A DNA stretch of 63,472 bases, filler included, from Clostridia bacterium (GTDB lineage: Bacteria; CBDUZB01; JAGLHV01), in NCBI GenBank assembly GCA_030637025.1. It is 6 parts of 6 records of this genome, joined end to end, with 100 filler letters (N's around TTAATTAATTAA, not from the genome) between each part and the next. Parts side by side here need not be neighbours in the genome. Positions count along the whole stretch, not along the records: positions 42,151 to 51,537 come from DAOVVV010000056.1; 5 more parts are not named here. One strand, given 5' to 3'. The translations under genes were made by a program, and so were the position numbers. Below, piece after piece: positions 1 to 63,472 of this stretch. The notes under the pieces were generated by a model. The model worked only from the letters and a program-made list of their open reading frames with translations. It did not search any database and had not been told where the DNA came from. Within the stretch, counting starts at the first letter, position 1. Each line of letters begins with the position of its first letter.

Positions 1-228
1 ATAATTAATTTTCATCCCCAAAGAAGAACCATCCCCAAAATAACCGGTAATCATTTCAGGTGCAGTGTACAAATTAATGGTTACTTCGGTAATATTATGT
101 TTTTTTAATAATTGTAATGTATATTCTAAAACAGGCCTATTAGCCAAGGGCATCATCGGCTTAGGGACACTATAAGTCAAAGGCCTCAACCTCGTTCCAA
201 TTCCCGCAGCCATAATCATTGCCTTCAT
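1..228 (-). CDS. NDP-sugar synthase / sugar-phosphate nucleotidyltransferase, N-terminal part (runs off window)
   Basis: Manual translation MKAMIMAAGIGTRLRPLTYSVPKPMMPLANRP..., the GxGTRLxPLT..PKP nucleotidyltransferase motif; GGAGG RBS upstream; not in ORF track. Confidence 0.9.
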   Translation of the reverse strand, partial: MKAMIMAAGIGTRLRPLTYSVPKPMMPLANRPVLEYTLQLLKKHNITEVTINLYTAPEMITGYFGDGSSLGMKINY

Positions 229-371
229 AAAAAACCTCCCTTCTTTATTGATATTATCAAAAAATAAACATAGAAACTGTCAAACAAAATTACAACTATC
301 TCTTTATACAATTGTCATACCATCTAAACAAATTCAAAATCTAAAACACTAAATTCAAAACAAAAAAAATG

Positions 372-528
372 AAGGTGAAATGTGTTTTGAACGACTTAGC
401 AAATTTTAGCGAAAATAAGCGTTAAAAAAATAAGCCTGTCTGAGCAAAGCGAGTTGCTTATTTTTAGCTTGTTTTTGCGTGCCCATAGGGTAAAATTATG
501 CGTCTAGAGAAAAACATATTTTACCTTT
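372..528. repeat. ~158-bp palindromic MITE/REP-like element (family A), single copy
   Basis: Terminal IR AAGGTRAAATGTGTTTT / AAAACATATTTTACCTT with nested internal IRs; near-identical copies at 21003, 21183, 21370, 31863, 32111, 32178, 44103. Confidence 0.9.
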
Positions 529-608
529 ATTTTCCTCGTTCTAACCCCTGACTCATGAATCCTATATCACAAATTGTCATAAACTATAATTGACTATTTT
601 CAGATTGC

Positions 609-692
609 TTATACCTTTTTCGGTGTAAAAGAAGTTCGGCAAAGCCGAATTTGGATGGAGCGAAGCGTAGTCTTTTACACCGTGTTATCTGC
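609..692 (-). mobile_element. Integron attC site (degenerate R' box)
   Basis: Just after the stop of 700..1332: GCAGATAAC-A-CGGTGTAAAAGA...TCTTTTACACCG-AAAAA-GGTATAA; inverse core is the exact complement of GTTATCTGC upstream of the gene (1359-1367). Confidence 0.75.
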
Positions 693-699
693 TGTACTC

Positions 700-1332
700 C
701 TACATACAAGATTTTATACCTTCTCCACTTGACATATACTTCCAAATGCTATGGTCGAGTACTGATTTATTAATCCCCATTTGTTCCGCAGATTTGTTTA
801 CGATTTCCCTTGCTTCTGAGTAGCTAATCCTATCTCTCTCAATACCAGCCCTATTGAGAAATTTAATTAGATGGCGATCCACGGCACTGGTTGGAATATC
901 ACAGAGTATTTTGAAGTAGTCAGCAGTTTTGTCTCCTATACCTTTGAGATCTTTCAGTCTTACTATGTTTGCCTCATTTTCAAGCCAAGTCTTTAAATCT
1001 ACCTCGGTTTCTATTCCTTCTTCAGCGAAAAAACGAGCAATTATCAAAACACGATTTGGTTTTTCTGGGTCATTCCAGTTTAATAATTCTCTTGGACCTA
1101 TCCTCTCCAAGAGCTTGAGAAATCCTGTTGTTGTCTTAGCCTCTGAATAACTATGTCTTAACTCTTGGACACGGGGACTAACAACTGTTTCCCATTTGAT
1201 TCCTGCTTGGAGTATTGCATCCGTGACCGTTGCCCCCATGTGGTGATATGGGATGTCCGGCTCAATGATTTTGAAGTCTGAAAGAGATTTAATGTAATTT
1301 ATAAGTAATTTTACCTTCTTTTCAATAGTCAT
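700..1332 (-). CDS. Helix-hairpin-helix (endonuclease III / HhH-GPD-like) hypothetical protein, integron cassette gene
   Basis: LKGIGDKTADYF...AVDRHL resembles the HhH-GPD motif; bounded by cassette core/attC. Confidence 0.6.
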   Translation of the reverse strand: MTIEKKVKLLINYIKSLSDFKIIEPDIPYHHMGATVTDAILQAGIKWETVVSPRVQELRHSYSEAKTTTGFLKLLERIGPRELLNWNDPEKPNRVLIIARFFAEEGIETEVDLKTWLENEANIVRLKDLKGIGDKTADYFKILCDIPTSAVDRHLIKFLNRAGIERDRISYSEAREIVNKSAEQMGINKSVLDHSIWKYMSSGEGIKSCM

Positions 1333-1367
1333 TTTTCATCCTTCCTTATTGGAACATTGCAGATAAC

Positions 1368-1492
1368 TATCTGTTATCTTTTGTCTATGGACTATCGACT
1401 GTGGACTATGGACTGTCTTTATCCGTTGTCTTTTGTTTTTTCAAACCAATCTAAACTAATCTAAACCAATTCAACTGTCTTTTAACCGTCTT
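1368..1492. repeat. Mosaic short tandem repeat block
   Basis: Heptamer-like units (GACTATG/GACTGTG) and AAACCAATCT-type units shared with 21432, 35505 and 41790 blocks. Confidence 0.7.
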
Positions 1493-2770
<1,278 letters not shown>

Positions 2771-2790
2771 TTAACCTTTGTCCTTGACTT

Positions 2791-3960
2791 TTATATTCCT
2801 GCCTTTTTTCGTAAAATCTCCGCTTTATCTGTTTTTTCCCAGCTAAACTCTTCCTCTGTTCTTCCAAAATGGCCGTAAGCCGCTGTTTTCAAATAAATAG
2901 GCCTACGCAAATTAAGTTCGTTTATTATCCCTTGCGGGGTCAAAGAAAAATTTTCTTTGACTAATTCAGCTATCTTCTTTTCAGATATTTTAGCTGTTTC
3001 TTCCGTATCAATCATAACTGAAACAGGATCGGCTACACCGATAGCATAGGCTAATTGAATATTACATTTATCCGCCATTCCCGATGCTACAACATTCTTA
3101 GCAATATATCTGGCCATATAAGAAGCAGAACGGTCTACTTTAGTGGGATCCTTCCCGGAAAAAGCCCCTCCGCCATGCGGAGCCATTCCCCCATAAGTAT
3201 CTACAATAATCTTTCTTCCGGTCATTCCTGTATCTGATTGTGGGCCGCCAACTACAAACTTTCCGGTAGGATTTATAAAATATTTAGTTTCTTTATCCAA
3301 AAACCGTTGCTCAATAATGGGATTAATCACTGCCTCAATAATTTCATCTGTAGCTTTTTGAGTTATTTTTTTTCCTGTAGAATCCAGTATCTCTTCTGTG
3401 TGCTGCGATGATATTACAACTGTATCCACCCGATGGGGAACTCCGTCTTTATATTCTACCGTTACCTGTGATTTCCCATCCGGGCCTAAATATTTGAGGA
3501 TTTCCTCTTTCCTCACTTGTGCCAATCTTTTGGTCAATCGATGTGCCAACATAATCGGTAAAGGCATAAGTTCTTCGGTTTCCCTGCAGGCATAACCAAT
3601 CATCAAACCCTGGTCTCCTGCCCCCCCGATATCTACCCCCTGAGAAATATCCGGTGATTGACTTCCGATAGCATTAAGAACAGCACAGGTTTCATAATTA
3701 AAACCATATTTAGCGCTTGTATATCCTATGTCCTTCAAAAGTTGTCGCACAAGTTTTTGAATATCCACATAGCTGGTAGTCGTAATTTCTCCGCCTACCA
3801 CCACTAACCCAATGGTTATGAAAGTTTCACAAGCAACCCGCCCTTTAGAATCCTGCCCGATAATTGCATCTAAAACCGCATCTGAAATCTGATCACAAAC
3901 CTTATCCGGATGCCCTTCTGTTACAGACTCGGATGTAAATAAAAAATCTTTTTTCGCCAT
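2791..3960 (-). CDS. metK: S-adenosylmethionine synthetase
   Basis: [35 protein letters not shown] motifs. Confidence 0.98.
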
Positions 3961-3993
3961 TTTTATCCTCCTTAATTATTTTTCTTTTTTTTT

Positions 3994-4171
3994 AGACTTT
4001 TGCAAAATTCAATATTCCGTCATTCCGTTCCGCCTCATCCGCCTGAGGCGGAAGACGATACGAAATCTATAATGCTTTTAAATATCAATAGATTCCTGCT
4101 TTCGCAGGAATGACCCTCCCTACAGACTGGCGGGCAGGCAAAAAAGATAAAAAGCTATTTTACAAAACTCT
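3994..4171. mobile_element. MITE-like element containing REP-like hairpins
   Basis: Terminal IR AGACTTTTGCAAAAT / ATTTTACAAAACTCT (13/15) around GTCATTCC...GATTCCTGCTTTCGCAGGAATGAC; related to 17590-17800. Confidence 0.6.
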
Positions 4172-4184
4172 TGTTTTCTTTTTT

Positions 4185-5384
4185 TCAAAATTTTTCATAT
4201 TTTTTAAAAATATTTTTTAATATCTTCAAAAAAACATCTATCTCTTTTTTGCTTATGGTTAAAGCCGGCATAAATCTCAAAATATTCCCTTGCGTACAAT
4301 TTATCAACACCTTCTCCCTGATAAAATCCTCAACTATTTTTTCTCCTTCAAAACTTAATTCCATTGCCAGCATCAACCCTTTACCACGAACATCCTTGAT
4401 AAAAGAAAATTCCTTTTTTATTTCTCTTAATTTCTTAAAAAAATAACTCCCTTTCTCTATTGTGTTTTTTAAAATGTTTTTTTCTTTTATTGTCTTTAAA
4501 ACAGCTATTGAGGCCGCACAAACAAGCGGATTACCTCCAAAAGTAGAAGCATGGTCGCCTGCCTTAAAGGAAAAAGCTATTTTATCAGTAGTAAGCATTG
4601 CCCCAATAGGAACCCCGCCTCCCAGGGCTTTCGCCAGGGTCATTATATCCGGTTTAATTCCAAAATGTTGATAAGCAAACATTTTTCCCGTTCTGCCTAT
4701 CCCTGTTTGCACCTCATCAAAAATTAATAAAATCTTTTTTTGATTACAAAGCTTATGTAACTTTTTTAAGTAGTCAACACTGATACTATTAACCCCGCCT
4801 TCTCCCTGAATTAATTCTAACATAACCGCGCAGGTTTTTTCGGAAATTGCTTTTTTCAGGGCTTCGAAATCATTAAAGGGAACATATTTAAACCCTTTCA
4901 GAAGAGGTTCAAACCCTTGTTGATATTTTTTCTGTCCGGTTGCACTTAAAGCAGCCATTGTCCGCCCGTGAAAAGAGCCCATCATAGTAATTATTTCATA
5001 CTTGTTACTTCCTGAATTCTTTTTCGCATACTTCCTGGCCAATTTAATTGCGGATTCATTGGCTTCCGCACCACTATTACAGAAAAAAACTTTATCCGCA
5101 AAAGATAAATGACAGAGCATTTTAGCCAACTCCGTTTGCGGTAAATTATAATAACTATTGGATATATGTAATAACTCCTTCGCCTGTTTATTAATTGCAT
5201 CTACTACTGCCGGATAACAGTGTCCCAGATTATTCACCGCCCAACCCGGAAAAAAATCAAAATAACGATTGTTCTCAATATCCCAAACATAAATGCCTTT
5301 GCCTTTTACTAAAACAAGCGGCTTACGGTTGTAAGTCTGTAATACACAGTTTTTATCCTGCTGAATTATTTTTTTTAATGACAT
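4185..5384 (-). CDS. argD: Acetylornithine aminotransferase
   Basis: FCNSGAEANE, FHGRT, DEVQTGIGRTG, AKALGGG class III aminotransferase motifs; follows argB. Confidence 0.93.
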   Translation of the reverse strand: MSLKKIIQQDKNCVLQTYNRKPLVLVKGKGIYVWDIENNRYFDFFPGWAVNNLGHCYPAVVDAINKQAKELLHISNSYYNLPQTELAKMLCHLSFADKVFFCNSGAEANESAIKLARKYAKKNSGSNKYEIITMMGSFHGRTMAALSATGQKKYQQGFEPLLKGFKYVPFNDFEALKKAISEKTCAVMLELIQGEGGVNSISVDYLKKLHKLCNQKKILLIFDEVQTGIGRTGKMFAYQHFGIKPDIMTLAKALGGGVPIGAMLTTDKIAFSFKAGDHASTFGGNPLVCAASIAVLKTIKEKNILKNTIEKGSYFFKKLREIKKEFSFIKDVRGKGLMLAMELSFEGEKIVEDFIREKVLINCTQGNILRFMPALTISKKEIDVFLKILKNIFKKYEKF

Positions 5385-5415
5385 AAAGTTTTTCCCCTAC
5401 TAAAATTTCTTTTTA

Positions 5416-6198
5416 TTATCTTGTAATTATTGTTCCTTTATTCTGATTCTTTAATACAGTTAAAGCTAAAATATGTTTAGTTCGGGCATTAACAATGCGA
5501 CATTCTCCTACTCCTTTTTTTATTGCCCCGACACTTGCCTTAACTTTAGGAATCATACCCCCTAAAATCACTTTTTTATTTATCAATTTGCTAACATTAT
5601 CGGATTTTATTTTATTAAGTACTGTTCCTTGATGTAAAACCCCTTCCACATCCGTTAAAAAAATTAATTTTTGGGCTTGCAAGGCTATAGCTATAGCCTG
5701 TGCCATCATATCAGCATTGATATTTAATGTTTCCCCCTCATCAGTCATTCCGATAGAAGAAATAACGGGAATAAATCGATTTTTCAATAAAAGCTCTAAT
5801 AATTCCGTATTAACTTTTTTTACTTCACCCACTAATCCTAAATTTCCACCTGCTTTTCCGGCAATAACCATACATCCGTCTTTACCGCTTAATCCAACTG
5901 CTTTACCTTTTAAACCGTTAACCATTGCAACTAAACTTTTATTTATTTTAGCGGAAAGAACCATTTCTACTATTTCCAACGATTTTTTATCTGTATACCT
6001 CATTCCTTTTACAAACCGGGATTTTATTCCTAATTCATCCAGCATCCTGGTAACCTGGACACCACCCCCGTGAACCAGCACAGGGAAAAAATTATTTTTA
6101 GTTAAAAAAATAACATCCTTAATCAACTCTTTCTTTTCAGCGTCGTTCTCTAAAACAGCACCGCCGTATTTTATAACGATAACTCTCTTTTTTGTCAT
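5416..6198 (-). CDS. argB: Acetylglutamate kinase
   Basis: IKYGG, VHGGG, NINAD, GGMIPKV motifs. Confidence 0.95.
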   Translation of the reverse strand: MTKKRVIVIKYGGAVLENDAEKKELIKDVIFLTKNNFFPVLVHGGGVQVTRMLDELGIKSRFVKGMRYTDKKSLEIVEMVLSAKINKSLVAMVNGLKGKAVGLSGKDGCMVIAGKAGGNLGLVGEVKKVNTELLELLLKNRFIPVISSIGMTDEGETLNINADMMAQAIAIALQAQKLIFLTDVEGVLHQGTVLNKIKSDNVSKLINKKVILGGMIPKVKASVGAIKKGVGECRIVNARTKHILALTVLKNQNKGTIITR

Positions 6199-8409
6199 TT
6201 ATTGTCCTTTTATGTTTCTATATCCCTTTATTTCGTACGTTTTCCCACAGGTAGTAATTTCCAAAGCACCCATTTCCTTTGTGCTATATATTTTTAAAGT
6301 TTCCTTTTTTTCCGAACTTATTTGTTCCAGCTGCCTTAAAAAATTTGTCTTCGCTTTTCCCGAAAAGGTCATTATAGCACATTCGGGAAAAATTTCCCAC
6401 AAAAAATTTTCTAAAATCCCCCCCCCTTTTTGATCAGGAATTTGAAGGACTTTAACTTTTAAGTCATAATTATTAACTATCCTTTTTTGTGCCCTTTTCC
6501 CTATATCCCCGGGAAAAAGAATACTAAAATCTTTGTAAACCAAATATAATACTAAACTGTCGTTTCTGTTGTTTCTAAAAAACTCAGGATTTAAAACCTG
6601 AAAATCAAGTTCTTTTTCTTTTTTTATCCAATCCCCTCTTTTGGCCTTTCTAATTTTAAAAGGAATATTCTCCCGGGCAAGTTTACTATTAAAAATTATT
6701 TCCTTTATTTTGAAATTATTTAATATTATACCTAATCCTTTTGTATGAACAGGATTATCTCGCATAATTACAACAGTATTTATTTTTTTTACCCTTTTAC
6801 TTAAAAGAAATGGTACCAGAACCCTTTCCGCTACTTTAGATGTTCCGCCCACACCTATCAGCATATTTTTACCGTCCGGGAATTCTAAAAAGATACTGTT
6901 CCCTTTTCTAAGTGCCAAAAAAGTAATCTTTAAATCATCAGAACGAAAAAATGAACTATTAATAATAAATATTAAACTTACAATAATTCCTCCGGAAACA
7001 AAAAAGTACCGGACTTTCAAAAAAGAGCTGTTTTTATAAAACTTACTTACTATTCTATAATTTATTAAACAAAATATTATTAAATAAAAAACAACTAAAA
7101 ATAAAATAGAAGGAGTGCTTACTTTAACTGAAGCAAAAGGAAAAGAAGCAAAAAATTTAGCTTCTTTGATTAAACAAAGTATACATAAACTATTTATTTT
7201 TCCAATTAAACCAGCACAAAAACCACTTACCAGAGAAATAATACAAGTCGAAAATCCCAGTGTTACAATAATTCCCACCAAAGGAACCACAAAAAGATTA
7301 GTTAAAGGAGCTATCAATGAAATTTGATTAAAATAATAAGCAATCAAAGGACTTACCATAATCTGGGCACTCAGGGAAATAGCTAATGCATTACGTACCC
7401 ATGAAGGTAAAAAAGGCAACGACTTTCGAATTAAACCGGATAAATATAATATGCCTATAGTCGCTAAATACGAAAATTGAAATCCAATATTAAAAAGGGA
7501 CTGAGGATTAATTAAAAGAATAATCAAGGCAGAAAGATAAAGGCTGTGATGCAAATTTTTGTCCCGTCCCAAAAAATACGCACCTAATCCCAAAGTAGCC
7601 ATAAGAAAAGCCCGAACTGCTGAAGGACGTGCCCCTGTTATCTGGACGTAAAAAAAAATCATTATAATGGTTAAAAGATAAGACCTTCTTTTAGGAATAC
7701 CCAACAAGAAAAAAACTCCTAAAAAAATAAAAAGCACCAATCCTACATGAAGACCGGAAACCGCCAGAGTATGTACTATTCCACTGGCTATAAAATCCCG
7801 ATAAACCTGCTGGGGAAGAATATTGCGTTCCCCCAACATTATTCCGGATAAAACCCGCCAACAGCTCTTTTCTGTATATTGTTCGATTCTTTTTTTCATT
7901 TCCTGCCGTAAAAAAAAGAAAGGTGTCCATGAAAAATTTCTTTTTCCTGAAAGAATCAATTTTATATTGCTGCAACCATTTACCGTTAGTAAAGAATAAA
8001 TTTTTTTTCTGGATAAATACTTTTTATAATCAAACTCGCCGGGATTAAGTGCAGAAGCAGGAAAATTAAGAGACCCGGTTATTTTTACTTCATCTCCCCG
8101 CTTAAAATTAAACCGGGAAGAATAACAATTAACTAATATTTTACCCGAGACATTGCCTTTTTTATTTATTATCTTTTTTACTTTAAATATAAAAACAGTT
8201 TTATTTTTTTTCTTTTCAGGCTGACTGGCAATTACACCTTCTAAGCTTATTTTTCCGGAAACAAAATGAGAAATGTCTTTTTTAGGAACCTTGTTAAAAA
8301 ACCCTAAATAATCAGCTGTGATTATCGATAAGAGATAAAAAGCAGTTAAAATTAAAATTATTCTTCGTGGATACAAAATAAATTTACCAATTTCTTTTTT
8401 AATTCTCAC
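6199..8409 (-). CDS. comEC: ComEC/Rec2 DNA uptake channel protein
   Basis: DUF4131-like NPGEFDY region, Competence domain HTLAVSGLHVG and GFQFSY, C-terminal beta-lactamase-like domain. Confidence 0.9.
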   Translation of the reverse strand: MRIKKEIGKFILYPRRIILILTAFYLLSIITADYLGFFNKVPKKDISHFVSGKISLEGVIASQPEKKKNKTVFIFKVKKIINKKGNVSGKILVNCYSSRFNFKRGDEVKITGSLNFPASALNPGEFDYKKYLSRKKIYSLLTVNGCSNIKLILSGKRNFSWTPFFFLRQEMKKRIEQYTEKSCWRVLSGIMLGERNILPQQVYRDFIASGIVHTLAVSGLHVGLVLFIFLGVFFLLGIPKRRSYLLTIIMIFFYVQITGARPSAVRAFLMATLGLGAYFLGRDKNLHHSLYLSALIILLINPQSLFNIGFQFSYLATIGILYLSGLIRKSLPFLPSWVRNALAISLSAQIMVSPLIAYYFNQISLIAPLTNLFVVPLVGIIVTLGFSTCIISLVSGFCAGLIGKINSLCILCLIKEAKFFASFPFASVKVSTPSILFLVVFYLIIFCLINYRIVSKFYKNSSFLKVRYFFVSGGIIVSLIFIINSSFFRSDDLKITFLALRKGNSIFLEFPDGKNMLIGVGGTSKVAERVLVPFLLSKRVKKINTVVIMRDNPVHTKGLGIILNNFKIKEIIFNSKLARENIPFKIRKAKRGDWIKKEKELDFQVLNPEFFRNNRNDSLVLYLVYKDFSILFPGDIGKRAQKRIVNNYDLKVKVLQIPDQKGGGILENFLWEIFPECAIMTFSGKAKTNFLRQLEQISSEKKETLKIYSTKEMGALEITTCGKTYEIKGYRNIKGQ

Positions 8410-8504
8410 CTTGCCGATATTTACTTGAAATCTAAATATTTTTCCGGCTCTAAGGTGAGTTTCAACTATTTTTAAATATACTCAGACCTGCTTTTGCTAA
8501 GCAC

Positions 8505-9065
8505 TTATTCTAATTTAAAATTTTCCTTCCCTTCTTTCAACCTATTTATATTTTCTTCTATTTCTTCCTGTAGCATTATAATTTTTTTATTGTCTATTTT
8601 TTCTTCGGTTAAAAATTCATTTAATATTTTCATTTTTTCGTCTAAGCTATCCATTAAATTTTTTTCTTTTTTTGACTGTTCTCTTAAAACATCTACTAAC
8701 CGGTTGATTTTACCTACAAATTCATTTAATTCATCAGTTTTTCTTATTTGAATATTACGGCTAAAATCTCCCTGCCGAATTAACCCAACAACTTTCTCTA
8801 TACGACTGATTGGTCCGGCAATACGATGAGACAAAAGAAAACATAAAATAGCCTCAAATATTAATAAAACCCCTATTTTCCCTGCTACCAATTTTCCTGT
8901 TTTTACAATCAGTTCTTCAAAGAAAAATTCTCCTTTTAACAATTCTATCCACAAAGTAAAAAACACACTTAAACTTACAAACAAAGTAATTACCAACATT
9001 AAAAGAAAAAGAAATACTGCATACCGAAATTGAAAACTACTTTGATTTATATATTTTTTCCTCAT
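8505..9065 (-). CDS. Small two-TM HAMP-domain membrane protein
   Basis: Two hydrophobic helices then SHRIAGPISRI...GDFS...RKTDEL HAMP signature and coiled-coil tail. Confidence 0.75.
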   Translation of the reverse strand: MRKKYINQSSFQFRYAVFLFLLMLVITLFVSLSVFFTLWIELLKGEFFFEELIVKTGKLVAGKIGVLLIFEAILCFLLSHRIAGPISRIEKVVGLIRQGDFSRNIQIRKTDELNEFVGKINRLVDVLREQSKKEKNLMDSLDEKMKILNEFLTEEKIDNKKIIMLQEEIEENINRLKEGKENFKLE

Positions 9066-9107
9066 TATTAGATACTATCCTTACTTATTGTTTATTTATT
9101 TTCTTCT

Positions 9108-9896
9108 TTATATCTTTACTTCTTTCTTTAAAGAAATTTTCAAGCTGATTATTTCAAAAATACCTGCCATCAATGCTCCTGCATAATATATCCACCACTG
9201 ATTGGGAATATTCCAAAAAATAAAAGTAAACCCGCAAAAAAGCATAGAAAGCCCAAAACTGAAAACAGCAAAAGATTGAAACAACAATTTTTTAGGCATA
9301 TTATCATATATTGTATCTTTAGGAAAAGTGACCGAACGCCGTAAACTAATAGTACCAGCTATAATCATCATCATTACCGGACTTAAAAAACGAATTACAA
9401 ATAAAATAGGCATAAGCCTTCTATTCGGATTAGTTTCATGAAACCATATCCCATCATAAACTACATATTTACCTATTTTAAAAATTTCTTTAGATCCGCC
9501 AACAGCAAAAACATTAATAACAGCAAACAAAACTGCTAACAACAAACAGCCTGAAAATATTATGATAATAAATTTTTTAGTGATTTTTTCATGCCCTAAC
9601 GAAAAACTGAGTAATCCTATAAATACCGCTGGAGAAAAAAGTCCTATCATAAGAAATTCACGAATATTATTGATTATAAGAGGCACAGGATGCGGACCTA
9701 ACAGAATTTGTAAAGGGCGCGTCATTAAAAAAACTCCAAAAAAAATAAACCCCCAGAATGCTCCCTTATAAGTAACTCGTCCGGTAACCAATAATCGCAT
9801 AGGAGCAATATATTTAATATACCCGGCCATAAAAAAATATACCATCCCGGCTAAAACAGGTACAATAATATTAGCAATAAATAATATTTTATTCAT
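9108..9896 (-). CDS. Polytopic (about 7 TM) membrane protein of unknown function
   Basis: About seven hydrophobic segments; start overlaps the cheR stop. Confidence 0.75.
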   Translation of the reverse strand: MNKILFIANIIVPVLAGMVYFFMAGYIKYIAPMRLLVTGRVTYKGAFWGFIFFGVFLMTRPLQILLGPHPVPLIINNIREFLMIGLFSPAVFIGLLSFSLGHEKITKKFIIIIFSGCLLLAVLFAVINVFAVGGSKEIFKIGKYVVYDGIWFHETNPNRRLMPILFVIRFLSPVMMMIIAGTISLRRSVTFPKDTIYDNMPKKLLFQSFAVFSFGLSMLFCGFTFIFWNIPNQWWIYYAGALMAGIFEIISLKISLKKEVKI

Positions 9897-11362
9897 TTTT
9901 TTTCATTCACATTCTTTTTAGATGTTTTTATTTTATCAATATTCTGCCGGCATGTTTGAATTAACAATCTAGCTGTAATTCCTTCTGAAAATTCCATTAT
10001 TTTTTCCGGGGAAGATTTTATTAGAACTTTTATTGCATTAATATACTCTTTTATAGCTTCTTCATCTTTACCTTGCAGCTGATAAATGCGTGCCATATTA
10101 AAATAAGCCAAACTAAAATCTCTATCAATATAAATAACTTTTCTAAATTCACTGATTGCCTCATGGGACTGCCCCATTTTATCATAAACAACTCCCAGAA
10201 GAAAATGAGCAGCAAGAAATAAAGGAACAATTTGTATTGCCCATTGACAAGACTCTATCGCTTCAACAAATTGATGAGAATTAGCATGAATTTTTCCTGC
10301 TAAAAAATGCGCTTCAGCCATTTGAGAATCTATTTTAAGAACTTCTGTAACTTTTCCTAAAGCTTGAGAAAACTCTCCCTCTTCAAATAATTCTACGGCT
10401 TTGCTGTATAAATCCCTGGGTAAAGTAGCTTCATTAAAAGATTTCGCCTCTGCCTTTTTTTCCGAAACAACAGTTTCTTCTTTGTTGTTTACAATTTTTT
10501 CTATTTGCGGTAAATCCTGCCTTCTTTTTTTATATATGAAAATGTCTTTCCATTTAAATGGCACAAACTCAGAAGATATATGTTGCAAAGTTTCTGCATA
10601 TCCAATAAAAAAATAACCACTATTTTTAAGGCTCCTATAAAAATTATGTATAACCCTTACAATTGATTCTAATTTAAAATAAATAGTAACATTACGGCAA
10701 AAAATAATATCCCATCCCTCCATTTTAGCTAAAGGGTATGGTTCTTTAATCAAGTTGAAATATTCAAATTTCACCATTTTTTTTACTTTATCTTTTAGTT
10801 GAAATTTATTTTTATCTATCTGTATAAAATATTTATTTTTTATTTTTTCACTGACTAATTTCAAAGCATACGCAGAATAAATTCCCTTTTTTGCTTTGCT
10901 TAATGCTTTTTTGCTTACATCTGTGGCTAAAATTTCAATATTCCAATCGTTATAAAATCCAAGCGCCTCCAAAATAGCTATAGCTACAGTATAAGGCTCT
11001 TCCCCTGTAGAACATCCTGCACTCCAGATTTTAATACCCTCCCCATATACCATCTTTTCCGCTATTGATGTAGAAAGAATGTATTCTTTTAAAAATTTAA
11101 AATGCCCGGGCCCCCTAAAGAAGTAAGTCTCATTTATGGTTATTAAACTCAGTAATTCTTTAAATTCTTCTTCTCCCAAGGCATCACATTTAAGAAAAGA
11201 ATAATACTCGTAATAATTTCTAAATCCTTTAGCGCTTATTCTGAAAAGAAGGCTTATTCTTAAGGAATCCTCCCTGTTTCTATCCAAAAAAATACCACTG
11301 TTTTCCAGGATAAAATTTTGAAATAATTTAAATTCTTGTTCCGTTAAATCCGGATTAATCAT
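9893..11362 (-). CDS. cheR: CheR-type methyltransferase with C-terminal TPR repeats
   Basis: TINETYFFR, IWSAGCSTGEEPY, DIIFCRNV motifs; TPR-like helices after residue ~315. Confidence 0.9.
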   Translation of the reverse strand: MINPDLTEQEFKLFQNFILENSGIFLDRNREDSLRISLLFRISAKGFRNYYEYYSFLKCDALGEEEFKELLSLITINETYFFRGPGHFKFLKEYILSTSIAEKMVYGEGIKIWSAGCSTGEEPYTVAIAILEALGFYNDWNIEILATDVSKKALSKAKKGIYSAYALKLVSEKIKNKYFIQIDKNKFQLKDKVKKMVKFEYFNLIKEPYPLAKMEGWDIIFCRNVTIYFKLESIVRVIHNFYRSLKNSGYFFIGYAETLQHISSEFVPFKWKDIFIYKKRRQDLPQIEKIVNNKEETVVSEKKAEAKSFNEATLPRDLYSKAVELFEEGEFSQALGKVTEVLKIDSQMAEAHFLAGKIHANSHQFVEAIESCQWAIQIVPLFLAAHFLLGVVYDKMGQSHEAISEFRKVIYIDRDFSLAYFNMARIYQLQGKDEEAIKEYINAIKVLIKSSPEKIMEFSEGITARLLIQTCRQNIDKIKTSKKNVNEKK

Positions 11363-11419
11363 AATTGTTTGTTTTTTGCTTAATCAACCTAAATTTATTT
11401 TTTTTACTATATTAAAATA

Positions 11420-12082
11420 TCATTCCCATCTTATTTTTTCTACACCCTCTATATTTATTAATTCGTCAACTAAATTTTTATCAAATTTTACTTTTCTAAA
11501 CTTAACATTTATTTCTATTTTTATCTTTTTAGTTATTTTTTCTTTTTCAATAATACAATTTTGTATTTTGCCATCGGACTCTTTTAAAACTTGCTTTATT
11601 TTTTCCAGTTGTTCTCCATCACCTACCCCGCTAATATAAATTGTCTTATACCAGTCTCTCTGAAAAAAATGTTCTAATCTCCACAATAAAAGTAAGGTAA
11701 AAAGCACTAATGCTTCTGTAATAAAAGCGGCAAAATAACAACCGGAACCTATTGCCATACCAATACCCGCCACTACCCATAAACTGGCAGCAGTAGTCAA
11801 TCCTCTTACAGAAAACTTCGCCTGCATAATTGTTCCCGCGCCAATAAATCCTATTCCGGTAATAATCTGAGCGGCAATACGGGAAGGATCAACCGCAGCA
11901 ACATTTCGATAAAGAAAAAACATGTGTTGGGAAACCAACATAAATAAATTCGCCCCCATACAGACTAATACATGAGTTCTTAATCCTGCTACCCGTCCAT
12001 GGGTTTCTCTTTCCCACCCAATAAGTATACCAAATAAAAAAGATAAAATTATTCTTGTTAATATCTCATTACCAGAGAACAT
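11420..12082 (-). CDS. MgtC/SapB family membrane protein
   Basis: IGWERE..GRVAGLRTH, DPSRIAAQIITGIGFIGAG, GLTTAASLW. Confidence 0.93.
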   Translation of the reverse strand: MFSGNEILTRIILSFLFGILIGWERETHGRVAGLRTHVLVCMGANLFMLVSQHMFFLYRNVAAVDPSRIAAQIITGIGFIGAGTIMQAKFSVRGLTTAASLWVVAGIGMAIGSGCYFAAFITEALVLFTLLLLWRLEHFFQRDWYKTIYISGVGDGEQLEKIKQVLKESDGKIQNCIIEKEKITKKIKIEINVKFRKVKFDKNLVDELINIEGVEKIRWE

Positions 12083-12765
12083 TTAATCCTCCCATATTAA
12101 ACTCCCTTTTGCTTTACAAAAGTATCCTATCAAAATTAGTAAAAAAAGTCAAAATATTTTATTTTCCCTAAAAAAATTAAATCATACAGGTTTCTTCCCA
12201 AACAAAACTATCAGGTAAGAGATAAAAAACAATAGTTTCCCTGCTTTTTCTGTTTCCTAAACACTTTGTAATTTTAGTAATTTTTATATCTAAAATTTAT
12301 CAACGAAGAAATAAATTTCCGGGGAAACTCCTGATAACCTAAATCCGATAAAGAGAAAAGGAACTAGACGATAAAAAGCAAAAAAGATTTCACCAAACAG
12401 GTGCAAAAGGATATAAAAAAACTTGCTTTTTGGTATAATAATACTTGATACGGAAATTTTAAAAAGTAGTTACAAAATCTTCCCATTAGAACTATCCAAT
12501 TGAATTGATTAATAATTTTTTCAGTCATAATAGGTTGATCCGGCCGAAACCTAAGACCAATATCGAAATTTGGGTGTTTTTTTATTCTTGTTTTCTCCTA
12601 AAACTTTTACTATAATTAAGTATTGATTGAGCTGGTGACTTTTTAAATACTTCTTTGATATTAATGGTGTTAAAAAAAATGTGCCCTTTGTAGAATAATA
12701 TTCATAAATAATTCAATTAAAACAAGGTCTGCTTGCTTTTAAAAATTTAATTCGAAAATAAAATT

Positions 12766-14634
12766 ATGGCCAATTTTAAAAATATAAAATTACTCCGTCA
12801 ACTCAGCGCTTTAGATGTATTCTGTATTTCTACCGGGGCAATGATTAGTTCCGGTTTATTTATACTTCCCGGAATAATTTACGCTAAAATCGGCCCGGCA
12901 GTAATCTTAGCTTATATTTTCGCCGGGCTGTTTATTCTTCCGGCGTTATTTGCTAAAATAGAATTAGCCACTGCAATGCCTAAAGCCGGCGGCGATTATT
13001 TTTTTATCGAACGCAGTATGGGTTCAGCAGCCGGCACAATCGGAGGATTTGCCAGTTGGTTTTCGCTTACCCTTAAAAGCGCTTTTTCGTTAGTAGGCAT
13101 AGGCGTACTTATGACCCTGATTAATCCCGGAATTACTGAAGGGCAAATTAAATTCATTGCTATACTTTTTTGTCTGCTTTTTATGATTTTTAATTTAACC
13201 AGCGTTAAACTTACCGGTAGAATTCAAATTTTTCTTGTTTTCCTGCTTATCGGGGCCCTATCTCTTTATATTCTTCGAGGTGTAATGTTAATTAATGTCC
13301 ACAGTTATACCCCATTTATGCCTTTTGGTAAACGTTCATTGTTTCTGGCAATCGGCATGGTTTTTATCTCTTTTGGTGGATTAACCAAGGCAGCCAGTAT
13401 TGCCGAAGAAGTCAAAAATCCATCTAAAAACATCCCTTACGGAATGATTTTATCTTTTTTAGTAGTATTGTTTCTTTATGGGTTAACTATTTTCGTAACA
13501 GTAGGGTTGCTTAACCAGGATGAATTAACCCATTCCCTTACTCCTATTTCTACCGGCGGTTACAAAATATTTGGTACTTTTGGCAGTATAATTATGTCTT
13601 TTGCCGGAATTCTGGCTTTTGTCTCTACAGCCAATGCCGGGATATTATCCGCTTCCCGCTTTCCCCTGGCAATGAGCCGTGACCAGCTTTTACCGGATTT
13701 TTTTGCTAAAATAAATAAGCGCTTTAATACCCCTCATTTTTCCATAATATTTACCGGAATTTTTATGATGGCTTTTATCCTTTTTTTGAATCTGGAAAAT
13801 TTGGTAAAAGTGGCTTCTACTTTAAAAATCATCTTGTTTATATTTGTCATCCTGGCTTCCATTATTATGCATGAAAGTAGGATATTAAATTATAAACCGG
13901 CTTTTTCCTCTCCACTTTACCCGTGGTTACCGATAGCGGGTATTATCTCTTACGGTTTTTTCTTATATGAAATGGGCACTATAGCCCTTTTATCGACAAG
14001 TGTATTCATTCTATTCAGTATGCTCTGGTATAAAATTTATCTTAAAGGAACGGCTATGCGAAAATCTGCCTTAGTACATATTGTAGAGCGGGTCACGGCC
14101 AAAGAAATAGCCGGGAACTCATTGGCATCTGAGTTGCGCGAAATATTAAAGGAACGGGATGAAATAGTTGAAGACAGATTTGACGAACTGGTAAAAAAGT
14201 GTGAAATAATTGATATCGGTAAACAAATTACCCTTATAGAATTTTTCACTCTGGTGTCTAATAAATTGGCTAAACAATTAAATATTAATGCCAAACAATT
14301 ACTTGATTCCCTTATTACCAGGGAAGAAGAGTCCACTACCGAAGTGAGGCCGGGATTAGCCATTCCCCATATTAGTATCGATGGTACTCATAAATTTAAA
14401 TTACTTATAGTCCGGTGTGAAGCCGGTATTAATTTTTCCAATGACTTACCTCCCGTTTATGTTGCTTTTATTTTAGTCGGCTCACCGGATGAAAGAAATT
14501 TTCACTTACGGGCATTATCTGCCATCGCCCAAATTACCCAGGATACGGACTTTGATAAAAACTGGCTGAGAGCTAAAAACATTGAAGAGTTACGTGATAT
14601 CCTTCTCCTGGCCAAAAGACTCCGTAATAAATAA
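12766..14634 (+). CDS. APC-family amino acid permease fused to a C-terminal PTS EIIA-type domain
   Basis: GAMISSG, ELATAMPKAGG, AEEVKNP; C-terminus REEESTT...GLAIPH with the EIIA phospho-His motif. Confidence 0.88.
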   Translation: MANFKNIKLLRQLSALDVFCISTGAMISSGLFILPGIIYAKIGPAVILAYIFAGLFILPALFAKIELATAMPKAGGDYFFIERSMGSAAGTIGGFASWFSLTLKSAFSLVGIGVLMTLINPGITEGQIKFIAILFCLLFMIFNLTSVKLTGRIQIFLVFLLIGALSLYILRGVMLINVHSYTPFMPFGKRSLFLAIGMVFISFGGLTKAASIAEEVKNPSKNIPYGMILSFLVVLFLYGLTIFVTVGLLNQDELTHSLTPISTGGYKIFGTFGSIIMSFAGILAFVSTANAGILSASRFPLAMSRDQLLPDFFAKINKRFNTPHFSIIFTGIFMMAFILFLNLENLVKVASTLKIILFIFVILASIIMHESRILNYKPAFSSPLYPWLPIAGIISYGFFLYEMGTIALLSTSVFILFSMLWYKIYLKGTAMRKSALVHIVERVTAKEIAGNSLASELREILKERDEIVEDRFDELVKKCEIIDIGKQITLIEFFTLVSNKLAKQLNINAKQLLDSLITREEESTTEVRPGLAIPHISIDGTHKFKLLIVRCEAGINFSNDLPPVYVAFILVGSPDERNFHLRALSAIAQITQDTDFDKNWLRAKNIEELRDILLLAKRLRNK

Positions 14635-14731
14635 TCCATACCTAACATAAGTTCGCTTTTAATATCAGAATATTAATTTTACAATAAAAAAATTGTTAAA
14701 ATCACCGATAATACAACTTATATGTTGTATA

Positions 14732-15799
14732 CTAAATTTTTTCTTCTCTCCATGCAAACATTTCCACTCTATCAATACCGGGAACTGTTCCGATACCAAT
14801 TAAATTTGGGTCATGTTTTATATCTGAAGTTCCGTCACCGGTATAACTATGAACATTAATCGCACCCTTACCCCAGGAAGTTCCTACTACATTACAATCA
14901 TATTTAGGAGCATAAACAGCTGCATAAATATCACTGGTCCCATGCAACTTTATATTCCCGCTTTCCCCTGTTCCATAAAGGAAAAAAGTAGTAGCATCGG
15001 TTGCTGTATTTACAAAACCAGTTCCTCCGGCATCAATATCACCCGAACAATATAAATATACCCCAGGTCCACCTGCTACTGTAGTTAATGTTATTTTAGC
15101 ATTTCCCCCTATATTTATAGAACTACAGGTATAGGTACCGGGAGCTACAATAAAATTAGCATTTCCAAGTAAATTAATGGCACCTAAATCTATAGCTCCT
15201 ACCGGAGCAACCGGTAAGGGAAAATTAGCTGTTGCGTAATCTTTTTCTGTAACTACTCCGGTAACATGAACCGCACCATTTACCGTATCACTGGTAATTA
15301 CATCCCCGGTTATATTACAGGTATCGAGAAGATCAATTCCTCCATCCCCTGCTGAAATAGCATAATCATACGGAGAATGTGTAGGAAAGGGTATTCTGTT
15401 AACTAAAGCTACAATTTTTCTTTTTTCTCCCGGGGCAACCATATTCGGCACATAACCAATGGTTTCTATTCCATAACGATTAACCGGCAAAAGATTGCTA
15501 TCAAACATACAGCCGGGAGTAGAAACATTAATTGTATATTGACCTTTGGATAAATTCTGTAATGCCCCGGGACCTGTATAATTTGAATTATTCACTATTT
15601 CACTCATTGCCCGTTGTACCCCGGCATCAGCTAATTGAATTGCTCTCGTTGATAGTACCGTTTTCACTGTTGTTTTCGTTTCAAAATCAGCTAAACGGCT
15701 CAAACCCATTCCTACAGGAATTAAAACTAAAATCATTAAAGTCACTAAAGGTAAAGCTATTCCCCTCTCTGTTAGTAAACATCTATTATTTTTATCCAT
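14732..15799 (-). CDS. PilX-like pilin N-terminal protein with beta-rich C-terminal domain
   Basis: ERG/IALPLV prepilin-like start, hydrophobic helix, RAIQLADAGVQRA PilX motif, WREE terminus. Confidence 0.7.
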   Translation of the reverse strand: MDKNNRCLLTERGIALPLVTLMILVLIPVGMGLSRLADFETKTTVKTVLSTRAIQLADAGVQRAMSEIVNNSNYTGPGALQNLSKGQYTINVSTPGCMFDSNLLPVNRYGIETIGYVPNMVAPGEKRKIVALVNRIPFPTHSPYDYAISAGDGGIDLLDTCNITGDVITSDTVNGAVHVTGVVTEKDYATANFPLPVAPVGAIDLGAINLLGNANFIVAPGTYTCSSINIGGNAKITLTTVAGGPGVYLYCSGDIDAGGTGFVNTATDATTFFLYGTGESGNIKLHGTSDIYAAVYAPKYDCNVVGTSWGKGAINVHSYTGDGTSDIKHDPNLIGIGTVPGIDRVEMFAWREEKI

Positions 15800-15851
15800 T
15801 TTTCTCTCCTCCTTTTATTATTAATATTTGGTAAACTGCTTATTATCTCCG

Positions 15852-15897
15852 AAAATTAAAAACCGGATTAATCCATTTTGCTACGGATTATCCGGTT
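15852..15897 (-). terminator. Intrinsic terminator, riboswitch expression platform
   Basis: AACCGGATAATCC...GGATTAATCCGGTT followed by T-rich tract, between aptamer and start codon. Confidence 0.75.
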
Positions 15898-15914
15898 AAC
15901 TTTTATTTTATGTT

Positions 15915-16000
15915 CTTCGGCAACCCGGCTGTCCGCCATTACTTAGTGACGAACCCGTAGCTTTGCGTCCTATCCTTACGGATAGTTTGCCTTTATCAAA
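15915..16000 (-). ncRNA. c-di-GMP-I (GEMM) riboswitch
   Basis: GATAAAGGCAAAC-TATCC-GTAA-GGATAG-GACGCAAAGCTACGGG...ACAGCCGGGTTGCCGAA matches GEMM consensus; GNRA loop; G at the Vc2 G20-equivalent position. Confidence 0.92.
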
Positions 16001-16053
16001 ATATAATTTCTGCTCTCGTTCTTAAGTATATCACAGGTTTACTGATTTATCGA

Positions 16054-16069
16054 TGTGATTTTGGTCACT
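16054..16069. promoter_or_regulatory. Crp/Fnr- or Rex-like palindrome upstream of extended -10 (TGATATACT, minus strand 16025-16033)
   Basis: TGTGA-TTTTGG-TCACT, 9/10 match to TGTGA-N6-TCACA. Confidence 0.5.
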
Positions 16070-16370
16070 TTATTGAAAATGAAATTAATTTAGAAGACAG
16101 AGTCTTCCCGATTTAATGTCTTATTCCAGTTCAAATTTTATAGGTAATCGCACTCTTACCGGTACCGAGGTTTCCGGCTTTTAGGACGAGTATAACTTTT
16201 GCCTGTTTTATTTTAAAATAAGGTCTATGAAAAAAAATGCTAAATTAAATTCAAACTTAAAACCCGTTACTTCCGGTTGAATTAAATGTCAATTTATTTC
16301 CTATAGCCTTTAACCTCTGTCATAACTCTGATTTTAATGATTTTATTCAAAATTGTAATAGCAAAGTTTT

Positions 16371-17057
16371 TTATCCGCCTAACCCGCCAAGCCGAAGTTG
16401 AACTGCCTCACCGGTTAATTCACGAAGAGCATCAACCGCTATCCAATGGGCACTTTTGGAATTTATTTTTTGAATCTCCCTGGCAATAATAATTGCTCTT
16501 TTATTTAAAGTGCTATTCCTTTTTCCAATTTGTCGTAAGGCCCAGTTAACTGCTTTTCTAACCATATTTCTTTCATCTGTAGATTCCCTCTTTATTATTG
16601 GAAAAAATTGCTCGAATTTTTTATCTTCTGCTTGTTTATCACTAACTGCTAAACGGGCCATTAGGACAAACCCTGCTCTTTTAACAAATTCTTTTTTGCT
16701 TAAACTCCATCGAAAACATTTCTCATAAGCAAATCCGGTTTTTTCAAAAAGATTCATACAGCACTGGTCACAAATCTCCCAATAGTCAAACTCTTTTACC
16801 CATTTTTCTATTTGTGTTTCTGTGACTATTTGAGGATCATCAATCATACTGGCTAATATTCTGGTTTCCCTTATATTTAACGACCAGAGTTTTTTAGCAA
16901 GTTGATGATTTACTCCTATTTCTTTAGCTATTTTTCTTAAATTAGGAATTGATACACCGTAAGTTTTTTGGGGAGTAATTCCAAATCCAGACATCCCGGC
17001 AATTGATTTTGAATTAGATAAAGACTTCAGTCTTTTGATAATATCACTGCTTTCCAT
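16371..17057 (-). CDS. DNA alkylation repair protein (AlkD-like)
   Basis: YGVSIPNLRKIAK, WEICDQ, VRKAVNWALRQIGKRN; likely start at MESSD (ORF track starts 17102). Confidence 0.88.
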   Translation of the reverse strand: MESSDIIKRLKSLSNSKSIAGMSGFGITPQKTYGVSIPNLRKIAKEIGVNHQLAKKLWSLNIRETRILASMIDDPQIVTETQIEKWVKEFDYWEICDQCCMNLFEKTGFAYEKCFRWSLSKKEFVKRAGFVLMARLAVSDKQAEDKKFEQFFPIIKRESTDERNMVRKAVNWALRQIGKRNSTLNKRAIIIAREIQKINSKSAHWIAVDALRELTGEAVQLRLGGLGG

Positions 17058-17128
17058 TTCTTTTTTAACCTTTGAGAAAGGGACAGGTCTACAAAATAGC
17101 AAACCTGACCCCTTACAATTTGACCTTT

Positions 17129-17560
17129 TTAAGTAGTTATACTTTTCTGAATAAATTCACTAAGTTTTTGCGGTTCATCCGTGCCGATACGATAAACTTT
17201 TCCATTTTTCATCGATAACGCAACCGCATCTAATCCTGATATATTAAACAACCAACCCTTAGGACTCTTTCTAATCCCATACCCATACCACCATTTATTT
17301 CTAATCACTTCGCAACTTTTAATTTCTTTAAAATAAAATTTTTTCCTGATTAAACCAATCCCAAACTTAATTTCAACAAAATCTTTATTTCCTACAACCG
17401 TAAGCTTAAAAAATAAAATAATACTACAAAGTAATATTACTGACAAAATCAAAACACTCGCCCTATTTACATCTACTGCCCCTGAAAAATACCCAACAAA
17501 AAAAATCGCTGCTCCCAGTAATGCCACTACAAACATACCAAACTGAGTGTGCTTATACAT
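17129..17560 (-). CDS. Hypothetical two-TM membrane protein
   Basis: GGAGG RBS, two TM helices, WWYGYGIR and RIGTDEP motifs. Confidence 0.75.
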   Translation of the reverse strand: MYKHTQFGMFVVALLGAAIFFVGYFSGAVDVNRASVLILSVILLCSIILFFKLTVVGNKDFVEIKFGIGLIRKKFYFKEIKSCEVIRNKWWYGYGIRKSPKGWLFNISGLDAVALSMKNGKVYRIGTDEPQKLSEFIQKSITT

Positions 17561-17589
17561 CTTTACCTCCTTTCATTAATTTTTATCCT

Positions 17590-17800
17590 GGACCCCCCTG
17601 CAAAATAGCCTTTTCACCTTTATTGTCATTCCTGCTTTCCAGACTGTGTCATAACTCTACTTTAGGTAGCCGCAGGCTTTAGCCTGCGTAATTTATCCGT
17701 CGATAACGCAACCTGAAGGTTGCGGCTCCCAGATAAAAAATGGAGTTGTGACACACTCTCTAAGTGCGGAATGACAGAATATGTCCTTTTGCAGAAGTCT
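17590..17800. mobile_element. Nested MITE / REP composite
   Basis: Outer IR (CTGCAAAA / TTTTGCAG), split GTCATTCC..GGAATGAC hairpin, inner IR AGACTGTGTCATAACTC / GAGTTGTGACACACTCT (15/17), enclosing an inverted GTAG-REP pair. Confidence 0.7.
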
Positions 17801-17844
17801 ATAATTTTTATCCCCCTTTATCCCATTTAAAGGAACATAAGAAG

Positions 17845-18903
17845 TTAAGTTAGATTTTTTAAATAATCATAACTAAAATCAATTTTTAATTCCACCCATA
17901 AAGGTAAGTGGTCCGACATTTGAAATGTCCTCCAGATTTTCTGATAGTACTCTCTTTTGCCGGCCTTGCTTCTTGGTTTACCGTCCTTACCAATATCTCT
18001 CTTTTCCGATGACATAAAATCCTTGTATGTTTCAAATTCATCATCTTTAAATACCGATTGGTAAAAATTGAAAACCCCTGCATTTTTCTGACTGTCTCCC
18101 AATTTTAATTCATTTTCTTTTGTCTTAAAGGCAATTTGGTCATAAAATTTTGTTCGGTCAAGGTTGGTAGATTTTTTCAAGCCTTCAGGGATTTTAAACC
18201 CGTTTTTTTCCAGAGCCTCCATTGTTTTGTGCTCCGGATGTTTAATGTTGAAATCTCCCAGTACAATATAATTACACTCTTTCTCTTTAGCCCTTTTTGC
18301 CAAAAACTTAGCAATCTTTTCTATCTCTTCTATTCTTCGTTCCAGCTGCTCACCATAATCAGCCCCGTAATAAATATGAACGGTACATAACTTAAACTTA
18401 AACCATCCCGATTGAAATGCCACAAGAAAAGGTGTCCTGGCAAACTGTAAAGCATCTTTTATCTTTTTTTTTGCGGGTAAAACAATCTCGCCCGCAATAT
18501 TTCGAAAACTTACTTTATTAGTATCAAAAACAAAAACCATCCTTTCTCTATTGCCTGATGTCCCTTCTGTTACATCTGTAGAAATAAAATCCCAATTTTT
18601 TCCTAAAATATCCATAACCTTATTAAACGCTTTTAAATCTTTATTGATTTCCTGCAAAGCTACGAGATCAAATGCTGAAATAATTTCTGCTATATAATAA
18701 TAAGCCTCGTTACTTCTGGGACCGTGTTTAAATTTGTTAGAGTCAAAATCACGTATATTCCAGGTGGCCAATAACAGGGTATCATCAACTAATTTGCGGG
18801 GAATTTCTTTTTTTAGCTGTGCTCTTAAATCAATTATCTTACCCGCTACTCTACTTCTTTCTTTTGGTTTAAATTTTCTTTTTAATTGGTAATAAAAAGG
18901 CAT
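17845..18903 (-). CDS. Endonuclease/exonuclease/phosphatase family protein
   Basis: ATWNIRDF, ALQE, LGDFN, YDQI, SDHLP motifs; likely start MPFYY with GGAGG RBS (ORF track extends to 19053). Confidence 0.9.
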   Translation of the reverse strand: MPFYYQLKRKFKPKERSRVAGKIIDLRAQLKKEIPRKLVDDTLLLATWNIRDFDSNKFKHGPRSNEAYYYIAEIISAFDLVALQEINKDLKAFNKVMDILGKNWDFISTDVTEGTSGNRERMVFVFDTNKVSFRNIAGEIVLPAKKKIKDALQFARTPFLVAFQSGWFKFKLCTVHIYYGADYGEQLERRIEEIEKIAKFLAKRAKEKECNYIVLGDFNIKHPEHKTMEALEKNGFKIPEGLKKSTNLDRTKFYDQIAFKTKENELKLGDSQKNAGVFNFYQSVFKDDEFETYKDFMSSEKRDIGKDGKPRSKAGKREYYQKIWRTFQMSDHLPLWVELKIDFSYDYLKNLT

Positions 18904-19156
18904 TCTTTCTCCTCCTTTTTGTTTTCTTGACTCCTTAAAAATTATATAAAAACTTTTTAAAAAATACCAGCCTTTTCTTATACATAATATCTTATTTATT
19001 CCCATATCAGGGAATGTCATATGTATTGTAGCATTCCCAATCGTAATAAACAACTACTTGACTTAATTTCAGTCAAGTTATAGAATACTTAATAGCCGGT
19101 TAAAACATTTTGCTAAAAATATTTAAAATTTTATCGTAAGCAGAAGGAGTAATAAA

Positions 19157-20869
19157 ATGTTTGCTTTTTTTATTAACAGAAAATTATTAGTTAACATTAT
19201 CGTAGTCTTATTTATTACCGCCGGATTTATCGCACTAAAGCGCACCCCCAGAGAAGGAATGCCCGCTATTGATCTCAACCAACTATCTATTGTTACCAGA
19301 TACCCGGGAGCATCACCGGAAGATGTGGAACTGAATATCACCTTTAAAATCGAAGAACAATTACAAGAGGTGGCTGGACTGGTGGAAATAACTTCTGTTT
19401 CTATAGAAAATAGTTCTTCTATTCTGGTACAAATTGATGAATCTCTTGGTAAAAAACGCATAGAAGAAATCAAAGATGATGTCCAAAAAGCAATTGACAG
19501 CATCGATGATTTACCCGAGGAAATAGAAGACAGGCCTCTTGTCACCGAAATAAAAACCAGTGATATACCCGTTATCGAAATAGCTCTATCACACAAAAAC
19601 AAGGAATATTTACGTGAAATAGCAATAAAATTAGAAAGGAAAATAGAAAAATTAAAAGAAGTAGCCGGGGTAGATAAAATCGGATATTTCGATAAAGAAA
19701 TACACATAGAAGTAGACCCCGGACAGATGAAAAAAGCATTTGTTTCCTTGCCGGAAATTGTAAGTTCTATCCAAAAAAGAAATCTCCGCTCTACTTCCGG
19801 AACAATGGAATCATACCAGGGCTTAAAAAATATTGTTATCCTGAATAAATTTAAAAATCCTCTGGATGTAGAAGATGTTATTTTGCGCAGTAATTTTGAT
19901 TTTAAACATATCAAGTTAAAAGAAATTTCCCGGGTAAAAATGTCAGAAAAAGACAACCATCTTATTATTAGAAATAACGGCCAATACGGTATGTCACTGG
20001 CAGTAAGAAAAAAACCAAATGCAGACATTATTAGAACTATCAGCCGTATCAAAGCCCTGATAAAAAAAGATACTTTTAACAACTTAACCTTTGCTTTTAT
20101 CAATGACCAGTCTAAAACAACCCGAACCCGTCTTCGTTTATTAACTTCCAACGGCCTCATTGGATTTGTACTGGTATTAATTCTTTTGTTTGTTTTCCTG
20201 AATCCTAAAGCTGCTTTTTGGACATCTTTCGGTATTCCTTTTTGTTTTATTGCCGCCTTTTCTTTCTTTCCTCTTTTTAATATAACCATTAGTGCCATAG
20301 CTCTGGGTGGTTTGATTATCGTACTGGGAATAATCGTCGATGACGCTATTGTTATCTCCGAAAAAATAGTCTCTTATCAGGAAACAGGGATAGAACCTAA
20401 AAAAGCATCTTTAATGGCCTTAAAAGAAATGGCCGGCCCGATTACCGCCGCTTCTATTACTACCATTTGCGCTTATATCCCGCTGTTTTTTTTAGGAGGG
20501 CGTCCGGGAAAATTTATTTGGGCCATACCGGCCATTGTTATTATTATCATTTTAATTTCTTTGTTTGAATGTTTTTTTGTTTTACCCAACCATTTGAGCC
20601 ACGGAAAAAACAAAATTAAACAGAAACCATTGTGGTTAATTACTATAGAAAATTATTACCAGAAATTATTGTATAAATTTATAAAAGCCAGGTATTTTTT
20701 CCTTGTTTTTTTTACGCTCATTTTAGTATCTATGCTGGTATTAGCCAAGTCCCACTTAAAATTTCAAATGTTTCCACAATCAGGGATTGATACTTTCTAC
20801 ATTAAAGTGGAAGGAAATAAAAAGCAAAGTGTTGTGAAGCCCGCGAAAAATCTTGTTTTCCCACCTTGA
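19157..20869 (+). CDS. RND efflux permease (AcrB family), N-terminal half only
   Basis: YPGASPEDVE, GIIVDDAIVISE; about half normal length, ends near contig end with an atypical tail. Confidence 0.85.
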   Translation: MFAFFINRKLLVNIIVVLFITAGFIALKRTPREGMPAIDLNQLSIVTRYPGASPEDVELNITFKIEEQLQEVAGLVEITSVSIENSSSILVQIDESLGKKRIEEIKDDVQKAIDSIDDLPEEIEDRPLVTEIKTSDIPVIEIALSHKNKEYLREIAIKLERKIEKLKEVAGVDKIGYFDKEIHIEVDPGQMKKAFVSLPEIVSSIQKRNLRSTSGTMESYQGLKNIVILNKFKNPLDVEDVILRSNFDFKHIKLKEISRVKMSEKDNHLIIRNNGQYGMSLAVRKKPNADIIRTISRIKALIKKDTFNNLTFAFINDQSKTTRTRLRLLTSNGLIGFVLVLILLFVFLNPKAAFWTSFGIPFCFIAAFSFFPLFNITISAIALGGLIIVLGIIVDDAIVISEKIVSYQETGIEPKKASLMALKEMAGPITAASITTICAYIPLFFLGGRPGKFIWAIPAIVIIIILISLFECFFVLPNHLSHGKNKIKQKPLWLITIENYYQKLLYKFIKARYFFLVFFTLILVSMLVLAKSHLKFQMFPQSGIDTFYIKVEGNKKQSVVKPAKNLVFPP

Positions 20870-20902
20870 TGGCGATGGCTGAATCACATGGTTCTCCTCT
20901 AA

Positions 20903-21002
20903 NNNNNNNNNNNNNNNNNNNNNNNNNNNNNNNNNNNNNNNNNNNNTTAATTAATTAANNNNNNNNNNNNNNNNNNNNNNNNNNNNNNNNNNNNNNNNNN
21001 NN
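20903..21002. other. Artificial contig linker
   Basis: 100 bp of N containing TTAATTAATTAA (stops in all frames). Confidence 0.97.
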
Positions 21003-21427
21003 AAATATGTTTCTCTCTGGACGCATAATTTTACCCTACGGGCACGCAAAAACAAGCTAAAAATAAGCAACTCGCTTTGCTCAGACAGGCTTATTTTTTT
21101 AACGCTTATTTTTACTAAAATTTGCTATATCGTTCGAAACACATTTTACCTTTATTCTAGAGATTAAGAGGTGGGGTAGAACAAAGGTAAAATATGTTTC
21201 TCTCTGGACACATAATTTTACCCTATGGGCACGCAAAAACAAGCTAAAAATAAGCAACTCGCTTTGCTCAGACAAGCTTATTTTTTTAACGCTTATTTTC
21301 GCTAAAATTTGCTAAGTCGTTCAAAACATATTCTACCTTTATTCTAGAGATTAAGAGGTGGGGTAGAACAAAGGTAAAATATGTTTCTCTCTAAACGCAT
21401 AATTTTACCCTTCGGGCACGCAAAAAT
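21003..21427. repeat. Tandem array of family A element, 187-bp period (about 2.3 units)
   Basis: 158-bp palindromic core plus identical 29-bp linker ATTCTAGAGATTAAGAGGTGGGGTAGAAC. Confidence 0.92.
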
Positions 21428-21567
21428 AAAATAGTCCATAGTCCACAGTCGATAGTCCATAGACAACGGAAAAAAGACAACGGATGGGAGTTAATGTAGG
21501 GGCGACCCTTGGTCGCCCGAAATACCTTTATTTTTAAAGGATGTTTAATAAGGAAAGGAAATATAAA

Positions 21568-23085
21568 TTGAATACAGTTAGAGTACGTTTTGCCCCGAGT
21601 CCAACAGGGTTTCTTCATATTGGTGGTGCCCGGACAGCTCTTTTCAGTTGGCTTTTTGCCCAGCACCATAAAGGGATTTTTGTTTTGCGTATTGAGGATA
21701 CAGACGAAAAACGTTCTACTTTACCGGCAATAAAAGCTATTATGGAGGGGATGTCCTGGTTGAATTTGGGTTGGGATGAAGGACCTGAAATCGTAGAACA
21801 GGGTTCAGAATTTAAAACAGAGAATAAAGGAGATTACGGACCGTATTTTCAGACGCAAAGATTGGATGTTTATCGAAAATATGCAGAACAATTGATTAAT
21901 CAGAAAAAAGCTTATCGTTGTTATTGTTTGCCGGAAGAATTGGAACAAAAAAGGAAAGAGGCGTTAAAAAAAGGATTGCCTCCTAAATATGATCGGCAAT
22001 GCAAGCATCTCTCTCCCCGGGAAGAGGAAAAAAAGAAACAGGAAGGAAGAAAAGCGGTAATTCGGTTTTGTATGCCTGATGTGGGGGAAACAGAAATTAA
22101 TGATTTGGTTAAGGGAAAAGTCGTTTTTAAAAATTCCCTTTTAGATGATTTTGTTATTTTAAAATCTTCCGGGGTTGCTACTTATAATTTTGCGGTAGTT
22201 GTGGACGATGCGATGATGAAGATTTCCCATATAATTCGCGGGGATGACCATCTGTCCAATACCCCCAGACAAATACTTTTATATCAGGCATTGGAATGGG
22301 ATTTGCCTCAATTTGCTCATGTTCCAATGATTTTAGGGGCTGATAAAACACGACTGAGTAAACGTCACGGGGCTACTGCGCTGAGTGAATATAAGGAAAA
22401 GGGTTTTTTACCTGAGGCAATGATAAATTATTTAGCTCTTTTGGGGTGGTCTACGGAAGATAGTCAGCAGATATTTAGTCGTGAGGAATTAATTAATAAA
22501 TTTTCTTTAGAGGGGTGCGGCCGGTCTTCGGCAATTTTTGACCAGGATAAATTACTCTGGATGAATGGAGAATATATTCGTAAAATGGGAATAGATGAAT
22601 TAACAGAAAAATCTTTTAAGTGGTTGAGAGAAGCGGATTTAGTAAATGGAGCTCTTAGTTGGGATAAAGTATCGGCAGGGAAAAAAGAAAAAATCAAAAA
22701 AGCGGTTAGTCTGGAACATGAGAAAATAAAACTTCTTGCAGAAGTTCCTTCTTTGGTAGACTATATGCTTAAAGAGGAAATTGAATATGATTCCAGGGCA
22801 GTGGAAAAAACTTTAAAAAAAGAGAATGTGATAGAAATTCTTGAGAATATAAAAGATTCCCTGAAGGAATTAGAAGATTTTTCTATAGGTGGTTTGGAAG
22901 AAGGAGTGAGGGCTTTTTGTTTAAAAAAAGAATTAAAAACAAGTAAAGTTTTTCATCCTTTGAGGGTGGCAACATCCGGCCGGATGCAAGGCCCGGGATT
23001 GTTTGCTTTACTTGAGTTTTTAGGGAAAGAAAAAGTAGTAAAAAGAATAGAAGAATCTATTTTATTATTTGGAGGGAGTAAATGA
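21568..23085 (+). CDS. gltX: Glutamate--tRNA ligase
   Basis: RFAPSPTGFLHIGG, LRIEDTD, RGDDH, RLSKR; likely TTG start at 21568 (ORF track 21541). Confidence 0.97.
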   Translation: MNTVRVRFAPSPTGFLHIGGARTALFSWLFAQHHKGIFVLRIEDTDEKRSTLPAIKAIMEGMSWLNLGWDEGPEIVEQGSEFKTENKGDYGPYFQTQRLDVYRKYAEQLINQKKAYRCYCLPEELEQKRKEALKKGLPPKYDRQCKHLSPREEEKKKQEGRKAVIRFCMPDVGETEINDLVKGKVVFKNSLLDDFVILKSSGVATYNFAVVVDDAMMKISHIIRGDDHLSNTPRQILLYQALEWDLPQFAHVPMILGADKTRLSKRHGATALSEYKEKGFLPEAMINYLALLGWSTEDSQQIFSREELINKFSLEGCGRSSAIFDQDKLLWMNGEYIRKMGIDELTEKSFKWLREADLVNGALSWDKVSAGKKEKIKKAVSLEHEKIKLLAEVPSLVDYMLKEEIEYDSRAVEKTLKKENVIEILENIKDSLKELEDFSIGGLEEGVRAFCLKKELKTSKVFHPLRVATSGRMQGPGLFALLEFLGKEKVVKRIEESILLFGGSK

Positions 23086-23465
23086 ACAACAATATTCAAC
23101 CTAATATTTATTTGGTAAATTTAGTGATTTCTCTTTCTCAGACAGGGATGTTGCAATTAGGTAAAATTGTAAATCCTATGACAGGAAAAGAAGAAAAAAA
23201 TCTTGAGCAGGCGAAGGTAACTATTGGTATGTTAGAGATGTTGAAAGAAAAAACAGCGGGGAATTTGACTAAAGAGGAAGAAAAAATGATGGCGGAGGTT
23301 GTTTCCAATCTTCAACTGAATTATGTAGATGAGGTTAATAAAGCTACTACGAAAACCGAGGAAAAAGAGGTACAAAAAGAAAAAGGTAGTTCTTCCCAGG
23401 AACAGGAAAAAGACCAAAAGGGAGATTCTTTTCCCAAGAAAGAAGATAATCCTGTAGCACAATAA
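23082..23465 (+). CDS. DUF1844 family protein
   Basis: LGKIVNPMTG..NLEQAK.TI.MLEML.EKT.GNL...E...LQLNYV pattern. Confidence 0.85.
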   Translation: MNNNIQPNIYLVNLVISLSQTGMLQLGKIVNPMTGKEEKNLEQAKVTIGMLEMLKEKTAGNLTKEEEKMMAEVVSNLQLNYVDEVNKATTKTEEKEVQKEKGSSSQEQEKDQKGDSFPKKEDNPVAQ

Positions 23466-23489
23466 TAAAGGCAAAGAAAAAATAAATAA

Positions 23490-23561
23490 TGCCCGGTGGT
23501 GTAATGGTAACACACATGATTCTGGTTCATGCTAGTCCAGGTTCGAGTCCTGGCCGGGCAG
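23490..23561 (+). tRNA. tRNA-Gln (anticodon CTG)
   Basis: Cloverleaf: TGCCCGG/CCGGGCA acceptor with U1-A72, CATGA-TTCTGGT-TCATG anticodon arm, GGTTCGAGTCC T-arm; CCA not encoded. Confidence 0.96.
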
Positions 23562-23623
23562 TTTCTTTTTTTAGGGGGGAAAAAGTCCCCCCTAAAAAAA
23601 GAAACTTCTCCCTCAGGAGTTGA

Positions 23624-23783
23624 ACAAGTGAGCTTGTCCTGAGGAGCAAAGCGACGAAGGGAGTCCTGTTTTAAGCACCCTAAAGGGTGCTTAAAAAAAA
23701 GAAACTATTTGTTTCCAGGCGAGAGACAAGTGAGCTTGTCCTGAGGAGCAGAGCGACGAAGGGAGTCCTGTTTTAAGCACCCT
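23624..23783. repeat. 58-bp direct repeat (23624-23681, 23726-23783) with REP-like hairpins
   Basis: Two copies differing at one base; adjacent palindromes at 23561-23605 and 23669-23696. Confidence 0.8.
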
Positions 23784-23879
23784 TGTTGCCTTTATTTTTC
23801 TGATTTTTTGGATATATATATAGCATGGATTGACTGTGTCAATGCATGCTATAACATTCTAAAGGATGGTGTAAAGTTT

Positions 23880-24026
23880 TATGCCCAAAAAGGTATAATG
23901 TTCTTGTTTTTGTTTTAAATTATACCCTTTAAGGTGTGAAATTTTTCTAAAAGATTAAAAATATGGCCGAAAGGGTATAATTTTAATCTTTTTTTGCTTG
24001 ACATTATACCCGTTAGAGCATACAAT
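23880..24026 (+). promoter_or_regulatory. Four HipB-type operators and sigma70 promoter
   Basis: TATRSCC-N4-RRGYRTR boxes at 23880, 23921, 23962, 24005; TTGACA(23998)-N17-TACAAT(24021). Confidence 0.78.
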
Positions 24027-24065
24027 TATACGCTGAAAGTAATTAATAAGCAAAAAGGAAACAAA

Positions 24066-24266
24066 ATGCAAATAGGGAAAAAAATAAGCGAGTTAAGAAA
24101 AATGACAAAATTAACACAAGTTGAATTTGCTGAAAGGGTAGGAGTGGGATTGCGTTTCATTAGGGATTTAGAACAAGGCAAGTCTACTGTGAGACTTGAT
24201 AAGGTGAATCAAGTCCTTGAATTTCTTGACTATCACCTTGAGGTTATTAGAAATGAAAAAAAATAA
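24066..24266 (+). CDS. XRE/HipB-like (y4mF-type) HTH antitoxin
   Basis: LTQVEFAERVGVGLRFIRDLEQGKSTVRLDKVNQVL; ATG 24066 after AGGA RBS. Confidence 0.88.
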   Translation: MQIGKKISELRKMTKLTQVEFAERVGVGLRFIRDLEQGKSTVRLDKVNQVLEFLDYHLEVIRNEKK

Positions 24267-24333
24267 ATTTAGAAAAGCCATTGTTTTATTCAAATATGAA
24301 AAAGCAGCCATATTGGAAGAAGTAGAGAGCTAA
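24253..24333 (+). pseudogene. Truncated HipA N-terminal domain remnant (26 aa)
   Basis: MKKNKFRKAIVLFKYEKAAILEEVES*, overlapping the hipB-like stop; resembles the start of HipA N-terminal proteins. Confidence 0.55.
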
Positions 24334-24367
24334 CAACTTATCATTAAAATTTTTAAGGAGAGAAATT

Positions 24368-26257
24368 GTGTCAATACATTATCAGGAATATGATGTAATT
24401 GTAATAGGCGCGGGACATGCCGGTTGTGAGGCGGCTTTGGCTAGCAGCCGGATAGGTTGTTCTACCCTTATTTTAACGATGAATCTGGATACTATTGGGG
24501 CAATGTCTTGTAATCCGGCTATCGGCGGTTTAGCCAAAGGACAGTTAGTAAAGGAAATAGATGTGCTGGGTGGAGAAATGGGAAAGGCCATTGATTGGTC
24601 GGGAATTCAGTTTCGTCAACTAAATACCAGTAAAGGTCCTGCCGTACGCTCTTCCCGGGCACAAGCAGATAAACAAAAATATAGGTTCTATATGAAGAAG
24701 GTTTTAGAAAACCAGTTTAACCTGGATTTAAAGCAGGGGATGGTAGAAAAAATTTTAGTAAAGTACAATACTGTTTGGGGGGTAGAGACAAAAATAGGAG
24801 AAAAAATTAAAGCAAAAACAATAGTGGTTAGCCCGGGAACATTTCTTAGAGGACTAATTCATATTGGATTTAATCATTTTCCCGGAGGGAGAATGGGAGA
24901 AGCAGCAGCTTGTGGGCTTACGGATAGTTTTGAAAAAATGGGATTTGAAATAGGAAGGTTTAAAACGGGTACTTGTCCGCGTTTAGATAAAAGAAGTATT
25001 AATTTTTCCAATTTAAAGATTCAATATGGAGACGAGAATCCCGTACCTTTTTCTTTTTCTACTAAAAAGATAACACGAAGACAGGTTCCCTGTTATATAG
25101 CCTATACTAATTTGCAGGTACATCAAATTATTAGAAATGCTTTAGACCGATCTCCTCTTTATTCGGGAATAATAAAATCTACCGGGGTAAGATATTGTCC
25201 TTCTATAGAGGATAAAATAGTAAAATTTCATGATAAAGAAAGGCACCAGATTTTTTTAGAACCGGAAGGAATAAATACAATAGAGGTGTATCCTAACGGG
25301 TTAGCTACTAGTTTACCGCTGGATGTTCAGGTTGAAATTGTACATGCGATTGAAGGGTTGGAAAAGGCAAAAATATTGCGGCCGGGATACGGAATTGAAC
25401 ATGATTATGTATATCCGACACAACTAAAACCAAGTTTGGAGACTAAAATAATAGAAAATCTTTTTTTAGCCGGACAAATTAATGGAACTACCGGTTATGA
25501 AGAAGCAGCGGCACAGGGGCTTATTGCCGGTATAAATGCCACCCGGAAAGTTAAAAGCCGGGAGCCGCTTATTCTTGATCGCTCACAGGGTTATATTGGG
25601 GTTCTTATTGATGATTTAGTCACTAAGGGGACAAATGAGCCTTACCGGATGTTTACTTCTCGGGCAGAATATAGATTGCTATTGCGGGAAGATAATGCAG
25701 ATTTACGCTTAACGGAAATAGGTTATAATATAGGATTGGTTAATGAAGGGAAGAGGCGAAAAATTCTGAGAAAGAAAAAAGCAATTAGGAACGAATTAAA
25801 TCGGATTAAAAAAACCAGGATAATTCCTACGGAAAAGACAAACGAAAAGATAAAAAGTTGGAAAAGTAGTATTCTGAAGGAAGCGGTAAGTTTGGAAGAA
25901 TTGTTAAGAAGACCGGAAATTTCTTATCAGAATTTAATGGATTTAAGCGAAAATGGCGATGATAGTGTTTCTCCGGAGGTAGCTTTTCAGGTAGAAATAG
26001 AAACGAAATATCAAGGATATATTGAAAGACAACTTAAAGAAATAAAAAAATTTCACAAAATAGAAGAAATTACAATTCCTTCTTCTTTGGATTTTTATTC
26101 TGTTCCCAGTCTTTCCCGTGAGGTAAAAGAAAAATTATCTGCATTTAAGCCTATTTCATTAGGACAGGCTTCTCGTATATCAGGTATTACTCCGGCGGCT
26201 ATTTCTATTTTGAGAGTTTATTTAAAAAGCAAAAAATATAAAAAAACAATCAAATAA
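24368..26257 (+). CDS. mnmG: tRNA uridine 5-carboxymethylaminomethyl modification enzyme
   Basis: GAGHAGCEAA, MSCNPAIGG, RYCPSIEDK, AGQINGTTGYEEAAAQG. Confidence 0.98.
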   Translation: MSIHYQEYDVIVIGAGHAGCEAALASSRIGCSTLILTMNLDTIGAMSCNPAIGGLAKGQLVKEIDVLGGEMGKAIDWSGIQFRQLNTSKGPAVRSSRAQADKQKYRFYMKKVLENQFNLDLKQGMVEKILVKYNTVWGVETKIGEKIKAKTIVVSPGTFLRGLIHIGFNHFPGGRMGEAAACGLTDSFEKMGFEIGRFKTGTCPRLDKRSINFSNLKIQYGDENPVPFSFSTKKITRRQVPCYIAYTNLQVHQIIRNALDRSPLYSGIIKSTGVRYCPSIEDKIVKFHDKERHQIFLEPEGINTIEVYPNGLATSLPLDVQVEIVHAIEGLEKAKILRPGYGIEHDYVYPTQLKPSLETKIIENLFLAGQINGTTGYEEAAAQGLIAGINATRKVKSREPLILDRSQGYIGVLIDDLVTKGTNEPYRMFTSRAEYRLLLREDNADLRLTEIGYNIGLVNEGKRRKILRKKKAIRNELNRIKKTRIIPTEKTNEKIKSWKSSILKEAVSLEELLRRPEISYQNLMDLSENGDDSVSPEVAFQVEIETKYQGYIERQLKEIKKFHKIEEITIPSSLDFYSVPSLSREVKEKLSAFKPISLGQASRISGITPAAISILRVYLKSKKYKKTIK

Positions 26258-26280
26258 ATAAATGAAGTTGCAAGAAGGGT

Positions 26281-26676
26281 TTACTCTGCCATTAATAAAG
26301 TGGAGAGTTCCCGTAAAATGAATTGAATGTCAAAAGGTTTAGAATAAAAATTTATTACACCATTGGATTTGAGTTGTTGGATATCAGTATTTGATATCGC
26401 TTTTCCTGAAACAACAATAATAGGAAAATTTTTGATTTTGTCAATAGAATTAAATCTTTGGATAAAATCTTCCCCTTTTTCCCATGGGAGAATAAGGTCC
26501 ATTATTAATAAATCGGGAGGAGAGGAAATGATATAGGTTAAAAGCCCTTCACAGTTGGGAAAAGTTTCTACTTCATATCCTTCCTCTGTTAAAATGTTTT
26601 GAAATATTTCTCGTATTTCTACTTCGTCATCAACGATAAAAATCTTTTTTTTAGAATTTGTATTTATCTTATTCAT
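26281..26676 (-). CDS. Single-domain response regulator
   Basis: IVDDE, DLLIMD, SKPF receiver motifs. Confidence 0.9.
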   Translation of the reverse strand: MNKINTNSKKKIFIVDDEVEIREIFQNILTEEGYEVETFPNCEGLLTYIISSPPDLLIMDLILPWEKGEDFIQRFNSIDKIKNFPIIVVSGKAISNTDIQQLKSNGVINFYSKPFDIQFILRELSTLLMAE

Positions 26677-26914
26677 TGTTTTTCTCCGAAAAAGGTATAA
26701 ATAAAATGTGTTTTACTCATAAACCGGTTAAGATACTTTGTCCCTGATTTCATTATAACAGAAATACCCTTTTTTTGTCAAGATTACAAAAGAAAAGTTA
26801 AAACTATTGCAATTTTTATATAAAATTGGTACAATGAAAAACCAAAGAGTAATGAGGGAAAGAAAAAAGATAGATAATAATATTAAGGTAAATTGAAGTT
26901 TTGTTGAGATAAAA

Positions 26915-27466
26915 ATGAGAGTTTTTGTTGCTATTGAATTACCTGAGGAAAAGAAAGAGCAACTTGTATTAGGTAGAAAAAGTTTAGAAAAAGTAAATGC
27001 AGAGGTGAAATGGATAGAAAAAAACGCAATACATTTTACCTTGAAGTTTTTAGGAGAAGTATCAGGGAGTAAAGTAGAGGAAATTAAAAATAATTTAAGA
27101 CATGCAATTTCCGGGTTTGGGCCTTTCAAAATAAACATTAAAGGGTTCGGGGTTTTTCCTCATTATGTTAACCCCCGTATAATTTGGGTAGGAATCCAGG
27201 AGAGAGAAAAGTTAAAACAATTACATCAAATAGTCGAAGAGACTTGTTTTTTATCAGGATTTGAAAAAGAAAAAAGAGATTTTATTGCTCATCTTTCTTT
27301 GGGCAGGGTTCGTTATTTGAAAGACAAGAATGGATTAATTCAAAAAATTAAAGAACTTAATACTCTTTCTTTTGGCGAAATTCAAATCAAAGAAATTTCT
27401 TTGATGGAAAGCTGGTTGTATCCCAGTGGGGCAAAATATACTTGTTTAGAAAAAATAAACTTGTAA
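26915..27466 (+). CDS. thpR: RNA 2',3'-cyclic phosphodiesterase
   Basis: MRVFVAI, two Hx[T/S] motifs (HFTLKFLG, HLSLGR). Confidence 0.93.
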   Translation: MRVFVAIELPEEKKEQLVLGRKSLEKVNAEVKWIEKNAIHFTLKFLGEVSGSKVEEIKNNLRHAISGFGPFKINIKGFGVFPHYVNPRIIWVGIQEREKLKQLHQIVEETCFLSGFEKEKRDFIAHLSLGRVRYLKDKNGLIQKIKELNTLSFGEIQIKEISLMESWLYPSGAKYTCLEKINL

Positions 27467-27505
27467 ATTAGATATTTGTTTAGCAATAATTAAGTTCCGT
27501 CAGGG

Positions 27506-27638
27506 TTTTAATTCAATGAGACTTAGAGTTTTTTCAGTTGCGCTGACAAAAACTATGCAGTTGAATTGTACCTGAGTGACTGCAGGGAGTCGAAGGGGCT
27601 TGGGTGTATTACCCGGCAGCAAGCTGCGGGGTAGTTGA
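27506..27638. mobile_element. Dispersed ~135-bp element with IS200/IS605-like terminal hairpin (PATE-like), copy 1
   Basis: Homologous in reverse to 38744-38902; ends in CCCGGCAGCAAGCTGCGGGGTAGTTGA. Confidence 0.65.
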
Positions 27639-27665
27639 TATGTCTATGAAGGAAGGTGTTTAGTT

Positions 27666-28082
27666 TTGCGAATATTAGGTGTTGATTACGGAGAAAAAAG
27701 AATTGGATTAGCAATAAGCGATCCGTTAGCAATAATTGCACAGGGTTTAAAAGTTGTTTCTGCTGAAGATTTCTTTAAGGATGAAAAAATAGAGGAATTT
27801 AAAAGTTTAATTAAAGAATTTAAAATTAGTAAAATAGTTGTTGGATTTCCGATAAACATGGATGGGGGAACAGGAAAAAAAGCAAAGGAGACTATGGTTT
27901 TTGTTGAGCAGTTAAAAAAATGTATTTCCGTGCCTTTGGTGTTATGGGATGAAAGGCTTAGTACTGTAGCAGCGGAAAATGTTTTAATCAATGCAGATCT
28001 TTCCCGTAAACGAAGGAAAAAAGTAATAGATAAAGTGGCTGCGGCAGTGATTTTACAAGGATATTTGGATTCTCCAAAATAA
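27666..28082 (+). CDS. ruvX: Holliday junction resolvase-like / pre-16S rRNA nuclease YqgF
   Basis: GVDYGEKRIGLAISD, WDERLST, DKVAAAVILQGYL. Confidence 0.95.
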   Translation: MRILGVDYGEKRIGLAISDPLAIIAQGLKVVSAEDFFKDEKIEEFKSLIKEFKISKIVVGFPINMDGGTGKKAKETMVFVEQLKKCISVPLVLWDERLSTVAAENVLINADLSRKRRKKVIDKVAAAVILQGYLDSPK

Positions 28083-28089
28083 AAAATAG

Positions 28090-29034
28090 ATGAATAAAAA
28101 AAAATGGATAATAATTTTATCTTGTTTATTGGTTACAATGTTTATGATTGTAATTTTGTTAAATTGTTCTCATAAATCCTCTATTAAAGAAGGGGTAATT
28201 ACGATTGAACAGGGAATGAATTCCGGTGGGATAGTGGATTTGTTAGTGGAGAAAGGGATAATTAAAAGTAAAAGATATTTTCTTTTATTGGTCAATTTCA
28301 AAAGAGTACATAAGAGGATTAAAGCAGGCACTTATAAATTGAATTCCGGGATGTCAACAAGGGAAATAATTGATATTTTGGCAAGTGGAAAAGTATTTTA
28401 TAATAAAGTAACTATTCCTGAGGGGTTTACTGTTAAGCAAATTGCCCAATTGTTGGTGGAAAAAAATATTCTTTATTCCTGTGATGAGTTTCTGCAGATA
28501 GTAAAAAAAAGAAACTTAGAAGGATATTTATTTCCGGAGACTTATTTTCTTTTGCCCGGGACAAAAGAAGAGGAAATTATTGAAATAATGAGGCGTCAGT
28601 TTTTTAAAGTTTTTACTCCACAAATGGGAAGGAGAACCAAAGAGTTTAACTTGAATCAACGTGAGGTGGTAATTCTTGCTTCTTTAATTGAAAAGGAGGC
28701 AAAGGATGAAAGTGAGAGAAATTTAATTTCAGCAGTTTTTCATAACCGGTTAAATAAACGTTGGAGATTAGAATCTTGTGCTAGTGTGCGTTATGTTTTA
28801 GACAAGTGGCAAAAACCGCTGACTTACAAGGATTTAGAAATTAATTCTAAATATAACACTTATCGGTATTATGGTTTACCGGTTGGCCCGGTGTGTAATC
28901 CCGGATTGGCTTCGTTAAAAGCAGCATTGTATCCGGTTGATTCGGAGGTAATGTTTTTTGTGGCTAAAGGAGATGGGACACATAAATTTTCTAAATATTA
29001 TAAGGAGCATCTTTTAAAAAAAAGAAAGAATTAA
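28090..29034 (+). CDS. mltG: Endolytic transglycosylase
   Basis: TIPEG, LEGYLFPETY, LASLIEKEA, YNTY..GLPVGPVCNPG. Confidence 0.93.
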   Translation: MNKKKWIIILSCLLVTMFMIVILLNCSHKSSIKEGVITIEQGMNSGGIVDLLVEKGIIKSKRYFLLLVNFKRVHKRIKAGTYKLNSGMSTREIIDILASGKVFYNKVTIPEGFTVKQIAQLLVEKNILYSCDEFLQIVKKRNLEGYLFPETYFLLPGTKEEEIIEIMRRQFFKVFTPQMGRRTKEFNLNQREVVILASLIEKEAKDESERNLISAVFHNRLNKRWRLESCASVRYVLDKWQKPLTYKDLEINSKYNTYRYYGLPVGPVCNPGLASLKAALYPVDSEVMFFVAKGDGTHKFSKYYKEHLLKKRKN

Positions 29035-29079
29035 AAAAATATTTTTGAAAAGATTATATAAAAAAGGAAGGAAATTGAA

Positions 29080-30420
29080 ATGAAAAAAAATAGAGTTTTA
29101 ATCGTTTTGTTTATGTTTTTTCTTATACCCAGTTGTGTGGGTTTGAAAAATAAAAGGAATACTAAGGGGCCAAACGTAGGAGGGAGTTATCTTTCGCGTA
29201 ATGTGTCTTTTGAGAAAAGATTTAAAATAGCAACTCAACTATATAAAAGCGGTGTGGAAAAGTTTGATATTCAGGAATGGTATTCTGCAAAAGCAGATTT
29301 TAATTATGCTCTTAAACATTTACTTGATTGTTCCAGGGGAAAGGATAATGATGAGTTGGTTCGTAAGCAAAGTACATTGCTTAGTCAAATCTGTTTATTT
29401 CAGATAAAGTTAAATAAAATTATTTATGGAATTGCTCCTGATGTGGATAAAAAAGATTTTTCTTTCCCTATCACTTTCAATAGCCGAATAGAAAGATGGT
29501 TGGAATATTATGTTACTTCCGGGAGAAAATATTTTGGTTTATGGCTGAGACGTTCGGGAAAATATGCTCCATGGATGAAAGAAGTTTTGATCAAGGAAGG
29601 AATTCCGGAAGAATTGGTTTATGTTGCATTAGTGGAAAGTGGGTTTAATCCTGTAGCTCGTTCACCCAAACAAGCGGTAGGAATTTGGCAGTTTATTAAG
29701 GGAACAGGAAAAATTTATGGGTTAAACCGTAATTCATGGGTAGACGAAAGACGACATCCGGAAAAGTCTACTCTTGCTGCGGCAGAGCATTTAAAAGAGC
29801 TTTATCAGTTTTTTGGTTCATGGGAATTGGCGCTGGCTGCCTATAACGCCGGCCGGGGACGGATAGAAAGAGCGATTAAACAACAAAAAACTAATGATTT
29901 TTGGGAATTGATTCTTCCTGCGGAAACAGAAGCATATGTTCCTAAAATTATGGCTACCATAATGATTTTTAGGGAACCGGAAATATTCGGTTTTCTTCCG
30001 GAACTTGATAATTTGATAAAAGCGGATGAGGTGGTTATTAAAGGATGTGTTGACTTAAAAACAATTGCCGAATGTTGTGAAGTGTCTTTGAAAGAAATTG
30101 TTGATTTAAATCCGGAGTTAAGAAAAAGGTGTACGCCTGCAGGTATAAAGGAATATAGTATTCAATTACCTTCGGGGACAAAAGATATTTTTAATCTTAA
30201 GTTTTCCCGTCTATCTCCCGGAGAGAAATATCTGACTAAAGCAGAAATTAATAAGAGGAAGATAAAAGGACGATATGTTATTTATAGAGTTAGAAAAGGG
30301 GATTGCTTAAGTAGCATTGCCCGTAAATTCAGAACATCAGTTTCTAGTATAAAAAAGTGGAATAAAATTGCTCGAAAACGTTATATTCATCCTAAAGATA
30401 AATTAAGAATTTATAGATAG
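29080..30420 (+). CDS. MltD-like lytic transglycosylase lipoprotein with LysM
   Basis: Lipobox IPSC, VESGFNP, AVGIWQF, AAYNAG, ETEAYVPK, C-terminal LysM. Confidence 0.9.
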   Translation: MKKNRVLIVLFMFFLIPSCVGLKNKRNTKGPNVGGSYLSRNVSFEKRFKIATQLYKSGVEKFDIQEWYSAKADFNYALKHLLDCSRGKDNDELVRKQSTLLSQICLFQIKLNKIIYGIAPDVDKKDFSFPITFNSRIERWLEYYVTSGRKYFGLWLRRSGKYAPWMKEVLIKEGIPEELVYVALVESGFNPVARSPKQAVGIWQFIKGTGKIYGLNRNSWVDERRHPEKSTLAAAEHLKELYQFFGSWELALAAYNAGRGRIERAIKQQKTNDFWELILPAETEAYVPKIMATIMIFREPEIFGFLPELDNLIKADEVVIKGCVDLKTIAECCEVSLKEIVDLNPELRKRCTPAGIKEYSIQLPSGTKDIFNLKFSRLSPGEKYLTKAEINKRKIKGRYVIYRVRKGDCLSSIARKFRTSVSSIKKWNKIARKRYIHPKDKLRIYR

Positions 30421-30564
30421 AGATGATTAGGATATAATAAATTGCATATACAAAAATATATAGTTTAAAAGAAAGTATTAATTAAGTAAATTGTACAATT
30501 TAAAAAAATATATTTTTATTAGTAATTTTAGAGGGAATAATTTTAAAAAAAAGAGGAACAAAAA

Positions 30565-31083
30565 ATGAGTTTAAAAAACAAGAAGATAATAATTCTTGTG
30601 GAAAATCAATATCAGGATTTGGAACTATGGTATCCTCTTTTGAGGTTGAAGGAAGAAAATGCCCGGGTATTAGTTGTTGGGACCGGAACGGAAAGAATTT
30701 ATAAAGGAAAGTATGGTTATCCTGTGGAACCCGATAAAGATATCGGGCAGGTCAAGATTAATGATTTCGATGCGATAATTATTCCCGGTGGTTGGGCCCC
30801 TGATTTTCTGCGGCGTCATCAACAAGTTGTTTTGTTAGTAAGAGAAGCTTTTTATTCGGGAAAAGTAATTGCTGCTATTTGTCACGGCCCTTCATTATTG
30901 GTATCGGCTCAGGTATTAAAAGGAAAAAAGATTACTTGTTTTATGGCTATAAAGGATGATGTAGAAAGTGCCGGAGCTAAATTTGAAGATAAAGAAGTTG
31001 TTGTCGACGGGAATTTAATTACTTCAAGAAAGCCGGAAGATTTGCCTCGTTTCTGTCAGGAGATAATAAAAAAAATAAAATAA
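30565..31083 (+). CDS. PfpI/DJ-1 family protein
   Basis: IPGGWAPD, AICHG, DGNLITSRKPEDL. Confidence 0.93.
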   Translation: MSLKNKKIIILVENQYQDLELWYPLLRLKEENARVLVVGTGTERIYKGKYGYPVEPDKDIGQVKINDFDAIIIPGGWAPDFLRRHQQVVLLVREAFYSGKVIAAICHGPSLLVSAQVLKGKKITCFMAIKDDVESAGAKFEDKEVVVDGNLITSRKPEDLPRFCQEIIKKIK

Positions 31084-31089
31084 TTTTTC

Positions 31090-31118
31090 TTGACGGAAAT
31101 ACTGCATTAATGTATACT
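31090..31118 (+). promoter_or_regulatory. Sigma70 promoter
   Basis: TTGACG-N17-TATACT, overlapped by inverted repeats TATACT/AGTATA. Confidence 0.7.
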
Positions 31119-31202
31119 AATGACAGTATAAAAATGTAGTTAGTAAAAAAATAGTTTTTTTGAAAACTAGATTTTATATAAAGGAAGGAGGTGAAAGAGA
31201 TT

Positions 31203-31514
31203 ATGGCAGAAAAAGTAGAAAAAGCAGGGATTAAAAGGGAAAAAGGGTTTTTGTATTATCTGGATAAACAGGGTGATATTTCCAAAGCGAGCATGGTGAG
31301 AGGAAAGAAAAAAGGAGGAAAACCCGTAAAAGTATCTAAGTTAGGGATAAAGAGAGAAGAAGGTTTCCTTTACTATATTGACAAACAGGGAGATGTTTCC
31401 AGAGCGAAGATGGCTCGCGGGAGAAAAAAGGCTAAGAAGAAAGTAGTAGCCAAGAAGAAAAAAGTAGTAGCTAAGAAGAAAAAAGTAGTAGCTAAGAAAA
31501 AAAAGAAAAAATAA
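31203..31514 (+). CDS. Small basic protein with an internal duplication and Lys-rich tail
   Basis: Two copies of GIKRE.GFLYY.DKQGD.S.A.M.RG, then (KKKVVAK)x3; AAGGAGG RBS favours ATG 31203 (ORF track 31191). Confidence 0.85.
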   Translation: MAEKVEKAGIKREKGFLYYLDKQGDISKASMVRGKKKGGKPVKVSKLGIKREEGFLYYIDKQGDVSRAKMARGRKKAKKKVVAKKKKVVAKKKKVVAKKKKKK

Positions 31515-31531
31515 TCTTGTGATGAGAAATT

Positions 31532-31576
31532 AAAAAAAACTCTTCTTTTATTTGAATAAAAGGGGAGTTTTTTTTT
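31532..31576 (+). terminator. Intrinsic terminator
   Basis: AAAAAAAACTCTTCTTTTA / TAAAAGGGGAGTTTTTTTTT. Confidence 0.8.
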
Positions 31577-31614
31577 GTCTTGACAAAGAAAAAAAAGGTG
31601 CTATATTCATTAAT

Positions 31615-31811
31615 AGAAGCGAAGAAGTTTCCTGGGGGTAAAGGCCGCAGGAATAAAAAATTTTCCAGGGCCATTAGAGCCTACCCGTCTTCCAGGATAA
31701 GGTAAAAGTGCAATTTTTATGAATAAAAAAGGGTAGGCTCTCCAAATTGCCGAATTGTTCTATTTGTTTTTGATAAGTAAAAAACAGATAGGATAATTCG
31801 GTTTTTTTTTT
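31615..31811 (+). ncRNA. Unassigned structured RNA or attenuator candidate
   Basis: TTGACA(31580)-N16-TATATT promoter with TG extension, GC-rich alternative helices, 23-bp hairpin followed by T10; no credible ORF. Confidence 0.5.
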
Positions 31812-31862
31812 AACCAGGGGTGGTTTTGGGTTATTCTTAAATAATGTGGATAAGGGGGGAAT

Positions 31863-32010
31863 AAAGGCGAAATATGTTTCTCTCTGGACGCATAATTTTA
31901 CCCTACGGGCACGCAAAAACAAGCTAAAAATAAGCAACTCGCTTTGCTCAGACAGGCTTATTTTTTTAACGCTTATTTTTACTAAAATTTGCTATATCGT
32001 TCGAAACACA
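31863..32010. repeat. Family A element at contig end
   Basis: 31870-32010 is identical to 21003-21143 (141 bp). Confidence 0.9.
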
Positions 32011-32110
32011 NNNNNNNNNNNNNNNNNNNNNNNNNNNNNNNNNNNNNNNNNNNNTTAATTAATTAANNNNNNNNNNNNNNNNNNNNNNNNNNNNNNNNNN
32101 NNNNNNNNNN
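32011..32110. other. Artificial contig linker
   Basis: N run with TTAATTAATTAA. Confidence 0.97.
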
Positions 32111-32335
32111 AAATTATGCGTCCAGAGAAAAACATGTTTTGCCTTTGTTCTACCCTCCCCTTCTTAATCTCTAGAATAAAGGTAAAATGTGTTTTGAACG
32201 ATATAGCAAATTTTAGTAAAAACAAGCGTAAAAAAAATAAGCTTGTCTGAGCAAAGCGAGTTGCTTATTTTTAGCTTGTTTTTGCGTGCCCGCAGGGTAA
32301 AATTATGCGTTTAGAGAAAAACATATTTTGCCTTT
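32111..32335. repeat. Family A tandem array (partial unit, linker, full unit)
   Basis: Full copy 32178-32335; linker is a variant of the 21154-21182 linker. Confidence 0.9.
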
Positions 32336-32351
32336 GTTCTCCCCCCCTTTC

Positions 32352-32822
32352 TCACCCAAAAATTAATTCCGGTATTACCTCCCAGACCAAATGCCACTCC
32401 TCACCTTCCCGCCTGAGACATACAACCCCGCCCGAAGAAAAATCAATTAATCTCTTATATTCAGAATTAACCAGTAATAAAGAGCTGAGCTTCTGTAAAA
32501 AAGGAAGATGTCCGACAATCATTAAATGGTCAGCTTCTTTTTTAATTATTTCCTTTAATAAATTATTTACCGGATCATTGGGAAAAAGGTCATCTCTTTC
32601 CATTATGTTTTGTTTATCGATTTTGATTATTTCTGCCAGAATTTGTGCTGTTTGAACAGCCCGGGTCTTTTTACTCTGCCAGAGAATATCTATTTTAATC
32701 CCTGCTTCTTTTAAAAATTTACCTATTTTAAAGACATCCGCTTTGCCTTTCTGGCTAAGCGGACGAGTGGGAAATAATTCACTACCCATTGCTTCTCCAT
32801 GCCGCACTAAATATAAATTCAT
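32352..32822 (-). CDS. sixA: Phosphohistidine phosphatase
   Basis: LYLVRHGEA, RPLS..G, RAVQTA, IVGHLP. Confidence 0.92.
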   Translation of the reverse strand: MNLYLVRHGEAMGSELFPTRPLSQKGKADVFKIGKFLKEAGIKIDILWQSKKTRAVQTAQILAEIIKIDKQNIMERDDLFPNDPVNNLLKEIIKKEADHLMIVGHLPFLQKLSSLLLVNSEYKRLIDFSSGGVVCLRREGEEWHLVWEVIPELIFG

Positions 32823-33026
32823 AATTTTTCCCCTTTTCTTTTTCTTAATTTCTAAATATCGAGTTCATTATATCCAATCGATTAGGAATAATCAATATTT
32901 TTATTTTGATGTTTTATTAACCAATAATAAAGCATTAAAGGAAACCAAAAATCGTTTGACTTTTTTCAATTTTTGATATAGTATATGTAGCATTGTAATT
33001 ATAAAATAAAAGGAAAAAAGGTTAAA

Positions 33027-34676
33027 ATGGTAAAAAAAACAACACTTTTGTTTTCCCTTTTAATAATCAGCATTCTAACCATATCCAGTTATTCTCAAAA
33101 AAGAATACGGATATTCTCTGAAAATCAGTTAACTATTCAACCTAATTTGATTTTAATTGATGGCAAAGGATATTTAAAAGCAACTGATGTAGCCGAAATG
33201 TATAATCTCAAATTAGATTGGTATGGAATCTCTAAAAAACTAATTTTCTCTAAATACAACAAAAAAGTTATTCTTTTCATAGATAGTAAAGAAGTAATTG
33301 TTGATAACATAAAAAGGAAACTGACTAAATCTCCTTTTTTAGAAGAAAATATGGTAATGGTCCCCTTAGAATTGCTTCTCACCCGTTCTTTTAACGAAAC
33401 CTTTCAAAATTCCACTTTATGGAGCAGAGAAACAAGGACGTTAACTATTACCGAAAAAAACGAGAAAACAGAAGAAAATACTGAAGAAGAAGAATATGAA
33501 CAAAAAGAAGAAATAAATATTCTTCCCCCCTGTGTTTTTACTTATCCTGGTTTCACTGAAGTTTTAATTGAAACAATTATCCCCTTACCTTATAATTTAG
33601 AAAAAGACACAACAGTTTCTTCCTTATGTTTAAACATAACCGGAGGAAAACTTAATATTAAAGAATCCGCTTTAATGGTTAAAGACGGTGTAATAAAAAA
33701 TATTTCTGCACAACAAGAAGAAACTAAAGCTTCTTTAATTATAGAATTTGATAAATTCGCAGGGGAATTTAAAGTATTTAAATCATCAAATCCGGTAGGA
33801 ATAGTGGTGAAGACAAAAAACCTTCTCCAGCAAACTACATCTCCGAAAACACCCCTCACCTCACCGGCTGTTGCACAAACACCATCTTTAACCAAAACAA
33901 CAATATCTCCCGCTCCATTTTCTCCATCGGTAGGAAAAGAAAAAACAATTCCTTTAGAAGAAATCATGACCGCTCTTCCTTCTCATCTCAAAATTAAAAC
34001 TATAGTTATCGATCCCGGTCACGGAGGTAAAGATCCCGGCGCTGTCGGTCCTGATGGGACAAAAGAGAAAGATCTGGTTTTAGACGTAGCTAAAAGATTA
34101 GCTAAAATGATTCGAAAAAAACTGCATATTAAGGTAATCCTAACAAGATACGACGATACATTTATCCCCTTAGCCGTTCGCACTCAAATCGCTAATGAAA
34201 AAAATGCAGATCTCTTTATCAGTATCCATGTTAATGCCTCCCTTTCTCCCAAAACCAAGGGTTTCGAAATTTATTTCTTATCAGAAAAAGCATCTGATAA
34301 AGAAGCGGAAGCTGTAGCCAATATGGAAAATTCAGTAATTGCTATGGAAGACCCATCTCCTAAATTGAACGAATTAATGACTATTCTCTGGTCAATGACC
34401 CTTAACAAATTCATGAACAACTCCTCACTACTCTGTTCTTTAATCAGCAGAGAAGTAAGTCTAATGCATTTAGGTATAGAAAATCGCGGGGTAAAGCAGG
34501 CAGCATTTCATGTCTTGCGAGGCACAAAAATGCCTGCGGTTTTAGTAGAATTAGGATTCCTTTCCAATAAAGGCGAAGAAAGAAAACTTAAAAGCAGAAA
34601 TTTTAGAAAAAAAATGACCGAGGCAATATATAAAGGAATCTTTCGTTATAAAAAACAATTAGCTGCGAAAATATAA
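33027..34676 (+). CDS. N-acetylmuramoyl-L-alanine amidase (Amidase_3)
   Basis: Signal peptide; IDPGHGGKDPGA, FISIHVN, VLVELGF. Confidence 0.93.
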   Translation: MVKKTTLLFSLLIISILTISSYSQKRIRIFSENQLTIQPNLILIDGKGYLKATDVAEMYNLKLDWYGISKKLIFSKYNKKVILFIDSKEVIVDNIKRKLTKSPFLEENMVMVPLELLLTRSFNETFQNSTLWSRETRTLTITEKNEKTEENTEEEEYEQKEEINILPPCVFTYPGFTEVLIETIIPLPYNLEKDTTVSSLCLNITGGKLNIKESALMVKDGVIKNISAQQEETKASLIIEFDKFAGEFKVFKSSNPVGIVVKTKNLLQQTTSPKTPLTSPAVAQTPSLTKTTISPAPFSPSVGKEKTIPLEEIMTALPSHLKIKTIVIDPGHGGKDPGAVGPDGTKEKDLVLDVAKRLAKMIRKKLHIKVILTRYDDTFIPLAVRTQIANEKNADLFISIHVNASLSPKTKGFEIYFLSEKASDKEAEAVANMENSVIAMEDPSPKLNELMTILWSMTLNKFMNNSSLLCSLISREVSLMHLGIENRGVKQAAFHVLRGTKMPAVLVELGFLSNKGEERKLKSRNFRKKMTEAIYKGIFRYKKQLAAKI

Positions 34677-34705
34677 AAAAATTTACTAACCTGGGTATTT
34701 CATTA

Positions 34706-35503
34706 ATGAAAAAAGCAATCGGTGTTTTTGATTCGGGAGTGGGCGGATTAACCGTTACCTCACAGATTATTAAATATTTACCACACGAAAATATTATTTA
34801 TTTTGGTGATACTGCTCATCTTCCTTATGGGTCAAAATCAAAAAAAACAGTCACCCGTTTCTCATTAAAAATTACTGATTTTCTCATTAAACATAACATT
34901 AAATTACTTGTAGTTGCCTGTAATACAGCTTCTGCCTTAGGGCTTAACAGCCTTAAACAAAAATTTACCATACCTGTTGTAGGTGTTATCAACCCAGGAG
35001 CTAAAGCAGCAATAAAAGCAAGTAAAAATAAAAAAATAGGCATAATCGGAACCGATGCTACTATTAAAAGTGATGTTTACAAAAAAGCTCTACAAAAACT
35101 CGACTCTAAAATAAAAGTCTATAATCGTCCCTGCCCTTTATTTGTTCCCCTGATAGAGGAAGGATGGATCAATCATAATATCACCTATCTGATAGCTGAG
35201 CAATATCTTAAATTTTTTAAAAATAAAAATATTGATACCCTTATTTTAGGCTGCACTCATTATCCCTTACTTAAGGGTGTAATCATTAAGATAATGGGAA
35301 AAAGAGTTACTTTAATTGATTCTGCACAGGAAACAGCTAAAGAGGTAAAATCCTTGCTGGAAAAAGAAAACAATTTTATTACTCAAAACAATTATAAACC
35401 TCAATACAAATTTTTTGTAAGCGATGCACCATTAAAATTTAAACATTCAGGCGAAAAGTTTCTAAAACGAAAAATATTTTCGGTAAAACAGGTAGAGTTG
35501 TAA
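34706..35503 (+). CDS. murI: Glutamate racemase
   Basis: FDSGVGG, ACNTAS, LGCTHYP. Confidence 0.97.
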   Translation: MKKAIGVFDSGVGGLTVTSQIIKYLPHENIIYFGDTAHLPYGSKSKKTVTRFSLKITDFLIKHNIKLLVVACNTASALGLNSLKQKFTIPVVGVINPGAKAAIKASKNKKIGIIGTDATIKSDVYKKALQKLDSKIKVYNRPCPLFVPLIEEGWINHNITYLIAEQYLKFFKNKNIDTLILGCTHYPLLKGVIIKIMGKRVTLIDSAQETAKEVKSLLEKENNFITQNNYKPQYKFFVSDAPLKFKHSGEKFLKRKIFSVKQVEL

Positions 35504-35504
35504 A

Positions 35505-35825
35505 GACAGACAACAGACAGTCCATAGTCCACAGTCGATAGTCCATAGATAACAGATAAAAGATAAAGACAGTTAAAAGACAAACAAAAGTCCATAGTCG
35601 ACAGTCCATAGATAACAGATAACAGATAAAAGATAAAGACAGTTAAAAGACGGTTGAATTGCCTGTCCGCCAGTCTGTAAGGCGGAGTTTAAATTAGTTA
35701 AATTGGTTAAAGACAAAAGAAAAGTACAGGCACAAAGGCATCAAGGCACAGAGGCACAAAGTTAAAAGATAAAGAATAAATTCAAAACAAAAAAACAAAA
35801 GACAAAAATAAAAGAAAAGGACAAT
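35505..35825. repeat. Mosaic short tandem repeat block
   Basis: AGTCCAT/AGTCCAC/AGTCGAT heptamers, AGATAAC, GGCACA(A/G)A modules, duplicated ~45-bp stretch. Confidence 0.75.
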
Positions 35826-35842
35826 TATGAAAAGAGGGAAAG

Positions 35843-36217
35843 ATGTTTGAATTAATGGTTGAAACCCATTTCAATGCTGCCCATAAATTAAGAAATTATA
35901 AAGGAAAATGTGAAAAATTACATGGGCACAACTGGAAAATAGCGGTTTTTCTAAAGGGCACTAAACTGAACAAAACAGGAATGATTATGGATTTCGGTCA
36001 AATAAAAGAAGAAATAAAAAAAATAACTAAAAAACTTGATCATGCTTATTTAAACACTACCTCTCCTTTTAATAAAATCAATCCCACTTCAGAAAACATT
36101 GCTCAATACATATTTAAAAAAATGAATTCTCTTATAAAAAAACAACAATGCGAAGTATCCAAAGTAACCGTGTGGGAAACAGAAAAAAACTGCGCTACGT
36201 ATTTCCGGGAAGATTAA
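35843..36217 (+). CDS. queD: 6-carboxytetrahydropterin synthase
   Basis: FNAAH, CEKLHGHNW, LDH, NPTSENIA, WET. Confidence 0.95.
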   Translation: MFELMVETHFNAAHKLRNYKGKCEKLHGHNWKIAVFLKGTKLNKTGMIMDFGQIKEEIKKITKKLDHAYLNTTSPFNKINPTSENIAQYIFKKMNSLIKKQQCEVSKVTVWETEKNCATYFRED

Positions 36218-36225
36218 TATAAAAA

Positions 36226-36915
36226 ATGAAAAACAAAAAAGCAGTCGTTCTTTTAAGCGGAGGCATAGATTCTTCTACTACCCTTTATATTGCCCTAAAA
36301 AAAGGGTATGACTGTTTTTGCCTTATTTTTGATTATGGACAAAAACACAAAAAAGAAATTCAATATGCTAAGAAAATTGCTAAAGGAGCAAAGTGCCCAT
36401 ATGAAATCATCCATTTTCAACTTCCCTGGAAAGGCACATCATTGTTAGATAAAAAATTAAGTATCCCCAAAAACCGGACTACACAGCAAATAAAAAAAGA
36501 AATTCCTTCTACTTATGTCCCGGCACGTAACACTATATTTTTAAGTTTTGCCCTTTCTTTTGCTGAAGCAATAAATGCCGAAGTAGTTTTTAACGGAGCA
36601 AATGCCATAGATTACTCCGGATATCCTGATTGCCGGCCGGAATATTTTTCTGCTTTAGGAAAAGTTGCCTGTTTAGGAACTAAAAAAGGTATTGAAGGCA
36701 AAAGCATAAAATTTTTAACCCCATTAATAAAAATGACCAAAACCGAAATAATAAAAACAGGTATAAACTTAAAAGTTCCTTACCGGTTAACCTGGTCCTG
36801 TTATCAAGGAGGCAGGAAACCTTGCCAAAAATGTGATAGTTGTCTATTACGGATAAAAGGATTTAAGGAATTAGGAATCACTGATCCTTTATTATCCACA
36901 TCTATTAAACTATGA
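36226..36915 (+). CDS. queC: 7-cyano-7-deazaguanine synthase
   Basis: SGGIDS, YVPARN, YPDCRP, CYQ..PCQKCDSC. Confidence 0.96.
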   Translation: MKNKKAVVLLSGGIDSSTTLYIALKKGYDCFCLIFDYGQKHKKEIQYAKKIAKGAKCPYEIIHFQLPWKGTSLLDKKLSIPKNRTTQQIKKEIPSTYVPARNTIFLSFALSFAEAINAEVVFNGANAIDYSGYPDCRPEYFSALGKVACLGTKKGIEGKSIKFLTPLIKMTKTEIIKTGINLKVPYRLTWSCYQGGRKPCQKCDSCLLRIKGFKELGITDPLLSTSIKL

Positions 36916-37667
36916 AAATAAACCAATTTAAAAAATTAGATATTCAGGAAGTCTTTTCCAGTATTCAGGGAGAAGGAATTTTTGTGGGAGAAAAACAAAT
37001 TTTCATCCGGTTTTCCAGATGTAATCTCCGGCCGGGATGCAGTTACTGCGATACCAAAATTAAACCGTTGAACAATACTTTTTCTTTAAATCCGGCAAAA
37101 AATAAAACAGAAATTAAAAATGCAATTAACCAGTTAATAAAATTAATTAAAAATCTGGAAACTACCAGTGGCCCCCACCACTCTGTATCTCTCACGGGGG
37201 GAGAACCCCTGCTGTATGTTGACTATCTTGCTTTACTCATTTCGCAAATAAAAAAAATGAAATTAAAAACATATTTAGAAACTAACGGAACCTGTTATAA
37301 ACAGTTTGAAAAAATTAAAAATAAAATTGATATTTTAGCTATGGATATTAAATTACCTACTGACTGCAGAAAAAGTTACTGGAGAGAACATAAAAAATTT
37401 TTAACTTTAGCTAACAATAAAAAAATATTCACTTTTATAAAAATTGTTTTAACCGCTAAAACTACTCAACAGGAAATACAAACATCCGTAAAATTAATAG
37501 CCGACATTAACAAAAACATTCCACTCATTCTTCAACCGGTTACCCCTGTAAAAAAAATATTTCCACCCAAAAACAATATAATCCTTGCTTACCAATCCCT
37601 GGCCGGAAAACATTTAAAAGAAGTAAGGGTTATTCCCCAAATCCATAAAATATTAGGTCTCAAATAA
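36912..37667 (+). CDS. queE: 7-carboxy-7-deazaguanine synthase (radical SAM)
   Basis: EVFSSIQGEG, TGGEP, ETNGT, PQIHK; operonic with queDC. Confidence 0.9.
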   Translation: MKINQFKKLDIQEVFSSIQGEGIFVGEKQIFIRFSRCNLRPGCSYCDTKIKPLNNTFSLNPAKNKTEIKNAINQLIKLIKNLETTSGPHHSVSLTGGEPLLYVDYLALLISQIKKMKLKTYLETNGTCYKQFEKIKNKIDILAMDIKLPTDCRKSYWREHKKFLTLANNKKIFTFIKIVLTAKTTQQEIQTSVKLIADINKNIPLILQPVTPVKKIFPPKNNIILAYQSLAGKHLKEVRVIPQIHKILGLK

Positions 37668-37688
37668 TAACCCAGGCAAATTCTCTAT

Positions 37689-38465
37689 TTATTCTTCCTT
37701 TTTCTTTTTAAGAGAATTCATCCAGTTTGAAAATTGCTCTTTTTGTTTTGCCCGGCGTTCTCGTTTATAAGCTGCACCGGGAATATTAGGCCCAATTTCG
37801 TTTTTGATGATTGCTTTAATCTTATTAGTAAACCTTCGGGTAACTTTAACATTATTAAAAATATTGCCGGTTTCTTCCACAGTGTAAGTATCTTCAGCAA
37901 AATAATGGGATGAAATCGTAGCCGCATAAGCCAATGCAGCCATTTTGCCTAACTTACCGGTTGACCTGCTCCTTCCTACAACCTCTTTAATACGAGCAGT
38001 GGAAAAAACCGAGACATCCGCTGCTACTTTCGGCCTTTTGGTGGAACCCAACCGACCATAGCGCTTTCGTTTTACCTGCTTAGAGGCATTATTTACTATC
38101 TTTTGATCAACAAGCCTAATAACAGCATCATTTTCAAATTCTTTACGGAATTGTACAAACAACCTACCTTTAGTATTTGCTTTAAGATTTTCAGCAACAT
38201 CCGTTTCAAAAAGTGCTACAACAATAGGCTCATTGGATTTCCTTTTTTCGGCTCTGTTTATATCCTCTAAATAAGCAGTTCTTTGTTCTTCTCTTTGCAC
38301 TTCTTCTTGTTCCATTTGTTTTGCTTTTTCCGGAGTAGTCCAGGTAGTAACCTTTCTGCCATTTACCACCCGTGTAGTTTTAACCATCCCCGCACACCCC
38401 CATAAACAGGCAAAAATAAACATACACAAACTAAAAACCAATATGCTTTTCTTATTAGTAAACAT
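37689..38465 (-). CDS. Hypothetical lipoprotein
   Basis: GGAGG RBS, signal peptide with LWGC lipobox. Confidence 0.75.
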   Translation of the reverse strand: MFTNKKSILVFSLCMFIFACLWGCAGMVKTTRVVNGRKVTTWTTPEKAKQMEQEEVQREEQRTAYLEDINRAEKRKSNEPIVVALFETDVAENLKANTKGRLFVQFRKEFENDAVIRLVDQKIVNNASKQVKRKRYGRLGSTKRPKVAADVSVFSTARIKEVVGRSRSTGKLGKMAALAYAATISSHYFAEDTYTVEETGNIFNNVKVTRRFTNKIKAIIKNEIGPNIPGAAYKRERRAKQKEQFSNWMNSLKKKKEE

Positions 38466-38743
38466 AACACCTCCTTATAAAATTAGATAACATGCCTTTT
38501 CCGGCATTTTTTTTATTTCGCTAGTAATTCCTTGTATATCTTTCTTGCTCATAACAACTTACTTCCCTCTTATAAATTAACACAAACATCAACAAAAATC
38601 AATCCCTTTCAGCATCCCAAAAGAGAACGATATATCTTACCATTTCCATTACCCCCCCTATGTACTTGACAAACCCCTTACAAATTTTGTAAATTATCTA
38701 CTAATTTATACCTTATTCAAATTTTATTTTTCAAAATAAAAAA

Positions 38744-38902
38744 TTAACTACCCCTCAGCAAACTGCGGGGACTTAAACCCTATAACCTTCGGACTCCCTG
38801 CGCCGGAGTTTATGTTGAGCAAAACGAAGTGCTCAGGGTCAATTCGACTACAGAGTTTTTGTCAGCATAGCTAAAAAAGCTCTAAGTCTCATTGAATTAA
38901 AA
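38744..38902. mobile_element. PATE-like element, copy 2 (with ~28-bp insertion)
   Basis: Reverse homologue of 27506-27638; starts TTAACTACCCCTCAGCAAACTGCGGGG. Confidence 0.65.
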
Positions 38903-38923
38903 ATAATCTAAGGAGAAAAAACT

Positions 38924-39913
38924 ATGGAACAATCTATTAAAGCAATTGATGAAAAAGTAAAAGAAAACTCCCTGTTTATTGAAGAACTAACAGCAGAAAT
39001 AGGAAAGGTTATCGTTGGCCAAAAATATACTGTGGAGCGGTTATTAATTGCTCTTTTAGCCGATGGACATATTCTGCTGGAGGGCGTTCCCGGTTTAGCC
39101 AAGACCTTAGTAGTAAAAACTTTATCTGAAGTTATAGATACTAAATTTCAACGTATTCAATTTACCCCTGACCTCTTACCTGCAGATTTAATCGGAACAA
39201 ATATCTACAATCCCAAAGGCGGTGATTTTACGGTAAAAAAAGGGCCTATATTTACTAATCTTGTTCTTGCCGATGAAATAAACCGTGCCCCGGCAAAAGT
39301 ACAAAGCGCTCTCTTAGAAGCAATGCAGGAAAGACAGGTTACTATCGGAGAACACACTTTCCCTCTGGATAAACTTTTTCTCGTTTTAGCTACTCAAAAT
39401 CCCATTGAACAGGAAGGCACTTATCCTTTACCGGAAGCACAAATAGACCGGTTTATGCTGAAACTAAAAATTACTTACCCTGATAAAAAAGAAGAATACC
39501 GGATATTAGAAAGAATGACTACCGGAAAAGAAATTACAGTGCGTAAAATAACTACACCCAAACAAATTATCGAAGCCCGTTCTTTGATAAACGAAATCTA
39601 TATCGACGAAAAAATTAAAAAATACATTGTAGATATTGTATCTGCTACCCGCAATCCGGAAGAATACAATCTTCCTAATTTAAAAAATCTTATTGCTTAC
39701 GGTGCTTCACCCCGCGCAACTATCTATTTAGCCAAAGTAGCTAAAGCCTACGCCTTTCTACGCCGGCGAGGGTATGTTACTCCCGAAGATGTAAAATCCA
39801 TCGGATTAGATGTACTAAGACACCGTATTATTGTCACCTACGAAGCAGAAGCAGAAGAAATGACAGGGGAAGATATTGTCAAACAAATCTTTGATGAAAT
39901 TGAAGTCCCCTAA
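38924..39913 (+). CDS. MoxR family AAA+ ATPase
   Basis: GVPGLAKT, RIQFTPDLLPAD, DEINRAPAKVQSALLEAM, TQNPIEQEGTYPLPEAQ. Confidence 0.96.
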   Translation: MEQSIKAIDEKVKENSLFIEELTAEIGKVIVGQKYTVERLLIALLADGHILLEGVPGLAKTLVVKTLSEVIDTKFQRIQFTPDLLPADLIGTNIYNPKGGDFTVKKGPIFTNLVLADEINRAPAKVQSALLEAMQERQVTIGEHTFPLDKLFLVLATQNPIEQEGTYPLPEAQIDRFMLKLKITYPDKKEEYRILERMTTGKEITVRKITTPKQIIEARSLINEIYIDEKIKKYIVDIVSATRNPEEYNLPNLKNLIAYGASPRATIYLAKVAKAYAFLRRRGYVTPEDVKSIGLDVLRHRIIVTYEAEAEEMTGEDIVKQIFDEIEVP

Positions 39914-39975
39914 AAAGATGGATTACAGAATATTTTATTAAAGAACATCATAAAAATAAAACTTTGAGAAAAAAA

Positions 39976-40854
39976 ATGATTACTAAAGAGATTTTAAAAC
40001 AAATTCGCCATATTGAAATTCGTACCGGCAAACTGGTAAACGAACTTTTTGCCGGAGAATACGAAAGTGTTTTTAAAGGAAGGGGAATGGAATTCTCAGA
40101 AGTAAGGGAATATCAACCGGGTGATGATATCCGTACTATTGACTGGAATGTCACTGCCCGTATGGGAAAACCTTTCATTAAAAAATTTATTGAAGAAAGA
40201 GAATTAACTATAATGTTATTGGTTGATTTGAGTTCTTCTAAAAACTTTGGCACCCAGGAAAAAACAAAATATCAAATTGCCGCAGAAATTGCCAGTATCC
40301 TGGCTTTTTCTGCTATAAAAAATAACGATAAAGTAGGAACAATACTTTTTACTGACCGGGCCGAAGCCTTTATTCCCCCAAAAAAAGGGCGCAGACATAT
40401 TTTAAGAATAATCAGGGAAATTTTATATTTTAAGCCTGCCCATCAACAAACAGACATATCTTCGGCTTTAGAATATTTAAACGAAATTGCTAAAAGAAAA
40501 ATGATTGTTTTTCTGATTTCCGATTTTATTGATGAGGGTTATGAAAAAACCTTACATATCACTAATAAAAAACATGATGTGATTGCCATTACCATCAGCG
40601 ACCCCAGAGAAAAAGAATTACCATCTCTGGGTTTTATTGAATTAGAAGACAGCGAAACCAAAAGAAAAATACTGATTAATACCAGGGATAAATCTCTTAG
40701 AAATTCTTTTTCCAAAATTAATAAACAAAAAGAAGACCGGCGTAAAGCATTTTTCCGGTCTATAGGACTGGACAATATAGAAATTTCTACTAACCGCTCT
40801 TATGTGGAACCATTAATTAATTTTTTTAAAACAAGAGCAAAAAGGTTTAGATAA
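39976..40854 (+). CDS. DUF58 domain protein
   Basis: GMEFSEVREYQPGDDIRTIDWNVTAR; typical moxR partner; ATG 39976 (ORF track 39964). Confidence 0.93.
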   Translation: MITKEILKQIRHIEIRTGKLVNELFAGEYESVFKGRGMEFSEVREYQPGDDIRTIDWNVTARMGKPFIKKFIEERELTIMLLVDLSSSKNFGTQEKTKYQIAAEIASILAFSAIKNNDKVGTILFTDRAEAFIPPKKGRRHILRIIREILYFKPAHQQTDISSALEYLNEIAKRKMIVFLISDFIDEGYEKTLHITNKKHDVIAITISDPREKELPSLGFIELEDSETKRKILINTRDKSLRNSFSKINKQKEDRRKAFFRSIGLDNIEISTNRSYVEPLINFFKTRAKRFR

Positions 40855-40871
40855 AAAAACAAGGACAACCA

Positions 40872-41810
40872 ATGATAAAAAAATTCTTTATTATACTCCT
40901 TAGCAGTTACCTTTTGATATTCACTGTTCATTCTATTTCCGGAGCAAATGAACTACCCATAGTGATTAATTCCAGCATCGATAAACCTAAAATTACCATT
41001 GCAGACCATATAAACTATACCATCATTTTAAGCTACGACCCTAAAAAAATTAAACCGCCGGCTTTTTCTCCGGGAACAAACCTATCCTCTTTTGAAATAA
41101 AAGACTATAAAATCTATAAACAAAAAAAGAAAAAAGGTAAAATAATCCAAAAATACGAATATATCATTACTACTTTTACTGTTGGTGAGTTTAAAATTGA
41201 TCCTTTAGAAATCAATTATATTTCCCATTCCGGTGAAGAAAAAAAAATAACTGCACCGGAAATTTCCATTTTAGTAGAAGGAATAAAACCCTCTCAAACT
41301 GACAGAGGTGACATCCGTGATATTAAATCCCCGCTATACATAAAACGGGGATTTTTGTTTTATTCCATACTCTCTTTCATTTTACTGTTTATTGGAGGAG
41401 GAATAGGGTTGTACTTTCACCGGAAGAAAAAAACAAAATCATCTGCGGCCCCTCAAGATACCAGAACACCGGAAGAAATAGCTTGCCAGGAATTAGAAAA
41501 AATATCCCAAATGGATTTAATCAAACAAAAAAAAATAAAACTTTATTATATTCTTATTTCAGAAATCATTAGAAAATATTTAGAGAAAAGATTTAAAATT
41601 TCAGTTTTGGACCGTACTACCTATGAACTTTATCAACAAATACGACTCTTAAATATAAATAATAAAAAGTGCCGGCAAATTAGAGATTTTCTGGAAGAGT
41701 GCGATTTAGTAAAATTTGCTAAATATAAACCGGATGAAAAAACAATTCAGGCAGATTTTTTAGAGGCAAAACAAATTATTGATACGAATAAAACAGTTGA
41801 ATTGGTTTAA
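40872..41810 (+). CDS. Bat-operon membrane protein (BatD-like/DUF4381-like)
   Basis: Signal peptide, DIRDIK before TM helix, YLEKRF, DLVKFAK; follows moxR-DUF58. Confidence 0.7.
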   Translation: MIKKFFIILLSSYLLIFTVHSISGANELPIVINSSIDKPKITIADHINYTIILSYDPKKIKPPAFSPGTNLSSFEIKDYKIYKQKKKKGKIIQKYEYIITTFTVGEFKIDPLEINYISHSGEEKKITAPEISILVEGIKPSQTDRGDIRDIKSPLYIKRGFLFYSILSFILLFIGGGIGLYFHRKKKTKSSAAPQDTRTPEEIACQELEKISQMDLIKQKKIKLYYILISEIIRKYLEKRFKISVLDRTTYELYQQIRLLNINNKKCRQIRDFLEECDLVKFAKYKPDEKTIQADFLEAKQIIDTNKTVELV

Positions 41811-42050
41811 ATTGGTTTTATTGGTTTAGATTTGTTAAAGGACAAAAGACAAAAAGACAGTTAAAATACGGTGCATTGGTTTTATTGGTTACATTGGTTT
41901 TAATTGGTTAAAGACAAAAGAACAGGACAGGCACAAAGGCACAAAGGCACAAAGGCACAAAGGCACAAAGGCACAAAGATAAAAGATAAAAGATAAAAGA
42001 TAAAAGATAAAAGATAAAAGATAAAAGATAAAAGATAAAAGATAAAAGAT
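41790..42050. repeat. Mosaic STR block: (GGCACAAA)6 then (GATAAAA)10+ to contig end
   Basis: Octamer 41930-41977, heptamer 41978-42050, preceded by ATTGGTTT modules. Confidence 0.9.
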
Positions 42051-42150
42051 NNNNNNNNNNNNNNNNNNNNNNNNNNNNNNNNNNNNNNNNNNNNTTAATT
42101 AATTAANNNNNNNNNNNNNNNNNNNNNNNNNNNNNNNNNNNNNNNNNNNN
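42051..42150. other. Artificial contig linker
   Basis: N run with TTAATTAATTAA. Confidence 0.97.
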
Positions 42151-43962
42151 AGTTTTAGTGACTTCTTCTTTAAAGGCTTCATCACTTAATTTGTCCAATT
42201 CTACGCCGGTCAATGCCCGAATATCATTTTCAAAAAAACCCAATTTTTGAGCAATTGCCACTGCTGTTTGTTTATGGTCACCGGTAATCATCACTGTTCT
42301 TATGCCGGCGGTTTTACATTCAGCTACCGCTTTTTTTACTTCTTCCCTGGGTGGGTCAACCATTGCAATTAAACCTAAAAAAACAAGATTTTTCTCTATG
42401 GTTTCCGGGTCATAATCGGGAACGTTATTATCTAATTCCCGGTAGCTTACCGCTAAAATTCTCATTGCCTGATGGGCAAGTTCATTATTAACGTTAAGTA
42501 TATTCTGCTTATCGTCCTGGCTAATTTTTTTTCGCTGACCATTTAGTTCTATTTCAGTGCAATTATCAAGCATTACATCAGGAGCTCCTTTTACAAAAGC
42601 AACTAATTTTTCTTTGTCTTTACGGATTATGGTCATTTTCTTTCTGATAGAATCAAAAGGTATTTCTTCTACAAAAGGAAATTCTTCTTCAAGTTTATCT
42701 TTCCATAAACCGGATTTAGCCGCACAAACTAATAAAGAACCTTCTGTAGGATCCCCGATTATTTTATAAGAATCATCTTGCTTAATTAGTTCAGCTCCGT
42801 TACATAAGCTCCCACAGACTAAAACATTTTTTAAATCCGGATAATCGCCTAAATTAACTGCCTGTTCCTTGAGTAAAAATTCTCCCTGGGGCTCATATCC
42901 TATTCCGGTCACTTTAAATAGAGTATTATTGGTAAAAACTGCCTGAACGGTCATTTCATTTTTAGTGAGAGTTCCTGTTTTATCCGAGCAGATCACTGTT
43001 GAACAGCCTAATGTTTCAATAGCCGGGAGTTTTCTGATCAGGGCATTACGCTTTACCATTTTTTGAACACCCAGGGCCAGCACAACAGTTACTACTGCCG
43101 GAAGTCCTTCCGGGATAGCGGCTACAGCTAAACTTACGGAGGTAAGAAACAAATCAAAAAGATTTCCTCCGCGTAGAAATCCCAATAAAAAAACGATGGA
43201 AACAAGAACAAAACAAAAGTAAACAACAAATTTCCCAAACTGGGCTAATTTTTTTTGTAAAGGGGTATATTGCTGTTCCACCTCTTGAATCATTTCCGCA
43301 ATTTTACCCAACTCAGTGTTCATCCCTGTTTCAACGATTATTGCTCTTGCTTTACCCGAAGAAACGGAGGTTCCCAGATAAAGCATATTTTTTCTATCGG
43401 CTAAGGCAACTTCTTTATCTAAAACAGCAGTAGTTTTTATCGTTGGATTAGATTCTCCGGTAAGACTTGCTTCTTGTGTGCTAAAGTTTTGAGTCATATA
43501 GACCACACGGCTATCCGCCGGGATATGGTCACCTGCCTCGATTTCTATCAGGTCACCGGGGACAAGATTTAAAGAAGGTACGATTTCATGTTTGCTTTTA
43601 CGGATGACTTTGGAAAAAGGGGAGGATAATTTTTTTAAACCCTCCAGGGCTTTTTCAGCACGATATTCCTGAATAAATCCCAAAATAGCATTCAAAGTAA
43701 CAATAACTGCAATGGCAATAGCATCTATCCATTCACCTAAAAAACCCGACACAAAAGCCGCTCCAATTAATATCCAGACGATAAAATTTTCAAATTGTTC
43801 AAAGAAAATCCGCAGAGGGGAACGGCCTTTTTTTTCTTTTAATTGATTTTGTCCATATTTTTTTAATCTGCTTATTGCTTCTTCGCTACTTAACCCGGAA
43901 GTTAAATCGCTGGCTAATATCTTGACTACTTCTTCTTTGTCTATCTGCCACCAATGTTTCAT
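42151..43962 (-). CDS. P-type cation-transporting ATPase (type II, Ca2+-like), 3' truncated by gap
   Basis: TGES, PEGLP, DKTGT, KGAP, DPPR, TGD motifs. Confidence 0.93.
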
Positions 43963-44102
43963 TTACTTTTCCTTTTTATAGATAATTTGTGTATTAATTG
44001 TAAAAGAGATAAGGATTTTACAAAAGAAATCTCAAATATATTTTGGTAGGAATAAAATGCTTTTTTCATAAATAATACGGAATAATATAAATGTTAAAGC
44101 AT

Positions 44103-44260
44103 AAAGGCAAAATGTGTTTTAAACGATTTAGCGAATTTTAGCAAAAACAGGCGTTAAAAAAATGAGCTTGCCTGAGCAAAGCGAGTTGCTCATTTTTAGA
44201 CTGTTTTTGTGTGCCCATAGGGTAAAATTACGCATTTAGAGAAAAACATATTTTGTCTTT
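44103..44260. repeat. Family A element, more diverged copy
   Basis: Same 158-bp layout with many transitions. Confidence 0.88.
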
Positions 44261-44285
44261 AATAACAAATTTTATTTATTAAAAA

Positions 44286-45275
44286 TTATTCGATCAGTTG
44301 ATCATAAAATTTTAAATAGCAGTCTTTTTCCGGGCTTTGTCTTAATTTAATAGCTTCCCGGGGATGACAGTTGAGTTGGCCGGTTATCATATAGGGTATA
44401 CTGTGTCCCCAGTCAAGCTGAGCTTTTAAAGGTAAAATGTCTTTTTCTATACATTCAATAATAGGGCGAAGGTGAAATCTTGGATTTTTAAGAAAACCAA
44501 CCAGGAGTTCTAAAGGACAATTACCTGCTCCGCGTCCCAGGCCGTTTATTGTAGCATCCAGCCTGGTTGCACCGAGGATGAGGGCTTCAATAGTATTAGC
44601 ATAGGCAAGCTGTTGATTGTTATGGCAATGTACACCAACTTCTTTTCCCGTTCCTTCCAGTATTGTTAGGTATTTCGTGGTTAAATTTTTTATCTGTTCG
44701 GAATAGAGTGCGCCGAAACTGTCTACTAAAAACACTGAACTTACCGGTGATTTAGCAATAACTTCCAGTCCGTCACCGAGCTCCTTATCCTGTACAACGG
44801 AAATAGCCATTAGCTGCATGGTTGTTTCATATCCTTTATCAGTAGCGTCTTTTACAATATCCAGTGCTGCCGGAATCTGATGAATATAACAGGCTACACG
44901 AATAGTATCCAAAACGCTTTTTTCCTTAGGTAATATATCTGTGTGATAATCTGTTCTTCCGGTATCTGCCATAGCACAAATCTTCAGGTCAGTTTTATTT
45001 TCGCCTATAGCACGGCGAATGTCGTCTTCATCACAAAACTTCCATTTTCCGAACTTGTCGGGAGCAAAAAGTTTTTTAGAGGATTTATAACCTATTTCCA
45101 TATAATTTATGCCTGCACTTACCAGGGTGTCGTATACTGCTTTCACAAATTTTTCATCATAGTTGTGATCATTAATAAGGCCTCCATCCCGAATGGTACA
45201 ATCGCATACCTTAATCTGAGGCCTGTAAGTTACCCATGAATCTTTTAGTTTGTTGTTTTTTTCCTTTTCCATCAT
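44286..45275 (-). CDS. DRE-TIM (HMGL-like) aldolase/lyase family protein
   Basis: DCTIRDGG, DSFG, HCHNN, GLGRGAGN. Confidence 0.88.
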   Translation of the reverse strand: MMEKEKNNKLKDSWVTYRPQIKVCDCTIRDGGLINDHNYDEKFVKAVYDTLVSAGINYMEIGYKSSKKLFAPDKFGKWKFCDEDDIRRAIGENKTDLKICAMADTGRTDYHTDILPKEKSVLDTIRVACYIHQIPAALDIVKDATDKGYETTMQLMAISVVQDKELGDGLEVIAKSPVSSVFLVDSFGALYSEQIKNLTTKYLTILEGTGKEVGVHCHNNQQLAYANTIEALILGATRLDATINGLGRGAGNCPLELLVGFLKNPRFHLRPIIECIEKDILPLKAQLDWGHSIPYMITGQLNCHPREAIKLRQSPEKDCYLKFYDQLIE

Positions 45276-45283
45276 TGTCTCCT

Positions 45284-45394
45284 TTATTTTATTTTTGAAC
45301 TAACCCATGTATAGAATCTTTCTGTAAGTTTAAGTATGTCCAAAGCTTCCTTTTCAGTAGAATTTCTGTCTTCATATTCAATGATATTTTTTTT
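45284..45394 (-). pseudogene. Gene remnant, possibly HEPN-domain C-terminus
   Basis: KNIIEYEDRNSTEKEALDILKLTERFYTWVSSKIK* without a start; family assignment from memory only. Confidence 0.3.
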
Positions 45395-45578
45395 AAATAA
45401 AATTTTCTTTATTAAGAAGGAGGCACTCTTTAATGTTTACAAATCTAAACATGTGTTTGCAAATGTAAACATAATATATAATCTCTTTAAATCATTGTCA
45501 ATAAAAATATTTATTTTATTATTTAAAAATTAGAAGTGGACACCAAAAAAAAAGAACTATTCTGATGAGAAACTTTTC

Positions 45579-48500
45579 TTAATGAGGTTTCTTGTATTGA
45601 TTAATTTCTTTTGGGGTAACTAATTGGTCGGTTAAACGGAACCATTCGGTAACCAGGAGTTTCAATTGTACCGAATAAGCAATTTTATTAAACCTGTTAT
45701 CTTCCTGTTTGTTGATTGCGGCAATCAAGTCATTAAGTGTTGCCTGTCCCAGTGTGTAGTTTCTTTGTTCATCTTTTAAGATGGATTGGGCTAGTTCAAT
45801 ACGCTCCTGGGCATTAGTTATAAGAGTTTTGGTTTTTTCTATCTGGTCATAAAGGTTAAGCAAATCAGTATAAAGGTTAATATGCTTGTTTTTTGAAGAT
45901 AATACTGCTTTTCTACGATTGACTTTGGATATTTCGTATGCCGCTTTTTCCTGTGTAGCTTTATAGGGAAACTCAAGAGAAATCATAGTATAAACAAAGC
46001 TGTCTTCATCAGTTATCCTGTATTCGGATCCATCCCGGGAATATCCAAAACTAAGATTTAAAGAAGGGAGTAAAGCGTTTTTATCTTTGCTCAATTCCAG
46101 GCCTGATTTTTTTTCCAATAATTCCAGTATTTTAGATGTACGGCTCTTTTCTTTAAATATCGCGTATTCTTTTTCAAAGGAGCGGGTTAACCCTTTGTAA
46201 AAGGAAGGATTTTTTTCGGGTAAAAATTCTGATTTATTTTTTTCTCCGACAGCCTGTTTAATCAGATTGTGCGTTTGGTCAAAATTGTCAGCAAGGGCGA
46301 TAACACGCTCTTTTTTGGCCAGCACTTGCAGTCGTATTTTATTTACATCAACAGCAAGGGCAATATTATTTTTCTCGCGTTTAAGCATATTATCCAGTTG
46401 TTTGAGGCTTTCCTGATAAGAAGCTTCTGCGGTTCCTAAGTTTTCATAAGCAAAGTACCAGTTATAATATAAGGTGATTAATCCAGCCAGATAATCTTCA
46501 TAAGCTTCAACAATTTGATGATTGGCTACAGTTTCTTCAATACCGGTTATTTTTTTAAGGTACCGGTTAGTTTTTCCAAAAGCATTTTCAGCCAGAGGCT
46601 GCGAAACCAAAACCGAAAAAGAGGAACTACTTTCTGTTGATGAAGGGTTTCCGGATAAATCATAGTCAATAGAAAGATTTGTGCCGATAGCAGGGAATAA
46701 TTTGCCCAGGGAGACACTGTTGGTAGGGCTGGTGGTAGAATCGCCGCTAATGATGGTATCATGCTGACTTTTCAGTGAGAATATCCAGTCTTTTACCGGG
46801 AGGGTTAAAAAACTTGTATAGGTAATGGCCAGTTGATCAATAAGAATTTCCTGAAAGGTAATATCGTTAGTGCAGACTCTGGTAACAAATTCAGGCAAAG
46901 GCAATACCTTAGGTTGGTCTGTTTCTTTCGCTTCAAGGAAAACGCTGCTGCAAAGAATTAATAACAAAAAAATAAATAAGTTTCGGGATACTAAAAATTT
47001 CTTTATGTATATTAACCTATGTTTTACATCCCTTACAAATCCATACAAACAGGGAATTAATAATAGAGTAATAAAAGTACTAAATAAAAGACCCCAGGAC
47101 ATAGCCAGCATCATATCCGCCAGCATGGCATCATATCCTGCTATACCGTATGCTGTGGGAAACAATCCGGCTACAGTGGTCAGGGTAGTAAGAATGACCG
47201 CCCGCAGTCTGGTTTTAGCAATGTGGGCAATTTGTTTATTGGATAATTCTCTATGTTGCCCCCGGTCATATTCCTTGTCCAGTTTAACCAGCATAATAAT
47301 AGAATCATTTACCACGACGCCGGCAAGGCCCAGTGCCCCTATAGCTGCGAAGTAGCCTATCAGGGTAATCCCATGTGCCCAGAATGCGAAAATTATGCCC
47401 ACTATTCCAAAAGGGATGGAAACCATAATCAGAAGAGGTTTAACCAGTGAGTCAAATAATAAAGAAAGAACAACATAAATGAGAAAAAGTACCATAAAAA
47501 TGGCTATTTTAAAATAGTTTTGCGATTCCCGTGTTTCTTTTACCTCGCCTTCAAAGACAATACCTGCAGTCGGATATTGGGAAATTATTTGCGGAAGGAC
47601 ATTTTTTTCAAAATGCTCGGCAACTTCAACAGGGGTTAGATCAGTGTTTTCACTTAAATCAGCATCAATAGTAGTGGTTCGTATATAATTTTTACGTGAA
47701 ATACTATTTGGGGAAATAATTTTTTTAATGTCAACGATATTTTTAAGAGGAACAAGATAATTGCTTTTATTTTCCACAGGAACATTAAGCACTTTTTTTA
47801 TGTCGTCTTTGGCCTCTTCAATCGCAGTCAAGCGGACCTTAATTTCTTCATCTTCGTGAAACACTTCATAAAGTACATTGCCCTCCAGCAGAGTCCGGAA
47901 GGTATTCTTAATGTTGGAGGGATTAATACCCAGACGTTTGATCAGTTTTCGCTTAAGGTCTACCTTATATTCAGGCCGTTTTAGAGGTCGATCAACCTCA
48001 ATATTATCCAGAGCGGAAAAGCCCTCCATACTTTCAACCATCATAGCTACTACTTTTTCCCGTACTTCGTCGTCATTTTCCTGAATAATTACTTCAATAG
48101 GACTTCCGCTGGCATGGCCAAACCGGTGTTTTTGAAAATCAAGTTTGGTAAAACCAGGAATCCCGGCCATTTTTTCCTTCCATTCCCCGATAAGTTGTTT
48201 GGATGATTTATCCCGTTTTTCTTTAGACACAAGCTCAATGCGCATCCGCATTTTATTTTCTTCTACAGCAGATCCGCGCCTGCTCCGGGCTATCTGTGTA
48301 CGAAAACCGATAACCTCTTTGCCAATATATTCAGAAAACATTTTTTCCAGTGGTTGTACCATCCGGGCAGTCTCATAGCGTTTTGTGTCCGGGTGGGCTT
48401 CACCGACAAGAGAGACCTGCATAGTTTCCTCCCTGGGAAACATCACAAACTTCATTTTTGTCATAAAAATAAATCCGGCAAAAACCATAAGTCCGATAAA

Positions 48501-50174
48501 TATCAGGAAAATAAGCAGTTTAAGTTTCAATATTTTTTCCATAATTTTGCCGTACACATCTTCAACAGAGTGAAACCAATGAATTTTTTTATTCTTTAAT
48601 TCCGGAATAGGTTTATTTTTTTTATAATATTTATCAATTAGAGGAAGCATTCCCAGGGAAAATACATTCCTGAGCCAGCGAGGTACCTGAATGTTCATAT
48701 GAGAAGGAAGAATAAAAATGGATTCAAAAAGACTCCCAGCTAACATAAGAAATATTATAGGTGGAATAACCTGGTTAAACTTGCCAAACCTTCCCGGAAA
48801 GAAAAACAGGGGTATGAAAGCGACACAGGTAGTAATAATGCTGGCAATAATAGGTAGAAGAACATAGGATGTTCCTCTTACCGTTGCCTCGTGGAAATTA
48901 ATACCTTGTGCTCTTAATCTGATAATATTTTCAGCAACCACTATGGCATCGTCAACAACCATACCCATAACTATTATTACCGCTGCCAGGGTAATATTAT
49001 TAATAGTAAAACCGAAAAGCGAAGAGAAAATCATAGCAAAACAGAAGGAAAAAGGTATACCCAGGGCTACGTATAGGCCTGATTTAAAATCAAGAAAAAT
49101 AAAAAGCATAATCAGTATGAATATAAATCCTATAGCTCCGTTAATTTGAACTATGGAAAGCCGGTTGCGGACAGTTATTGACTCATCATCTAAAGGGACT
49201 ATTTTTATATCACTGTTTTTAAGGGTACTGTCTGCGAAACTTTTTATTTTTTTATTAACCACATCGACACTTTCTAAAATACCAGAAGAACTGCTTTTTA
49301 CAACATTGAGGATAATACCTTCATGTCCGTTGATTTTAAGAATATTTTTATTTTTTTCATAAGCATAGCTAACATCGGCAAGCTGGTTAAGTCTTATTGT
49401 CTGGCCTTCAAATCCACCTTCAATAACAAGTTGACTAAGTTTTTTGGGGTCGTCCAGTTCTGCGGAAAGGGTTACTTTTGATTCTTCTTTATCTTCAATA
49501 CTGCCTGCCGGCTGGCGCACATTGTTGTTTTGGATTTCCTGCCGTACCTTATTAAATGAAATATTATAGTGCATAAGTTTTTCCGGATAAGCATGAATTT
49601 GAATTTCTTCATCAAGATATCCGCTTCTTCCTATTTCGCTTACCTGGGGAAGGGCTAACAGTTGGTTTTCCAATACGCGAACATAACTTTGCAGCTTTTT
49701 TCTTTGGTCATAATCTAAGAGATGTTGGGTGGTATCAAACAGGGCAATATCTATGATTGCTTTTTTAGAAGTTTTAAATTCTCTAATGCGCGGTTCATCT
49801 ATCACTTCATCTGGAAGTCGTACGTCCATTACCGCATTGCGGATTTCAATGATACACTCATCCCTGTCTGCGTAATTTTGTTCCAGCTGGACAGAAATAC
49901 TGGAGCTCCCTTCATTGGATGTGCTGGATATTTCATCAATCCCGTCAATTCCTTTAATCGCATCTTCTATGGGTTTGGTGATGAAATGTTCTACTTCGCT
50001 GGGAGAGGCACCGGGATAGTAAGCAGATATTCTTACAAAATCAAACTCCATATTGGGCAGTTCTTCTTTGGGTGTATGATGCCAGAAAAATACTCCCCCA
50101 ATCAGTATAGTAAGCATAATAAAGTTAACTAATAAATGCTTTTCGGAACAATATCTTATAATTTTTTCCCACAT
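45579..50174 (-). CDS. RND efflux permease fused to TolC-family outer membrane protein
   Basis: Residues 1-~1045 AcrB-like (YPGASP.EVE, GMVVDDAIVVAE, GVVVNDSI, RLRAVILTTLTT); residues ~1085-1531 OEP-like (LLPSLNLSFGY, YTLGQATLNDL). Confidence 0.88.
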   Translation of the reverse strand: MWEKIIRYCSEKHLLVNFIMLTILIGGVFFWHHTPKEELPNMEFDFVRISAYYPGASPSEVEHFITKPIEDAIKGIDGIDEISSTSNEGSSSISVQLEQNYADRDECIIEIRNAVMDVRLPDEVIDEPRIREFKTSKKAIIDIALFDTTQHLLDYDQRKKLQSYVRVLENQLLALPQVSEIGRSGYLDEEIQIHAYPEKLMHYNISFNKVRQEIQNNNVRQPAGSIEDKEESKVTLSAELDDPKKLSQLVIEGGFEGQTIRLNQLADVSYAYEKNKNILKINGHEGIILNVVKSSSSGILESVDVVNKKIKSFADSTLKNSDIKIVPLDDESITVRNRLSIVQINGAIGFIFILIMLFIFLDFKSGLYVALGIPFSFCFAMIFSSLFGFTINNITLAAVIIVMGMVVDDAIVVAENIIRLRAQGINFHEATVRGTSYVLLPIIASIITTCVAFIPLFFFPGRFGKFNQVIPPIIFLMLAGSLFESIFILPSHMNIQVPRWLRNVFSLGMLPLIDKYYKKNKPIPELKNKKIHWFHSVEDVYGKIMEKILKLKLLIFLIFIGLMVFAGFIFMTKMKFVMFPREETMQVSLVGEAHPDTKRYETARMVQPLEKMFSEYIGKEVIGFRTQIARSRRGSAVEENKMRMRIELVSKEKRDKSSKQLIGEWKEKMAGIPGFTKLDFQKHRFGHASGSPIEVIIQENDDEVREKVVAMMVESMEGFSALDNIEVDRPLKRPEYKVDLKRKLIKRLGINPSNIKNTFRTLLEGNVLYEVFHEDEEIKVRLTAIEEAKDDIKKVLNVPVENKSNYLVPLKNIVDIKKIISPNSISRKNYIRTTTIDADLSENTDLTPVEVAEHFEKNVLPQIISQYPTAGIVFEGEVKETRESQNYFKIAIFMVLFLIYVVLSLLFDSLVKPLLIMVSIPFGIVGIIFAFWAHGITLIGYFAAIGALGLAGVVVNDSIIMLVKLDKEYDRGQHRELSNKQIAHIAKTRLRAVILTTLTTVAGLFPTAYGIAGYDAMLADMMLAMSWGLLFSTFITLLLIPCLYGFVRDVKHRLIYIKKFLVSRNLFIFLLLILCSSVFLEAKETDQPKVLPLPEFVTRVCTNDITFQEILIDQLAITYTSFLTLPVKDWIFSLKSQHDTIISGDSTTSPTNSVSLGKLFPAIGTNLSIDYDLSGNPSSTESSSSFSVLVSQPLAENAFGKTNRYLKKITGIEETVANHQIVEAYEDYLAGLITLYYNWYFAYENLGTAEASYQESLKQLDNMLKREKNNIALAVDVNKIRLQVLAKKERVIALADNFDQTHNLIKQAVGEKNKSEFLPEKNPSFYKGLTRSFEKEYAIFKEKSRTSKILELLEKKSGLELSKDKNALLPSLNLSFGYSRDGSEYRITDEDSFVYTMISLEFPYKATQEKAAYEISKVNRRKAVLSSKNKHINLYTDLLNLYDQIEKTKTLITNAQERIELAQSILKDEQRNYTLGQATLNDLIAAINKQEDNRFNKIAYSVQLKLLVTEWFRLTDQLVTPKEINQYKKPH

Positions 50175-50816
50175 AACTAAATTTCCTTTTTACAAAAATT
50201 ATCCAAAAGCAGGAAGTCCTAATTCCGTTAAATCCCGTAGGCCAATTCAATTAGATATCCAACCTTTGGTGCAATAATAGTCAGCAATTTTCATCCTTTT
50301 ATTGGTTCTGACTAACGATTTCAGTTTTAATTATTTCTATGGTGTTTTTTTTCCTTTGTTCTGCCGGTATAAGAAATACATAATAATATTAAAAGCTTAG
50401 ACCCTTTTTTGATATTTTAAGAGTTCTTCATTATACTTATTTGCAAAAAAAATTACAAGCCGTAATTTCTGATAGTTAGTGTCAGACTTTATTCTGATTT
50501 TTATTATTTTACTTCTCTTTAATTTAGACAAAAAAATTAAAAAAAAGTTCCCTAAAAAAACATTTTGCTATATTAATGTTTTCTTTCAAGGAATTTGTGT
50601 TTAAAGGGATTTGTTTTTTGCATTTAAATAAACAGATATAAAAACTTAGATTTTGGAGAAATAGTAAACTTTTGGATATTCAGAAGCTTAAAAATGAATA
50701 TCTCAAAGGTGTGCACTTTTAATTCTTAAATAGACGGGTTTGGGGATAGTGTTGACTTATAATGTTGAATAATTTATAATATAAAACACAAAAATGGCAA
50801 TGGAGAAAAAGGAGCT

Positions 50817-51194
50817 ATGGTAATGTCTGATATGACCAAAGGGCAAATCGAGGCCCAGATTAGTGAAGCGATAATAAAGTTTGAAAAGGAATATATGGGT
50901 AGAGGACCTATGGAAACCAAGACCTATATCATAAAGGATATGGTTTTTGTTCGGCTTAAAGGTGTTCTTACGCCTGCTGAGGAACAATTAGCCAAGACTG
51001 CTGAAGGATCAGATCTGATAAAAAAGACACGCGTTCAATTATTAGAGGGTGCAAGACTTTTATTGGAGAATATTATTTCGGAGATCACAGGTTGTCAGAT
51101 AAAGAGCTTGCATACAGATATAAGCACAAAAACTGGAGAAAGAGTTATTATTTTTACATTAGACCGGAATTTAGAAGATAAATTAAAAACATAA
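50817..51194 (+). CDS. DUF2294 / MpsC family protein
   Basis: TKGQIEAQISEAIIKFEKEYMGRGP, LTPAE, HTDISTKTGERVIIFTL. Confidence 0.9.
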   Translation: MVMSDMTKGQIEAQISEAIIKFEKEYMGRGPMETKTYIIKDMVFVRLKGVLTPAEEQLAKTAEGSDLIKKTRVQLLEGARLLLENIISEITGCQIKSLHTDISTKTGERVIIFTLDRNLEDKLKT

Positions 51195-51202
51195 AAAAAT
51201 AG

Positions 51203-51396
51203 TTGACAATTTTTTTTTATTATTATAGAGTATAGTTAACAAAAATAATATTTGGAAGACTGAGACAAGGATCGGTATTAATTTTCTGGAAGTAATAATC
51301 GGATAGATTAGTGCTGGGAGTTGCAGAGTAAGCCAATGTCAATATCTTTTAGTTCTCTTAAAAGAGAGCGGGAGATGACGTTGGTTTTTTGTTTTT
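51203..51396 (+). promoter_or_regulatory. Promoter plus antiterminator/terminator leader
   Basis: TTGACA-N17-TAGAGT; long hairpin 51252-51336 overlapping terminator 51331-51386 with T-tract. Confidence 0.7.
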
Positions 51397-51501
51397 AATA
51401 GGTATTTTCACCCTGTTAGAAATAAGATGCCAAAGGCGACTGCTGATGCGCAAGCGCATCGGATTTCTAACGAGGTTCACCAAAAAAAGGAGGATGTTGT
51501 T

Positions 51502-51537
51502 ATGCAAGAAAAATATGTCGATAATTACCTCCGGATA
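51502..51537 (+). CDS. Start of an unknown gene (cut by contig end)
   Basis: AGGAGG RBS then MQEKYVDNYLRI. Confidence 0.45.
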
Positions 51538-51637
51538 NNNNNNNNNNNNNNNNNNNNNNNNNNNNNNNNNNNNNNNNNNNNTTAATTAATTAANNNNNNN
51601 NNNNNNNNNNNNNNNNNNNNNNNNNNNNNNNNNNNNN
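51538..51637. other. Artificial contig linker
   Basis: N run with TTAATTAATTAA. Confidence 0.97.
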
Positions 51638-52957
51638 GGCATCAGCAATTTTGACGGTGGTTACACCAGAATCGGCTATTTTACCGGTGGTTACATTTAA
51701 ATCGGCTATCTTCACAGTGGTTACATTTGAGTCTGCGATCTTGGCAGTGGTTACATTGGCATCTAATATTTTAGCCATATCAATAGCATCATTAGCAATC
51801 TCAAGACTTGTACCGTTATCTGTAAAATCTCCGGTATCTAAATATCTTGGTGTACCTGCTACTCCGGCTTTGACCAATTCGTCACTGCCGGCACTTTGAG
51901 CTACCCATTCAAATCTACTACCGGCATTATTCCAGGCCAGAACTTCCCCGTCTGCCGGGGCATCCAGCACATCTAACTTGGGTTCGGTAATTGCATTATC
52001 TGCAACTTTGGCCGTAGTTATATTAGCATCAGCTATTTTTGCGGTTGTAATATTGGCATCAGCAATTTTGACGGTGGTTACACCAGAATCGGCTATTTTA
52101 CCGGTGGTTACATTTAAATCGGCTATCTTGGCTGTGGTTACATTAGCATCTAATATTTTCACTGTAGTTACATTGGCGTCTGCGATCTTGGCAGTGGTTA
52201 TATTTGAATCTGCAATTTTAGCAGTGGTTACATTTGCATCCAATATTTTAGCCGTATCAATGGCATCATTAGCTATTTCAATACTCGTTCCATTATCTGT
52301 AAAATCACTTGTATCTAAATATCGGGGTGTACCGGCTACTCCGGCTTTGACCAATTCGTCACTTACCGAAACACTAGCCCATACAGGATTCGCTCCTGCT
52401 CCCTGGGTTTGTAAAACTTGACCTGAAACACCCACAGGAAGATTTACCCAATCTAAACTATTGTAATACAACAGCTCCCCCTGGGACGGACCACCACCAA
52501 AATTAACATCTGCTAAATCTCCCAAATCGGTACTGCTTCCGCTTAAATTATCTAATTCTACCCAGGTAACAGCATCTTCGTCACGATATTCCAATTTTCC
52601 TGTTGCGGGATTTACTCTAAAACCTGGTAAATTTGTATATCCATTAATAAACCAATACAAATAAGAACCATTGGCAATTGTAAGCATTTGAAAATAATTA
52701 TTAAGATCGCCGGATGGTTTAATATTAATAGATCCTTCATCATTAATAATATTTGCCTCCCCAGAATCGAGTTTCTGAAAAATAAGGTTATTTTCGTCTT
52801 GATCTTTTATAATAACCTGCGGAGAATCACCTACATTGTCATCCAATATAAAGTCTTTATCCGTTGTAGCAGAAAAAGTGTTAATTGAAAAAAAGTTTAA
52901 ACTCATAAAAGAAATTGTAATAATTAAAATACCTTTAAAAAATGATTTTTGTTTCAT
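51638..52957 (-). CDS. Secreted fibre-like repeat protein, 3' truncated
   Basis: GGAGG RBS, signal peptide, LGDLADV motif, many KIADANVTTA decamer repeats in a duplicated module. Confidence 0.8.
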
Positions 52958-53333
52958 ATTTACTACCTCCTATTATAATATCCGCTTAAAAGTGAACTGT
53001 TTTCAATAATAAAATATTTAAACCCTGACAAAGCAGGAGAATAATTCTTCTTAATTTTTCTTCAAATTCATGAATATTATCCAACTATTCTTAAAACATA
53101 AAAATCTATAACCATACTATTTATTTGTTTTTAACTCTATTTTTTATGCCAGTCAAAGAACATTTTACTACTCTATATTTTAATTTCTTAATTTAGCATC
53201 CAATACTTATAATTTTTAGTCTATTTAATTTCTATTTTTTACGCTTGCCTGATTTTTTGAATTCATTTTTTCAGGTCTATTTTTTCTGAAATAATTTTTT
53301 TGAGAGATTTTGACTACAGGAAGAGAAATGATT

Positions 53334-53765
53334 TCAACAAAGAAAGACTTTAAGCTTTAAAAATAGGTCATCTGCTTCGGAAAAGAAAAAAGAAGGAAAA
53401 CATCTTGTACGATTTTGAACATTAACAATTTCTAATTTATTTAAATTTACAATTTTTGATCTTATACTATTAATTATTTTCTTCTTTTCAATAATAGCCC
53501 AAACAATAAAAACTTCGTCAAATTGAAAAGCATCATTTAAAAACAAATTATTGTAATTTTTTACAGGTTTATTGTTTTCATCCCGGATATCTAAATCCGG
53601 AAAGACCAGATAAAGAGGTAAAAATTGTATTTTTGCACGAAAACAAAAATCTTGTGTGTTGAGACCAAACAGAAATGATTTTTCATTAAAACAGGAAGCA
53701 TAAGTTTTACTGCTCCACATAAAAAAAACCAACAAAGCAAAAAGAATAAACTTGCTTTTTTTCAC
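53334..53765 (-). CDS. Hypothetical secreted protein
   Basis: GTG start, N-terminal signal-like segment, directly downstream of riboswitch terminator. Confidence 0.6.
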   Translation of the reverse strand: MKKSKFILFALLVFFMWSSKTYASCFNEKSFLFGLNTQDFCFRAKIQFLPLYLVFPDLDIRDENNKPVKNYNNLFLNDAFQFDEVFIVWAIIEKKKIINSIRSKIVNLNKLEIVNVQNRTRCFPSFFFSEADDLFLKLKVFLC

Positions 53766-53793
53766 TTTCCCTCTCCAAAATTACTCTTAATAT

Positions 53794-53839
53794 AAAAAAA
53801 CCGCGTTACTCCGTTTTTTATCTACGGTTAACCCGGTTT
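53794..53839 (-). terminator. Intrinsic terminator, riboswitch expression platform
   Basis: AAACCGGGTTAACCGT...ACGGAGTAACGCGGTTTTTTT. Confidence 0.72.
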
Positions 53840-53853
53840 ATTTTTTATTTAAA

Positions 53854-53935
53854 CCCTGGCAACTCAGCCTCCCATAATAATTATGGGACCGTAGTTTTGT
53901 GCCCCCCGGTTTCCCGGGGTTTACCTTTATCAGAG
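53854..53935 (-). ncRNA. c-di-GMP-I (GEMM) riboswitch
   Basis: CTCTGATAAAGGTAAAC-CCCGG-GAAA-CCGGG-GGGCACAAAACTACGG...GGCTGAGTTGCCAGGG; covaries with the 15915 copy. Confidence 0.88.
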
Positions 53936-53972
53936 CAATTTAATTTGCTTTATTTAATTATCAATTAATCAT

Positions 53973-54028
53973 TGTGATTTTTATCACATTTACTACTCTA
54001 AATATAACCTCTTTTTTCATTTTGTCAA
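53973..54028 (-). promoter_or_regulatory. Sigma70 promoter and TGTGA-N6-TCACA palindrome
   Basis: TTGACA(54028)-N16-TATATT; perfect TGTGA-TTTTTA-TCACA at 53973-53988. Confidence 0.6.
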
Positions 54029-54070
54029 GGTTTTTTCAACGCATTAATTATTTAAGATATTATGTGGATT

Positions 54071-55747
54071 TTATTTAAAATAAGCGTTTGTTACATATTG
54101 CTGAACCATTCGATAGGTATTAAAAAATGAAGCATTTAAAGAAATTGAATGTTTCATAATATCTAACCATTTATCTTTTTGATTATAAAACATTGGAACA
54201 ATTACCTTTTCTAATTTATCATATAAATCTTGTAAATCTTCCACCTCGTTTAATTCTTCTTTATCCGAACCTATTGACCAACCAGTAATGTTTTCAATAT
54301 GCCCTTCTACCCACCATCCATCTAAAACACTAAAGCTGGGAATTCCATTATGCGCCGCCTTCATCCCACTCGTACCCGAAGCTTCTCGTGGCCTTACGGG
54401 ATTGTTTAACCAGAGATCAACCCCGGAAGTAATTAATTTTCCTAGTTTCATATCATAGTTTTCTAGATAAACAGCTTTAACTTTCCCTTCTAATTCTTTA
54501 ATACTAAAAAAAACAGATTTAATTAATTCCTTCCCTTTTATATCCTGAGGATGAGCTTTGCCGGCAAAAATAATTTGAATTTTACCGATTTTTTCGTTAA
54601 TTTCTAATAACCGGTTTATATCATTAAACAATAAATCCGCCCTTTTATAAGAAGTAACCCTCCGGGCAAAACCAATAGTAAACACGTCATAATCCATCCC
54701 CACATTTTCCTGACGATTTACATAATCAATAAGTGTCTTTTTTGCTTCTTGATGAGTTTCCCATATTTCTTCTTTAGGAATACCCAAAGCATTCCTCAGA
54801 GAAAAAGGATTTTGCTCCCACCCAGGTATATATTTATCATATAATTTTTTAAATGAATCAGCAGTCCAGGAAAAAGAATGAACCCCGTTAGTTATAAAAT
54901 TTATCGTATGACCGGGAAACATGTTTTTAGAAACTTCCCCATGTCTTTTAGCTACTCCGTTTATATAGTGACTAAAATTCATCCCGATTAAAGTCATATT
55001 TACTTCGTTATCCCGGCAAAACATCTCTGGCAACTCAAATAAGACAGAAGAAGGAAAAACATTTTTCACTAAATCCAAAGGAAATCTATCATGCCCGGCA
55101 GGCACAGGGGTATGAGTAGTAAAAATACATTGTTTTTTTACTGCCTCTATATTATATTTATTTTCTTTCTTTGTTTTTTCCAATAATTCAGTTACTAAAA
55201 AACTGGCATGCCCTTCGTTCATATGATACTTTTCAATATTATTATATCCTAAAGCCTCTATTATTCTCACTCCCCCTACTCCTAAAATTATCTCCTGACA
55301 CAAACGGTATTTTTTATCTTCTCCATAAAGATAATGAGTAAGAGTACGATGATACTCATCATTTTCATCTATATCAGTATCTAAAAAATAAAGGGGAACA
55401 CTGTACCCGCTTAAACCTTTTACTATATATTCCCATACCTGAACTTTAACTTCCCGTCCTTCAATATTGACGGAAATCTTAACCGGCAACGATTTTAAAA
55501 AATCATCCTTGCTCCAATTAGTAGGCATCTCAATTTGATTTCCCTCTTCATCTATTTTTTGAAAAAAATAACCATTTTCCGCTAACAGGGTTATTCCAAT
55601 AATCGGTATTTTTAAATCAGCACAAGCTTTTAGGGTATCCCCTGCTAAAATCCCCAAACCACCGCTATAAGTAGGTACTCGGCTATCAAATCCTATCTCC
55701 ATAGAAAAATAAGCTACTCTTCTGTTTCTAAAATCTTCACTCAACAC
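54071..55747 (-). CDS. glgP: Alpha-glucan phosphorylase
   Basis: YFSME, YSGGLGILAGD, NEGH, TTHTP, ARR..YKR, EASGTSGMK (PLP lysine). Confidence 0.95.
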   Translation of the reverse strand: MLSEDFRNRRVAYFSMEIGFDSRVPTYSGGLGILAGDTLKACADLKIPIIGITLLAENGYFFQKIDEEGNQIEMPTNWSKDDFLKSLPVKISVNIEGREVKVQVWEYIVKGLSGYSVPLYFLDTDIDENDEYHRTLTHYLYGEDKKYRLCQEIILGVGGVRIIEALGYNNIEKYHMNEGHASFLVTELLEKTKKENKYNIEAVKKQCIFTTHTPVPAGHDRFPLDLVKNVFPSSVLFELPEMFCRDNEVNMTLIGMNFSHYINGVAKRHGEVSKNMFPGHTINFITNGVHSFSWTADSFKKLYDKYIPGWEQNPFSLRNALGIPKEEIWETHQEAKKTLIDYVNRQENVGMDYDVFTIGFARRVTSYKRADLLFNDINRLLEINEKIGKIQIIFAGKAHPQDIKGKELIKSVFFSIKELEGKVKAVYLENYDMKLGKLITSGVDLWLNNPVRPREASGTSGMKAAHNGIPSFSVLDGWWVEGHIENITGWSIGSDKEELNEVEDLQDLYDKLEKVIVPMFYNQKDKWLDIMKHSISLNASFFNTYRMVQQYVTNAYFK

Positions 55748-56112
55748 TCTACATCCTCCTTAATCGCTCTTTCTCAATAATCTTTTATCTTTCTTTTTCT
55801 TAATATAAAAACAATTTCTTTTGAGAAATTTAGTTATTATATAACTTATCCCGATAACAAGTCAATAATTTATTTGAACTAATGGAACAATATAAATATA
55901 AAAAAATATTAAAAAGTGAAAACAAAATGTATTTTTCACTAAACATTCTTATTTATTAAACTTTTACCGTAATACTATTTCTCCACATTATCTACGAAAG
56001 AACCGAATATTATAAGTTTTAATTACTTTATATTTTCAAATAATACTTAAAATAATTAAAAACGAATAACCAATTTGTAATGATAAAAAGGAAAGATATT
56101 TTTTTAATAGTA

Positions 56113-57138
56113 TTAAAAGGTAACACGCAGAGAAAAACGATTGGTCCAACTCAAATCTTCCTGTATATCCATTAAAACAGCATAATCAATTTTCGCTTTA
56201 ACTATCTTTAAAGGAAGAGTTAAACTGGTGCCTATGGTAGGATTGAAATTACTGCTCCCTGCTCTAAGACAAATATTTTTTCCTACTTGATATTCACTGC
56301 CCAAATAAAGTTTTACATCCTGCTCGAGAGTTTTTTCTACATCCAAAGCTAATAATAATTTACTTTTTAAGGGCCTATACGCACCCCCCAATCTTATGTT
56401 TAATAAAATATCATCTTTTACCGACCCCCCATCCAAAGACCATTTTAAAGAACCCATTATATTTTGTATATTCAATCCAAAAGACCACTGCTTTGTAGGT
56501 TTATACATCGTTCCTACATCTAAACTAAAACCCGTTGCTTTTTCTCTTTCTAATTTTTGTATATGGTATTTAAAACTTGTTCCGCAATAAAAATTTTTTC
56601 TTATTTTTTTTCCATAACCAACAATAAAAGTATCTTCCCTGTCTTCAAAATTTCCTGTCGGCCGGCCGTAATCATCTCTTCCTTCAATATTTTTTACACT
56701 AAAATTTATCCAACCAACAGCAATTCCACCGTAAGACGGCTCCCGGTCTTCATCAGCAAATGACCAACTACTTGCAAAAGTACCCTCATCTTCGTCATCT
56801 CCCAATTTTAATGGATAAACATAATCCAAATAATTATAAAAACGATCTACCCCTAATGAACCGGACATAAGCATTGTTTGATGTTGACGGATCTGTGACA
56901 ATCCTGCCGGATTCCAGTAAAGACTGGAAGAACCATCTGCTACTGCTACAAAAGCATTCCCCATCCCTAAAGGTCTTGCTCCCACTCCCATACTAAGATA
57001 AGCACCTGCCCCCTTAGCCAAACCTTCATCATCTGCCAACAACAAACACTTAGAAAAAATTAAAAACAATATTAAAAAAAACAAACTACATAGAATTTTT
57101 TTTAAACAACAATCGTTTTTATGCTTCATTAAAATCAA
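56113..57138 (-). CDS. PorV/PorQ (UPF0164)-like outer membrane beta-barrel
   Basis: GVGARPLGMGNAFVAVAD..S.YWNPAGL; alternating beta strands; terminal Phe. Confidence 0.85.
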   Translation of the reverse strand: MILMKHKNDCCLKKILCSLFFLILFLIFSKCLLLADDEGLAKGAGAYLSMGVGARPLGMGNAFVAVADGSSSLYWNPAGLSQIRQHQTMLMSGSLGVDRFYNYLDYVYPLKLGDDEDEGTFASSWSFADEDREPSYGGIAVGWINFSVKNIEGRDDYGRPTGNFEDREDTFIVGYGKKIRKNFYCGTSFKYHIQKLEREKATGFSLDVGTMYKPTKQWSFGLNIQNIMGSLKWSLDGGSVKDDILLNIRLGGAYRPLKSKLLLALDVEKTLEQDVKLYLGSEYQVGKNICLRAGSSNFNPTIGTSLTLPLKIVKAKIDYAVLMDIQEDLSWTNRFSLRVTF

Positions 57139-57178
57139 CCTCTTACTTTCACTTTAAAACCAATATACTTGAAAAAGA

Positions 57179-58939
57179 TTACCGCTTAATTACCGCAATT
57201 TTTTTGATTACTGTTCTTTCTTTTCCTCCCCAGGTAGCAACAACCCGGTAAAGATACACCCCGTTAGCCACATCATTTATATCCCAATCCACTCCAAAAT
57301 GACCGCTTCCGTTAGTAGTAGTTTTATAAGTTTTTACCCGTTTTCCGGCAGCAGTAAATATTTCCACTTCAACCTCTGCTGATTCTTCGGTATAAAATAC
57401 AATGCGTACCGGATTTTGCCTAACCGGGTTAGGATAACAAAAAGCTTCTAATTTTTCCGTATCCTCAAAAGGCCGAAATAAAACGACATTAATATTTTCA
57501 GTATCAGTCCCCGGACCTACATTTACCGGCATTGTCCTATTAGCATAACCTGAAGCAGTGGCCACAATCTGGTAAGTTCCCGGGGTTAAATTTTCAATTA
57601 AAAAGGTTCCATCGGAAAAAGGTGTAGTAGTAGCTGCTAATATACCGTTATAAAAGATATTAATTGTCGCTGATACTAAGGGTTGGGCATCACTATTGGT
57701 AACCCGTCCGTGAATTGAATTAGGTAAAGCGGGAATATATATTGACTTGTTGACAGTCATAGAATCCCCTTCGGCATAACAGGTAACTGAAAAATTTACA
57801 TATCCGGTCATTGAACCTAAAGGTTTTACCCGCCATTCTCTTTGTACAATTTCCTCCGCAGGTACATCTCCCAGAGATTTTTCTGCAATCTCTCCGGTAT
57901 CAAAAATCAATCCGGGAGCTAAATTAAACTTCACCGTTGCCCCACTAACTGTATGACCCGAAGAATTTTTCAGATAACACACGGTAGTAAAAGGGTCCGG
58001 CACATATTCATTACTTCCATCTATCTGGAGAAATTCCGGAGCCGATAAACCAATATTAAAAGGATTCCATTGTACATAAGTCATCCCTCCTAAACCATAA
58101 CCTGTACCGTAAGTTCTGGATTGTCCGAAAATAAAATTTTGCGGATTCCAGGAAATAACTACCGCACTGTCATAAAATTCAACGGGAGGAGACTCAATTG
58201 TGTAATTCCAGGGGGCAGAGGGACTATCCCCGCTATAAGCTTTTGGCCAGGAACCAAGAACAAGACGGTCAGGGTCAGAAAAACCTACCCCGGTTATAGA
58301 AAACATAGAAAGCACGGAAGGGTCATCAAAATTATCAAATACCTGAAAATACTGAGGAATGGTATCTGCCGGGCTCACCCACTCTTTTTCCACCGTAACT
58401 TCCCCAAATCCTAAAACACGAAAAGGAGCACCGTCATTATCGCCTAACATTGTATCTAACATTAAAGAAAGCCCTATATCCGGTGAACTACTTCCTTCAT
58501 TTCTTATTTCATAGGCAATCTGTAAATTATCTTCTCTCCCTGTAGAAAAACTTCTTACGATAGTAAGAGTTTGGGTAACTACTATTTGCGAACCGATCTC
58601 CCAGGAAGCAACTAAACTTCCTCCTTGTTGACAGGGAGGAATAATCCATGTCCCCCCGGAACCAAAGATATAATCAACTCCATCTATCCTGATGGAAGTA
58701 AATGAACTCCAGGGATTAGGATGTCCAAACAATAATATTTTATCATCGTCGTTAGAATTATTTGGGTCTCCTCCAATATTGCCCAGGGTAAATCTTCCAT
58801 TTTCAGCAATTACCGCCTGAATATAATCATTGGAGATATTAGGATAAGAAGTTTCAGCAGGAAGAGGTGGAGCAAGTGCAGATTTTAGGACTACCGGCCC
58901 GGCCCATACACTCATAGAAAATAAAAGAAAAATTGCCAT
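57179..58939 (-). CDS. Secreted protein with carboxypeptidase-regulatory-like domain and T9SS-type C-terminal domain (5' end may lie in gap)
   Basis: C-terminal CYPNP...IFTAAG..V...ANGVYLYRV...KIAVIK; IHGRVT...PGTYQI domain. Confidence 0.8.
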   Translation of the reverse strand: MAIFLLFSMSVWAGPVVLKSALAPPLPAETSYPNISNDYIQAVIAENGRFTLGNIGGDPNNSNDDDKILLFGHPNPWSSFTSIRIDGVDYIFGSGGTWIIPPCQQGGSLVASWEIGSQIVVTQTLTIVRSFSTGREDNLQIAYEIRNEGSSSPDIGLSLMLDTMLGDNDGAPFRVLGFGEVTVEKEWVSPADTIPQYFQVFDNFDDPSVLSMFSITGVGFSDPDRLVLGSWPKAYSGDSPSAPWNYTIESPPVEFYDSAVVISWNPQNFIFGQSRTYGTGYGLGGMTYVQWNPFNIGLSAPEFLQIDGSNEYVPDPFTTVCYLKNSSGHTVSGATVKFNLAPGLIFDTGEIAEKSLGDVPAEEIVQREWRVKPLGSMTGYVNFSVTCYAEGDSMTVNKSIYIPALPNSIHGRVTNSDAQPLVSATINIFYNGILAATTTPFSDGTFLIENLTPGTYQIVATASGYANRTMPVNVGPGTDTENINVVLFRPFEDTEKLEAFCYPNPVRQNPVRIVFYTEESAEVEVEIFTAAGKRVKTYKTTTNGSGHFGVDWDINDVANGVYLYRVVATWGGKERTVIKKIAVIKR

Positions 58940-58956
58940 TAACCCATTAATAAACA

Positions 58957-59056
58957 NNNNNNNNNNNNNNNNNNNNNNNNNNNNNNNNNNNNNNNNNNNN
59001 TTAATTAATTAANNNNNNNNNNNNNNNNNNNNNNNNNNNNNNNNNNNNNNNNNNNN
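58957..59056. other. Artificial contig linker
   Basis: N run with TTAATTAATTAA. Confidence 0.97.
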
Positions 59057-60112
59057 CAATAATGCCGATAGCCCAAAAATAAATAGTATTCCCCAAAAGT
59101 ATTCGACTCCTGATGTGTTCAGTTTGTTTTTTATTTTAGTCAGAATTTTTATCCCTTGCTTCTGCCTAAAATATTTCTCCCAATAATCAAGACCATACCC
59201 TTCAATCCCGTCCAATTTTTGTCCGGTTAAAGAAATAGGCTTAAAATTTATTTTCCCTGACTTATCAACAATAACCTGACAAATCATGTCCCTTTGAGTA
59301 TCACCTATACCAGTAGCTATATAAGTAATATTTGAAGTTTTATCTTTTTCGTAAAAAAGAGAAAGCGACCAGGAAACCCCCACATCCCCACTCACAAAAT
59401 ATACATTTTTTCCAGCCAAAGATTTTAATTGCGGTAAAATAATAGCTGAAATAGTATTTGCTTTATTATGATGAGCTAAAGGTCTATTTACAAAAGGGAT
59501 AATGCTGCTATACGGTGCATTCCCAATAGCCCACAACAGCCGATGTGAAAAAATAAATATATTTTTAATCTGTGAAGATTCTTTACAATGTTCAATGTTC
59601 TTCATTATGAAATTTAACTGGTCTCCCTCAATTTTACCGTCACTAATCTCAGTGTCAAGAAAAATAAACAATTCTGTTGAATATTGAAAACTAAAAAAAG
59701 TTTTACCAAAATATTCTTTATACACTTCCCTATTTGAAAGGTCATGATTTCCCGGAGCATTAAAGACAGGAAAATTCAATTTCATTAAAAAACTATCCCT
59801 TAATGCCCTTATTTCCCTCCTCCCTGTCCGTTGAATAATATCTCCCAATAAAACCATAAAACCGGCATCGGCATTATTCAGCAATGAAATATTACTTACT
59901 ATTGACTTTGCCGGATAAATTGATTTTTTATTGGGACAATAAATATGTCCGGAGACCAAAAAAGAATATCCTTCTATTTTTTCATTGCAGTTTAGAATTA
60001 AATTATTCAATGGAGATTTAACCTGTTTTTCTGCCAATAGCAATGAACTAAGCAAGGAAAAAAGAAAAAAACTGATTAAAAATTTATTTGCTACTTTTTT
60101 TAACATTTCCAA
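59057..60112 (-). CDS. Calcineurin-like metallophosphoesterase, secreted/anchored, 3' end cut
   Basis: LGD, PGNHD, FSH motifs; signal peptide; C-terminal TM. Confidence 0.8.
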
Positions 60113-62696
60113 TCCCAGATAAAATTTGACTTACATTTACTTTGTTAGATTTAATTACCTTCCCGTTTATCTTCAACTCTGATTTGTCTTCAACCAGATA
60201 AGGGATACCAACCTTATCGGTTTTTAATTTTGATACATTCATAAAGCCGGGGCCAAACTCACTTTTCTTCTGATAAACAGCTAACCCTATTTCACAATCA
60301 GATACTCTTATCTCTTTAATAATTGTTGTAGAAATGTCTTTACTAGCTACTGCGATTTTAGCATTTTTTATATCGATTTTCTCAGCACTTACCATACTAT
60401 TTTCTCCAACACTTAAAGCCTTGTCACCCGCTCCTCTGACAAAAACATTTTGCATTTCTATTATACTTCCGGAAAAATCAATTGCATCATTACCACAACT
60501 TACAAAAGAACAATTTTCGATCTCTCCTTTACTAAAATCAACATCTAGTGCGTCAAATGATACATTACTAAAAAGTGTTTTGTCAATTGTAAATACTGAA
60601 TGAATAAGATTTAAAGCATCCTCTGAATTATTATTAAAAAACCGGCAGTGCTGTATATCAACGGAGGAATTATAAAAGGTAACCGCTCCACTTAATTCCC
60701 ATCCGCTCTGAGAGGGATTGGATAAATTATCAAAAACAACATATTTTAATATTGACCCTTGATTCGAATTTATTACTATTATACCCTGCCCCTTTGAATC
60801 AGACGAACAAATTATAATGGGCTTTTCTTCCGACCCTGTCAATTTAACAGGTGAATAGGACAATATCTTAGCCGAATTTGATAAATTCAACTGAAGACCT
60901 TCTTTCCCAATTACTATATAACCTTTAGGAATAATTAAATTTCGATTAATTTTCCAAATACCCGGTTTTATAAATATTCTTTTATTTTTTTCATTAACTG
61001 CCAAAAACTTAAACTTATGGATGTTGGATTTTTGTCTTATAAAATCGTTTTTTAAAAAGTTGTTATTAAAGTGCAACCAGGGAAAAACTTCCTGTTGTCT
61101 AATCCTTTCTGTACCTAATATTCTGTAATTAACTACCAGGTTTCCTGTTTTCTCTTTTGACCAGATAAAATTTTCAGGAAACTTAAAACTAACATTTTTA
61201 TAATCCACTAATTTTCCCCATAATTTTGGAGCAAGAATGATCCTTCCTACCGGTCTCAATACAATAGAATCATTATATGAAACATTCAATACTTCCATTG
61301 GCATTGATCGAATGTTTCCTAATTCAAGTTCTATATGGTCTTTAAAAGATTGGTTAAAATAAGCCCATATACCCTTTGTCGGATTTAAACTTGCTCTGAT
61401 ATTTTTTTGTTTTTTATAAAAAACATTTTTCATGAAATTAAAATATGGGAACTCGCTATAAATAATGTTCAAATTTTTTTTCAACTCTTCATCTATATCC
61501 AACAACAATTTATCCAAATAGGCAGCCTCCGAAACCCTTTTGAGTGTCTTTATGTATTCTTCGAAAAAAACAAAATCATTAAAAATCTTAGCATAAAAAC
61601 TACGCAGCGGTTTTTCTATCAAATCCATATTCCTCCCCTTCTCATAGGAACTTAAATCCCAGCCGCCATCGCCAGCCATAGCATCAAAACCTACGGGCTC
61701 CAAAAGAGAAGTAATCGGATTATAATAAAATCTAAGATTATGCCAGGCTGTCCCATGTATTCCTCCTGTTAGTTTCGAAATAGCTAAATATTTTGCTAAT
61801 TTTTTAATATCAAAAACTTTATGTGTAGGCAATATCCCCATTCTAAATGATTCCAATAAATTTTTTGCAATACAAAATTGTTTATATAAAAAAGGGGTTT
61901 TTAAAATACGATTTGTTTTAAAAGCGTCAATATTGGTAAAAAATTGTGATTCCACTTCAAAAACCCACTTTTCCCTATACAGGCTAAAATCTCTCCATGC
62001 AATATCTTCATCAAACTTAAGAATTATTCCTTCCCTCCTTTGATTATGTTCTATCAATTGTTTCTCAAAATGCTCTTCAAGAGCATAAATCCCCAGATTC
62101 TTCCCATTGAGAATAATTTTTACAAATTCATATCTAAGCGACAATACCTTTTCTCTTTTAAGTGCCTGATGAAAAAACCACTCATAAACATAGTTTCGTA
62201 TTCGAGGATGATGGAGCGAAAATTGTTTCATTCCTAAAAAAGTATTATTCCCTTTTGTTCTAACCCTGAACGACCATTTTTCTCCCTGTAGATTATCCCT
62301 AGCCCAATCACCTTTTAACCGAATCTTCACTTTAATAGATTTATCTTTATATCGAATTGTCGCTGGAACATAATCCTGTGAACTTGCAAATAAAATTCCT
62401 CTGTACATGGCCTCTTTCCTTTTATAGGCTAACTTCTGAAAATTTTTGTATTTAATGTCTATATTTATTTGTTGAGGATTGGCTTTATAGATTGCTATGA
62501 AATATTTTATTCTGCCCCTGAAAAAATATTTCACCCGAGAAACAGAATAATTAAAATATCCTGCTCTGTAAAAAAAGATACTTATAATTACCATCAAGAG
62601 GATAGAACTAATTAGGTACAATTTACCGGAACTGCGCTGGAACCTAGGGACTAAATTAGTAGCTATTTTTTTTCTATTAAAACGCTTAATTTCCAT
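60084..62696 (-). CDS. CotH-family kinase with C-terminal parallel beta-helix
   Basis: RLKGD, KWSFRV, NG..LGIY..EEHF, WHNLRFYYNP, SEDALN, DALDVDFS, GDKALSVGE. Confidence 0.82.
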   Translation of the reverse strand: MEIKRFNRKKIATNLVPRFQRSSGKLYLISSILLMVIISIFFYRAGYFNYSVSRVKYFFRGRIKYFIAIYKANPQQINIDIKYKNFQKLAYKRKEAMYRGILFASSQDYVPATIRYKDKSIKVKIRLKGDWARDNLQGEKWSFRVRTKGNNTFLGMKQFSLHHPRIRNYVYEWFFHQALKREKVLSLRYEFVKIILNGKNLGIYALEEHFEKQLIEHNQRREGIILKFDEDIAWRDFSLYREKWVFEVESQFFTNIDAFKTNRILKTPFLYKQFCIAKNLLESFRMGILPTHKVFDIKKLAKYLAISKLTGGIHGTAWHNLRFYYNPITSLLEPVGFDAMAGDGGWDLSSYEKGRNMDLIEKPLRSFYAKIFNDFVFFEEYIKTLKRVSEAAYLDKLLLDIDEELKKNLNIIYSEFPYFNFMKNVFYKKQKNIRASLNPTKGIWAYFNQSFKDHIELELGNIRSMPMEVLNVSYNDSIVLRPVGRIILAPKLWGKLVDYKNVSFKFPENFIWSKEKTGNLVVNYRILGTERIRQQEVFPWLHFNNNFLKNDFIRQKSNIHKFKFLAVNEKNKRIFIKPGIWKINRNLIIPKGYIVIGKEGLQLNLSNSAKILSYSPVKLTGSEEKPIIICSSDSKGQGIIVINSNQGSILKYVVFDNLSNPSQSGWELSGAVTFYNSSVDIQHCRFFNNNSEDALNLIHSVFTIDKTLFSNVSFDALDVDFSKGEIENCSFVSCGNDAIDFSGSIIEMQNVFVRGAGDKALSVGENSMVSAEKIDIKNAKIAVASKDISTTIIKEIRVSDCEIGLAVYQKKSEFGPGFMNVSKLKTDKVGIPYLVEDKSELKINGKVIKSNKVNVSQILSGIGNVKKSSK

Positions 62697-63305
62697 TTAC
62701 AAAACACCTTTATTATCCAAAAAAAGAATTTTCACAAAATCATCTATCATCCGTAATTAGGATTTGGTTTTGTTTAACTGATCAAAACTACTAAATTCTA
62801 CCAAAAACTATGCCTTGATTAAATCTTTGCTTTCATCAAATAGTTTCATATTAACTGCTTGGGCATATTGTTTTAGTATCTCAACGACTTGTTATAATCT
62901 AATTTCTTCAGGAATATGACTGATAATGGTCAAATATAAATTTTGATTATCTTCATATTTAGAAAAGTAACTTTTTAATACAACAATTCCTACGATAATG
63001 ATAAACGCTGTTATTGTAATTAAAGACTCTACTGCACCAAACCCCAAACCAATAGCAAGTAATAAATAAGACAACGCTTCCAGCTCTTTAATTACTGCAC
63101 AAAATCTAATAATGAACAGCACCCTTACCAAGCCTAAAGATAAAGTAGAGGATAAAAAATATTTTCGTTTATACAGGTTTAAAAAAATTATTATTAAGAA
63201 TTCAAATTTAATTATCTGTTATATTTGATGTTTGGTTAATTAGGAAATAACAAACTTGTGCTCACAACGATAACCACCTTCATTTTTTAAGTATTCTGTA
63301 AACAT
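62697..63305 (-). pseudogene. Degenerate VTC-domain N-terminus fused to DUF4956 remnant
   Basis: Single 203-codon frame with five internal stops; YRCEHKFVIS (VTC-like), LSLGLV..L.IIRF..VIKE (DUF4956-like). Confidence 0.72.
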
Positions 63306-63472
63306 TAATTACGCCTCTTTAAAACAATACGCAATAATGCCGATAGCCCAAAAATAAATAGTATTCCCCAAAAGTATTCGACTCCTGATGTGTTCAGTTT
63401 GTTTTTTATTTTAGTCAGAATTTTTATCCCTTGCTTCTGCCTAAAATATTTCTCCCAATAATCAAGACCATA
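63305..63472 (-). repeat. Second copy of the phosphoesterase 3' end; 63332-63472 identical to 59057-59197
   Basis: Exact 141-bp match, 4275 bp apart; supplies C-terminus ...GLSALLRIVLKRRN*. Confidence 0.9.

Follow-up and report, generated by a model that had tools for sequence, protein, structure and literature searches.

The mpsC (DUF2294) gene of a Clostridia bacterium (assembly GCA_030637025.1) is followed by a leader RNA which represents a conserved RNA family without a match in Rfam 15, and the region is best explained as a regulator-plus-leader module. At somewhat better than even odds (roughly 0.55), we propose that MpsC senses an effector and acts as an RNA-binding antiterminator, stabilising the basal helix (P1) of this leader, in a gene order like that of hutP.

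The window (the whole stretch of 63,472 nt that was analysed) consists of six contigs joined via N44-TTAATTAATTAA-N44 spacers, and all features described here lie on its plus strand. The mpsC gene (50817..51194) encodes a protein of 125 aa, the candidate trans-acting partner of the leader, and is preceded by a promoter-like site (TTGACT-N17-TATAAT, 50752..50780) which matches the consensus at 11/12 positions and is recognised by that consensus match only. PF10057 is the sole Pfam domain found in the protein (E 7.9e-42; 142.3 bits against a 23-bit cut-off), with the match covering profile positions 1-111 of 111, the entire domain; a search of NCBIfam gave no matching model. MpsC has a pI of 6.6 and a net charge of 0, which tells against the proposal above. 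In the protein library the family falls into 1603 clusters when grouped at 50% identity, and homologues across phyla share 80-93% identity. Phylum labels are intermixed in a tree of 80 MpsC rows, in which 44 of the 77 inner branches stay open, and judged from these sequences the tree cannot decide between transfer and constraint.

Past the mpsC stop codon come a promoter-like site (TTGACA-N17-TAGAGT, 51203..51231, 10/12 consensus matches), a conserved leader hairpin (51251..51339; 37.8 bits and E 4.5e-7 with model R1), which is the candidate antiterminator or sensor, and an intrinsic terminator (51333..51396); all three had been placed correctly by the initial annotation. The hairpin comprises P1 (UUGG 51252-51255 with CCAA 51333-51336), an AAG/AAG loop 1 (51256-58 with 51330-32), P2 (ACU 51259-61 with AGU 51327-29), P3 (CAA 51266-68 with UUG 51321-23), a G/G mismatch (G51269 opposite G51320) and an extended P4 (51272-51317). 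The terminator has a stem base of CCAAUGUCA (51333-51341) paired with UGACGUUGG (51376-51384), an inner stem (51350-51375) and a U-tract of U6-G-U5 (51385-51396). Because its 5′ arm CCAAUGUCA begins at the 3′ strand of P1, the CCAA at 51333-36 is common to both structures, and the double role that had been suggested for this basal CCAA is thus seen in the window. The RNA from 51235 to 51400 folds at -47.2 kcal/mol, against a mean of -30.1 for shuffled sequences (z -5.1; 0/200 shuffles as low), and in this minimum-energy fold the terminator is formed and P1 is open.

The gene that would be regulated starts at the very end of the contig (51502..51537; AGGAGG at 51488-93, ATG at 51502, MQEKYVDNYLRI), which stops after 12 codons. 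The N-terminus of this ORF resembles that of the second PEPCK_GTP type of relatives (MEEKHVELLKTK, MEERYVELLKTK), and those 12 codons hint that it may be a PEPCK_GTP of this second type. The remainder of the gene does not lie on another contig of the window, since tblastn with PEPCK, DUF4914, PurC, PurE and carbonic anhydrase references gave no match there; a 1628-nt contig from four DNA runs continues about 950 nt past 51537. Among 20 runs listed, none was an RNA data set that contained the sequence.

Could the hairpin be no more than an unusually long terminator, or a structure formed by chance at the mpsC 3′ end, and regulate nothing? It does follow directly on the mpsC stop, and a simple terminator scan called no other terminator in the region (0 sites in all, the terminator described above being missed because its loop and inner stem exceed the 3-8 nt loop rule). 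We regard this as barely credible, however, as a promoter-like site separates the mpsC stop from the hairpin, the RNA occurs also apart from mpsC, and both sequence and structure are kept in at least 8 phyla, with compensatory changes. In the window and 79 MpsC loci together, model R1 found 71 copies at E<=1e-3, in 67 of which the terminator overlaps P1 and is followed by a T-run; recurrence of the same motif with the same overlap in so many copies makes the arrangement more than chance. The covariation test gave double changes at 15 of the 16 base pairs. Absence of core conservation and covariation near other DUF2294 genes had been named as refuting, and both were found. Paired cells amounted to 91.8% against 81.7% in shuffles (0/500 shuffles attained any of the measures), slid-alignment controls were just 21-44% paired, and RNAalifold, unaided, predicts P2-P4 and the inner pairs of P1. 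Conservation is centred on the internal loops while the stems covary strongly, and the P1/terminator overlap covaries as well as being conserved. The model was reached after a first motif regex, too loose with 2209 matches, was replaced by a stricter pattern with a pairing filter, and from a 16-sequence seed, since a MAFFT alignment of 42 seeds (A1) misaligned the variable J2/3. By record titles, the RNA is carried by Omnitrophota, anammox Planctomycetota, Elusimicrobiota, Actinomycetota, Nitrospirota, Spirochaetota and others.

The suggestion that the hairpin belongs to no named RNA family also stands: none of the 4227 models of Rfam 15, among them those of riboswitches and protein-binding leaders, reached its gathering score on the leader, the only matches in the window at that threshold being two to c-di-GMP-I-GGC and one tRNA, all elsewhere. 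Permissive scans of three copies (that of the window and the canonical copies of loci L017 and L033) reached 18.7 bits at most, where the cut-offs are 40-100, with no family convincing even at E 10; the PyrR model RF00515 scored 18.2 bits (E 2.3; cut-off 54 bits) on the L033 copy and did not match the window copy. In the literature searched (subscription-only papers and bioRxiv supplements lay outside its scope) no riboswitch was described with DUF2294, PEPCK, carbonic anhydrase, purE or bicarbonate/CO2; DUF2294, ybcI and PF10057 yielded nothing beyond ‘dispensable for MpsAB’, and DUF4914 nothing relevant.

The RNA is closely coupled to MpsC. In 61 of 79 genome loci (at least 8 phyla) it follows MpsC on the same strand at a distance of 400 nt or less (E<=1), and model R2 with filters off added 4 further loci with RNA after MpsC; at locus L036 four RNA copies are transcribed divergently from mpsC. 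Approached from the RNA, in metagenomes, MpsC was found within 300 nt upstream in 28 of 42 loci and farther away in 2, with none in the other 12, where the upstream reach was about 1.2 kb. This count covers loci whose upstream sequence exceeds 600 nt. It takes in R2 scores of at least 37 bits only, because the pattern scan yields chance matches too, as our own estimate predicts for a 19-base pattern when the collection searched is very large; 51 of 80 fetched loci passed 37 bits, with L128 left out because it duplicates L129.

RNA and protein also co-occur genome by genome, in keeping with the proposal of an undescribed attenuation leader tied to DUF2294. Among 151 genomes of the G003 phylum the RNA is present in 4 and MpsC in the same 4, and among 151 of the G311 phylum both are present in the same 5; no genome was discordant, and in all 9 the two are adjacent. 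Where mpsC does not stand beside the RNA, the RNA was found elsewhere in that genome in 2 of 5 genomes. Among the 151 genomes sampled from the G001 phylum, MpsC was found in 12 but the RNA in 3 only, a shortfall which at least partly reflects limited sensitivity of the model. Directly downstream of more divergent MpsC genes in other genomes of this phylum (54-71% identity), divergent RNA variants, such as GGCAGAU...AUAGGCC, could be found by eye at 4-5 of 7 loci. No RNA match was obtained in genomes G158-G160, whose MpsC is more divergent, and this, like the shortfall, weighs against the proposal.

This coupling bears on the main rival explanation, that the leader is a protein-independent ON riboswitch, responding to a metabolite or ion of the PEP/oxaloacetate/CO2 node or to purine nucleotides, with MpsC only a functionally related neighbour which, for example, has that compound as its ligand or product or is carried along in the cassette. 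We think this possible, if on balance doubtful. The leader joins a conserved, covarying, aptamer-like hairpin to an expression platform, as in a riboswitch class: the hairpin is compact, its loops are conserved and its stems covary, and the platform overlaps P1 in 67/71 copies. Complete units also occur in tandem arrays of 2-4, with a period of about 129 nt, and arrays together with loop-centred conservation are typical of metabolite riboswitches. The targets share a metabolic theme, 12 of 42 RNA loci have no adjacent MpsC, and genome G217 has an RNA-like match (31.8 bits) and no PF10057 match. Nor does MpsC have a recognised RNA-binding fold. Its AF2 model (pLDDT 94.6) resembled none of the known RNA-binding folds in Foldseek and VIA searches, in which all matches were at noise: Foldseek placed Bet3 of TRAPP first (2j3w_B; E 0.012, TM 0.49), followed by YslB (3njc_B, E 0.017) and H-NOX (4u99, E 0.029), and the top VIA match, at the noise level, had a Z of 6.8, with TRAPP 3cue_B (5.9), V4R 2oso_A (4.8) and YslB (4.5) all within the noise band. 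A sequence search of the PDB with MpsC gave nothing at E<=1, and the ESM Atlas gave no usable match.

On the other hand a riboswitch requires no particular upstream gene, yet MpsC stands directly upstream in 61-65 of 79 loci and in 28 of 42, with varying targets; in the two phyla sampled, RNA and MpsC occur in identical sets of 4 and 5 of 151 genomes, and no genome there has the RNA only. No Rfam aptamer matches, and a riboswitch class linked to one particular protein gene upstream is not known. MpsC stays upstream while the downstream gene changes, and a constant MpsC with a varying target is the layout of a regulator beside its own operator, as in hutP-terminator-hutH.

The first ORF after the RNA encodes a GTP-PEPCK in about half of the loci. 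At the others it encodes a member of one of two uncharacterised PEPCK-like families (DUF4914 and a family of 585-aa proteins without a name, for both of which PDB sequences gave chance matches only), PurC, PurE, a carbonic anhydrase, part of an OAD/pyruvate carboxylase, an aminotransferase or a divergent MpsC paralogue; no MpsAB-type transporter was found among the first ORFs screened in the loci examined. The target genes are functionally coherent, sharing a theme of CO2-dependent carbon metabolism. Typically 30-150 nt separate the U-tract from the next gene, which has a Shine-Dalgarno sequence and for which no separate promoter was seen.

These downstream genes weigh against a further explanation, that each unit is a stand-alone, trans-acting sRNA of about 130-150 nt, with MpsC possibly a chaperone or sponge target and read-through incidental. 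Such an sRNA would account for the strong terminator and for the multi-copy tandem arrays, as well as for the promoter-like sites: of the 54 first copies after MpsC, 48 have -35/-10 elements comparable to those of the window no more than 90 nt before the RNA, where shuffles predict 7.0, with a median of 18 nt from the end of the -10 to the start of the model. However, the tandem period leaves separate promoters no room, the gene that follows usually has the spacing and signals described above, and the conserved, covarying P1/terminator overlap indicates a switch and not a fixed end. We consider an sRNA quite improbable.

We propose instead that mpsC would be expressed from its own promoter, and that a second promoter, directly past the gene, would start the leader transcript. 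The first ~60-90 nt of this transcript would fold into the conserved hairpin, which runs from P1 through the purine-rich AAG/AAG loop to P2, and from there through a second loop to P3, with an R-G mismatch, in which the G is invariant, and a variable P4 beyond. Unaided, the RNA would go on to form the intrinsic terminator downstream, for which the 3′ strand of P1 is required, and transcription would end before the target. MpsC, probably with a small effector, would bind the conserved loops and clamp the weak 4-bp P1; the 5′ arm of the terminator would then be withheld and RNA polymerase would read through into the target. In this scheme we infer that MpsC contacts the leader and that its binding turns target expression on and not off. 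The signal would probably relate to inorganic carbon or to the PEP/oxaloacetate node.

A close parallel is the hut operon of B. subtilis, where the small protein HutP, loaded with its effector, binds nascent RNA and prevents termination. The order of regulator, terminator-containing RNA and regulated genes is alike in the two, but MpsC matches PF10057 only and not the HutP family, a separate promoter-like site lies between regulator gene and leader, and the RNA bound by HutP consists of UAG repeats, whereas the leader forms one conserved hairpin, whose loops are rich in purines and whose consensus is without such repeats. In the BglG, SacY and LicT-RAT systems, binding stabilises an imperfect hairpin and so gives read-through; the leader likewise has a hairpin with internal loops, and the 5′ arm of its terminator shares sequence with the 3′ side of that hairpin. 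This is the logic that had been suggested for it, and it is shared logic and not family membership, as MpsC has neither a CAT nor a PRD domain by Pfam, and the leader RNA is twice as long as a RAT, has another consensus and shows no link to sugar or PTS genes. A purine-rich-loop hairpin beside a terminator, and several sites per genome for one protein, are also features of the PyrR, TRAP and ANTAR attenuators. MpsC, however, lacks an ANTAR domain, and the leader is one long P1-P4 hairpin in place of two tandem hexaloop hairpins; PyrR, a protein of a different fold and family, stabilises an anti-antiterminator and turns expression off. Among riboswitches, transcriptional ON types, for example the Na+ and Li+ classes, are like the leader in size, in having a single hairpin with conserved internal loops, in P1/terminator overlap, in tandem copies and in lying where the transcript begins, at its extreme 5′ end.

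According to Fan et al. 2019 (PMC6689103), it is only in staphylococci that mpsC and mpsAB lie together, so that the view that MpsC accompanies MpsAB operons holds for that group and was too broad as a general claim. According to the same source, mpsC is dispensable in S. aureus, its deletion giving no growth phenotype, a result that counts against our proposal; mpsC there follows the genes for the MpsAB bicarbonate transporter, whereas here it precedes the leader RNA and PEPCK-type genes; common to both are the Pfam family and a place adjoining genes of inorganic-carbon supply or use (PMC6689103). We suggest, tentatively and as one of several possibilities, that MpsC/DUF2294 founds a new family of effector-sensing antiterminators which read the inorganic-carbon status of the cell, whether through CO2/bicarbonate or through some proxy located at the oxaloacetate node, and by way of this leader switch on PEPCK, PurE/PurC, carbonic anhydrases and related carboxylation genes, with the cassette spreading between phyla. 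Such carbon sensing, if true, would explain why mpsC lies beside the bicarbonate transporter genes of staphylococci.

The leader RNA is well supported and occurs in poorly studied anaerobic phyla, where it would form a new class of cis-regulatory RNA. If our reading of its partner is true, DUF2294/MpsC gains a testable function and, should MpsC bind RNA, attenuation proteins gain a new fold; a 60-nt ON switch worked by a single small protein would also be a possible genetic tool. PEPCK, DUF4914, the 585-aa family, AIR carboxylase and carbonic anhydrases would then come under one switch, which would point to a tuning of anaplerotic CO2 fixation in uncultivated anaerobes.

Artificial N44-TTAATTAATTAA-N44 spacers link the six contigs that make up the window, and the arrangement of an mpsC gene and a leader RNA closes, at its 3′ end, the contig at 42151-51537. 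The gene (50817-51194) encodes a 125-aa protein that matches the full Pfam profile PF10057 (MpsC/DUF2294; E 7.9e-42), and a consensus scan places a promoter-like site, TTGACT-N17-TATAAT, before it at 50752-50780. A second such site (TTGACA-N17-TAGAGT, 51203-51231) begins 9 bases past the mpsC stop codon, and the leader hairpin starts some 20 nt beyond it. The basal stem, P1, pairs UUGG (51252-55) with CCAA (51333-36), and is followed inward by a symmetric AAG/AAG loop (loop 1) and by P2, in which ACU pairs with AGU. Further in come another purine-rich loop, P3 (CAA paired to UUG), a G facing a G, and a long P4. The CCAA is common to P1 and the stem of a terminator, in which CCAAUGUCA (51333-41) pairs with UGACGUUGG (51376-84) ahead of U6-G-U5. 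The DUF2294 gene, promoter, hairpin and CCAA-overlapping terminator described in the initial annotation are all present where it had placed them. A simple terminator scan of the region returned no sites, overlooking this terminator because the inner stem of its hairpin is long. The RNA at 51235-51400 folds with a z of -5.1 (0/200 shuffles as good), and its minimum-energy fold has P1 open and the terminator closed.

The regulated ORF starts at 51502, preceded by AGGAGG, and only 12 codons of it remain before the cut; the rest of the gene finds no match elsewhere within the window. Its N-terminus, MQEKYVDNYLRI, resembles the N-termini of the second of two PEPCK types that follow this RNA at other loci, although 12 codons prove little. 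The stretch from the terminator to the ORF start also holds a small hairpin, GAUGCG-CAAG-CGCAUC (51445-51460).

Other features of the window include two c-di-GMP-I-GGC riboswitch aptamers, at 15915-16000 (-) and 53854-53934 (-), scoring 72.5 and 62.3 bits (above the Rfam gathering score), the second preceding, on the minus strand, an ORF for 143 aa (53334-53765) with a signal-like N-terminus. At 45579-50174 (-) a 1531-aa protein combines a complete AcrB-type RND pump (PF00873, E 3.5e-155) with an outer-membrane-factor domain at the C-terminus (PF02321, E 5.6e-20), an unusual single-chain fusion. The gene at 51638-52957 (-), cut by a contig joint, encodes over 440 aa of a protein that looks secreted, consists of repeated KI(A/L)D(A/S)NVTT(A/V)K units and has no Pfam match.

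MpsC is highly conserved: the best 120 of 6378 matches are 80-93% identical, with source names spanning several phyla. By scanning one genome per species we obtained 79 loci, in which the sequence uUGGAAGACU-raG-GCAA-R-[hairpin]-G-UUGC-Ar-AGUAAGCCAACAU recurs in the 300 nt after MpsC genes. A covariance model seeded with 16 clean copies matched the window and the 79 loci 81 times at E<=1, and 71 times at E<=1e-3; the window copy (37.8 bits) scores below most copies, a consequence of an A-C pair in P3 and of a P4 longer by ~30 nt. In the 81-row alignment, which was fitted to the covariance model, 91.8% of paired cells are complementary against 81.7% in column shuffles, both-sided changes occur in 15 of 16 pairs, no covariation measure is attained by any of 500 shuffles, and sliding the partners by 1-3 columns leaves only 21-44% pairing. 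RNAalifold, unaided on the 71-row alignment, predicts P2 to P4 and, within P1, both inner G-C pairs, with compensatory changes in 13 of its 14 pairs; the outer two P1 pairs are weak, being unpaired in 28-31 of 80 rows. The core is conserved and covarying next to other DUF2294 genes across the 79-locus sample, and the suspicion, raised from the window alone, that this is not a named RNA family has held, with no Rfam 15 family matching the window copy or canonical copies. A chance structure or plain terminator is contradicted by such conservation and can practically be dismissed.

The overlap of hairpin and terminator is likewise general: in 67 of 71 copies a stem of 6 bp or more, bounded at its far end by a T-run, begins inside (A)GCCAAC on the 3′ strand of P1, and the terminator stem covaries with that strand (GCCGAC with GUCGGC, CCAAU with AUUGG). 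Mutually exclusive antiterminator and terminator structures, read by a protein or a ligand, are a textbook mechanism. As P1 has only 4 bp and the terminator is far stronger, the default state should be termination, and a factor stabilising P1 and the loops should, we infer, give read-through. In 48 of 54 cases the 90 nt before the first post-MpsC copy contain a -35/-10-like pair (7.0 expected from shuffles), which ends a median of 18 nt ahead of the model start; this places the RNA at the extreme 5′ end of its own transcript. That the leader is instead a stand-alone sRNA fits the data poorly, and we hold it to be quite improbable.

Tandem arrays of two (L007, L017), three (L035) or four (L036) leader units occur, whose ~129-nt period leaves no space for additional promoters. 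Complete leader-plus-terminator arrays of three or four units at that spacing lie at loci L036 4342-4788 (-), L035 9325-9642 (+) and L165 1088-1405 (-), those of L036 and L165 preceding a membrane protein of 220-230 aa that belongs to no known family.

Among the 79 MpsC loci, 61 carry the RNA within 400 nt downstream on the same strand (E<=1), or 53 when only copies of at least 27 bits are counted, and one more has no room for it. A broader covariance model, R2, run unfiltered, brings in L065 and, at only 17-24 bits, L072, L076 and L078; at L036, mpsC and the four copies have divergent transcription. From the RNA side, metagenome contigs searched with a sequence pattern led to 80 retrieved loci, 51 with a copy of at least 37 bits to R2; the remainder we estimate to be chance matches, expected of a 19-base pattern in so large a collection. 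Upstream sequence extends beyond 600 nt in 42 of these RNA-first loci: MpsC ends within 300 nt before the RNA in 28 of them, lies 459-828 nt away in 2 and is found in none of the other 12. Assemblies of sequencing runs break inside mpsC, at window positions 50854-50899, where several contigs share only ~32-45 nt before diverging into other MpsC-like N-termini; mpsC is conserved enough at the DNA level to tangle metagenome assemblies, which fits the many short MpsC contigs among related loci.

At the genome level, RNA and MpsC were found in the same 4 of 151 genomes in the phylum of G003 (titled Omnitrophota) and the same 5 of 151 in that of G311 (titled Elusimicrobia), adjacent in all nine. 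Excluding the chosen centre genome of each sample leaves 3/150 and 4/150 with zero discordant, where, with 32 candidates scored per genome under strict filters and completeness unknown, zero means ‘not found’ and not ‘absent’. The coupling is looser in the phylum of G001 (titled Anammoxibacter), where the RNA was found in 3 and an MpsC-family gene in 12 of 151 genomes; genome G217 has a weak RNA match (31.8 bits) and no PF10057 match. Inspection of the DNA downstream of seven extra MpsC genes of the G001 phylum gave four clear divergent leader variants, one possible and two with none. The variant reads GGCAGAU(U/C)...(A/G)AUAGGCC, then a terminator, and P2 covaries again; it is present at L222, L224, L226 and L227, 3′ of MpsC genes 54-71% identical, with a changed loop 1 and a P1 that gains a C-G pair beside tandem G-A/A-G. 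The covariance models miss it, and therefore undercount. In five genomes the RNA is missing behind MpsC: two of them have it before PEPCK elsewhere, and the other three, with a more divergent MpsC, gave no RNA match. Copy number varies from one, after MpsC, in the small genomes G003-G005 to six in each of two Anammoxibacter genomes. The cross-phylum identity of MpsC could reflect cassette transfer or constraint, the tree being too poorly resolved to tell.

The first ORFs after the RNA (58 distinct in the MpsC-first sample, 46 in the RNA-first sample) are varied. The 58 comprise 26 PEPCK_GTP of two types, both ‘PEP carboxykinase (GTP)’ in NCBIfam, 5 DUF4914, 5 PurC, 3 PurE, 4 divergent MpsC paralogues, 2 members of a 585-aa family, one each of beta-carbonic anhydrase, hexapeptide (gamma-CA-like) protein and OAD gamma chain, and an assorted rest; the 46 comprise 23 PEPCK_GTP, 2 DUF4914, 2 MpsC paralogues, one each of PurC, PurE and the 585-aa family, and 14 outside the reference set, including class I/II aminotransferase and HMGL-like carboxyltransferase. 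In profile comparisons with the PEPCK_GTP P-loop core, the 585-aa family is a fair match (93.6%, E 2e-7) and DUF4914 a weak one (60.8%, E 8e-5), so that both, at ~600 aa, may be unrecognised PEPCK-like enzymes; examples are L024 3607-5481 (DUF4914), and L060 4882-6636 and L070 4415-6178 (585-aa family). The common theme of the targets is the PEP/oxaloacetate/aspartate node together with reactions that use or release CO2/bicarbonate; some targets, among them cytochromes, a glycosyltransferase and the 230-aa membrane protein behind four tandem copies, lie outside it. The MpsC paralogues, which share 31-41% identity with the conserved copy, stand downstream of the leader or within an operon headed by it (L038 1817-2167; L041 3593-3961; L067 1109-1675; L105 623-973; L036 2180-2725; and, in three genomes, G084 C2 71509-71844, G311 C42 2930-3280 and G423 C129 8784-9137). 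In many genomes, therefore, a conserved MpsC precedes the RNA and another copy is controlled by it.

A constant upstream mpsC with a variable regulated gene, the both-or-neither pattern in the sampled genomes and the pairing kept in divergent branches are what is expected of a regulator and its RNA operator. The gene order mpsC-leader-target is that of hutP-terminator-hutH, and the RNA logic that of RAT/terminator systems. Together, synteny, co-occurrence and these parallels favour MpsC as an effector-sensing antiterminator protein that would act on the leader as its candidate partner, a reading to which we give a probability of about 0.55. Its serious rival, which we rate as possible if rather unlikely, is a protein-independent riboswitch: the RNA looks like one and forms tandem arrays, MpsC is absent from the vicinity of a third of copies, and MpsC shows no known RNA-binding fold; yet with mpsC a bystander, its fixed upstream position, the co-occurrence and the pairing in divergent branches would be unexpected.

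The protein itself falls outside all known attenuation protein families in a Pfam search. It is neutral (pI 6.6), with near-invariant charged residues R29, R46, K69, R72, E55, D101 and E108. A confident AlphaFold2 model from 49 sequences (pLDDT 94.6) has a helix, two strands, three helices and two strands; solved structures gave no sequence match, and solved folds no clear match to the model by Foldseek (best Bet3/TRAPP, YslB and H-NOX, E 0.012-0.03) or VIA-align (best Z 6.8; TRAPP 5.9, V4R 4.8, YslB 4.5, all inside the stated noise band). The recurring Bet3/V4R/H-NOX/YslB group hints at a small-molecule-binding fold in the model, as a lead only.

Literature searches in open full texts turned up neither a description of this RNA nor an RNA role for DUF2294/MpsC/YbcI, although a prior report elsewhere is possible. 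Among open full texts, functional statements on MpsC came only from Fan et al. 2019 (PMC6689103), who report that a weak terminator separates mpsC from the mpsAB genes before it, that deleting mpsC causes no phenotype, and that outside staphylococci it is not collocated with mpsAB. We regard the mpsC-leader system as of high interest because it offers a testable function for a domain that is widespread but functionally uncharacterised, and defines a new regulon among uncultivated anaerobes.
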